Made by a program: the position numbers and the translations under genes. A stretch of 64,000 nucleotides of DNA, taken from the NCBI GenBank assembly GCA_964057225.1, contig OZ059897.1, forward strand, positions 13,826,001 through 13,890,000, read 5' to 3'. The stretch comes from Auanema rhodensis. Its lineage: Eukaryota; Animalia; Nematoda. How positions within the stretch are numbered: position 1 is the first letter of the stretch; each line of letters opens with the position of its first letter. Below are positions 1 to 64,000 of this stretch, one piece after another. The notes beneath the pieces are model-generated. The model had not been told where the DNA came from, ran no database searches, and worked only from the letters and a program-made list of their open reading frames with translations.

Positions 1-402
1 AAAAAGGAATGTATTTTTCCCTGTATACTTCCCGAATGACCGATTGATCGGATGTGAAAAAATACAATTTACTATATTTTGTTTTGTTTTCTTTAATTTT
101 CAGTACGAAAAAATAACACGATATTGTTGATGAAAACAAAATCGTTTGTATAGTACGATTGAAAAAAAAAGTTGTATTTCTTCTAAAATGTGAATGCGCA
201 AGATTTTCTTCTTTTCATGACAATGGTACTTAAATGTAGTACAAAGTACATATTAAAATCTGTAGGAAAATTGACAATGACATGTGTATAACAAATTATC
301 TATCTATTCTGAATCCTTAATATGAGTATACAGCTTTTTCTTCGGCTAATATGCTTTGAAAGAAATAATTACTATGCAAAGAGTTAAATTTCTTTATTAT
401 AG

Positions 403-582
403 ACTCGATGTCGTTCATGTGATGCCCCTGAGCGAAGCAGACACAACTCACTGATACCTGGAGATAAAGTACGTCCACGAGAAGCTTCCAGAAGAAGAAT
501 ATCTGTAAATGATGATAATGAAATGGAAACCACAGCTCAATTTATTGAACGAATACGTCAAGAACTGATAGCTCAACTATAA
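403..582 (+). CDS. Terminal exon of an unidentified gene entering from the left edge
   Basis: Acceptor ttatag at 397-402, then 60 codons (TRCRSCDAPERSRHNS...QFIERIRQELIAQL*) ending TAA at 580-582. No family recognised. Confidence 0.55.
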   Translation, partial: TRCRSCDAPERSRHNSLIPGDKVRPREASRRRISVNDDNEMETTAQFIERIRQELIAQL

Positions 583-624
583 TATTTTTTTCGTAGATAT
601 TTATCGCTATACATATTTATATAC

Positions 625-659
<35 letters not shown>

Positions 660-2359
660 TGTATATACAATATATTTTTTGTCAGAATATTTCCATTATA
701 ATGGATTCTTTTTTGTTTGGCTTTACCAATTGATGCTGGCTTATGGTATATTCCTCATTACTTACTTATCTTTCACAAAAGCACGTGTAGAAATTTGGTG
801 AAAGAATTATCAGTCACATCTCGTGATATTTCATAAAATATACGCAACCTTCTGTACTTTTATAATACAATTAATTGTTCGTTTGACCGATAGTAATAAA
901 TCATATTCTTGAGTTAAGCATGCAGTTGGTAAAAATTTCAAAAGATTAATAGTCTAATTAGAAACGCCGTTGCTGTTAGTGAATGAGAAGCAACCGCTCG
1001 TGGTGTGCATTTACCTTGAAATGATTTTATGTTGGCACCACGTGACGCAAATAGCTTTGAAAGATCAAAAGAATAATCACTGATTTTATGTTATCTATAA
1101 AGACTAAAAGGAATTTCCTATATTTCAATATTATCAAACATCAAGTGTCCAAATGTGCCAGATGAAGTTTAAAAGATTGTTTCAGATTTTCTGCTTCAGC
1201 TTCCAATTTATCTCAATTAAATCAAGAAGAACAAATATTAAGATCAGAAATCAAATAAAAATTTGTTTTTTTTAGTGATCGATGTTTATTATATACAGTA
1301 GTTTTAAAGAAAACATCTTCACGAATTCATTTACTATATGAAAAGTATAGGTTTTTTTATTTAATATTTTGGTTTCTAGCTATGGGATAAAATACACGTT
1401 GCTTGAAAAAATACAGTCCAACTTATTTTATACAGAAAACTAAGTATCCTTTAACGAACCACTAGAACTTTGAGCGTTCGAAGGAATACAAAATTTATCC
1501 AACTTAATCAGCTGTTATATGAGGATACTGAAAGCTGAAAAATAATATTCAACAAAACCTGATACCATCACAAAACTACAACCGAGATCGTCAGAACTGA
1601 AACTTTTGCACAATTTAAAAATAGGGAAGAATATAATTTTTGAAAAGTGCTTGAACATTAAATTTTAAAAATTTCCCGGGGTTTAAAATAATTTTCGTTA
1701 GTTCAGTGAACACGCTCACTTTAGTTTATTGTTATTATTTATAATGAACAAAGTGCCAATAACCTTATGAAGATGCTATTGGAATTTAACCTACTAAACA
1801 GTTACTTGGATCGATTTGCCAAGAGCATAACAGTTGGTTGACCCGCTGCTAATGGCATACTGCCTTGGCTCCCATAAAATCAATACCAAGCGAATTATCT
1901 TAACATTTGGTTATACGGCATTGTTTTCACGAGCAGTGTGGTGTTTCTGTTTTTTATTTCCTTTTTTAAATAAATTTGTTATAGTTTTCTTACGTTTTCT
2001 CATGTCAATTATTATTGATATTTTGTATACCGTAAAAATAGTATTTTATTTGCTGTAATTGCTAAGCAAGTACAACTTTCTATAAATAAAAAAAACGTAT
2101 TTCAAAATAATATTGAAATTTATTCAATTATTATCAGCCTGAAAGTATTTTTTAATTTTTTATTTAAACAGTACAACATATGCATGAATATATAGTTTTT
2201 TGTCCTGAAATTTAGCCATCTCTGATTCAAACAGCTTCTTGAAAAAATATATTTATATACTATATTCATAAACGTTTATTTTCAAAATTCTTCATCACTT
2301 TTTAGCTTGAAACAACTCAAAACAGCTTAACATAGTTAAATATATATTTTATTAAAACG

Positions 2360-2424
2360 TTCCCGCCAAATGACGTTTGCTTGGAAAAATCGTGCTAGGA
2401 GTAATTTTTGGCGTTAGTTTGAAA
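2360..2424. promoter_or_regulatory. E2F / CDE-CHR-like (DREAM-type) elements upstream of aly
   Basis: TTCCCGCCAAA at 2360-2370, and TTTGGCG-ttag-TTTGAAA at 2407-2424, about 260-320 bp upstream of the aly ATG in very AT-rich DNA. Confidence 0.45.
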
Positions 2425-2682
2425 AGGTTTTCGAAAGGTTTTTTATGTTCGATATTTGTAATGGTATATATTTATTTTACATATATTATTTTTACTATTT
2501 ATTGTTTATTATTAGTTTTATTTTTATGAGCATCTTGAAATTTAAAAATATAGTTTTACACATTTTTTGCCCACCAATATGCAATACGTGGGCTTTTCTG
2601 AGGTTTTTAATTTTATAATTTTTCTTTTATAATATGAACAATAATTTGATGCTGCTCTTTTATAATTAATTAAAATTGCAGA

Positions 2683-3806
2683 ATGACTACTGTTAATATG
2701 TCTTTAGACGAAATTATTCGTAAATCTAAAGTCAATCGTTCTGGTGGAGGTGGTGGCAGTGGAAAGAAGAAGGTAATTAAAGTAAATTACATTATATTAT
2801 TACATATAAATATTTCTAATTACAGAGTTTTGGACAGAATAATAGGGAAAGAGGAGGACGTAGCTTCCCTACAGCCGCTAGCAGAGTAAGGATAAAATGA
2901 TTTTTTGATAGCAATTGTGTGTTCGCCAGGGAAGTGGAATTGAAGGAAAATGGAAGCATGATTTATTCCATGAGATGCAAACTATTGAACGAGTCGAAAG
3001 AAAAGCTCGTGCTCCAAAGGTGATATTTGTAAACAGTAATATTTCTTTATGTTTTATACTACAGGTTTTCAACAAAGTTGCTGCTGTTGGAAAAGATGCT
3101 AGAATAAGCATCACAAATTTGCCACAAGATATTTCTGATTTAGATTTGGAGGTTCGTGTAGTCGTACTTATATAAAAAGTTCTTTCTATTATAGGAAATG
3201 TTCCAACCTTTCAATTTCAATAAAGTTCAAGTTAACTATAATGCTGAGGGACTATCTTTGGGAACTGCTGACGTTTTCTTTGACAGAGCATCTGATGCTA
3301 ATCGCGCTATGAAAGAGTTTTCTGGAGCTTCGATAGATGGTACTGTTTGGTAATGAATTAACACCACTATAAAAGTGTTTTGTAGGAGTTCCTTTGAAAA
3401 TGGCTATCCTCTCAGAAGGAGTAGTCGGAGGAACAAGCATTTCCGAGAGACTCTCTTTACCTAAAACTACCCAGAGAGTAAGTGGCGGATTCCGCGCCGC
3501 TAAAAGCCTTCGTTCACCAATGAATGGAAGAATTAATAAGGTTTTAATCTGTTTTCAATGTTAACCAAGGTATTTGTTTAGAAGAGTAAGCGTACAAGCG
3601 GAAGTTCTGGTGGAAATAAGGCTGGCCGATTTTTGGATCGTTTGGCTGATGATCACGATTTCCAGCGGTTTGTTTTAATATTAGGATAGTTGTATGTATA
3701 TTGTTTCAGCGAAGAACGCGGTGCTAAAAAGTTAGCAGACTTGGATCGTGAGCTCGATGAGTACATGTCACATAATAAGAAAGGTTCCACTAAGATGGAG
3801 GAATAA
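2683..3806 (+). CDS. aly: ALYREF/THOC4 family mRNA export adaptor (multi-exon)
   Basis: N-terminal UBM MSLDEII; WxHD motif (GKWKHDLF); RRM (ISITNLPQDISDLDLE...GLSLGTADVFF); C-terminal UBM ADLDRELDEYM; TAA at 3804-3806. Acceptor ttgcag lies 1 nt before the ATG. Confidence 0.92.
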
Positions 3807-4001
3807 TTATGTAATGTTAATATTCTTTTATTTCTTGATAATTGTTTTCTATTCTCATTGTTCCTTGAGCACCATTCTTTATTCTATTTTGATAACCTCA
3901 GGTTCGATGTTCATTTCCCTATAATTGTTGTGCAACCTTTATTTTTCAAATAATGGTAAAGCGTATGTTGTTGCATTCTTATTTGACGAATAAATAAATA
4001 A

Positions 4002-5241
4002 TTAAAATACATTCAATATTATGATGAGAATCATTGGTGAAATAATCAGAAATGTATAAGCAGATTTCAAGTAGGGAGCTACTACTTCATAAGGGATCCT
4101 CTCTGAGTGAAGATTAGTATCCATTGACTCTCTTACACTGAAGCGGGCCTGAAATAAATTTATTTAGATCATAAACAAATGTGGCCGAAAGGTGATGAAA
4201 CCATCGATGACTACTTTAGGATTAGTAGATGAAGGATGTATTGTGCTCGAGAAAAGCTTGATATAAATGTCAAGAAAATCCATTACCTCGAAATTTTTGA
4301 TTGTGTTTTCGTTAATGCGAGAAGCATTACATATATATTCGCCATCATGAATAGCTGGATTATAGTTGATGATCAGAATATCGCTATTGAGTGGAGCTGG
4401 TAAATCGCTCAACTAAATTAAGAAAAATGTATATTTCAAAGTTAAAATAACTTTATTTGTTACAGTTCGTATGAATGTTGTTCTGTTTTCTTGAATATTA
4501 CAGTCTAAGGCCGTTATATTTTCATAAAACAAACGGATAAAATATGAGCTGTTTGCTTGAGCATTTACAAAATCTCCATCAGTTATGTTAACATTCCAAG
4601 AGTCTAGGGGTGGCGCAGCTATAAAATTAAATACAGTAGTCAATATTAATTGATTGTTGAAAATATAAAAATTTTGCTAATTAAAAAAAAGGAAAATATT
4701 ACCAGATGTTGTTGCACTTGTGAGGGAATCGTCTATTTGAAGGTCAGTTTTAGCGCAAATGAAATCTTCGTACGCATAGCCATGATAACAACATTCATAT
4801 GAGCCTGTATCGTTTTCAGAAACCTGATTGAATCTGAGAAACAAATGCTATTATTTATTCTTTTCTACCACTAAACGTACAAAAGTGTTGAATTGTTGTT
4901 GACGAATGTAAGAAATTCGATGTCAAATGATTCAGAACCGTTTATTCTCCAAATCTGAAACAAACAAAGCAATGGATAATTGTTATGAACTTAAATAAAT
5001 CAGACTTTGATCCAACTTTGAAAAGATGAATTTGCCATGGTTTGTGGGTTGGTACAATTAATAAATAATGGCTCATCATTTGGAGTAGAATAAGTTTCTA
5101 AAAATTGATAACTGACAAAATTGATGAGGATATGATTATATTACGGGAGGCAATGGAAGGATTGTTTATAAATTGTTTAACATCGCCATCTAAAGAGTAA
5201 ATACCACAAACCAGAACTAAGCAAAATAAATGTCTGAACAT
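4002..5241 (-). CDS. Small cell-surface Ig-domain glycoprotein, probably GPI-anchored
   Basis: tttcag|ATG then signal peptide MFRHLFCLVLVCGIYS; Ig motifs IWRING, DTGSYEC and DGEYIC; many N-x-S/T sites. The last exon gives a hydrophobic tail (AYTFLIISPMILIIILNVF*); this junction is inferred. Confidence 0.75.
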
Positions 5242-6368
5242 CTGAAACAAAAATCAAAAGAATCTATGGCAATGAGGAAAATTCAAATATTCTCAGAGGT
5301 GCACCACATTGTATGAACAATAGACAGATGAATGAAGCTTTTTTCCCCAATACTTCATTTATGAAAATGTTGTAATAGAATTTAGTATAAACTCCGATTT
5401 TCTTATTCAAGAAAAGAACAACGAATAAACTCTGAAAATAGGGCGAAATCCTATCAAATTGAAGTCAAAATTGTAGTTTGTCCGCTGTATATTGTTGTAT
5501 ACATAATTTGTATGATATAAAATATTTCAAATTAGAAGTTAGTGAATATATATGGAGAGCTAAGAAAGTTACAACTAACAATCACCATTCAAAATTTTTC
5601 TAATGTTTGCGATGAAGATTCTATAAAAATATCAGAGATTAGTTATATAATGAACAATAGAGTTAAGCAGTGTTGCGGATTATATAAAGATTGGACAGGT
5701 AATTTGAAAGCAGAAAATATAAAAACTATACGTTGGTGAAAAGAAATATTTTAAAAATAAATGAAATAGTTTTAAATAATTTTTGGAAAGTTTACATATT
5801 TAATATGATTTGTATACTTGGAAGTTATTTCATTTAATATCAGAGATATGCCTATGAAGTATAATATAAGTATTGTTATATATATATATAATATGTTGAG
5901 ATTTTAAAAATATACTCTTTATAATCTACAAAATATACTTAGATTTACAAATTATTTTCATTGTTCACACTCAACTCGAGTATTTTGTGTTTTCACAACC
6001 GTTCTGTTCTGTGCTATGAAGTTCATTGATGCAAGTATTTTTGAAAGTTATAAAACTAATATTTTTCAGTTTAATCATATGTATATGTTTTGGGATAATG
6101 CAAGCTCACGTAGAAATGACGTGAAGTTCACGTTTTATGACCGACAGATAAGTTGGGTCATATTTCTAATAGTATCATTGGTAGTTTGTTCAGCATATAC
6201 CTGTTCTTATCATGACTGCTTATCAAGCTGAGGTACGAATCTTTCGAAGTTCATAAAGTGCTCAATATAATTGATATATTTCATAATAATAACCAATTGA
6301 TAAGTTTTTGTGTATCAACATGTTTTTAACGTTTTTTTTTAATTTTTAAAATTTTTGTATTTGTTCGT

Positions 6369-7791
6369 ATGATTCAGTCTGACACTATTGATTCAAACAC
6401 TTCTTGGTTCTCAAACTATTTCAAAGTTAGTTTCAATTAGCATTAATTTCGTTTATTTAAGTATGATTACAATAGATTTGTGGTTTATGCTGGTTTGTTT
6501 GTTGTCCACCGCTTCCTCATTATGCGGTGAAAAAAATAGCATTTCATCCACCACCCAAAGAAAGGTCATACAAAATAAAACTTAAAAATGATCCATGTTT
6601 AGTTGTGAGTAATGCTCAACAGGTATATACAGAAAATGAAAAATATGATTTGAATATTTATAAAGTATGTTTAGGCATTAAATTCTGAATTTGAAATCAT
6701 TCCAACTAAAGCTAGTCAAGAAACATTAGCTGATTATCGACATCCAACAAAGGTACAACTAGTGAAAATGATTATTATGACTCAAGTAGTATAGACCTTC
6801 GTAGTACGGACACAATTTAATAATTATGTAATAGGAGTGAAATGTAGCCCACCATCATATAATACTGCGACGAGGAACAAAGTATACTAAAACATTTTTT
6901 TTCTTATTTTATGTATCTTAGGTTATTTTATTTGCGCAGCCTAACTCATCAGATTTATGGGGATACTTACATCCAAATGGTGTGAGTTTGACAAAAATGG
7001 CTGAACTTTTTCAAGTTGATGTTTACGGCTTTGACTATTCGGGGTAATTTAAGCATTTCTTACTCAGAGGTACTGTAATTGATGCACTTTTAGATACGGT
7101 TGCTCTTCTGGTGAACCTAGTGAACAAGGTATTTATGCTGATATTCAAGCAATTTATGAGTTTATTCTAACGGATGAACCACATAAAGAGGTTTGAGATT
7201 ATTTTTTCATTTATAATTTAAAATAAACTATATTTTTATTTACCGTTCTTCAGGTTATTCTTCTCGGATACAGCATAGGAACAGCAGCTGTTGTTGATCT
7301 AGCTTCTAAGAATCCTTCGAAATTAACTGGAGCAATCTTGGTAGCTCCATTAACCAGTGCTTTTCGCTTGGTTAGAAATACTCCTTTTAAAGTTGGTACA
7401 TTTGGATTCGATTGTTTTAACAAGTTAGTTAATAATTTTCAACTATACCAATTATAAATTTTAAGTTATGAAAAAATAAAAAACGCGGATGTTCCTATAC
7501 TAATATGCCATGGAACAAACGATCTCCTCATAGCTTCTAGTCATGGAGAAGCTTTACATTCCCTACTACGCCATCCAGTACCTCCACTTCTGCTTTATGG
7601 AGCTGATCATCGAACAATTTTAAGTGGAATACATATACAAGTTTTCAAGCGGATTATTCAGTAAGAATTAAATTGAAACAATTCTTGATATAACTGTATC
7701 TTTATTATTTCTCAGATTTATCCGAATGGAAACGAAAAACGCATTAGCTATTGTTGAACAACCTACAGTAGAAAGTTTGAATGATCTCTGA
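6369..7791 (+). CDS. ABHD17-like alpha/beta hydrolase (depalmitoylase family, divergent paralog)
   Basis: N-terminal Cys cluster ICGLCWFVCCPPLP...KKIAFHPP; DYSGYGCSSGEPSE; nucleophile elbow GYSIG; HGTND; GADH; TGA at 7789-7791. Start codon is tentative. Confidence 0.88.
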
Positions 7792-8232
7792 ATATGAATT
7801 TTTAAAAATTTTATAGTCTATAAGAATAATAATGAAATTTTTATTTTTCATACTTGTATGTATTGGCCATAGTTTTTACATCTGAATTTTCTCGGAGAGG
7901 ATAAAATAGAATAGAAATCGAGAAAATGAAAAAAAAAGCTCTGAGAGAACACGTAGAAGTTGGAGGAAGATGCTAGCGACTACGAAAAATGGCACCTAAT
8001 ATACACAAAATAAGAAGGAAAGTGAAATTTGCCATAAATTTGTACAGAAAAGGTGGTACAAAAGCTATATAGTGGAGTGCTTAACTCACACTAAGCTCAA
8101 GTTGTGAAGAAAGAGAAAAATAAAGAATATAACATGATATAAAAGGACTGAAAACTGAAGAAAAAAGTTTGAAATACGAGAAAAAACATCTGGTAACCGG
8201 CCAGAAGCTTGGATTGCTTTTGTATGAAAGTT

Positions 8233-11200
8233 TTAATCAGTCCAGGCAGACAGATCAAGCTGGGGAATTGAAGCACATGAAACGGCTTGACTTCCTCTGT
8301 CGATAGTGAAAGCTTTAGGAACAATACGAGTCATGCTGAAAAAAAAATAATGTACAAACAGTTAAGATTTAAAGTTTACAGACCTGTCACCAGTATCACA
8401 TAATACCCAAGATAAAGTAATTTTCTTCAAGGCGGCCAACTGTTGAGGAGTGAAGGCCTCTGGATTTTCAAAGTAAAATCTAAAGAATTTAGAAATATGA
8501 AATATACAAGTCTTTTTCAATCGTAATACCTATCACCATCTCGAAGACGGACAAATTGTTCAGCAATGATACAAGCAAATGTGGGTCCTACCATACTTCC
8601 ATCAATAGGCTCTTCGAGAATTCCTCCAACATATAAGTCTACCTATAATTTGAAAATATTTAGAAATAAAAAAATAAATATAAATGTTTATATTTACATT
8701 ATCTGGATTGTTGGAATAGAGCTGAGCAACACGTTGACGAACACTAGGATTAGTTACCTCAGGCCACTCAAGTACAAAATGTTAAAGAGACCCAATATGG
8801 ATAAATTACCTCGGTGAAGTTTGTAACTGGACGAAGATTACATAGTTTTCTGTAGTCGTTGTATGGACGAAGACCATGATCTCTTCCTCTCTATTAATAA
8901 ATTATGGTAATAATTTATCTTAAAATGCTATACCTGAATATTGAAAGTAGCCATATCACCCATTCCATCGAACAATCGTTCTGTTACAGAGGTAGTAATT
9001 CTTTGTGGATTACGAGCAGGAGTAGCGATTAATCCTCTAGAAATATACTTTTCAAGGAGAATAATTGAAAAATGAACGTAATATACAACCATTCAATCAT
9101 CAACAAAATGAAAAATGATTTAAATTATGTGTTTAAAAATTAAAAGTGCTCATTCTGTTAGTTTACCTGTAGATGGCATCAATATCTCCCATAATTTGAG
9201 CAAAGTTATTGACCCCTCTAAGGAAAGGAGTGTTACCACTTTCTCTGAAGTTTGAATCAAGGAGTGGATAACTTTCCTGGAAAATAATTTTAGAAAACTT
9301 CGTTTACTGTAAAGGAAACCTGAATCATTCCATGAAGTCTATAAGCAGCAGTAGAAAATTCAGTGATAACAGATGGATTTATATTAGGTTGATATCTGTA
9401 TTTAAATTCAATTATATTCTATTCTATTAAGTTTTAAGAGAACTATGCCAAACAATTATTTGAAAAAAATTATAAGTTAAAATTATAATTACCCTCTGTA
9501 TGTTGGTACTAGACGAGAATGGAATGGTCCAATTAAGACTGGAAGAAATTCTTGGTAAGCAATAACCTTTACAAACAGTTATAACAATTTTACAAATGAG
9601 AATTTAAAACCTGAATGGTAGCTCCAATAATTTTACGAGTTTCTTGGAAAACACGATCTTGATTCCAATGTGGGTTCATGTTTTGCAGACGAGCAGCAAT
9701 ACTGTAATTCGAAATTTAAATTTAGAAGAATCAAGAGATTAAATTAAGATTCTTAATAAAATTTAGAAAAAAATTTTACTTATTGTGAAGACGAAGGAAT
9801 GATGTGTGAAGAGCAGCAAGACCAACAAATAATGGAGCTCTATCATCTCCTACAGACATGGAATTTCTTCCATTACCTGGTGGGAAAATTCTTCCGTTCA
9901 TAACCTTAATGTGATATGTATTATAGAATCCCAATACCAAGAAAACCTGAGTTCTAAGCATGGCACCCACACGAAGAGCACGAAGTGTAACTCCTTCAGA
10001 AGCATAGATCTACAACATATGCATTCAAAATGATTCTTGTATTACATATAGCTCACCAAACTGCCATCAATAAAAGCTGTGTTTAAGTTCAATTGTTCAC
10101 GCACACGATTAGGAACTCCAGTTCCACAGACAGGTGTTGATCTGGTGAATGGAATACATTGCCGTCCACTTAAAAAGAATGATGTAATACGAAATAGTGA
10201 AACGTGAAGCTATGAAAGGCACAATGGAACGAACCTTCTATCAGCAGCTGGGACAAGAACATTTCCGCATTTTGGACCGGCTGATTGACAATTACATGTG
10301 TTTATAAGAGAATTCTTTGTAACATCATGTGAAACAAACTGTAAAAGATGGAAGATATGCTTAACTAAATTAAGTATTACCTGGGCGAATTGCATCAACA
10401 TGCTGTTAGCATGACTATCAAGTGCACGAGATGAAGATAAGAGAAACATTGAAATTTCACGAGCATTAGGCCTATTTCTTCTGATTGTTGCTAAACATAG
10501 TCAAGATTATGTTAATGTTAAGGTTTTTTAAAACCAAATTTATCAGACAAATAACAATATAACTTACAAACTAAAGCATTGAAACCGTCATCATACCCAG
10601 CACTCAACATTCTGGTGAATGGGGTGAAAGATGCTCCAAGAATAGTATTTCTTAAATTGTTACATGTTCCATCAATGCTACGGAACTTCTTGTGATAGCA
10701 CATATTGACAGAACAGTCGGGACCGATTTGAGTTTCAGCGCATCCTAATTGGTTGAATCGTTTAGTAAGAGCATCAGCTCCGAAGACTTGGCGAGTTTCA
10801 ACTGAAGATGATCAGAATATTGAATAATAGTTCAAAGAAGGAAATGAATACCTTGAACTGCAGATATGGAAGCACATCCAGCAGGTACGCCAGATTCGTT
10901 TCTTCCAGGACGAGGAACTAAAATTTGCTTAATAAGATACTGAATGCGATGAATTTAAATCTTGCCTGGTTTGAAAGCAACTGTAGTTGTCTCGACATTT
11001 GGGGAGAAATCAGTATTGGAAGTACCGGAACAAGTATTACAAGATACTTGACAATTCTTTTTCATCCATTTTGGATTAATATTACATTCATTACGCTGTG
11101 CCCAGAAGGTACAAAACTGATGTCTATCACAACAATCAGATCTTCCAGCTATACACTTTGTTGGTTGTTGGGCAAACCCTAGATGTAGCTTTTTTTAAAA

Positions 11201-11274
11201 TCAAATTGGTTGAATGATAACTCACCAACACTAATACAAGAGATGAGGAGAAGACTAGCTAATGCCGGCCTCAT
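8233..11274 (-). CDS. ShK-domain animal heme peroxidase (skpo-like)
   Basis: Signal peptide [16 protein letters not shown]; ShK domain [17 protein letters not shown]...[13 protein letters not shown]; [10 protein letters not shown]; QFVSHD; GDDRA; NIQRGRDHG; [11 protein letters not shown]; ends LDLSAWTD*. Confidence 0.93.
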
Positions 11275-14200
11275 TCTGAAAATAATTTCCGGTATGCGTA
11301 ATATCATTGAACAAGAAAAATAAATGGAAAGATAAGTAAGATAGGAAACAAAACAAAATTTAAATGGAAGGTAATTCTATTGTTGACAGAGAAAGTCGTG
11401 TATGGTAATGTGGTCGAGGACGGAAGCAGAGAAAGCAATGAAGTATTCGACTAAGCCGGTAGAAAACCGTCACCATACATCTGTCAGAGCTGCTTTCGGC
11501 TTCGAACTGAGTAGGAATACAAGATTATGACACAGGGGAAGATGGTTAAGCGGATTACAGTAACAATAGACAATCTGCCAAGCATACGAGATCTCATTTT
11601 GCTTTTCATAGAGATCATAGATGATTACATGGAGAATCAAAAAAAGTAAAAAGAAACATTCAGTTAGTCAAGTGAGAATGAAACATAGAATAAGATATAC
11701 AAGACAATATTAAGGTGTGAAAAAAGAAAAAAGTGAGTGATGATAGATGCAACCGCTTTTGAATCTCCGAAAAAATAAAATGGATTCATATGATTTGCCT
11801 TTTAATCCCACAAGATTTATATACTTGTAATTCATAGGATATAATAAAAAATGTTGAATAAATACAAAAACTACTAAACAAAAACGTTTAAGATTTCATA
11901 TGATGCTATACAGCATTATGTGCTGTCGGCTCATCATATGAACTGTGGGTGTTGACGCCCCTTCATCATTTGGAGGAGGGCTGTGTATGTATGTTTTTCG
12001 TCGATTATTATGAAACAAAGGGAAAGGGATCATGATCCTTGATCATAACTCGGTATCGTTAATGTAACGTTGATGAGCGAAGAAGAAGGAGAAGAGATGC
12101 TGAACGGACAGAATGTATCGATGACGCTAGGACGTCAACATAGATGTGAATGATACGACGACCTTGCCAATGGGAACAATCGTGTTAGACCATATTCAGC
12201 TGCTTCTTTCTCCTTGTTTTTTCGAGAAAACCAGTCAAAATCGTAAAAGAGAAATCGCCAATGAAATGTTAAAACATCTAAGTTATCTCGAGATGATGTG
12301 GAATGGTACCGAGCAAAACGGCCAAGGTCTTGCCAGCTTCACAACTATTTTTGTAAATCATACCGAATACTTTTTTGAAAAAATAATCGGATTAAAAGTA
12401 GAAGCTTGTACATCTGCATCATCATTTTCTTTGAATGACCGAGAAAAAAATCGAAAATTTAAGATTCTACATACAAGTTCTACCTGTTTAATTCGCACAG
12501 AAGAAACATTTGTATTGGGGAGAATTGAGTGCAAAAGATGTACGATAAAACTGTTTCTTTGACATTTTAATTGAAAATTGACAAAAGTAACATAACAATA
12601 GAACATACATAAATTAATTTAAATAGTCGAATGAATAGCTTTATCAAGTTCAGCAAAAAAGTTTAATTGCTATTGATAGTGGTCATTATGTGGATTTAAA
12701 TGATAGAATAAAGGAAGGAAATGTTGAAGAAACACAGATGATGTGATAAGTTCATCATGTAGTTTCTATACTAAAAGCGTTTACAAATCATAACCATTCC
12801 GCTGAGAAAAAAAAAAAAAGGAATGGAGTTATCGAAAAAGCAGTATGAAATTGAACAGATAAGACGAATTAGTTGTCCAATTAAAGTAGTTATAAAAGTA
12901 AAATTAAACAAAGTAACTCACTTTATGAACTGAATGCAAAGAATGGCAAGAATTTTGATGCTGATTATGATGATTACTAGAAAACTGAGGACAATGAAGT
13001 GAATGATGACGGCGATGAATCGCTCAATTGGACAAGGCATCTCATGAAACTCGACCTCGCCTTTTTTGTATTTGAATGTGCTTACTAACGGAAACAAGTA
13101 ACATTTGAAGACAAAATGAATGAAAGATTAGTTTTGTTGCTGAAATTGTCCAAAAATAGAAAGTAATGTGGTGTGATGAAGAGAAAAGGAACAGAACGAA
13201 CGGCAAAGTATTCAAGAGAATTATGGTCAATATGCTTCAGATGGCGCTAGTCAAGTTCAGACGGCTGAGTTTATGAGAGAAGTTTCTAAAAAAAGTTTTT
13301 TTGAACTATAAGTAGTCTGTTCTTGAAAATAAAGAATAACTATTTCAAGACCAGAAATTGAAAACTCGTGGTTTAAGATAGAAGAGAAGGAAAGTGGAGA
13401 AATGTCCTACTATGCGTACAAGGTAATCCTTCCTTTCTGTTAGAAATGCTATTCAAAAGTGGTATTGAAGACTATAGTTTCTATAAGAAATATAAATTGA
13501 CGTTGTAAGTCAAGAAAATTGAAACGATTTTAGCTAGGTCATTTGAACACATGAAGGGCTACTATATTAGAATAGCCATACAAGGCAAAATCAAAATCGG
13601 ATGAGGATTGAGAGTGGTGTAGACCTTTATGTTGATTTGAAACACGTGTTGAAGACTAAAAGACAACTGTTTGTTGGAAACGATGAAAAGGACAAGGAGA
13701 TATAGAAATGACATAAAAATTGTTGAAGTGAGTCTGAGAGATATTGTTCTTTTGGCTTGAACTGGTCTACTACTGTCGGCTTTGGTGACCGAATAGTCTG
13801 ATAATCGCCTTGACCATTCCAGGCTTTTGAGACAATTTATGAAAGTTTGTTTATATAATTAATAAAAATTAGTGAATATATGTTCTGTGAAAGTTGTTGT
13901 ACTTTGACAGAAGAACAAGAAATGTAAATGGAGTATGAGCATATGTATTCACTTATTCTCTATAAATGTCTCAGAATTATGGACCAAGGTCAATTTTGAG
14001 AATTATTGAATACACAATAAGTAATGAACTTATGCAGAAAATGAGTTCAAAGAAGAAATTAAGAACATGAAATTTAAATCCTTTGACAGTTTCTGAATAA
14101 TTTGAAACTATACATGTTTGTGGTTCGAGGAAGTAGATGGAGTGCACAATAACTTAAGAAATTTTGAAAGAAAAAAACGAATTCACAGTTCCTCATAAAC

Positions 14201-15610
14201 GTGACAGGTATTGGCAGTGCTATGAAGTTTACAATATGAATGGCAACACATACAGACAGTAACTGTCGCTAAAATCTCGAATATGAAGAATGACTTCTTG
14301 AAAAAGCATATTTGTGATCAACGAATACTGAGTCTGGCGGTTTGATGTCAGATAGAATCTAAGGACATCCAATGACGACGATAATACCCAGTTAAAACGC
14401 CCCAGGGGTTATTTGTTTCAACTGCTATAGTCGATGAGGTGAATGATAGAGAAACCATTACATAGCTCGATAGGAAATGACAGAAGGACATGTTATGTAA
14501 AGGAAGTCTAAATGCTTTAAACTTCCTCAAGCTCTTCCTAGTATTCTTACTTTCTATCTCTGTTTCTCTTTCTCATTCTTAACGTCGTCGAAGTTTCACT
14601 GGCCTCTATTTTTCATTTTTAATGTCTTGAACACTCCTAATCTAACGCAATCTTTCATGCAAATATTTCGAGAAACATGCATGGAGGTTAAGAAGATCAT
14701 AAAGGTGTTGATGATGATCGTCATCATCATTGAAAAAATGAGAGAAAACCTGAGAGAAATATATGTATGTATGCATAAGTCATGGTCATATAAGGAAACA
14801 ACGTTATCTGATACATAAAACATGAAATGTTTGAATTTGATTTGACGAAAAGCTGACATATAAGCGAGAAAGATGTAAGCTAAAGACTTTGAAATTTCAT
14901 GATTTTTGGTGTCGATAAGACTATTCTTGAACTTATTTAACCTTTAGCTAAACTTGATCAAGAGTGAAAGCATGGCATATAATAAAAATAATAATAAATT
15001 TAAATGTTTAAATTATTTATTATACCATATACATATATATTGGAAATTACAATTTGATTTCTTTGAATATATTTCTTCTGTTAACTATTAAAAATGATAA
15101 AAAGAATGTTATTATGTTTAATATAATTTAAAATATCAAAGATTAATAAATCTAAACGATAAACTATAATATTTGTAAAAAAAAATTCAGAAAAATCATT
15201 TTCGTAATATCATGCATTGTTGATGTTTCTTTTGACATATCCAACGTGATCTCATAATTCAGTAAAATATTTTCACACAAGTTTCTTATCGCTACTTCAG
15301 ATTGAAAATATTGTGTGGGAGTAGCACAAATATTTTTTAGATTGTAAAGTTAAACAATCGAAAAAAAGAAATTATATAATCTTTTTGAACCATATTTTTT
15401 GAAAGAAATATATATAATATCATAGATTTATATACAAATTTTTGAATTTTAGAGGGATTTAAATAAAAATCTTTTAGTGAAGTTCAAGATTTTCTTTTGA
15501 AAGCTGAAGAAACATATTATTTCATGGTATTAATGCATCTGAAAATGTAAAGAATTTAAACAGATAATTCATAACATACTGTGTTATATAACATATAGTA
15601 TAGTTAACAT

Positions 15611-15644
<34 letters not shown>

Positions 15645-18600
15645 TTAATTAATTCTAATTAAAGTTGAAATTATGGTGAGTACTACCATGCTTCATTAAA
15701 GATAGGATTTGTGTTCCACACCGGTCTTTGAGATTAAACATTTATTTTGATCCAATGACCAATGCTTTTCTAATTATATCACGATAATCTAATATAGAAA
15801 AGGTAGAAGAAATTCATTTTTCTTTTACCGAATCTTTCATAACTTCAGAAATATCTTTTCTAAGAAAACCACAAGAAAAGAATCTAAATTTTCTTATTTG
15901 GTTATTGATCATTAATGGAATGATTCATTGATTATCATAACATCCATTATTCTTTATCTTTTAAAGATTATCCCTTCAAATACAAAATTCAAAAACATGC
16001 TTGATGTTCAAGTTTCATTTATCTAAAGCTGTTTGCAATATTTCTCCAATTAATTTTTTTTTTCAAAATTTTTTCTCATTTTACGGACATAATTAATCCT
16101 GTTGTATTGAAGATATAGCTTGTATTTAGTGTGAAATAAAAAGCAATTCATGCAACCACTGATAGCTGAAAGTGAAATCAATGTATGCTGAAATCTATCC
16201 ATCATTTTCAAAAAATTTGCATCTTTTATTAAAATTTTCAGATTTAGATAGAACATATAAGGAATTCACATACGAAACTATCACTTTCCGCAATCCTGTT
16301 TAATTAATATTTTTATGTTGAAAAACCGTTTGTTCTATCTGGAACGAGAGTAAATACATTTTTTCAAAAGTTTCATTGCCCATTACGTCATCAAGTTGCA
16401 CTTCATTAATTGATAATTACTGTAAATTTCAAAGATACATCTGAAAAAATGTTTTTTCTTGATCGAATCGTTTCTCTCAATGTCTTTCGAAGTTTATTTA
16501 TCTATATTATAATTATGTATATAGTTATTCTTTACTATATGTATAATTGAATTGACTTCTTGTATCTATTTATCATTATCGTAATAACTAAACTATCAAT
16601 CTAATAACTATAATGAATACTATATATCTGTGGCATGTGAGATATCACTTTCCATATCTCATCTCGAGTGTTAAGTGCTTTACTAACTCGTTTTTTGGTT
16701 TTTGTCATATCTTCGTCTTCAACCCTCCCACCACTCTCTTTCTCATTCTCTCTCCTACTTTACCTCTTTATGTCTTCATCTCTCTATCTTTTTCGTACTT
16801 TCTCTCTCATCCTCTCTTTCTCTCTGTTAGTCCTTTTAGTCAATGAATGTTCTCTACTACTATCATATTCACTATAACTAAATCCTTCTCGGCTTACTTG
16901 AATTCTACTTTCTTTATCTTCTCTCATTACTTTTATAATTATTACTAGTTTTTTCTTTATTTAAATATATTAACTAAGAAAAAAAGTTTTTTTATTGAAT
17001 ATTCTCATATGTATCCTATTAAGCCATATATATCTTCTTTTTCCTTTCAAGCTTTTTGTCTTTTCTCTTTTCATCCTTTTCATAATCTATTTTCCTTATT
17101 AATATACTTCAATGAATTATAAATTTTCTAGACAGAATATCCTCTGCTTTCAATTTCATATTATCTTCATGCATATTTCATTCAATCAAACTATCTTATT
17201 ATAGTTTTAATACTATAATACAATATGAAATTGATATTTATTTAGAATTTTTAACCCCTTTACCAATATGGTTCATACCATCAAATTTCTCAACAATTTC
17301 GTTTTACTGTGTTCATATGGTCTTCGTCATTCCCCAGCTGTTGACCTTTTGCTTTTCATATTTATCATTGAAGCATTAGCTTGAAATAGTTATTTTAATA
17401 AAGAAAAATGAAAAAAAAAGACAAAAACTAATTGTAATTTTTCCTAAAACTGTGTGTTAGTGAATGATATGGAACAAGATTTTATCATTAACACTGTCGG
17501 CAACAGCATCCTGCCTTACATATTGATAAAGAGAAAAAGAAAAAAAGATGAAGACGAGGCTGATGATGATAGAGTCAGATGTCCGCTGTACAAGACTTAG
17601 ACGCAATCAAGATGCCATACGCTATACTAGCTTGCCACAGGACATTCTAAGCATGAGCCATATTTTCTCGGCTAAACTTAGTTTTGAAAGTAAAAATTAG
17701 TTTAATGAATTGTAATGCAGGTATCACCAACAGTTTCAACAGCATACATCTTGTTGTTACAAAAGCCGGTCAATCATCGGCTTTTTCTTTGTTTCAGCTT
17801 CTTTCATTGAAATCACTGCATGATACCTAAGTCATCTCTTTATTCTTTCTATTCTTTTTTTGTGTTTTATTTCCTCATTCATCCAATCTGCAGCTATCAC
17901 CAATGAAATATGTGTATGTAGATGTGTGTGAATCTGTGAAATTGATCTCTGACATCAGTTAATAGTTTTTCTTCTGTCAACATCATTTCTTATTAGTCAC
18001 TCATGTTAACAAATTTATATAATATTATATTTGAAAATTGGAATTTGACAAAGAACTTTTATCGTTCTTCTGTTCAAGAAGTTTTTTTCCCCCGAACTTT
18101 ACCTAAAATAGAAACACATCGTGAATGATAAGATTCAGATAGGATATATTTGAAACTGAACTAAGAACATAGTTTAATCACCAGCTTTAAGGGTAGTTTG
18201 AAATTGATGATGATGACGTCGAAGAAGTTGCCAGTAAGCCGACCTTTATCATTGAGAGATTGGCTGATAAATTAAAATAAGAAATACATAGAATGTATGT
18301 ACAAGTGAGAGACAAAACTATAAAGAAAAGAGAGAGAAGGTAGCAGTTTCTTGAGGACAGTTACATCAGTTTTTTCCCCTCAGATGATATGATGATGTTC
18401 CACTTTAGCCTTCAATCTCGGGCATCATGAACGCACCTGTTGGCGGTTCCAATCCCGTTTCCTCCCTAGTTCTCTCTCCTTACATTATCTTCAATTTTCT
18501 GTTTTTTCCAGACTGCCCTTTGCAATATATGAAAGAAAACAAAACAACAAATTACATGAAAACCTTGATATATCGTTTCCTATTCGAAAAAATGATCTGA

Positions 18601-20907
18601 AAATTACAACTTTCAGGTTGAAAACTCTTAGTCTTACACATTCATACAAACCTAAAAAAATTCCTGAAATTCTTGATTTCAAATCAGATGTACTGTCGAT
18701 CAGTAATCTATTAGAAGTTGTGAAATACATGGTTGAAAAACAACTATCTTCCCGATTACCTGTCAGTTTCTGATGATGCTGCAATCGATGATAATGGTTG
18801 TGATTGCTGATGATGAAGACGTTGGCTAAGATGACAGTGATGTTAAAACATCGCTTTGCAGCTTATTTGATCATTATGTTCAACTTAGACTTAAGATAGT
18901 CAATTTGTCTCGTGCTGAATGACCTCTGTTGCCTTGGTCGTTTCTGATAAATTGTGACGACGTCAAGCATATTGCTATTGAAGACGATAGAAAATGATTA
19001 CGATGACGTCTCTCTTCTACCTATCAGATTGTGTCTAACGAGGACGGGATAGTCTTTAATCGTGCCGTCATAGGTGAAGTTGACTTGCCAGGTTGTAAAA
19101 CAATAGATTACCATAAAAGGTAGTAAAGCCAAATGAAAAGCAGGAAATTCTTGCTGAATGCCAAGATGAAGCAAACGCGAACAAGACTATTAGTATGTGA
19201 TGAGAAAATAAACTACAAAACATGTTGAAATAATAGAGAGAAACTAAGAAACATTCTAGAATAGATGTGAATCAGGTGGTTGTACTTTCTGATATAACAA
19301 GTTATTCACTAGTAATATGTAGATATAAATATCTTTATATTATTCAATAATAGAATTGAAAAAAAAAGAAAATAATAATTAATTATTTTGATTAAGTAAT
19401 TGTACTATGACTGTTCTATTTTAAAAATTCCATAATCATACATACATATCTCACTAAGCATATTCAGATTCAAAAATATGTCTACTCTGTGTACAGTATG
19501 ATATAGTGATTTTTGATTCTTATTCTTGTTATCTATGCTATCTATGTGATAATTTGTAAGAATCTAATATACTATTTATATGAAATGAGTATGAAAATAG
19601 ATTTATAAAATTAAATTTGGAATAATTTAATTTTAGTACTTCTCTAATTCATTTTCTAATTTTGATCTTTAAGTTCAATGAAATTGAACTACCATTAGAT
19701 GTTTCATCAAAATAGTTGAAAATCATTCATTCTTCATCAAATTTAGACTCGATGATGTGCAACAGTACTATCATATCGTACTTGTTACTTGTTTTCTGTG
19801 TCTACTACGAAGAAAACATGTGAGTGTCATAATTGAAATGCGGAAGCACTATTTCTATAAATTTGTTGTTTTTATTTTTAAAATTGAAATTGGAATAAAA
19901 TAAATTAAAGAAATAAAAAAAAGAAAAATAAATGTAATATAAATACAATATTTATTTTGTTCCTAAATATATAAAATTTTTATTATGAAAATAAACTTCT
20001 AAAGCATTCTCAAATTTAAAGTTTTACTTAGTATATTGACTTTTTATTTGAAAGAAATTTTACAAGAAATATATTTATTTTGTGTTTTCAATCAAATTTA
20101 TTTCTGACAAATATGAAATTATATATTATATGTTTGTTATTATTATACTTATATCTTCATTACTTTTGTAGATCACTATAACTTTGAAATATGATAATTT
20201 CATGTCATTCTTGCCCTTGAAATTTTGGGGTTAATGTTTTTCGATTTTATTCTTTATTTCCGCCACTTTTTTCCTTTTTTTAAACAGTTTTAAATGAAAA
20301 TTGCGATCAGTTACGAACACCTCATCTCTTAATTGAAAAACAAGAGAAAATAATCCAATAAAAAACCGATAAAATATCAAAAAACTAACGATGTTTGGTT
20401 TATTGAAAAAATTTCTCATCTGACCCATTATAATCTTATGAACAGATGTATTTCTTGGCTTTTTTTGTTTTCAAATCATTTAGCCTACAACAATGAACAT
20501 CAAACATGGCATTTATCATTCAATTGTTGCACTTACATCATAATTTCTATTTTTTCTGTATTTACCTTCATGCCTTTTTGTTTTTCTTACATTGAAGTTG
20601 CCGAACTTCATCGAAAAACACTCTTGTTCTAAGATTTTCAGGCTGAATCAGCTTTTTGTCCCATCTTCATTGGTATTATTCGAAATTGTCACGTTCAAGA
20701 ATACCAACAAAGCAAATTTCCAAATCAGAGGCACCTTGTCAACCCCAGGAGGAACTTCGAGAACGTGATCAAGTGAGGTCGAGAACCAGAAGAAACAGCT
20801 CAGTCCTACAAGTGGGAGGGACAAGGCTGAAGCACTGATTTTGGAGGAGACGTTGACAAAAGAAGCAAAGAGAAGAAGGGTGGGGGCAATACCAGAGGCG
20901 AACAGTG

Positions 20908-20930
20908 GCCACGCCCCTTTTTTGGTATAG
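20908..20930 (+). promoter_or_regulatory. KLF/SP box and TATA-like element, candidate core promoter of the + strand peroxidase
   Basis: GCCACGCCCC at 20908-20917 and TATAG at 20926-20930. A strong donor GA|GTAAGT follows at 21050 and a tttcag acceptor at 21115, before the ATG at 21190. Confidence 0.4.
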
Positions 20931-21189
20931 AACACGACGTGGCGACTACATAGCCAACCTTCAGCAGACGACACCGACGACGTTGACGTCCGCAACTCGG
21001 TATCATTTGCCTCATAAGCAGGAGAAGCCGCCAACTTATTAAATTTTGAGTAAGTAGCACTTAAGGGACTGAATCATCGAATTAGATTATACAGTTCACG
21101 ACGTGTATGTTTCAGTAATACATCCTATTCAGAAGTGCCGATAGTGTTAGAAGCTCATATAAATTCGCCAAAAAAAAGATAGACTGTCG

Positions 21190-24100
21190 ATGATGTTGCT
21201 ACTAAGCCTAATATTCACTATATTCTTAAATTTGATTGCAGGTGAGTAACAACTTCTTCAAAATATTTGATTTATTCATCTGTTCATCTACATAATTTCT
21301 TCAATAATTCTCATACAAAAGAGCTACTTATCATTTTTCTGTTATATTCCATGTTCTTTCTGTATTACCTAAAGATTTTTGGTGTAAAATATTCGAATTT
21401 AAAAAAAAAATCTGCTCTATTTAAATTTTTTTTCAACTTCTGAAACTGCTTTCTTTTCTAAGATTTGCCTTATCTTCTGTTCATAATTCTTAACCATGTA
21501 CACTAGTTCTCAGACCCTACCATGCTTTCGATTTTTTCGTTCATCACTTTAATAGGCTTATTACTACCAGCCTAACATGATGAACATTTCAAGAAAGGAA
21601 GTGAAAGGAAACTGTAAATCTTGCTGCCATGCTGTATTTCACAAAGATAGGTAGGGAGACCTGCAGATCACATTGATTAATATCTGTCGAGATTTATTTC
21701 AAGTGCTACAGATTCAAGTAGGCATTGAAGCAGTTATTACGCAGTGTGTTGATCCGAAAAATCTTTTTTCTCTTGTATAATATGATATAACTCCACCCTG
21801 TGCCCTTAAATGAGAAATCATTTTCATCTTGACAGTTCCCGCCTATATCACTGCTTCCTGTCTAGTCTATATCGTCTTCATGTATCTTTTGCTGGATGTT
21901 AGCACATGAAACGCCTAAACGAATACTTGCTACGGGGACTTCGTTGTCGATATGCTATGGTTGACTATGGCTGAAAAGATGAAATAGATGAAGCTTCAAC
22001 TTCTATCGTTTTCCTTCTTCCTCTGAGTCCCTCTAACAGATTATTCTCTCAATCCACAGTCTCTTTCTCATAGCATCTGATCTGAAAGTCTTCTTCACCC
22101 ACCGACGGTAATAGCAGCTAGGGCTAGTCCATTTTGACGTGAGAACGGTGGTCGAAATATCTCCCCCTATATGGGACAAAGTCGATTTTGAATATAAGCC
22201 ATGCAAGTCTTGTCTTGGGATTTCGCACCGGTCTTCATGCTTCCAACTGCCAATAGAAAGGTTGAAAAACAACATATACATTACAGAAGGTAATTATGAG
22301 TAATAATAACGAACACAATGCGATGATTCAAGCTTTGTCTTATTCTCTTTTGAATTTTCGTTTTTTGGCATCTACAACAGCATATGTACTTCATTAATTG
22401 GAATGATGTTGACCTTACAGTCGAACTGGTTGTAAAGGTTCATTCACCTTCTCAGAGAATTCAAATTACTTTCTTTCTCACCCTCTTTCTATCTCTCTTC
22501 CATTTTCAAGATCTACCACTTGTTCTTATCTTTTTCTCCGTTTTCATGTGTTTGTCTGGCAGGACCTATGCGATGAAATACCAAATATAAGCCATACGTT
22601 TTCGGTTTTCTTGTTTTCTTTCGTAAGGAAGGCAAGATACGTGTCTCTGGCAATTAACCTATATTACTACAGTAAAAATGGTTTCATATCATCAATTTGT
22701 CATATTTTCACATAGTTATATTAACTATAGGGTATAAGATATATTCGTTTTGTTTCTGAGAGATGAAAGTTTTAATAAAAATGACCTGTTTGGTAGTTCT
22801 TTCATCATCTCCGGATATTCCATCCATTTACGTTGGTTTATCCTAACTTCAAATTAACATTTTCTTTATTTTAAGAAAATACTAGTTAATAAAAGCCAGA
22901 AACCTAATGAATAAGAGAAAAGGGTTTAGATTTTACGTTTTCTCTACAAATTTCTTAGATGTTGTCTTCAGAATCCGTGGGCGTTTTTTTTCCTCAAGGA
23001 AGCTGCAAATAAAAAAAAAACGAAAACTGAGAGTTTCAGTTAGAAAGATCAGTGATAATTTCTTTTTTTACAAAAAAATGTTGATTTTGACGGTCATATC
23101 ATCAGACTACCTTCACATGGCAGCTTTGACTTTTCAGAAAAAATCGTTGAAGACTGAATGTAATCGATCCTATCACATCTTGAAGTTATAAGAGTTTGCT
23201 AATTCTTATAAGTGATATGAATCTCAATTTGTCAAGAGCCTCATAATTACTTTGAAAAGTGAAATTTATGTTTTTTAAAATAAATTTCATATTTGATTCT
23301 GAAAGAAGTTTGCTCAATTACAAGAATTTGAAATCCAAGTTTGAAGTTAATTATATAAAAAAATAGTATCAAAACTTATAAGTAATATAATTTGCTAAAT
23401 AGATTACTATTTGAAGAAATACCTGTTTTATTAAAAAAACTGTGAAAAGCAGCTGTAACTACTACCAATTCTTGATTGAGAATGTCAAAATCTCGTCTTA
23501 ACAACAGAAAATTTACGCTGTAATCTACATATCATTCTTCGTCGTTTTTCTTTTCTTTTTTTTTGGTACAAAACACATACTCGAATATCAAGAAAATCTA
23601 AGAATCTATTAACTGTTTTTTGATGTTTCTAAACAAGCTTGGATAGTATTATATAAATATATTTATATTTATATATATATATATATATATATAGCTTACT
23701 TCACGAGAACAAAGAATCGCAGCCACCTTGTTTCCTTGTCTCCAACAACCCCTCCCCCCCTTTCCCCCACCACTTTCTACCACCACCACCCCCAAAAACC
23801 ATGCTGCAACATGAGATTTAAACTTTAAACTATCAGTGTCGAAACAAACAATCTGAAACTTCATACTTGATTAACTTCAACTGTAAGAAAAAAAATTTTT
23901 TTTTCTATTTTATACTTATGGATTAAAAAGACAAAATAGTTCATTTGTGTCCCATCTACATAACATTTTAAAGCAATTAGTTTAATAATTGATTTGAAAC
24001 ATTTTTATATTCAATTTATCAAATACAGTTTCATCACGACATTATCTGAACATTCTTTTTTAAATTTTTTTTTCAAAAACGAAGAATTTCATTCAATGAA

Positions 24101-27100
24101 AAAAGTACAAAAAAAGCAATATGTTGATGATATTTTGTGTTTCGGCTATTGATGATATGTTTGTTAGTGTCTGTTATGTGTGACAGATTTTTGAAGCTAT
24201 ATTAACTGGTTTGAAACGTTCGACAACGACATCATTCGTTCAGCTTTTCTCCTTCTTCTTCTTCTTCTGCTTCTTCTTCTTCGTCTTCTTCTGCTTCTTC
24301 TTCTTCATCTTCATCTTCTTCTTTTCCTTATTGAAATGTAATGATCACGCTTTGTCATCGTCGTCATCAGCCACGACGTTGATGATGCCTATCTGATTAA
24401 CTGTGGCTACATATGTATGGTTCCATGAGAAGCTTTCATGTCCTCTATTCTTGTCTTGTTTATAGTCCAAGAAATTGAGCGATGAAATGACTCATAGAAA
24501 TTGCTCACCAAGAGACAGGTACTGGAAAGTTATGTAGATGATGAAGATGATCCTGATGATGAATTTCAACTATCATCTATCGTTGTTGGTGATCATTGAC
24601 TTTTCTTCCTGTTTTTCTTTTGTGCTTTTCATTCGAGAAAACCCACGTCATTTGATTTATTCATCATACATGGTTACTTAAGAAGTTGTATCTAAAATGA
24701 TATCATAAAAGAAAAAAAGAGAAATAAATGAAGGGGAGGGGGGGGGGAGGGAATGAGAAAGACAGGAATTAAGAAATTCGAGTAAAGCCTACTTTCTATG
24801 TCAAGATACATGTGAGATGTTCACTTTTGACTTCAATTCAAACGAATGTTTTGCTAATCATCCAGAGAGGCTGGAAAACGATGAGAGAGAGAGGCTAAGA
24901 CCGGCAAGATACAAGGTTGTAAGACCTGGATCTAGTCCTTTAGCCCTCCCTAGACCGTGATGACAAGGGGAAAAGAATAAGATGAAGACCTATGAGGAAA
25001 CACGTAGTTTTGTAAATAAAATCGTTGAAAAGATGGATTAGGTATGGATTATTCGGCTAGTTTCTTATTCAAATATAAAAGTTTCTTTTTAATTTTAGTC
25101 AAAAACTTTTTTTTAATAAAGACGATAGTAATTTACATTGGTAATCTGTGTGAATTGCGTGTGCCGATGAAGGATGGATTGGATGTAAAGTCAACTATAG
25201 ATAGATACAACTGAAACTTTCAAACATTCAATTCATCATGTAGATATAGACATACGGTTCTTTATATTTCTTTAAATGAAAATAGATTTCTCTATAGATT
25301 TCAATTCCTCATTTACTATATGAGAAATAAATTGAAAATCATCAAGCTTAAAGAACAACGATTGGCCAAAACTGATTGAAATGAAAATGAGAAAAACGTT
25401 CAAGTTTTGGATGAATTACGTTGAGACATATACATACAGACATTTATCTTTTTGTCTTGAAAACGAATCGAGTAAAAGAACTGTCAAAACGATTTGTTTT
25501 ATTGCCTCTTTAGTCGATTCTTCGTTTTCTCTAAACTATGAAGAATTATTATATGAATGATGCAATGAATAATTATTAAATTTTTATAAATAAAACAAAA
25601 ATATTTTCAGATGTTCATGCTCAAACTTTGTCACCTCCTGTTACTTCTAAATTCAAATGTTTAACTAATGGATGTTGTGATGAGCACGAATGGTGTCGAT
25701 TTTGGGCATCTATTGGAGAATGTCAGGTAAGATTATTCTTTTAACAATGTAAAATCATAATTTGTATCAAATTATTTATTGATTATACGATAATCATATG
25801 CCAAAATCATTAAATTATTAAAAAAAAACTCGCATTTTCAAGGCTAACGAAGATTGGATGAGCACAAACTGCCAACTTGCTTGTGGTACTTGCAAGGCAC
25901 CTCCCGCTACAGCAGGTGCGTCGACAGCTTTCGTTCCTCTTGCACTTGCACCATACGTTGTCTGCTTTTCACTTTTATATCAATTTATCAGTTCATTCTA
26001 AACAATTTTTTTTTGATTGAGTTAGCTATATGTATAATAATAATAATAATATATATTTTATTTTGAAAAATAACACACCAAGTCCTTTTACTTCTAATCG
26101 CTGGCACATAATCACTTGTTTGTTAAGTTTAATAATCATTTTCATGTATATGGCTCACTATTTTCTTCTCACTTTTATGTTTGTTTTTGGAACAACTTCA
26201 CGAAAAGCAACAATAATCCATAACAACAGAGAGTGTTGAAACTAAAATTTGAATTTCATCTTCAACTATCAAGAGCATAACCTTATTTTGAGAAAGAAGA
26301 AACTACCTATTAACACTTGTTCATTGAAAGCACTTCATATACTGATGCTTAATAGACAATGCCGTTTACAATCTCTGTAACCCTTTCTGGATTGAATTGT
26401 ATGAGTGAAAAGAGACAATTCTCATGAAGAATATGAGAGATTGTTCAGAAATGCCAGCCTCGTTCCGCTTTTCTTCCATTTTCTTTGAAGTATGATGTTT
26501 AGAAGGATGGACACATTACACCTTTTTTCATGTAATTCATAATATTTGAGTAGACTATGAAAAACAATAAGGGCTATCATAAGAAGATGTTGTAAAAATC
26601 ATTAAATGAAAAAGGGAATTGTTTTTAATATTATTAAATAATTATTAAAATAAATGAAAAGTATAATAGCTTATATGAATTAGCTTATATCTATTCAATC
26701 TTGATCTAAAAAAACCAATTGAATCTTGAAATGTTCATTTATTCCTTCTTTCTTTTTGGCTATCCTGTTAAGAGAGGAGAGGGGAGTGAAGAGCAGATGA
26801 TAAAGTATGAGAAATATATAATTGTAGAGAATTCATGTTGATCTGATTGCTCGTTTTGTAATTAATGAATCAAAAACTTGCACTTTCCCAGAATTCAGCA
26901 TTTCGACCATTCACGAACTTGTTATGTAAGGGAGAGGAGAAGGGGAAAGGGGCGAAGGATTATTGTGGATGCTTACAAGCAAAAATTGCAAAAAGTGCAA
27001 TTCGATGTAATCTTCCCAACAGAAGAAGGACATCTTCTTCAACAATCTGATATTCCTTCATCTGCATCATTTCTTGTCCTTGTAGATTCTTGCCAATTTT

Positions 27101-30100
27101 AGGCATTAAATGCCCTTAAGCAATGGAAGAACTTGCGCTATTACTGGTGGGATATCCTAAATTCAATGACAATTGCCTCTTGCTTTTTCCGTTTCTTTTC
27201 ATACATTCCTCCATCAGATTTCATCATCAGTGATTTGTATAAGCGAGCGTAGGATCAAGCAAGTCTTCGGGCTGGGGTGATTGAGAGAACGGCTACACGG
27301 ATGGCTACTCTACTATAACAAGGTGCGTAGGAGAAAGATGAAATGACTATGAAAAAACCTGTTAGCCGGAGTGTAAAATGAGGAAAAGGCGTAGCAAAAG
27401 AGATGCCTATGATATACAAGTCTAACGAGCACATTATGACAAATCTAAATGTCTTTTCTGAATTGTCATCTAGCTATTTGTGCTTAGTTTGACTTCTGAA
27501 TTCCGAGACAAGCCTCTAAATCATTCATATCCTTTCAAGTGTTGCTTCAATATAAGGCAATGCTTAGAAGAATGTTGCATCACTGATACGATTAATATTT
27601 CTTTCCCATACATAAGCAACTTCAGCGAAAAATTGGATTCCTGAGAACAATATGAATGATTTTGGATAAAAATTTAGAAGAAAAGACCTGAAAGTTTGCT
27701 TGTGCACTGCATGCTAGATCTTGTGTCATTTGCGGGCTATTTCCAAAATTCTGGATTTCGATAGCCGAATCGGAAGACATCTTATGCGATTTTGGAATTT
27801 CTTCTTTCAAATTGGGTTCTCATTTGCCAATCAATGCAGCCCAATTATTTTTTTTGAACTTCTTAGTTGAAATCTACCTAGAGGTCAAAAGGCGTGTGAA
27901 GTTCGTTGGTCAGCTAAATGGCAACCAGAAATTCAAGGAGACACTTTATGACATTGAACATTTAGAAGATAATTCTCATGATTAAGTTGAAGTAAAATGT
28001 TTGGCTTAAAGGGTGAATCAATTAAATTCACTTATATTTACCTCAATTATGGGATTTCTTTGTTCGTTGTAGATCAAATCAAGTAACATTTTCAATTAAG
28101 TGGCAGACATATAACTAGAAAAACGTCATAATGCATGAGCATTACTTCAGACTAACAATCGTGTTTAGCAGCTTCTCTCTTTATTCAGTTTTCATTCACA
28201 TTTCTATCTCTTTCTCTTTCTTACTGCTACGATTATCATTACTTTGATGTCAGTTAGATGCCGCCAATGATCATCAAATTCTCGAGGTCATCTAAAAGAC
28301 TTCTCCTTTTTTTGGTGTAAAGTTGGCAACCTTGATTTCAAAAATACTGCTTCAATTTGGCAAAGCAGGGTCGCCCTAGCCACAACAAATCACGTACTTG
28401 CGTGTGACCACTGTTGATTCAATATGCCAGGTTTACAAGGATATGCATTTTAGTTGAAGCTTACATCATATTAAAAGTGTATTAAAGAGAAGCCTACCAT
28501 CTCTAACTGACATCAAAGTAATGATAATCGTACAAATTAATGAATAGGAAACCTACAAAAAAAAACGAAAGAAAAAAGACAAAATTCCTGAAATGCTTTG
28601 TGGGACATAGTAGTAGTTTTAGGACAAAAAAGGGAAAACTGTTAACATCTGAAATACTTTTTATTATTTTCATTTCTCTTTCAAGACATTAAGGAATGAA
28701 GCAGTAACAGTGAAATAGTATTTAATTGAGAAAAAAAAGTTCAGCTGGAACTAACTACATTAAAATTGGTCCAGGAAATGTAGAAAGTACCGGAAAAATC
28801 TTTTTTACTATGCATTTTTTTCTTTTTTCATTTTAATTTGCAGATTCTTTGGTAATTCAGAAAATAAACTTTAAATCTGAATACAACCAAGGGGTTGTAC
28901 ATTGAACAAGGAAGTAATCTAATTGAACAATCTAGTACGATCATCTTTCAAAAGTTTCCGATATGGTTGTTTGTTAATCTGTTTGTTCATTGTATAGCCC
29001 AGAATGATGAGCTCGAAACTGAGCCAAATACCTAGAAGTCGGTCAGCAAACTGAAAATTTAAAAGTTTTTGAAGGTTACTTTACAAAACCTTTACAAAAC
29101 AGAGCTGATTATCAATTGCTAAAAACAAGAGAAAAGTAATCCATCGTATTTTTGTCTAGACATGGGGGGGGATATTCCAATTGTTATATTAGTACTAGTA
29201 GAGTAAGGAAATATAATGTTTTTAATCAATATGTATTTTATTTGTAAACTTGAAAATAAGAGAGAAGTAGACAAGTCTTAGATTTGTTTATGAATTTTAT
29301 ATTCTCTAATGGTGTTATATAAGAGTTTATGTAGCGAAGCTTCAAAAATTAGGGAAAAATCGAATGGATTTCATTGATGTTGAAGTTACAAGTATTTCAT
29401 TGCTTTATCCAGTTCCCTGTTTCGTTACTTTCACCTACAGAAACTAAAGTAAATAGATGAAATTGCATGTATTCAGCTCAATATCTTCTGGTGCTGTCTT
29501 TCATATGAAAACTGGACATCCGCCTTCTAAGGGCCATAACAAAAGAAAGTTTGTTTAGCTATAAAATGTATAACATAACAAATTTTATAATAAAAAAGGA
29601 AACAATATAAAGGGAAAAACTTAAAAATTCATTAAAATGATTTCAATTCATATGATATTCATTTCAAAAATGATTATTATCAATAGTAGTAGTAGTAATA
29701 GAATAAGTAACTAACATTATATGCTTTAATAACATCTGTATTATGCTTTTTATCTATGTTATTTAAATAATAATAATTTAAATATTTATAAATTATATTT
29801 ATAGCTCCTGTAACTACCACTCGTTCTCCAGCTGATGCTGCTAAGGATGCTGCAGTTCCAAATGCTGTTCCAGAAGATTTAACTCCCGTAACTCGATGTG
29901 AAGATGTTCTAGCTCATTCTAACCGCTCATCTGAGGTATTTTCATAATTAACAACAGAAAATAATTTTAAAATTATTCAGTTGATGGCTCTTTCTGGTCT
30001 TATAAACAGTGTCGAAGATAACTTTGGAAGAACTATGTTGTCAATTGATGAAGTTACCAAAAGTGTCGCTAGTGGTTGTGTTCCACAGGTAATTCCAACA

Positions 30101-32366
30101 ATTAAACCTTGAAATTTGAAAAATATTTTTTCTTCTAGCTTCAAGAACAAGGAGTTGATTGCTCAAAAAATCTCTGTTATCATTTAGTGTACAGAACTTT
30201 AGATGGTACATGTAATAATCTCAAAAAACCTATGCAAGGTGCTGCCTTCCGTAAATATATCAGACATTTCCCATCGCAATATGATGATAATCTAGGAGAA
30301 CCAATTGGTAAAATCTTTTGTTGCTAACTAAAAATTTTATTTTATATTCAGCTTCAATCACCAATTCGAGACCAACCGCTAGAGAATCCAACCGTGTTAT
30401 GCTTTCATCTGCTCAATCTGTTGTTCATGATAAAGTAAGAATATTTCTTTATTACCTTTATTATTTATTTTTTTCTAGTTTAACAACAACATGATGCAAT
30501 TTGGTCAATTTATGTCTCACGATATGGCTAAGACCACTCTTCAACCTTCAGCTCAATGTAAAACTTGTGAACCAATCAAGTCTAAGTGTATGCCAATCAT
30601 GATTACAGCTAAAGATCCAAACTCTTCGTATGTTTACACTAGTTATAACAACAATCTCTAACAATTCGAAATTACAGTTTCAAGCAGAAGCAATGCTTAA
30701 AGGTTTCTCGATCAGCTCCAATTTGTCATATTACCCCCCGTGAACAACTGAATGAGAATACAGCTTACATTGATGGATCCATGATTTATGGATCATCACC
30801 AAAAGATCTTCATAAATTCCGTGAAGGACGTACCGGACTTTTGAAAATGAGTAGATTCAATGATCAAGTATGTTTTTCATGTCACGTGAATTTCCACGTA
30901 AAAGATTTATTTTTTTTATTTTTTTGCTTAAATCTGATTGAAGCGGTTGTCTTATAATCATTGATATTTTCAGCTTGTTCTTCCATTTGATCAATCAAAA
31001 TGCGCTAACAAAGACAAGTGCACAGCTTCTTTCACTGCTGGTGATATTCGTGCTAATCTCTTCATTGGACTTAGTTCATTCCATATTCTTTTTGCTAGAG
31101 AACATAACAGGTAGCAATAGTCCTATATCATATATGTTAACATAATTATATTTACAGAATTGCTCGTCGTCTTCAAGAATTGAATTCTGCTTGGAGTGGT
31201 GACAGAGTTTTCCAAGAATCCAGAAAGATTGTTGGAGCTCAAATTCAGCACATTCTCTATACCGTAAAATATAAGATTTTAATTATTTAATAAAATATTA
31301 TTTTTTTAGGAATATTTACCTAAGCTTCTTGGAGTCTCTCTTGATAAAGTTATTGGAAAATACAACGGATACAAGGATGATGTTGATGCTACTATCTCTA
31401 ATGAATTTACTACATCTGCTTTCCGATTCGGACATGGAATGATTGAGGTTAGATCCATCTTAAGTTACATATATTGTATATTCTTGTAACTACAGGAATT
31501 TTACAAACGTCTCGACTTCTCTGGATCTAATATCACTCATGGAGGATTTTTCTTCGGAGACGGAGTTTTCAAATCAGGAAAAATTCTTTTTGAGGGAGGA
31601 ATTGATCCCATTCTTCGTGGATTTATGAACTCTGCTGTCAAAAGACCACACCGTATGACTCCAGCTATTACTGAGAAGATGTTCGGAACGTGAGTTTCAT
31701 TATACTTATGTGTATTCAACAATTATTTCCTTTAGAACTGACTTGGGATCATTGAATATTCAACGTGGACGTGATCATGGTATTCCTTCATACAACACAA
31801 TGAGAACATTCTGTGGACTACCTCGTGCAGCTGATTTCGAAGGACTCAAGGATATGATTTTGGACCGTAATCTTCGTATTGGACTTAGCCGTACCTACAA
31901 TACCACAGGTTCGATCTTTGCGAGCAAGTTTGATATCATTCATACGAGCTATCTTTAGATGATATTGATTTCTATGTTGGATCCATGCTTGAAGATCCTG
32001 TAGTTGGAGGTTTGGTAGGAACAACTTTGAGCTGTGTGATTGGCGAGCAGTTCAAGAGGCTTCGTGATGGTGATAGGTAATATAATTCTACATGTAACCA
32101 AGTACATCGAATAATATTCTAGGTTCTACTATGAACATCCAGGAATTTTCTCTAAGGATCAATTGGCTGAGATTAACAAATCCAGTTTATCTAAAATTAT
32201 TTGTGAAAATGCTGATCATATTGAGCTTCTCCCACAGGTTTATCCTCTTAAAGAAAATTATTTAATGTTTTTTTCATTTCAGGATGCTTTCCTCATCCCT
32301 GGAAGTCAATTGACGCCTTGCTCAGCCCTTCCAGTTGTTGATTTAACTAAATGGAAAACGAATTAA
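21190..32366 (+). CDS. Second ShK-domain animal heme peroxidase, with two ~4 kb introns
   Basis: Exon 1 (21190-21241) [17 protein letters not shown] splices in phase to 25611. The ShK domain spans 25611-25915 and coding resumes at 29805. Motifs: [57 protein letters not shown] at 32364-32366. Confidence 0.94.
24250..24325. repeat. Degenerate (TTC)n microsatellite
   Basis: Run of ttc/tgc/gtc/atc triplets in intron 1 of the peroxidase; explains the poly-Phe ORF at 24211-24396. Confidence 0.9.
28228..28532. mobile_element. 305-bp MITE-like element with perfect 31-bp terminal inverted repeats
   Basis: TACGATTATCATTACTTTGATGTCAGTTAGA at 28228-28258 is the exact reverse complement of 28502-28532. 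Both ends are TA (possible target-site duplication) and no long internal ORF is listed. Confidence 0.7.
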
Positions 32367-33053
32367 ATATGATCTGTTATACTATAGTTAAAATTCCTCA
32401 ATTCACGGTTCGAATCTCTCAAATATTGTTTTCCCCTCCAAAAACATTTTTTTCTCAGAATCAAATTTGTCGCGTGAGACGAGCAACAAAGATCAACAAA
32501 TTTATGAAATCCTATATTCTTTCCATATTTCTACCTAACCATATATAGCTCAGTTATCAAAATGACTTATGAATGATTTTTTGCCCAAAAATTTTTTTTG
32601 AAGTTAGAAAGACAAGAATTGTCAACATTTTGTTTTATTTAGAACTTTTATCTTGGTTATGCTCATAATGTGAGTCATATTAGTATTTTTAAAACAAAAA
32701 TGAACAAATTTTATTAAAAACAATCTGAATACCGGTCTAATATTGCCAAACATTTTATGTTTTTTCTCTATAACTCTTAGTTTCATAATCATTTCTATTA
32801 ACAATTTTTTTCTCGTTTTCAATTGACGATCTTGAGTATGAAAGGCCAAGCAAAGCCAAATTTTGCCACCAAAACTATATTGTACTTAGTCGTTAACACA
32901 TGATGTTTTGTTGTAAATATGATAAGCCTAGAGAATTTGCCATTTGTGTCCATAAATGTCCAATATTAATAAACCTGATTTTTATTTTATTTTATTTTAT
33001 TTAACACATCATAATCATAATACTACTATTATATTATATTTTAAATTAATATT

Positions 33054-33144
33054 AAACGCCCTCAGTATGGACCGATCAGCAAAGAAATTCTGTCCGCCCG
33101 GTCGCGTACTCATCATCAGCGCATCAAATGATGACAAAAGTCGT
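33054..33144 (-). ncRNA. SNORD43: Box C/D snoRNA, SNORD43/snR70 homologue with 5' extension (copy 1)
   Basis: Minus strand has box C ATGATGA, guide GCGACCGGGCGGA before D' CAGA, C'-like TTGCTGA, box D CTGA and a terminal stem. CGGGCGGACAGAA matches the vertebrate SNORD43 guide/D' segment as I recall it. The +5 rule targets the C in 18S CCG[C]CCG (yeast Cm1639 / human Cm1703). Confidence 0.85.
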
Positions 33145-33183
33145 GCAGATAATTGGTGCATTTTCAACTACATTACAATTAGT

Positions 33184-33200
33184 TCGTATGGTTTATGGGT
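33184..33200 (-). promoter_or_regulatory. PSE-like upstream element of snoRNA copy 1
   Basis: ACCCATAAACCATACGA at about -40 to -56; 15/17 identical to the element upstream of copy 2, while the intervening spacer has diverged. Confidence 0.65.
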
Positions 33201-33622
33201 GCTGACCGTAATAATAAAAATGAACCACCACCTATACCAAATAAATATTATTTTTAACATGTTATACATGGTTAATACAACATCAATTATGAAATAAAGT
33301 AAAAGCTAAGTAGTATGTAAGGTGGTGCAGCACTTTATGGCCAAAACTCTTGGAGATGCTCATGGATGTGCTGAGATTAAAATTGAAGAGGTTTACTATT
33401 CATTATAGGGATAATGAACTTAAAACTTAAAAGAAAGCATTTTCAGTGACAGTAATAGCCATATATATATCTATCAAATTTTGTTGAGCATCCATTATAT
33501 TATTATCTTCAGCATTATCTTCTATTTCTTTGTATTCATCATTATTTTTGAGATAAATGATATTTTCTTCAGATGGATCTAATCACAAAGATTATAAAAT
33601 ATCTTCTTGATTTTATAAAATT

Positions 33623-33713
33623 AAACGCCCTCAGTAGGGACCGATCAGCAAAAAAATTCTGTCCGCCCGGTCGCGTACTCATCATCAGCGCATCAAATGA
33701 TGACAAAAGTCGT
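33623..33713 (-). ncRNA. SNORD43: Box C/D snoRNA, SNORD43/snR70 homologue with 5' extension (copy 2)
   Basis: Differs from copy 1 at only 2 of 91 nt, both outside the boxes, the D' guide and the leader. Flanks are unrelated apart from the PSE-like element. Confidence 0.85.
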
Positions 33714-33753
33714 ACCGATTTATAGATTACATTGGTTCCAAGATACATTTGCC

Positions 33754-33770
33754 TCGTATGTTATATGGGT
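33754..33770 (-). promoter_or_regulatory. PSE-like upstream element of snoRNA copy 2
   Basis: ACCCATATAACATACGA at about -41 to -57 from the conserved 5' end. Confidence 0.65.
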
Positions 33771-33936
33771 TAAGAATATAATAAATAAAATATTATAAAA
33801 ACGAATAATGTTATAGAAAAATTAATTTATTTCAGTACTGTTTAGCACCTGAATATATACAGTAATAGTACTTTTAAATAATTACTTTCCTTTTGAGGAA
33901 GACAGTAATATGACACAGAATAAGTAAATAGATATC

Positions 33937-35134
33937 TTAACGTCTGGTTCCATCTTCGAAGAAGATTCCTCCGTCAAGAGCGCAATACTTGGGGCAAATT
34001 CCCTTTTCTCCTCCTTGTCCGTCTTTTCCTGGTCTTCCAGGATGTCCTGGAGTTCCATCTTCTCCGTTAACTCCTGGCTCTCCTGGTTGTCCCTTGTCTC
34101 CGGCGGCTCCTGGAGTTCCGTCTGGTCCTGGCTTTCCTGGTGGTCCGCGTGGTCCCTGTAATTTGATTTATTTTCGAAATATTCAAATATTAATATTTTA
34201 CCTCTGGTCCTGGTCGTCCTGGCTCTCCAGTTGGTCCTGGTTTTGGTTCGCCATTCTCTCCGGCTGGTCCAGTTGGTCCTTGTGGTCCAACAGCTCCTGG
34301 CTTTCCTGGGGCTCCTGGGCGACCCTTAACTCCTGGTTCTCCTGGAGCTCCATCTGGTCCCTTAGAACCATCAGGTCCAACATTTCCACAGCTTCCACTT
34401 GGTCCTGGTGGTCCTGGTGGTCCTGGTGGTCCACGTGGGCAAGGTTTACATGGTGGTGGTGTGACTGGTTTGCATGGTTTAGGTGGAGCACGTCCTGGGT
34501 TTCCAGGTAATCCATTAGCTCCAGCTTTTCCTGGACGTCCAGGCTCTCCAGCAGCTCCCTTGGCTCCTGGTGGCCCTGGCAAGCAGCAATTCTCGCAAAG
34601 TCCTCCATAGGTAAGTCCGGTAGCCTATAGTTCATGTCAATTAGATTAAACATATTTATGGGTTCATACCTCAACGAAAACACCGTAACCACCAGCAACA
34701 GTTGCAGGTAGTCCACTTTCAACATTCTCAGAAGATCCGTCATAAGCATTACGAGCTACACGAGTAGTGTTTTTAACAACAGGTGTAGAACGCATGAAAG
34801 AAATGTCACCAAATAAAGTTTTGGCTTCAGCCTACAAAAAATCATTTAGATCAAACAGAAAAACATGATTGACACAAACCTGACAAGTAATCATTTCATT
34901 TCTCATCTGATGACGAATACCAGATACATAGCGATGTACAATAGGCAATGAAACACTCAATGATAATACAGCTAATCCAGTGAATAAGACAGAAGCATAA
35001 CCAACGAATTGATATGCCTTAAAGAAAAACAAATAGTCTTTTAAGAAATATCATATTGTACTCAAACATTCAAACAATTAAGATGAATCTGTGTATCTAA
35101 GTATACTAACCTTATATTTCGACGAACAATCCAT
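33937..35134 (-). CDS. Nematode cuticle collagen
   Basis: MDCSSKYK|[10 protein letters not shown]...LSLSVSLP cuticle-collagen N-domain; Cys clusters; Gly-X-Y blocks; C-terminal [19 protein letters not shown]. Confidence 0.96.
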
Positions 35135-35177
35135 CCTCTTGATGGGCCTTGAAGTCTTGCCAAGGCCCGTAACGAAG

Positions 35178-35185
35178 TTTATATA
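35178..35185 (-). promoter_or_regulatory. TATA box of the collagen gene
   Basis: TATATAAA on the minus strand, 44-51 bp upstream of the ATG, with no TTTCAG-type acceptor in between. Confidence 0.65.
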
Positions 35186-36816
35186 GTCGACAAGCGGACT
35201 GATGCGAATCGGATCTGATTCTTGTTCATTTTAGGCTTTTTTTGGTGGAGTTTTTCAATGCGGACCACGGCTACGATCCGGACTTGTTGTGGGGCTAGAC
35301 CCTTCCATAGCATGTTCATTGCAGAGCGGATTGCACAAAAACACTTAAAGATCAGCTTTTCCTTAGTTCTATATTTCTATTCTCTCTTCTTCTCAGTATT
35401 TCTTAAGCTCATCTCTCACACCTTCTTAGTTTCTCTTGTTCACTTGCTTCTCTAGCAGCAAATCGTTTTCTCAACTTAATTCCAAAAAATTTAAAGAATC
35501 TTTGACATAGATAACCAATATATGAAATACTTCAGATGACGAAAGGCAAAACATGTATAGAGATCAACTTTTTATTCTTTTCTATCTACAGTATATCAAG
35601 TTATTTTATAAAAATTTATTAAATTTAATAAGAAATTTGATTTTTTTATAAGTTATTAATGAGTCAAATTTTAAAAAATGTGAATAAAACTATTTTATAT
35701 TAATTGAATGTTAATTGTTTTCTAGATTATAAATATTAGACAAGTTTATTTTTATTTTTTATCTTAATCCTAATCAGTCTTTTCTTTTCTATATGTTTTT
35801 GTGTTTGATTCTCACGAGGAACTAACTATTTCTTATATGTTCTGTCAACTGCATTTACAGAAAATATTATCATTCAACTTTCTATGAATGAACGAAAGCA
35901 TCTGATGAGATACATCAAGAGGATCATCTAGCGTGTGAAACAAAGAAATTAACACATAAAAATAAGAAAAGGTTGATTATATTCTCAGTTTTATGTTCCA
36001 GTCAGCTCCACCCAAACTGAACCACGTATAGATTATGTAGCTATGTAGACTGTGAAAACGAAAGCCGTTTTGCGCCAAAACGACGCCCTACGGCAACGAA
36101 ATCTATCGTCGACGTCAGAACGTCAACAGAATACCTTATGGCCTCTCAGCAAACAAACTGACTAATTGTAGGTAAAAATTTATAAAAAAGTTGATGAAAA
36201 TGAAATTTCAAGTAAAAAAAAAAGAAATATAGAGGTGAGATTATAATTTCTTAATTTATATTATATATAACTAACTTTAATTATTTTATAAATTCATAAC
36301 TTTTACATTTTTAGAGAATACTAACTCATTACAGAAACACAAACATAATTTTACTTGAGTTTGTTTATTTATAATTTTATAATTATCTATATAATTTATA
36401 AAAAATACATATGAAACTTATATGTATTTACGTGTATTTACACAAATTCTAATTGTACTTCCTTATTTGGGCAAAATGTTTAAAACAAATTCCATCAATT
36501 CACGTCAGATTTATCGTCAACTTCTTATTCTTAGGCTTCTTTTTTTTTCTTCTAAATGTAACCCACATCACCTGTATTTATCCGGTTTTCGTATTCTGAG
36601 AGCAGTTTCAGACATTTTAGGAAATAAAAAAAAGTGCCGCCACGATATTACGTAATTTAGTCGAAATCAGATTATCTGATAAAACAGCTGATATTCTGTA
36701 GACCAGACCTTAAATATACAAAAATATATTTTATATTTAAAAATATTTATTATATTATCATTCTTTACAATTTATTTTTCAATATTTTATCAAATATTAT
36801 GTCTTTTCAAAGAAAA

Positions 36817-42348
<5,532 letters not shown>

Positions 42349-43289
42349 ATTTCTATTAAAATAATAAAATTTTATTAATAATATTTAAAGAAAAAATTAA
42401 AAAAGAACTCGTATGGAATAGATTATAGTAAAAGTTTTAGAAATATAGTCGACGATTTTTCTTTCACTAAAGAAACGCAACTTAGTTTATAGACATGGCC
42501 TTGAAGTTAATCGAATCATGTTGCTGCCATGAGTCTTCATATGTTTTTTTTTCTTTTTATCATTGGCAAAAACGCTTTAAATATGTATGTAAACTCTTTA
42601 TTTCTCACAATTCTCTTCATAATAGTCAATATAATCATTGTTATCATCAAGCAAAGTGATAAGCTGTCATGATTTTCAATTCGTATTTTAGTTAAGAATT
42701 TAACAAAAAAAAAAGAAGGAAAAAAGAAACAATTTAAAACGATCTAAAGAACATTAGTTTGAATACTTTTATTTAATTAAAAAATATATAAAAAATTGAT
42801 ATAATTTTACTATTAAACTACAATAAAATACAATACAATACAATGAAATATGAATTGAATTCAATATATTTTTTAACTGTATATTAAATTTATTATAATT
42901 TAATATATATATATAATTATATATTTATGTTTATTAACTATGTAATTTTATTTTTTTTCATATCTTATCTGTATTATTAATTTAAAATATATTTCTTTCT
43001 TCTTATCAAAAAGATACTGTGAAAATTAGAAAATGAAATGTGTTCAATCCAAATATGCAATGAATTACACAAATCATAATTATATTAAATCAATCAATAT
43101 TTCAATAGTTTTCTATAGAAATTTTATAATTTTTAAACTTTTTTTGAATTATTTTAAATAAATATTTATATAATTAATTAGTTTATAACGTATTTTGATC
43201 ATGTGTTTTTCAAAGAAAAATATTTCATTGATCATATTGATTTTGACTCAGAATTTGTTACAATATATTGTTGGTTCTTTTACACTCAG

Positions 43290-44936
43290 ATGTTTTCAAA
43301 GAAAGGAAATTTCTTGATTTCACTTATATCACGAAGATCAGCTTCAACTGCTCAATTGAAAAGCTTTCAATTGAAAAGTATTATTGAATTAAATGATTCT
43401 CTTCAACTTAATTATATAACTGAAGGTTAGTTATATATTTTATTATAATATATTTATAATTTTATGAAGAAAAATATTCTTTTTTTCATTAAAAATCTTC
43501 AGCAACGTTTAGAAGTGAAAGAGAAAAAACATTTATTACTACCACTGGTATGGCTTCGGGATCATTGTAAAGACGAGAAATGCTATGAGTGGAAAACAAA
43601 TCAAAGGAAATCCAAATGTATTAACTTGTTCGAGGAAAGTCAATTATCAAACAAAGAAAATTCAATCAAAATTGAGAATAAGTTGGTTTTTCAATTCAAT
43701 TTGAAAAGAAAAGAACTTTTTTTTTTATTTTTTAGTGATACTTTGAGTGTTTTATGGGAAGATGGTCTCCTTTCAAAGTATCCTATTGATCGTTTGATTG
43801 ACGAATCTTTACCGAATACAATTCAGGAGAATCATTATAAAGCCTGGACATCTGATGACATGAAACAATTTCCAAGATTGAAAGCGTAAATTTTATTTGA
43901 AAATTATTCAAAAACGATAATTATAGATCAAATTTATCATTTTCCGAATTCGCAAAATTATTTGTGAAGTATGGCGTTGTAGTAATAGATGAAGTTGATA
44001 AAAATGCTGAAGCTACACGAAAACTTTGCAATGAATTAGGCCAAATTCATAACACATTTTTTGGAGATTTTTGGGTTTTTAGTAATCAAGGAGTAAGTTT
44101 TTAAGGTTTTAATCTAACTTTATAATTGTTTAAAGGAAAGTGGCCATGAAGATACAGCATATGGAAATGAAGGTATTGGACCACACACTGATGGAACTTA
44201 TTTGGATCAAACACCCGGAATACAAGTAATGTTTGAATAATAAATATTTTTATTTAATTTATATATAATAGGTATTTCATTGTTTGCATCCTGCTGAAGT
44301 AGGAGGTGATACTGTATTAACAGATGGATACAAATGTGTTGAAATATTAAAAGAAAAATATCCTGAAGCTTACAAAATTCTAACAGAATCAGAAGTATAT
44401 TGATTATTTCTTTTGAAAAATTAAATATTTTATAATTCTTATTCAGATTGATCATCATTATCTTGAAGGACAAAATGTTGAAAGTTCATTATATTCTTTA
44501 ACAAGATCAAGAAAGGTAATTCATGTTGAAAACGATGGATTGGTTCGTCAGATAAGGTAATAATTCTTTTTCTTATTTTTTTTTTGAAATATTTCATTTT
44601 AGGTTTAATCCTTATGATAGAGCTCCATTACGATTTGATTCTGAAAAAGCTGCTGATATTATTTCATTTTATAAAGCTTATACTATCTTCTCAAAAATCT
44701 GTCATGATGAAGAATTGGCTTATCGTGTCTCATTGAGACCAGGCTCTGTCATCTTCATCGACAATTACAGAGTTTTTCATTCAAGAACTGCTTTCACAGT
44801 AAGTTTTCTTTAAAGTTTCTAACATTTATCATTATTTCAGGGATTTCGTCAAATGGCTGGATGTTATATGTCTCGAGATAATTTGTTAGCTAAGATTCGA
44901 CCATATTTAAACAAAAAAGTTCAATACTTAGTTTGA
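43290..44936 (+). CDS. gbh-2: Trimethyllysine dioxygenase (TMLHE), carnitine biosynthesis
   Basis: Mitochondrial-type presequence MFSKKGNFLISLISRRSAS; LVWLRDHC...NQR (TMLHE-type rather than BBOX1 LRDNC); DTAY; HTDGTY; GIQVFHCL; RFNPYDR; DNYRVFHSRTAFTG. Confidence 0.9.
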
Positions 44937-45680
44937 ATTTATTTTTATTTTAGAAAATAGGAAACTAATTAGAAAAAGTTATTTAATAAATATTTGATGA
45001 TAATTTAGAAATAAATTTGATAAATTAACAAATACATTAGATAATTTATTTTATTTCAATGGTATGTGGCGGTTTTATTGTATTAATTTAAATATTTTTA
45101 AAAAAAATGTATTAAAACATAAGTAGAGCTTCGTACCAAATTTGAAAGAAAATGTAAACTTTTCAAGTTCAAAATCTTTTTTTCTGTCAAAAAAGTAGTT
45201 GAAAAGGATCAGTACGTAAATACAAAATACAAAACTCTTGAATGGTCTTCAATCATAGCTTGTCTTCATAACAGATGGTTCATAATAGATGTCTCAGAAA
45301 ACTTCAAGCTTGTAATGTGTGGAAACCCCAAGGGAAGTTCAAAGACATGCAAATCTGCCAGCTATAGATCTGCTTTCTGTTTATCCTATTATGATAAAGT
45401 TTAGTAGTTAATAAATATTAAGAGAAAGTTATAACTTATTATAAATATAAATATTTTATATGAACTGTGTGTGTTATTAAAGAATTAACAAGAATTTGAT
45501 AAAATTTAGTATTATAATGTACAAAACCGTCTAGTTTTGCCAATCATAAGTGTAGTAACGACTACGAAAGTTAGGAAACGGCGAGATTTATGTCAAAAGT
45601 CCCAAAGGGCATTTTGACTGGGACAAATGGAAAGCAGAACCATGTCGTAGCTCTTCTTCTCCTACTTATTCTATTTTTCC

Positions 45681-47516
45681 AGTCTCATTGAATATGAAAA
45701 GCCGCCTGTGTTTGTTAAACAGAATGTTTTACTAAAGATGTGTATTTCAAATCAAAAAGCCTTAAAATTTATTTTATGGTTGAAACGAATTTATCATCGT
45801 TACAGGTTAGAAATATAATATTTTTAAATCTTTCTCTTATTCTTCTTTTATTTTCAGTTTAAATCATATTATACTTTTAATAAGTTATATACTTTTTATT
45901 TTATTATCTGCTACAATATTTTTTGTAATTGAATCACATAATTCAAAAAGTTTTCATAAGAAATGGATTTTACAATTAGCTGATGATAGAGATAGGTTTG
46001 TAATTACATATTATAATTATTTTTAAATTATTATAGATTTATTCGAGAAGAATTAGTTCCTGAAATATTCAATAATACCAAACTTCTACTATATATTCAT
46101 GATCAAAAAGCTCAATATTTGACAAATATCATTAACCTAAGGTTAGAATCATATGAACAGCAGTTGAAGCTTCGACCTCCGATGCCAACTATGAGATGTA
46201 CATACATGCATTCGATTCTCTTTGTAAGATTGTTGATTATTTTCACTCTTAATCAGTATTTCAACCAATTACTAGGTATTTTCAACAGTTACAACAATAG
46301 GATACGGCTATCTTTATCCTGTAACTTCAGCTGGACGTATTTTTTCAATTGTTTGTAGTTTAATTGGAATTCCATTTACTATAATTGTGATTAAAGATTT
46401 AGCATTCTTACTTGCTAAACTACTCGATTTTCCTTTTTTTATATTGGGTATATCATAAAACTTGAACGAAAATCTTAATACGGAAGTATTATTTAGAAAA
46501 ACTTTGGGCCTTATTTCGATTCTGCACTCTAAAGCCTGTTCATGAAAATGAAATAGAGCGTAAGCTTCAAGAAGAACGAAATAAGCAATTAGATCATCGA
46601 TTAGCTAATCAAGACAGGCTTTTATCTATTCCTGTAAGTTCAGAATTTTGAATTCAAATTATAGAAATGAGGAAAAAAATTAAATTCGGTTTTAGGTTAC
46701 TGTTGCCATCTTTGCTGTTCTTGGATGGGCAACTATAGGATGTGTTATAGTTCAAGCTTACATGCCTCATGTCGATACATCTACAGCTTTTTACTTCATA
46801 TTCAACTCTCTGACAACTACTGGAGTTGGTGATATTGAACCAGGAGGTCTATACCATTCTGATTATAGATGTTAAACTCTCAAAATATTTCAGAAAATTC
46901 TTTATTGCTTTTGATTTTTTCTTTCTATTTATTACTAGGATTAGCTATAGTATCGCTTTTCATTAACCTAATTCATGCAAAATTCAGTAAAGCTTATTGG
47001 TATCCAGATAAGCTTTACATACCCTTGAGGTTTGCTGAAATTTAAGAATCAATTTTCATGAATAGCTTTAGCACTGGTGGAGGTCTCGGAGAAAAACTTG
47101 CGACGTTTGATAGTTTTGATGAACTTTTACCTGGTGATGCTCAACTACATCATCTAATAACAATAGGTGTACTACAAGCGGAAGTATATAAATATCTAAA
47201 ATTATATAAAAATGAGTAATTTAGGATAAATGTCAGTTATTGAATGTTGCTGGACAGCAGTCTGCTCTAATTGAAAATACTACGCAGACACAAGAAAGCG
47301 TGAGTTTCAAACATTTTTAAAAAAAAAAAGAATTTTTTTCAATTGTTTCTCATTCGTCTTCAGGGACCAATCGAGCGTTTCGTTCATTCATCACGAAATA
47401 GCCCAGAACCTGTGGTTATTCCAAACATACATACATCACATGAAGATGTAAATTCTCTTATTGTTGAAACTTATGGTGCTCGACCAGCAATGCTTATGAG
47501 AAATATGATGAGATAA
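45681..47516 (+). CDS. twk: Two-pore-domain K+ channel (TWK family); 5' end unresolved, upstream of 45681
   Basis: TM1; pore 1 STVTTIGYGYLYPVTSAGR; SLIGIPF; pore 2 FNSLTTTGVGDIEP; final TM YLLLGLAIVSL; TAA at 47514-47516. Confidence 0.88.
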
Positions 47517-48020
47517 ACCTATATGAAAGATTAAAAAAACTAAAATTTAATCATAATTATAACAAAATATTGATATATTTATGATTTAAAAATATATTTT
47601 AGAATAGAAATATACAATTGGTATATAAATATCTTGAAATATTTGCCTTATTAATAAAAAAATTAATTTTGTATTGAATTATAAAATTATTAATAAAATC
47701 ATTATAATATAAAATTTTTTTATTAAATTTATATAAAAACCAAATAAATGAATTTGTGGGATGTAGAAAAATGGAAGAAAAACATCAAAATAAGAGTCAA
47801 AATCAAAATATATGATATGTTGTCAATGACAATGATGGTCATTTGAAATAAAACAGAAAAAAAGAAAGAAGGACTTATGAAGCTAGATCACTAAAACAAT
47901 TATATGTACATAATAGCTTCAAAAACAATATAAAATATAAGGATATAGTAAATCAAAATAATAATATTTCATAAACAGAGAAAGAGGAAAATAAAGAAAT
48001 ATCTTGTATCTATTAATTAT

Positions 48021-48122
48021 CAGAGAGAAAGAGAGAGAGAGAGAGAGAGAATTTGAGAGAGAGAAAGAAAGAGAGAGAGAAGGAGAAATAGAGGGTGAGA
48101 GAGAAAGAGAGGGAGAGAGAGA
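48021..48122. repeat. (GA)n-rich microsatellite
   Basis: About 100 bp purine run lying between the twk and PTP 3' ends. Confidence 0.9.
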
Positions 48123-48489
48123 ATAATGAGCATTTATGAACAGACCCGATGTTTGAAAACCTGGATAACTGCAAAAAGTGGAAGAAGATACAAAGGTTAC
48201 TATTGCTTACCCATTTTACCAGTATATTTCAACTATTGTATAAGCTTCAAGAAGCATAATAGATAAAAACATAATGATTTGATAGGGTAAGAAAGGAATA
48301 ACATTAGTTTTTGATAGATGAAAAAGCTCAGAATTTAACCAATTTTTGATGAGAATGGAAACAAATTTAACACAACCAGAAAAAGCAAGATCGATTCAAT
48401 ATCAGAATAAAGCGGAATGAAAACTATGACAGCTCTATTAAGACCTATTAAGATATTCTCAAAAGTAAATTATACTTTCTGAAGTTTCT

Positions 48490-51400
48490 TTACTTTTCAC
48501 GTCGAATAGATTTCCGATGATGATCTTTATCTCGAATTGATTGACGTGTTGATGGTGGTCTAGATGTAGCATTCTCATTCTCAACTTCTTCTTCTTCTGT
48601 TGGTTCATCCTAAAACATGTTTTGTAGATTTCAACATGAATTCAAAAGCTGACTATACTTACCTTATCGTGAATTCGATAATCAGCATTTGTCATATACC
48701 AATGTAACATGACATCATATAAATATTTATATTCGTCCTATAACGAAATTAAAAATATTAAAATATAAAGAAACTTCATAGTATAACCTTCATATCAATT
48801 AGTTGAGGTCTATTAATCCTCATCATCTTTACAGCATGAAAGATATCAACTTCATGATCAGAATCCATTTGATCGATACACATATTAGCACCGATGTAAA
48901 CTCCAACACGAGAAACTCCATTACTATAATTTATGTTTTTTTTAACAATTGTTCTTTCTTTTCAATGACATTTATCATTATATCTATTATACTACTTACT
49001 GAGACATAACGATAGTTGGTTTAGTTTCTGGTCGGTCAGGTGCTCGTTTCCTCCAACTTCTTGCCATCTTGATCACATCTATCAGACCTGTTGTTGAGAG
49101 AGGAACCTTATTTTCGATTGGCCACATTCGAACCTTAAAATATATTTTTAAATTAAATAGTTAAATTATTTATAATTCAAACCTGAATAATACAACAAAT
49201 TCTAACTTCGGCATCAATTTGTTGATTATTAGATCCACTAGCCATGATATCCGAAATCATAAATGTCTATAAAATCAAAGGTTTATGTCCAAACTATTCT
49301 TATGTTAAGGAGAAATTGTTATTTTTTTTTAATTTGGGAAAATATTTGATTATATTTTATATCAAATCAGCAAAGTTTATATCTCAAAATAAGTTTGAAT
49401 AATCTTAAAAACTTTGCTAATTTTTGAAAGAGAATGTTAGTAAAAGCTATAATCGAGTAATAAAAATGTTTGAAAAGAATTATAATAAACAAAAGGCAAA
49501 AAAAACAAAAATTAGTTTAGGTTACAGATGAAAATTCATTAGAAACTTTGAGAAAATTATGTTTTAGAAGAATATTAGTGTTATAATTTAAGACAGGAAA
49601 TAGAAGAAGAACACGCGCAGAACAAGGACAGACCAGCTTCTGAATCTGCTTCGTTGTATCCTTCTGAAGATCTGCCTTTTCACGGCGAATATTCAGAAGG
49701 CGTTTAATATCAGCAGCCCCTTTCTATAACACAAAAACACAAAATACAATAGACAACGACTATTTGACAGTTTAACTATTAAAAGTATCTAAAAGTTAAT
49801 ATCAGACTAAGATTTCAGAAGGAAATTGCTAGTTGACGATACTAACTGATAATTTGAAGACGAAGACATGAAACAGAAAGACAACACATATGGTCAAAGG
49901 GCCAGAGGATCCTGAGAAAAGACGCAAGGAGAACCTCATGATATGGCTCGTTCGTCTGATGTATCATTGGCTCAGCTGATCGTGTTCGTCGACGTCTTGA
50001 CGTTACCGGCAAACGCAGCCATCGATCTTCGGAAGCCGGTGTTGTCGATGTCGACGTATCAAGATCTTGATCCAATGAGTCTGACGGACGAATCTTTCCT
50101 CTATATTGAGGTTTGAAACGAAAAGATTGGCCGGGAGGTAAAGTACTCGTAGTCGGCTTTTGATAACTAGGATGACCTTCCAGTGTTGGAACCTTTACTT
50201 TTGGATTTGTTCCTCGAGTAGGTGAATTCATCTAGAGCATATAAACCATTTTCAAAAGATTTGAGCAAAATTTGAAAGCAATATCACAACAATCAATATA
50301 AATAAGAAATAACAGCAAGCAGAATAAAAGTTTTTGAAGCATGTATTTCTTTTGGATTAAAAGAAAATCCGAAAAAAAAACATTAAGTAGTAGCGCATAT
50401 TGGTTTGAATAATTAGCTATTATGAACAACTTATGGCCATAATTAGAAGGACAAATATGTTTTTTTCTTTTTAATTTTTTGAAATTTATATTCAAAAGAT
50501 GTTTTATGTTCATTTAAACTTACTCGTTTCATGACTTTCACCATATGTGATGTCATTGCTGGATATTGATGATAATTGATAACTTCAACTATGAATGGAC
50601 CATATTGAGCTTTTCCTTTATTGTGAATGAAAGTTGGATATTGCTGAAATTTATTTTTTGAAAAAAATTTTGTTTTGTTCTAATTCTTCAAATGTTTCAG
50701 AAATTTATGAAAAAAAAAAGCTTGAAAGCAGGCTACAAAAAGTTTTTTTTCTTCGTAAAAGTGAAATTTCATACCCTAGGAGAGCCTTGATTACTTAGAT
50801 TGACAACTGTATGACATGAATGATCGTAAATCAAAGTCCAAAACGAGTCAATTGTACTTGATTTTGGCCATTCAGTAACTATGAACTCTGCTTTTCGTGT
50901 AAATCCATCGACCTGTAATACAAAGTTTTCTATTTACTTCATAATTTCTCATCATATTTCTTCTTTTTACTTCAAAGCATTTGATAGATCAAGACTATAC
51001 GAAATTGATTTTCAATTTTCATTCAAACTTCCTTAGTTTAGATGAAATTGCTGTAAAAACTAGTACGAAACATAAAGATATCCTTAGATTTGTTCAGGTA
51101 AAGCCAGATGAGGACATAGGCATTAGGACATTTCAAAGACAAGTGTCCTTTTTCGTCATTTTCAAACAAAAATTTTTGACAGAACATATCCTGCCCGTTA
51201 TTAAATTTCTAGTTATTTAAATGGTTATTTTATTTTAAATAAAAGATGAATCTTATGTCAAATCTATCTCTATACATCTGTTTCTACACATATTTTTAAA
51301 AATATTTTATAACTTACTTCTACGGCATTGATATAAGTATAATCTTTACTATCTCCATGTAATGTTTGTAAATATGGTCTAGCATGATCAGCTGGAAGTA

Positions 51401-54164
51401 AAAAAAATTTCAAAATGTTTTTTTTACATTTGAAACTTACGAGGAACAACCATTACGTCACGATTTTTTCCTCTGTTTTCCAATCGATGCCCTCCGGCAC
51501 AATCTCCAATTCGCAATGATGGTGTAAGATGTAGAAGTAGCTAAATTAATTTAATTTAATCATGTATTTACATATCAAAAAGTATTTTTTCTCAATTTTT
51601 CATCCAAAAAATAAATATGAAATCCCTTAAGTTTTTTTTTGATTTTCTCATCAATTTTCTCATCTATCTCTGTAGGTTTCTGTGCACCCACTCAACAGTG
51701 TAAAATTGTCAGAAGTGATGTTAGCTTCATGCCAAAAAACATCAAAAAACAAATTCAGAGAGCTTAATCTTACATCTGTATTAATCATTTTTTATTTAAA
51801 AAAATGAATTATACGAATAATAAAGTATAATTCTTAATATAATAATACTTATAATTAAAACTTTTCCATTATTCTTATTTTCTTTATAAAAATAAAAAAG
51901 TTTTCTTTCAATTTTTCAATTTTTTTCATTAAATCTTCTAAAAATTATTTGAAAAAAGTGAAATTGAATAGCTAATTGTAGAATTAATCCTTCCAAAAAG
52001 CTTGTTATTATGTTCAAAGATAAAAAAAAATTCTATAGAACATGTGACTTAGCTTCCGGTAGCTATTTGTTCTTTTCTCATTAAATTGAGAAATGAACAG
52101 AAATATAAAGCAGTTGTGCTTATCTTAATCAAGCAAGTTTTGAGCCAAATCCACCCAAATCATGGAACTTCGAACGGAAATAAATTTTTTTTGGATAATT
52201 TCAAGTGGTAGTTAACACAGTGAGAATAATCTTCTTAGAATTCCTGTGTTATAAACTATTATATCTGATAAGATAAAATAGTTTATTCAAATACAATCAC
52301 GTCATTAAATGGGTTTTTTGACATGAAATTCGAAGAGTTTTTTCTATTTTATTTGTCGCAATGTGGAAGAATTCAAATCAAAAAGCTAAAAACAAGGACA
52401 ATTCTCACACTTTTAAGTACATCACGGATATCAATCTGGACAATTCATCTGTCGTATTTGAATTCATGGCTAGTGTACTGTTGAAGTAATTTGCGAGAGT
52501 CAGAAAATTGAGGACAAGCGAAAAGCAATGAAAGTAGCTAGATAAGCATCGTTCCGTTTAGTAGAGACATTAAGTCTCTCTCATATGGGTTCTTTGAAGG
52601 GTAAGTGAACTATCTTTACGGAAATGTTGAGCATAGCTACCACACAAGAATTCAAAGCTGACGATCTCTGTCTTTCACGTACCCCCCATTCTTATCCGAT
52701 TAACTGCCTTCTTTTTTTTTCAAAAATATCGTCACATTTTACATCTTTCACACCTTTTTTTAAGATTTTTTCAAGAATAGGATGAAATTCCACATATGCA
52801 AACAATGAGATATCATCCAATACTTTTTTTTTCATTACATTCATCTTTGATTTTCATAAAAGTGTATATACACTTACCTTATTCTCATGATTTTCTTGAT
52901 TTTCTAATAATTCTCTGTTCTTTTTTGCTTTATACATACTACTACGTTCTTTTAATTGATGCATTTGAATAGGTTGTACATTACACATAACAGCCTATAA
53001 TTAAAATGTCAAATATCGTATAAACTTACTGTAAAAATATTTGTTTTCCAACTTTTTTTTTTAATTCTTTAATTATTTTTTTTATTATCTTACCTCAGCT
53101 AAGGCATCATATATAAATTGATATTGATCAACACTATCAATCAGATGTGGTCTTGCATTAACTAAAGTTTTAGCATATTCATAAACATCTAATTGTCCAG
53201 TTTTCTTCATTAATTCTAAGTTTGCATCTAAAGCCAAAAAAGCTCCACTTCTTCCAGCTCCATTACTGAAAATAACAGAGTTTATATTGAAAATAAAATT
53301 ATTTTTTTATCTTTATTTTATATTTTCTTAAACAATTTTTATTATAAATTTGTACATAAAATTCTAACAAAAACACTTTCACTTCTAAGTAACTATGTAT
53401 GTATGTTTTCTCCAATAGTAACTTGTTTCACATTTTTATTGTTGCAAACTATATTTTGCATTTGATTGTTTATATAGAAAAAAAAAACAAAAAAGTCAAT
53501 AATCTAATAGTTAAAGAGAATTTTATCAAGTTTTCTTAATAATTTTTTAAAATATTTTAATAATATCAATAAAGATGTCTCTCAACAACCAACTTTCCAT
53601 CAAGTCTATGGCAAAACAAAATATATTTTTAAAAAATTATTTCCTTTTTCTTTTTTTCTGATGATCAGTTGTTTGTATAAATGATCTCGTCATCTATTAA
53701 TCATACATTTTTCTTAATTTATAAAAAAAAACTTTTTATTTTTAAATAAAAAAACTAAAATTTGTCTCATCTTCAATACTTTTACCCATTTTCTGACCTA
53801 AGATACTCCAGATGACGCTATACGATAACTTAGATCAGACTCCAATATTTCAAAACGGTACTGTCATGTTCCAAAAAAAATTTAATTTATGTGATTCAGA
53901 TCAAAAGGAAACATTTTCTCTTTTAGTATTCACTTTTGAAATAAAACGATAGAAAAGAGAAAGTTAATGTTAAAACATGCCAAATCCACTTTTTAAGAAA
54001 AAAATGTCAAAAAAGACGATTTCTGATCAAAAATACTTTTTATATATTTATTTAAATACTTTTTAAATAGTTAATTCTATAGTTTAGAACTATTTCATAT
54101 TGTAAAATGTGATTTTAAATTGTTTTCAAGTTCAACTTACAACGTGTTTATAACAACGTGTTAC

Positions 54165-54202
<38 letters not shown>

Positions 54203-57200
54203 GTTTTGAAAAATAATTTTTGTATAGAACTAACTTCATTTTTGAAAGAATAATCTATAGTTTTTAAAATTCTTTTGTTAACTTCACTTCATCAAAATTA
54301 TATAAAACATGCTAAGTATGAAGCAAGTTTAAAAATGTTGAATAGATATATCAATAAACATATTTTTTATAATCAGTTTAGTATATAAGCCAAAGAAATT
54401 CATTTTTTCCTCAACCTTTTCATTTATTTTGGAATGTTTCTTCCTGACTTCCTCTTTTTTTTCAATTTATGATTTAACTGGAGGTCAAGGGCCATGTTTC
54501 AGACTTCTAGAAGGACGTCAATAATAGATCATGTAGACGGAAGCAGTTGAGATTACTTTCGATTTCTTTTTCTCCAAATTTACATTTTTAAAAAAAAAAA
54601 AGATTAAATTATAGTTTAAAACTTATTTTATAATATTATATCAAACTATATTCCACAATTTAAATTTTTTTTGTTAAATTTTAAATTAAAAACATTGAAA
54701 TAGATTTTAAGAAAAAGTTTAATATAAGAATAATATTTAAATAATTTTAAGAATATATTATGAAATCTAAAAATATATTTTTTTCTTTTTTTAAAAATTT
54801 TGTTTCAACAATACAAAATATTGTATGTACAAGGTCACGAACTTGATCGTATACTCATATACACTATAGTTGTATGTTGTATGTATATATTTCAATTAAA
54901 ACTTCTTTATAGTTGACCAATGAAATACATCCTTTTACTTTTTTTCTTTTCTTAGTTATTACATTGCACTTTTATACTTTTTATATACTTTACATATATA
55001 TATATGATTTATATTTTTCATTCAAAAATGTTCAAAACTTTCTTGTATTTTCAGGTAAACATAATGAAATTTCTTCTATTGCTTGTGGCTATAGGATTAT
55101 CTAGTGTAATAGAATCACGAATTGATCAAAGTAATTTTTTAAACTTTTTTTTAAATCAAGCCTATCTTCCTGTCTTTCTGTAAATTTCATTTTTCACTCT
55201 TTTTTCAGGTCGAATTCTGACAAAACGGAGAGTGCCATCAGCTTTTACATTAGCTAGATTACAGAAAGAGTATGAAGATGAAGAAGATGTTTCAAAAGAA
55301 GGATCTCGACGAAAAGGTTTAATATTTGAAAAAAGAAAAAAAAAAGAAAATTTATCTTATATATACAGTTGATAAATCGTTTCGACGTGATGATGTAATG
55401 AGTGATTCAAAATGTTTGGAAAAATGTAATAATAGGCTTAATATAGGAATGGATATGGTAAATGTATGTTTCTTTTCCAATTAACTTTATGGAAAAAATA
55501 TTTATAAATTATTTAAGGCTCATATGGCATTTGGAAGTATAGATGTTCCATCTGTTGTTGCTCCAAGAGATTTAGATCTTTTTTGTCTTTTGGATAATCA
55601 GCATAGTCAATGTATAGGTATAGTTAACCCTTTTGATCCAAATTTCACATCAAACCATTCAGATGAATGTGGATACTCAGTTCAATTCAATCTTCGAGAA
55701 TATGTTTGTCGACATCGGTTCAATGAGGTTTCAATATTGACTGAGATTTATCCAACACAACCTCATATCAATTCTCCTTATATTTCACAGCTCACAAACA
55801 CTTCTTCAACTATTCCAAAAAAAAAAAACAAAAAATCAAAAATATGTTCTTAAATTATTTTTAAAATTTTTTTCAGATGCTTAATCATCAGTCTTGCTAT
55901 TCAAAAGCTGCTCCAGTGTTAATTCGTCACTGTCGTCCTAGATGTGGAAACTATTCTCCATTAAAATCATCTATTCAAGGATATGCAACAAGGTTGTAAC
56001 AATAGATATATTCTAATTACAGATTTTAACAAAAAATATTTTTTTTTTAGATGTCGACAACTTTTATGTGATCATACATGTATATCTTTTATTCTAAAAC
56101 ACGTTTGTGGAACTAAAGAAGGAACTGATGCTTCCAACTTCCTTCTCGAATTCACCCGTCTACAGGTTTTAGCCTTTTGTTAACAAATCAAATGAAAAAC
56201 ATTTATATATATAGGTTGAATACTGGATTCGTGATTTTGCAAAAACCAAAAATGTATTACCATCACAAGCATATCCAAAATCATGTGCCAGATTACAGTG
56301 TGATGACTTTAAGCTACAAAATTGTAAAACTCATATGATGGGTTAGTACATCACATGTTTCTTTTCAATTCATACTAATAATAATAATAGCTAATATGAT
56401 TATCTTTATCTCATTTTACTCCATTTACGGGTATTGATAAGTTTAATAAAAAGTTTTCTTTTCTTTCATTTTTTTTATATAAAAGACTTTTAATTTATTT
56501 AAATAACCATACCTGCAATGTACAATAATGGGAGCATCTACATTATTCTTTTCAACATATTGTCGAACTCTTCTGTAAAATAAATATATTATTATACTAA
56601 TTATAACATATAATTATAATTATTTATACTAATTATTTTTGAAATCATAACATACCTCCTTAGTTCAATAAATGCAGAAATATAGGGAAATGAATCTAAC
56701 TCCCATTCAGTGAAATGAAAATGTTTCACCAAACGTTTCTCACCATTGCGAGTTAATTGGAATGTGCGTATCACCTGAAGATTAATTATAATAATTATTT
56801 TTTTAATAATAAAACTTACATAATGAGCATATGTTTTAACATCAATTGTTTCTACTTCAATATCACCAAAAGTAAAACGAGTTAACGGCCAGTATTGAAG
56901 ACACATTACCTGAGAACAGTTGTTTAGTAAATAACAAACAATAATAATAATAAATATAAGTATTGAATGCAATTAGTCTGATGTCAACTCAGTCTGTTTA
57001 TTAAGTTTTAACTGATTTTGCTATTTCACGTGAACTTTCACGTAACGTAATCCTATCGCTAGAGTCACGTGTCTTTCAATCTTTCAAATTTTCACTCAAT
57101 TTTCACAAAAATTCCGTCAAATCAATCAATGTTATGACGAGAAAAAAATTTCTTTTTAATAAGTTTCATAAGAAGAATATTTGATTTAGAAACATGTGGT

Positions 57201-60140
57201 TGTTACCAGAAAGCATCAACAGTTTAGATGTCATCATGTCTCTTTCTGCTGCAATATGCTTAAGTCTCGAAGTAAATAAACTAAACAGCTGTATGTTGCG
57301 ATCCGAAAGTGTTCAATTGACTATTCGTATTAATCCAAAAAACTTCTTTCTTCAATTTTAAAGTTTTAGTTTTGAATTTCATTCTCCCCGACACTCGTTT
57401 CATATAATTCGGAAAAAAAAAGTTTCACAGAATCTTTGGCAATAAGCAATCTTATTTCTCGAACGTATGCTTTGGCAAAGCATTGTCGTTAAGATGGCGT
57501 AACGCGATCCACAGAAAACTGAGATAAACAGGTGATTGAGTCTTTAACATCATGAACTAAAAAATTGAAAACAAAATCGAAAATTGTCAAGTTACATATA
57601 AATTAAATTAATAACAAAAAAAAAGTTTTGTAAACACTTACTCTCATAAAATCAAAAACTTTCGTTAACATGACGATACAGTTGCTGCCTAGCTCCCAAA
57701 CCATTCGCCAGAATTCTACATTCATAGGCTTTGTGCGAACAGCTTGAGTAACAACATATGCTTTTTCTCGTAACCAGCTCTATAATTATATTATTTTTAT
57801 TATTATAATTATTAATAATATAAATAAAAATAAATAAACATACATTCACATAACTAGCATTAACATAATGAGATATTTCATCACCATTTAAGGTGGGTAG
57901 AATTACACGATTATGATCATACGGTAATGTATCCTAAACATAATATATAAGATTACGGTATTTTCTTTTCATTTTATATTTAAATTCTGAAATTATCCGG
58001 AAATTTAATGTTAGGCTATTTGTTTTTCTACTGCAAAAAAGCCAATATTCTGGGAATATCTTCAACTCACGGGATATGGATTTCTGTCACCCATTGTGCT
58101 ACCTACGTCACATCGACACTTGTCCGTGTCAATTGATCGGTTAATCATCTGTAAAGCTTCAAGTTACAAACATATTAAAAACTTTGTTATCAAACAATTT
58201 TTTTTTTGGTTTGAGATTTCAATTCGAATGAAGTTGAATGAAGATTATTCAACTGTTCACGGTTTACAAAAAAAATTAATTTTTAAAGATTCAAATTAAA
58301 CTTTCTTATGGTGTGTTAGTTTTCACAGCTTGTTCTCCAAAAAAATTGACAGACGTCGTCTGTTAAGACTCGTGGCAAAACGAAAAAATTCTCAAAATTT
58401 AAAAAAAAAACAGAAAACTTGCATATTGTTATTGATTTCAAGACAATATTTCAGTTTGCTTCTTTAATTGTTAAAATTTTAAAAAAAGGTCAAAGTGTTG
58501 ATTTATAGCTCAGGTGTGAGAATGCAAGTTTTCTAATCTATTTGTTGAAAATAATTATAACATTTGTCTGGAAACATTCCAGCGGAAAAATATATATTTA
58601 TCAAGCAAAGTGTGGATAGCCTCGTGAAAGCCATTACTCATCCGCATGTTGGATGGCTCAAGCTTAACCTCGTCAATTCGAGAATACGACCGCATTCATG
58701 CAGTTGATAACAAGCTTAGCAATTTATCGATGAGAAGAAAAAAAGAAAAATAAGAAAATTAAATAGTTTTCAAAGAATTTGAGAAGTTAAGTGATTACAA
58801 ACCAGGTATTCTCCTTTGAACAGTATTCGCTTTTTCCGCCTTTCTTGAACATAAGCTACAAATTTTGAGGCATCCAATGGCATTGACGGAACTGCTTGCA
58901 TAGCTTTTTCTTCTTGTACTGAAAAACAAAGAAAATAAAAATTTGAAAATACAAAATTCTAATGAAAATTCTAATTTTTGTTTCAAACTTGATTGATTTT
59001 TGCTTATTTGGGTTGGGGATAAACCCATTATCCAACAGAACATAATCATCTGTATTGAATTAGGTGAAACCGGGTAATAGATCTTGAGAATAGTTGCTTA
59101 TCCATGTCATTCACCAACAATCATTGTTGATTTTATAACTTTTGAATGGCCTTATAGTTCATCAGTTCTTCTTCAACTCTAGAGCATCTCAATGGATTTA
59201 CTCTATCTATGCTCATCCCACACTTCCTATTTGTTCAATTCACGATAAAATGTTTGAACAATTTTTTCAATACAAAAATTGAAATAATCGGTAGAATTTG
59301 ACGAAAATATTTCTATATCTCAATAGAAATAATAAGATAAGAAGAAATAAAAACTAATATAGCTAAATTTTCGTTTTCAAAACAAAATAAATTAATCTGA
59401 TAAGCAAATTTTAATTCAAACAATAAATTATTAATAAATATTTTTCTTTTAAACATATATAACATAACCTTTCTGTTTTATTTCCTTTCTAACCATTATT
59501 TAAAATATATTTTAGTTTAATATATAGTTAATAAAGAATAATTAAGTGGATTAATTGACAAATTCAAAACTTAATTCAAAAATGTCATAGACAATCCTGA
59601 AAAATAATATTGAAAGATGATGACAATGAGGCATCATACGTTAACCAGATGTGGTTAAGCTTCTGCTTACCCCTAACAAATTTTTCGGCAATTTATCCGA
59701 AAAACAAAGAAAAATACAAAAGCATTCGTTTACTTTATAATACTAAAATTACATTACAATCTATTATAAAGAAATGGAGAAAGTATTATGAATATTCCAC
59801 TATATTCATAGTAAGTCCAGAATAAATGTAAAATATGATATATTCAGTTCTTACCAATTGTAAATTGCTTGGAGAAATTAGCTGGTGTCATGGCCATCCA
59901 TGTACGTCGTACATTTCTTCGTCGTTTACCGGACTTTCCTAAGTTTCCGGCACTGGCAATGATTCGTTCTCGCTCAGGATGGATATACTGACTACCGTTC
60001 GGACTGCCACCGCCACGTAGCACATCCATTACGAGACTAAGCTCACTTATACTCTTTTTGCGTAAATCATTCCACATTCCTGCGACATCGAGCTCTCGAC
60101 GACGTTGTCCCGGTGATTCTGGGACGTTCAGATAGTTCAT
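48490..60140 (-). CDS. Tandem-domain (D1/D2) protein tyrosine phosphatase of receptor-PTP type; no ectodomain or TM seen in the window
   Basis: D1: LPYDHNRVIL, YVNASYV, FWRMVWE, VHCSNGAGRSG, DQYQFIYDAL. D2: KNRDVMVVPPDHARPYL, YINAV, VMSHNGVSRVG. Exon phases join from 60140 to 48490. The 3' stop and the true 5' end are tentative. Confidence 0.88.
54163..54202. repeat. (CTA)n microsatellite
   Basis: About 12 CTA units in the PTP intron. Confidence 0.9.
55064..56346 (+). CDS. Nested secreted Cys-rich protein, resembling the chondroitin proteoglycan-4 (CPG4) domain family
   Basis: Signal peptide MKFLLLLVAIGLSSVIES; dibasic sites; Cys pattern CLEKC...FC...CIDEC...YVC...CY...HCRPRC...CRQLLCDHTC...VC...YPKSC; clean GT-AG introns; TAG at 56344-56346. 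Domain name is from Cys-pattern resemblance only. Confidence 0.8.
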
Positions 60141-63100
60141 CTGTAGGCTCGTTGTCTTGGTAATCAATGAGCTGATTTGTTGATTACAGTTCTTTTATTG
60201 CTCTCTCTTTCTTTCGTCCTTTCTTTTAGAAGATAGGATGATAGACGTGAAAGAGACTTTTTTGAAAAATTCCCACGGAAGTCAACGTCTGGAGTACATG
60301 GAAACAGACTTTCTGCTGACCGTTATAATAGGTCAACAGCCGAATATTAGCAGAAAATAATTACAAGTAATTGAAAAAAAATGAAAGCGTAGACGTTAAA
60401 AGATAGCGTATAGATGTAGAATTGCGATGTATTTTCAGAATTTCCGTCAAACAGCAATAATAGAATTTCAGACAGACAGTTACCGAGTACGCCGTAGAGC
60501 TGGAACTGTTTCTGCAACAGGCTTACTGTAGCTAACAAACGTAATATACGGTATGAAATATGTTGAATAATATCCAAAAAAGAAATAATATGGATAAACT
60601 AGAAAATTAGGAAATTGGAATCAATCACAGGCGTTTATGCTAGTTCTCTGATACTGAGAGAGCACTGGCTGATGCTGTGGGTGTTGAACAGGAGGGTAAG
60701 ATGGGACGAAGAAGCAGCAGCAGAAGCTAAGAGAAAGGGGAAGAGATCGAGAGAGAGTTATGCCCGAAGGCAATGATGGGGCGTGGGTTGAGTGATCCGA
60801 TCAATAGGAAGGAGGTTGGTAGTGTAGTTGTGGGATGGTGGTACAGCTGCTGTCTGTTCCTCTATCTATCTCTCTAAAACTTTTCCACTGTCTCAAAGGC
60901 GTGCCGTCTTGCACATCCAACTTTCTCTTATTCATCCAAAGTAATTTCTGTTCTACTCTTGTTGTCTTTAGCTCTCTATGCTTAACCTGATCACTCGTTC
61001 ATTCAGCCCAATCAGCGGTTATGTGTTTGAGACTAGAATAAAGGAAAAGATAACGAGAACTCTAGGATGAACGGATAAATAACAACGGAAACGCAGTCGC
61101 GGACAAACTCTACTCTCCTCCTTGCTTGTACGTTGTCCCCAGAAAACAAGGTGAAATTTTAAGGTTTTTAAAGAGAAATAAGAAGAAGAAGGAAAAATTA
61201 TAGTGAAATCAGAGAAAGAAAGAGAGAGAAGATACAGGCCTCTAAACTCTTGTGAGTAGGAGGTAATGCAGCTAGAATTCTACCTCACTTTACTTTTTGG
61301 CTTTTCATCTCAGTTGTGAGTCTGATTTCCTAAAGATATCATTTGTGATTTGTCATCAATGACCCGAGCTATGACGCTTTGTTCTTTTACAAATCATAAA
61401 CAGAAAAAACGAAGATGATTATGATCTATCTGATTTCTGATATCTTCAGAATGCACCATATTTTTATTTTTCTCACTAATAGTTAGAACAAAAATACTTA
61501 AATATTAGCTTAAAAAAAAAAGAAAAATTCTTAAAATTCAAAGAGTTATGAAGAATGAACTTTTTTTTTTTCAGTAAAAACTTTATCAAATATATGCCCT
61601 ATTATCTTAGCTAGTCATAACAATCTTTAGTTATGTTTTATATTATTTTAAAATAATATTTATAGTTAAAGTGTGATAAATAATAATTTGATGATGTTTT
61701 CTAATAAATTTTTAAATCAAAAAATTCTTTAAATTATCAGATATAATAAATATTATGTCAATTATTTATTACAAACTAGATGATAAACAACAAATTTTAA
61801 AATATCTTTCATTAAATATTTTTGATTCTCCTAATATCATATAATCTATAGTACTTTCTTTATTCGATCTAATTTCATCTTTAGCTCATCTCTTTATCTC
61901 TAACTATTTCTCTTATTACTCTTTATCCTTTAGAGAATTAATACTTTGCAGTATATTTCTTCTTTAAACTAAGAATAAGAGAAAGATGATGTCTGAAGAG
62001 ACACAATCAGTAACCAGACACAAGATGAAGCAATTACTGCTTGCCGTAGTTTTTATTGACAACGACCTTTGTTTACTATTAATGTTTTATTTAGTTTATA
62101 TGATTAGATTTTCATATAATATCAATTAAGATATTGAATTAACTATAATCACTAAACCATATAGTTTTCTTTGACTAAGTGAAACTTGGAAAAACTTCAT
62201 AGAATATAAACAAAATATAATTTGGAACTGGTATGGTACATTTCTAATATAGTGTAAAATCTTCAATTTATAAAACAAACTTTTACAGTTTGTTTAAACT
62301 TGTCGCTTTTCATAAAGAAATTGAAGAAATAGCCTAGAAGTCCAAAAATTGTGTTCATGATTCACAAGACAAAAATGAGCTTCTTAAGTACGTTTTTGAA
62401 TTTTTTTATAAAATTAATGAACTGAAGCTTCAACTTACACATGTGCATATGTAAGTTTCGGTAATTTCAGTAAAAGCCATACTAATCTATATTTAAGAAT
62501 TCTATAATCTAACTTAGTCACTTGATTTGAAATAGTTCTGTTTTGATGTTATTGATGAATACATGATATCTGGTAGCCTATCGAAAACTGGATTCTTATC
62601 CTTAAGAGAATGATATGATGTCAATAACGACTTCATGATGGTCCCTTCAGTATATCTTCAAATAAAAAAATTTATGGAAATCAGCGTGAAATAGGATAAT
62701 TCAACGTTTGAAATACTGCAAAGGCTTGGATGACTATGATGTTAAGAATTGCAATGGAAATGGAAAGAAAGAGTAGATGAATGATGGTGATGAAGAAAAA
62801 GACAATGAGGAAAGAGACAAGGAGCATGATGATTATGAAGGAATAAGAGACGTCGTCAAGACGAAATAAAGAAGAAGAAGGCGACGGGAAAACAGGAACG
62901 ATGTCTCGTGAGAGAACTATCTGTTGGCATGGCAGAATTTCTTGATGAAACATGATCTGAGTTCTATTGCCTATTTGAGGAAATAGAAGAATGGACCGAA
63001 GCACTATCCGATAGCTTCAACATATGTTGCTCAGAATGAATAGATAGAGTAAAGCTATGGAAGAGCGCGTGAGTCCATCATAAATATGAAAAAATGTGAA

Positions 63101-64000
63101 TAGAAATATAAAAAAAATATTTTCAATATGAAACATAGAGTGTTGATATTGTAAATTGACAACTTCTATGTACATACATATGAAGCACAAAAATATGAAA
63201 TTCCTATATAGCAAAGTATAACAGGAGAGAGAAAATGTTGAAAATACTTTTTGAACATTGAGTTAGTGAGGTGAAACTTAAATTATGTTCAAAACAAAAG
63301 AAAAGCGAAACATAAGGCTATAACATAGACGACCAGAGCAGAAAGCAAAACTGTATACTAGAAACTCTATGAGCTTCCAAGAGGGGGGGGAGGTGAATGT
63401 TTTCTAACGCCCAACAAGCTTTCAGGTTAATCGACTGGTAAGGCAATGTTTATGCGGAAAGAAATTGGGAGATTTGTTGCATTTACCCAAAAACTCTCTA
63501 TTCACATATGACATATGATTTTTCTGGCTCATTAACATTTTCATTCAATCGTATATCAATGCTACCGTGAACGTGTCGCTGTCATCGATGTCTTTCGTGT
63601 AGCTCATCATCGTCGAAACCTAGTAATCATCAAGTCACGCCATTGTATATCCTTCTACAGAACAGAGATGAGCAGCCGTTAAGCACTGATTCATGTGTGT
63701 GATTCCAATGGTAAAATGAGGGGGATTTTGGAATTGTATGAATGACTAACAACATCTATCTGTGAGCACAAATTGATCTCACCAAAATAGGAATATTGAA
63801 GTCTGACGTACAGCAATATGAAATAAAAATACTGTGCATGGTGTGGAGAGAACAGACATAATATGACAAAGATACTAACACGCGAGATGTGAAATAGAAC
63901 ATGCTTCTCATTCTTTCGTTTCTTTTGATCTCTATCCCTCTATCTCTTATTTCTATATCTATATCTCATCACGTTGAAATTTGGGCAGAAATTGAGCAAT

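Follow-up and report, generated by a model that had tools for sequence, protein, structure and literature searches.

The window analyzed here, a 64,000-nt stretch of Auanema rhodensis contig OZ059897.1 to whose positions all coordinates refer, carries two minus-strand copies (A and B) of an 89-nt gene resembling a 5'-extended box C/D snoRNA. A third copy (C) lies approximately 500 kb away on the same contig. Nucleotides of the RNA are numbered from the A of the motif ACGAC, which is nt 1. In pairwise alignment, copies A and B could be matched from ACGACTTTTG to GGGCGTTTAA (ending GGGCGT) with only two mismatches, one at nt 61 and one at nt 77, and the flanking sequences were diverged. The 5' limit of identity coincided with the A of ACGAC, at 33144 in copy A and 33713 in copy B, and the same boundary was observed in copy C. 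The 7-nt box C, AUGAUGA, starts 28 nt downstream of this A (nt 29-35). A previous sequence-only reading of this DNA had described an identity ending sharply 28 nt 5' of box C, and both the alignment of copies A and B and the sequence of copy C bear this out. The features of the locus are as follows.

33056..33144, minus strand: copy A, 89-nt 5'-extended box C/D RNA; nt 1 = 33144; defined by the copy alignment and an Rfam SNORD43 match at 33057-33121
33625..33713, minus strand: copy B, 89-nt 5'-extended box C/D RNA; nt 1 = 33713; Rfam SNORD43 match at 33626-33690
L003:1501-1589, about 500 kb away on the same contig: copy C, the third copy, with a 5' boundary like that of A and B
33185..33200, minus strand: proximal sequence element (PSE) of copy A, ACCCATAAACCATACG; begins 56 nt ahead of nt 1; located in the window by exact match
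33755..33770, minus strand: PSE of copy B, ACCCATATAACATACG; begins 57 nt ahead of nt 1; located in the window by exact match
33133..33144, minus strand: putative leader antisense element of copy A, nt 1-12, ACGACUUUUGUC; complementary to 18S 1704-1715 (GGCAAAAGUCGU)
33702..33713, minus strand: putative leader antisense element of copy B, nt 1-12; same as copy A
33123..33132, minus strand: remainder of the copy A leader, nt 13-22; a weak hairpin of 4 bp involving nt 20-23 is possible
33110..33116, minus strand: box C of copy A, AUGAUGA, nt 29-35; 5' half of the terminal stem, GCGC(U), immediately upstream; from the sequence and the Rfam alignment
33094..33106, minus strand: D' guide of copy A, nt 39-51; nt 45-51 complementary to 18S 1594-1600 and nt 40-44 to 18S 1600-1604
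33089..33092, minus strand: D' box of copy A, CAGA, nt 53-56; non-consensus, as in the SNORD43 consensus; from the Rfam alignment
33068..33075, minus strand: D-side element of copy A, nt 70-77, UCGGUCCA (UCGGUCCC in copies B and C); complementary to 18S 1610/1611-1617
33062..33065, minus strand: box D of copy A, CUGA, nt 80-83; 3' half of the terminal stem, GGCG, next to it; from the sequence and the Rfam alignment

The neighbouring gene on the minus strand encodes a cuticle-type collagen with introns of 45-46 nt. Public poly(A)-type RNA contigs (four small runs from one study) covered nothing in this region except the collagen mRNA and had zero depth at both snoRNA copies; such data are uninformative for a non-polyadenylated RNA of 89 nt.

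All three copies contain box C (AUGAUGA), box D (CUGA) and a terminal stem (CGCU/GGCG) of 4-5 bp, together with a degenerate C' box (UGAUCG). A scan of the whole window at Rfam gathering thresholds returned no match. In a relaxed search, the SNORD43 model aligned end to end with both copies, scoring 19.3 bits (A) and 18.3 bits (B) against a gathering score of 45; the search with this model that had been proposed earlier delivered a full-length match in both copies, at scores far below the family threshold. The internal arrangement agrees with the guide rule of box C/D RNAs, as nt 48 upstream of the CAGA D' box faces 18S C1597 within a duplex of 7 plus 4/5 bp. A spurious open reading frame overlapping the snoRNA had no matches when used as a protein query. 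There is little doubt that these are real box C/D genes equivalent to SNORD43/snR70. Judged by its sequence, the RNA is a likely orthologue and functional equivalent of SNORD43/snR70 that stands outside formal Rfam membership.

Targets were predicted on the genome's own rDNA unit (L008, 18S at 671-2424), whose 18S contains CACACCGCCCGUCGCUGUCCGGGAC and, near its 3' end, CCGGGCAAAAGUCGUAACAAGG. Guide nt 45-51 (CGGGCGG) are complementary to 18S 1594-1600 and nt 40-44 to 1600-1604, with C44 or C45 bulged. G48, the fifth nucleotide upstream of the D' box, pairs with C1597, the first C of the CCC in CCGCCCGUC (core CCGCCCG), and C1597 is thus the predicted site of 2'-O-methylation. On established numbering we take C1597 to be the position of E. 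coli C1402, yeast C1639 and human C1703, the target of SNORD43/snR70. The predicted pairing with the species' own 18S hence falls on the C1402 equivalent, and the SNORD43/snR70-type identity proposed from the letters alone is upheld by the boxes, the CAGA D' sequence, the guide and the fifth-nucleotide rule together. The whole-genome pattern search found this guide in the three genes and nowhere else in the 181-Mb assembly.

All three copies share an additional C within the D' guide (GCGAC-C-GGGCGG), which leaves a duplex of seven contiguous base pairs, a 1-nt bulge and a further 4-5 bp. The guide had earlier been described as weakened by this C. The description holds for the contiguous run, which is only 7 bp, and fails for the energy, since the bulged duplex (-22.5 kcal/mol) is predicted to be at least as stable as the one that the vertebrate consensus guide forms with the conserved core (-21.3 kcal/mol). 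A different target for the extra-C guide was considered and rejected, no perfect complement being present in the whole rDNA unit. Of all sites in the rDNA unit, the D-side element matches 18S 1610-1617 best, with an 8-bp complementarity located 5 nt downstream of the guide duplex, and with the caveat that this element partly overlaps the degenerate C' box.

In each of the three copies, the snRNA promoter element ACCCRTNNNNNRTACG precedes the A of ACGAC by 56-57 nt. In the U1, U2 and U3 genes of the same genome, the first base of ACCCRTNNNNNRTACG lies 55-58 nt before +1, and because the spacing is the same, transcription is expected to start at the leader. A pyrimidine stands directly before ACGAC in every copy. 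As in the PSE class of promoters, spacing matches that of U1/U2/U3 and no TATA box occurs at -25/-30; none was found anywhere in the 40-nt spacers between promoter element and start. The RNA carries a T4 run in all copies and a T7 run in copy B. Transcription by RNA polymerase III is unlikely because these T4-T7 runs inside the RNA would stop that enzyme; in Caenorhabditis elegans, RNA polymerase III terminates UM2 and UM3 transcripts at the first TTTT (PMC2527325). A conserved 3' box could not be recognized downstream of the PSE-driven genes. Each unit is very likely a TATA-less, PSE/UM1-type RNA polymerase II gene with its own promoter and a start at ACGAC. The earlier guess that the RNA belongs to a 5'-extended class, and not to the intronic snoRNAs, is strengthened by the snRNA-type PSE of every copy.

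C. elegans provides a guide to the fate of such transcripts. PSE/UM1 transcripts of that species are capped, and their mature 5' ends correspond to the start sites (PMC2527325). Seven C. elegans C/D snoRNAs, including CeN22 and U3, bear a trimethylguanosine (TMG) cap (PMC2200864), as does CeR-2 (PMC2943600). By analogy, the leader is probably kept on a capped mature RNA.

The leader sets these genes apart from other PSE-driven C/D genes in the genome. A genome-wide search for a PSE followed by TGATGA within 40-75 nt yielded approximately 13 further genes beyond the SNORD43-like three, most of them with a clear box D and terminal stems; the Rfam names among them were ceN22 (two copies), SNORD58-like and SNORD36-like. 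These roughly 13 genes have the start of box C at +7 to +14, and a start at +27/28 is confined to the SNORD43-like three. For the ceN22, SNORD58-like and SNORD36-like genes, the Rfam model begins 0-3 nt from PSE+56, and their transcripts are therefore taken to begin at the terminal stem. In the three SNORD43-like genes, the start of the SNORD43 model is 23 nt downstream of the predicted transcript start, and the 22-nt extra leader is identical in all three copies.

Sequence variation among the copies is concentrated elsewhere. Nucleotides 1-38 are invariant in all three copies, and the five variable sites are nt 39, 57, 61, 63 and 77. The 8-nt D'-C' spacer accounts for three of the five and the 22-nt leader for none (hypergeometric p of about 0.014, computed by hand). 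The two that lie in rRNA-complementary regions alter pairing at helix ends only: C39A in copy C gains an A-U pair with U1605, and A77C in copies B and C gains a C-G pair with G1610. The promoter-to-start spacers and the 3' flanks of the three copies could not be aligned. In paralogues of another family (L058-L060), 5' ends vary freely and are matched by compensating 3' changes, which indicates that the promoter places no constraint on positions +1 to +7. The likeness of the three paralogues could also reflect gene conversion limited to the RNA instead of selection.

The invariant leader is complementary to the same 18S helix as the guide. The element ACGACUUUUGUC can form 12 bp with 18S 1704-1715 (11 Watson-Crick and one G-U), and nowhere in the rDNA unit does the leader have a better match rich in Watson-Crick pairs. 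When the leader was shuffled, a run of at least 12 bp with at most one G-U arose in 12 of 20,000 cases (6e-4) within a 133-nt neighbourhood comprising the target and its helix partner, and in 2.7% of cases anywhere in 18S, 5.8S or 28S. The sequence-only reading had reported a 9-nt complement, about 11 when extended; the complementarity is real and non-random, and its length is now put at 12 bp. The segment on whose presence in this species' 18S that reading depended is there. We take GUCGU with its preceding adenines to be the 3' strand of helix 44 with the equivalents of A1492/A1493, its partner CGUCG lying under the D' guide. The earlier structural premise, that the leader target is the helix partner of the guide target, is correct, given the species' own 18S sequence and established knowledge of helix 44. 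Two non-guide elements are consequently complementary to rRNA near the methylation site, the D-side element with 8 bp and the leader with 12 bp.

Folding predictions were examined for the leader by itself and in the complex. The leader:18S duplex has a predicted energy of -16.2 kcal/mol and the leader folded alone -2.7 kcal/mol. With the boxes and guide blocked, leader nt 1-9 were predicted to be unpaired, followed by a weak hairpin (nt 10-26); in the unconstrained fold, nt 12-18 pair with box C (UCAUCAU with AUGAUGA). Co-folding of the snoRNA with 18S 1586-1725 gave a minimum-energy heterodimer in which leader nt 1-8 sit on 1708-1715 and the guide on 1594-1604, and in which the body of helix 44 is kept intact. 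The two intermolecular helices are co-linear, so that no pseudoknot is required. The ddG of the heterodimer was -18.2 kcal/mol versus -12.9 +/- 2.4 kcal/mol for scrambled leaders, a modest net gain from the leader of about 5 kcal/mol, or about 2 standard deviations.

Taken together, the genes may be independently transcribed, most likely TMG-capped, 5'-extended SNORD43/snR70 guides that use accessory pairing with 18S, a reading to which we assign a probability of roughly 0.5. RNA polymerase II, recruited through the snRNA-type PSE promoter, would start at the A of ACGAC, and the C/D core (box C, CAGA D', degenerate C', box D and the 4-5 bp stem) would assemble a fibrillarin snoRNP whose D' guide directs 2'-O-methylation of 18S C1597. 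The single-stranded, capped leader (nt 1-12) would pair with 18S 1704-1715, the 3' strand at the top of helix 44 that includes the decoding adenines, and the element upstream of box D may pair with 18S 1610-1617. Leader and guide, co-linear with their targets, would form with the helix 44 body and the C/D stem a complex resembling a four-way junction, which would open the top of helix 44 only and offer C1597 to fibrillarin. Reliance on accessory pairing is suggested because the guide has just seven contiguous base pairs before the bulge. What we infer from these observations comprises the cap, the retention of the leader, its pairing with 18S in vivo and possible consequences for methylation or folding, and that the leader functionally pairs with helix 44 is, tentatively, given even odds or slightly less.

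A more ambitious version of this proposal resembles the one originally put forward. The RNA would be bifunctional, guide and chaperone at once, gripping both strands of the top of helix 44 (1594-1604, 1704-1715 and 1610-1617); this appears quite unlikely. No less doubtful is the attendant idea that the decoding centre is kept unformed until Cm1597 has been made, release of the RNA then constituting a timed step in assembly of the small subunit. Should this chaperone reading be true, a folding role like that of U3 or U14 would be added to an ordinary methylation guide.

A simpler account, which we consider rather unlikely, is that the locus encodes a genuine PSE-driven SNORD43-like guide whose leader is trimmed or persists as a passive capped tail, the 12-bp match being a coincidence. 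A U-rich leader facing an A-rich target makes a match easier, and invariance could stem from recent duplication or gene conversion. Consistent with chance, the match was picked after the fact, 2.7% of shuffled leaders reach a 12-bp run somewhere in the rRNAs, there are only three paralogues with five variable sites overall, the energy of the guide duplex is already adequate unaided, and depth at the snoRNA is zero in the public poly(A)-type RNA contigs. However, the site-specific probability is about 6e-4, and the leader is the sole such extension among approximately 16 PSE-driven C/D genes. Chance also sits poorly with a leader that stayed invariant while flanks and promoter spacers diverged fully, and with the free variation of 5' ends in the L058-L060 family. 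As to trimming, capped PSE transcripts of C. elegans are not trimmed at the 5' end (PMC2527325, PMC2200864). If the leader does prove trimmed or inert, the locus would be an ordinary nematode SNORD43 equivalent with its own promoter.

The leader may alternatively act within the snoRNA or through proteins and not on rRNA, which is improbable. Transient pairing with box C or the small hairpin might time K-turn and snoRNP assembly or hypermethylation of the cap, as the junction of nt 12-18 with box C in the unconstrained minimum-energy fold and the weak hairpin at nt 10-26 would allow; yet nt 1-9, the part most complementary to 18S, lie outside that hairpin, and the match to the helix partner of the guide target is left unexplained. 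In the protein variant, the CUUUUG tract of the leader might bind Sm/LSm-type proteins, as suggested for C. elegans U3 and CeN120; two TMG-capped C/D snoRNAs of that species have Sm-like sites (PMC2200864). An Sm site in the leader was tried and rejected: C, not A, precedes the U tract, which misfits RAU4-6G / AAU4-5GGA (consensus from PMC2200864). Very improbable is that the loci are silent or decayed and that another, unrecognized guide or a stand-alone enzyme modifies the site. Zero depth in the public RNA contigs and the sub-threshold Rfam score would fit silence, but poly(A)-selected data would miss such an RNA, all three copies retain a PSE at the right distance, boxes and guide despite diverged flanks, and no other gene in the genome carries the guide.

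The preferred reading, a capped guide assisted by pairing of its leader, bears on how C1597 is reached. Methylation of the C1402 equivalent lies in the P-site/decoding centre and is needed before helix 44 closes, and the ways in which guides gain access to nucleotides that end up in stable helices are understood only in part. Should the leader indeed invade the partner strand, the principle of extra base pairing would extend from the flanks of a target to the opposite strand of its helix, and the boundary between modification guides and folding or processing snoRNAs (U3, U8, U14) would blur. For tests of this idea, the genome-wide set of PSE-driven C/D genes offers a clean internal control.

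Among known systems, two offer partial precedents for an RNA that contacts 18S twice. U14 combines a methylation domain with a processing domain, with two antisense elements on 18S, and U13/snR4/snR45 pair with 18S in a bipartite manner, leaving a nucleotide of its 3' region exposed. Both differ from the A. rhodensis RNA in their targets, and U13/snR4/snR45 also in the enzyme involved; neither showed sequence similarity in the Rfam scan of the A. rhodensis locus.

The RNA shares with SNORD43 (RF00221)/snR70 the target cytidine at the base of helix 44, CGGGCGG directly before a CAGA D' box, the order of boxes and a D side without an obvious methylation guide. SNORD43 differs in being intronic and about 64 nt long, whereas the A. 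rhodensis RNA has a PSE promoter, a 22-nt 5' extension and an extra guide C, and reaches 19 bits with the SNORD43 model versus the threshold of 45. A metagenome pattern scan recovered approximately eight eukaryotic SNORD43-like loci (L035, L037, L038, L040-L043 and L046) and three GC-rich chance matches; the extra C and a ACGACUUUU-like upstream element occurred in none of the eight or so loci, none of which is nematode; the contig L039, from a human oral sample and possibly human, was left out of this comparison. The corresponding scan of genome contigs gave one chance match only, in a GC-rich bacterial coding region, and that of viral contigs gave no match.

Accessory pairing is an established property of C/D snoRNAs, with yeast snR70 as a leading case: its guide duplex is among the shortest, and a conserved element in its D'-C' interval shows complementarity to rRNA just upstream of the target. 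Nop1 cross-links at this extra-pairing element, and retargeting it raised methylation five-fold (PMC3116282). The A. rhodensis RNA resembles the extra base-pairing C/D snoRNAs as a group in combining a short guide with a further element, outside the guide, whose complementarity to rRNA lies close to the site of methylation (van Nues et al. 2011, PMC3116282). Published elements of this kind are located in the D'-C' interval, the second guide region or spacers, and form 4-11 bp adjoining the target (PMC3116282). The D-side element fits the 'second guide region' type, while none of the published elements is a capped 5' leader on the helix partner strand (PMC3116282). The snR70 element sits in a D'-C' stem-loop and pairs immediately upstream of its target, whereas both candidate elements in A. 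rhodensis face downstream sequence: for the 5' leader it is the opposite strand of the helix, at a distance of about 105 nt, and for the D-side region the distance is 5 nt. Because accessory pairing has this precedent in snR70 (PMC3116282), the proposal is less novel and more plausible.

A literature search, conducted without the C. elegans snoRNA catalogue, did not find the combination of leader and guide described, and the exact strings occurred in no relevant paper. Capped 5'-terminal antisense elements are known in U8 and have been proposed for C. elegans CeR-2 (PMC2943600). CeR-2/CeN21 and vertebrate U8 are, like the RNA predicted here, capped C/D snoRNAs with proposed 5'-terminal pairing to pre-rRNA, with processing affected, and CeR-2 is likewise PSE-driven (PMC2943600). 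They differ in lacking a methylation guide and in pairing with the 5' end of 26S/28S (PMC2943600), in contrast to the A. rhodensis RNA with its guide and its predicted contacts on 18S helix 44. What appears to be new is the union of a canonical guide, a PSE promoter, a putative capped 5' leader and a leader target on the partner strand of the very helix that contains the guide target.

Upstream of box D, both copies of the SNORD43/snR70-like snoRNA carry the element UCGGUCC(C/A), which matches 18S positions 1610-1617; this site and the D' target are 5 nt apart, with the D' target upstream. Applied to this element, the fifth-nucleotide rule would single out G1612, and the element may have a second accessory or guide function. 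The elements and the protein-coding neighbours of the pair in the window are as follows.

33068-33075, minus strand: element in copy A
33637-33644, minus strand: element in copy B
30491-32366, plus strand: animal haem-peroxidase-like gene, exon-sized ORFs with the motif FGQFMSHD and a further ten-residue motif
33943-34830, minus strand: cuticle-collagen-type gene, introns of 45-46 nt
39447-39749, minus strand: ABC-transporter exon

The haem-peroxidase-like ORFs sit to the left of the pair. The 3' end of the collagen-type gene is only about 230 nt upstream of the copy B PSE (snRNA-type proximal sequence element) region, on the same strand. The collagen-type gene was strongly represented among RNA contigs, but no contig reached into the snoRNA.

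Elsewhere in the A. rhodensis assembly (G000), the snRNA-type PSE drives at least 13 box C/D snoRNA genes, found within loci L051-L070 (e.g. C7:5811108-5811828, C3:6574006, C3:14202586 and C4:8486588-8487425). Members of this class include two copies of ceN22, SNORD58-like and SNORD36-like genes, and three clustered paralogues whose terminal stems covary. Box C is positioned between +7 and +14, and the first position of the Rfam model deviates by no more than 3 nt from the predicted transcription start (PSE+56). The PSE-driven transcript L052 (C1:16071955-16072029, minus strand) has its box C at +14 and a longer, GC-richer body. No Rfam family matched it at gathering level, and a processing-type C/D RNA is one possible identity.

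Long tandem arrays of U1 (C3:15.86-16.08 Mb, period about 727 bp), U2 (C1:10.96-11.28 Mb, about 2.46 kb) and U3 (C5:14.95-15.06 Mb, about 371 bp) were also located. The U3 array shares its contig with the window, at a distance of about 1 Mb. The 18S 3' end yielded about 650 matches, at C8 about 11.0-11.85 Mb, C8:3030-66163 and C4:575095. The main rDNA arrays have a period of 6567 bp and a second array type one of about 8394 bp, and one isolated copy is present on another contig.

SNORD43/snR70-like C/D genes were also recovered from metagenome contigs L035, L037, L038, L040-L043 and L046, which derive from microbial eukaryotes. These genes lack both the extra guide C and the 5' leader element, and their D' box reads CAGA or CUGA. 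In at least one pair, L035 and L043, they seem to lie within introns.
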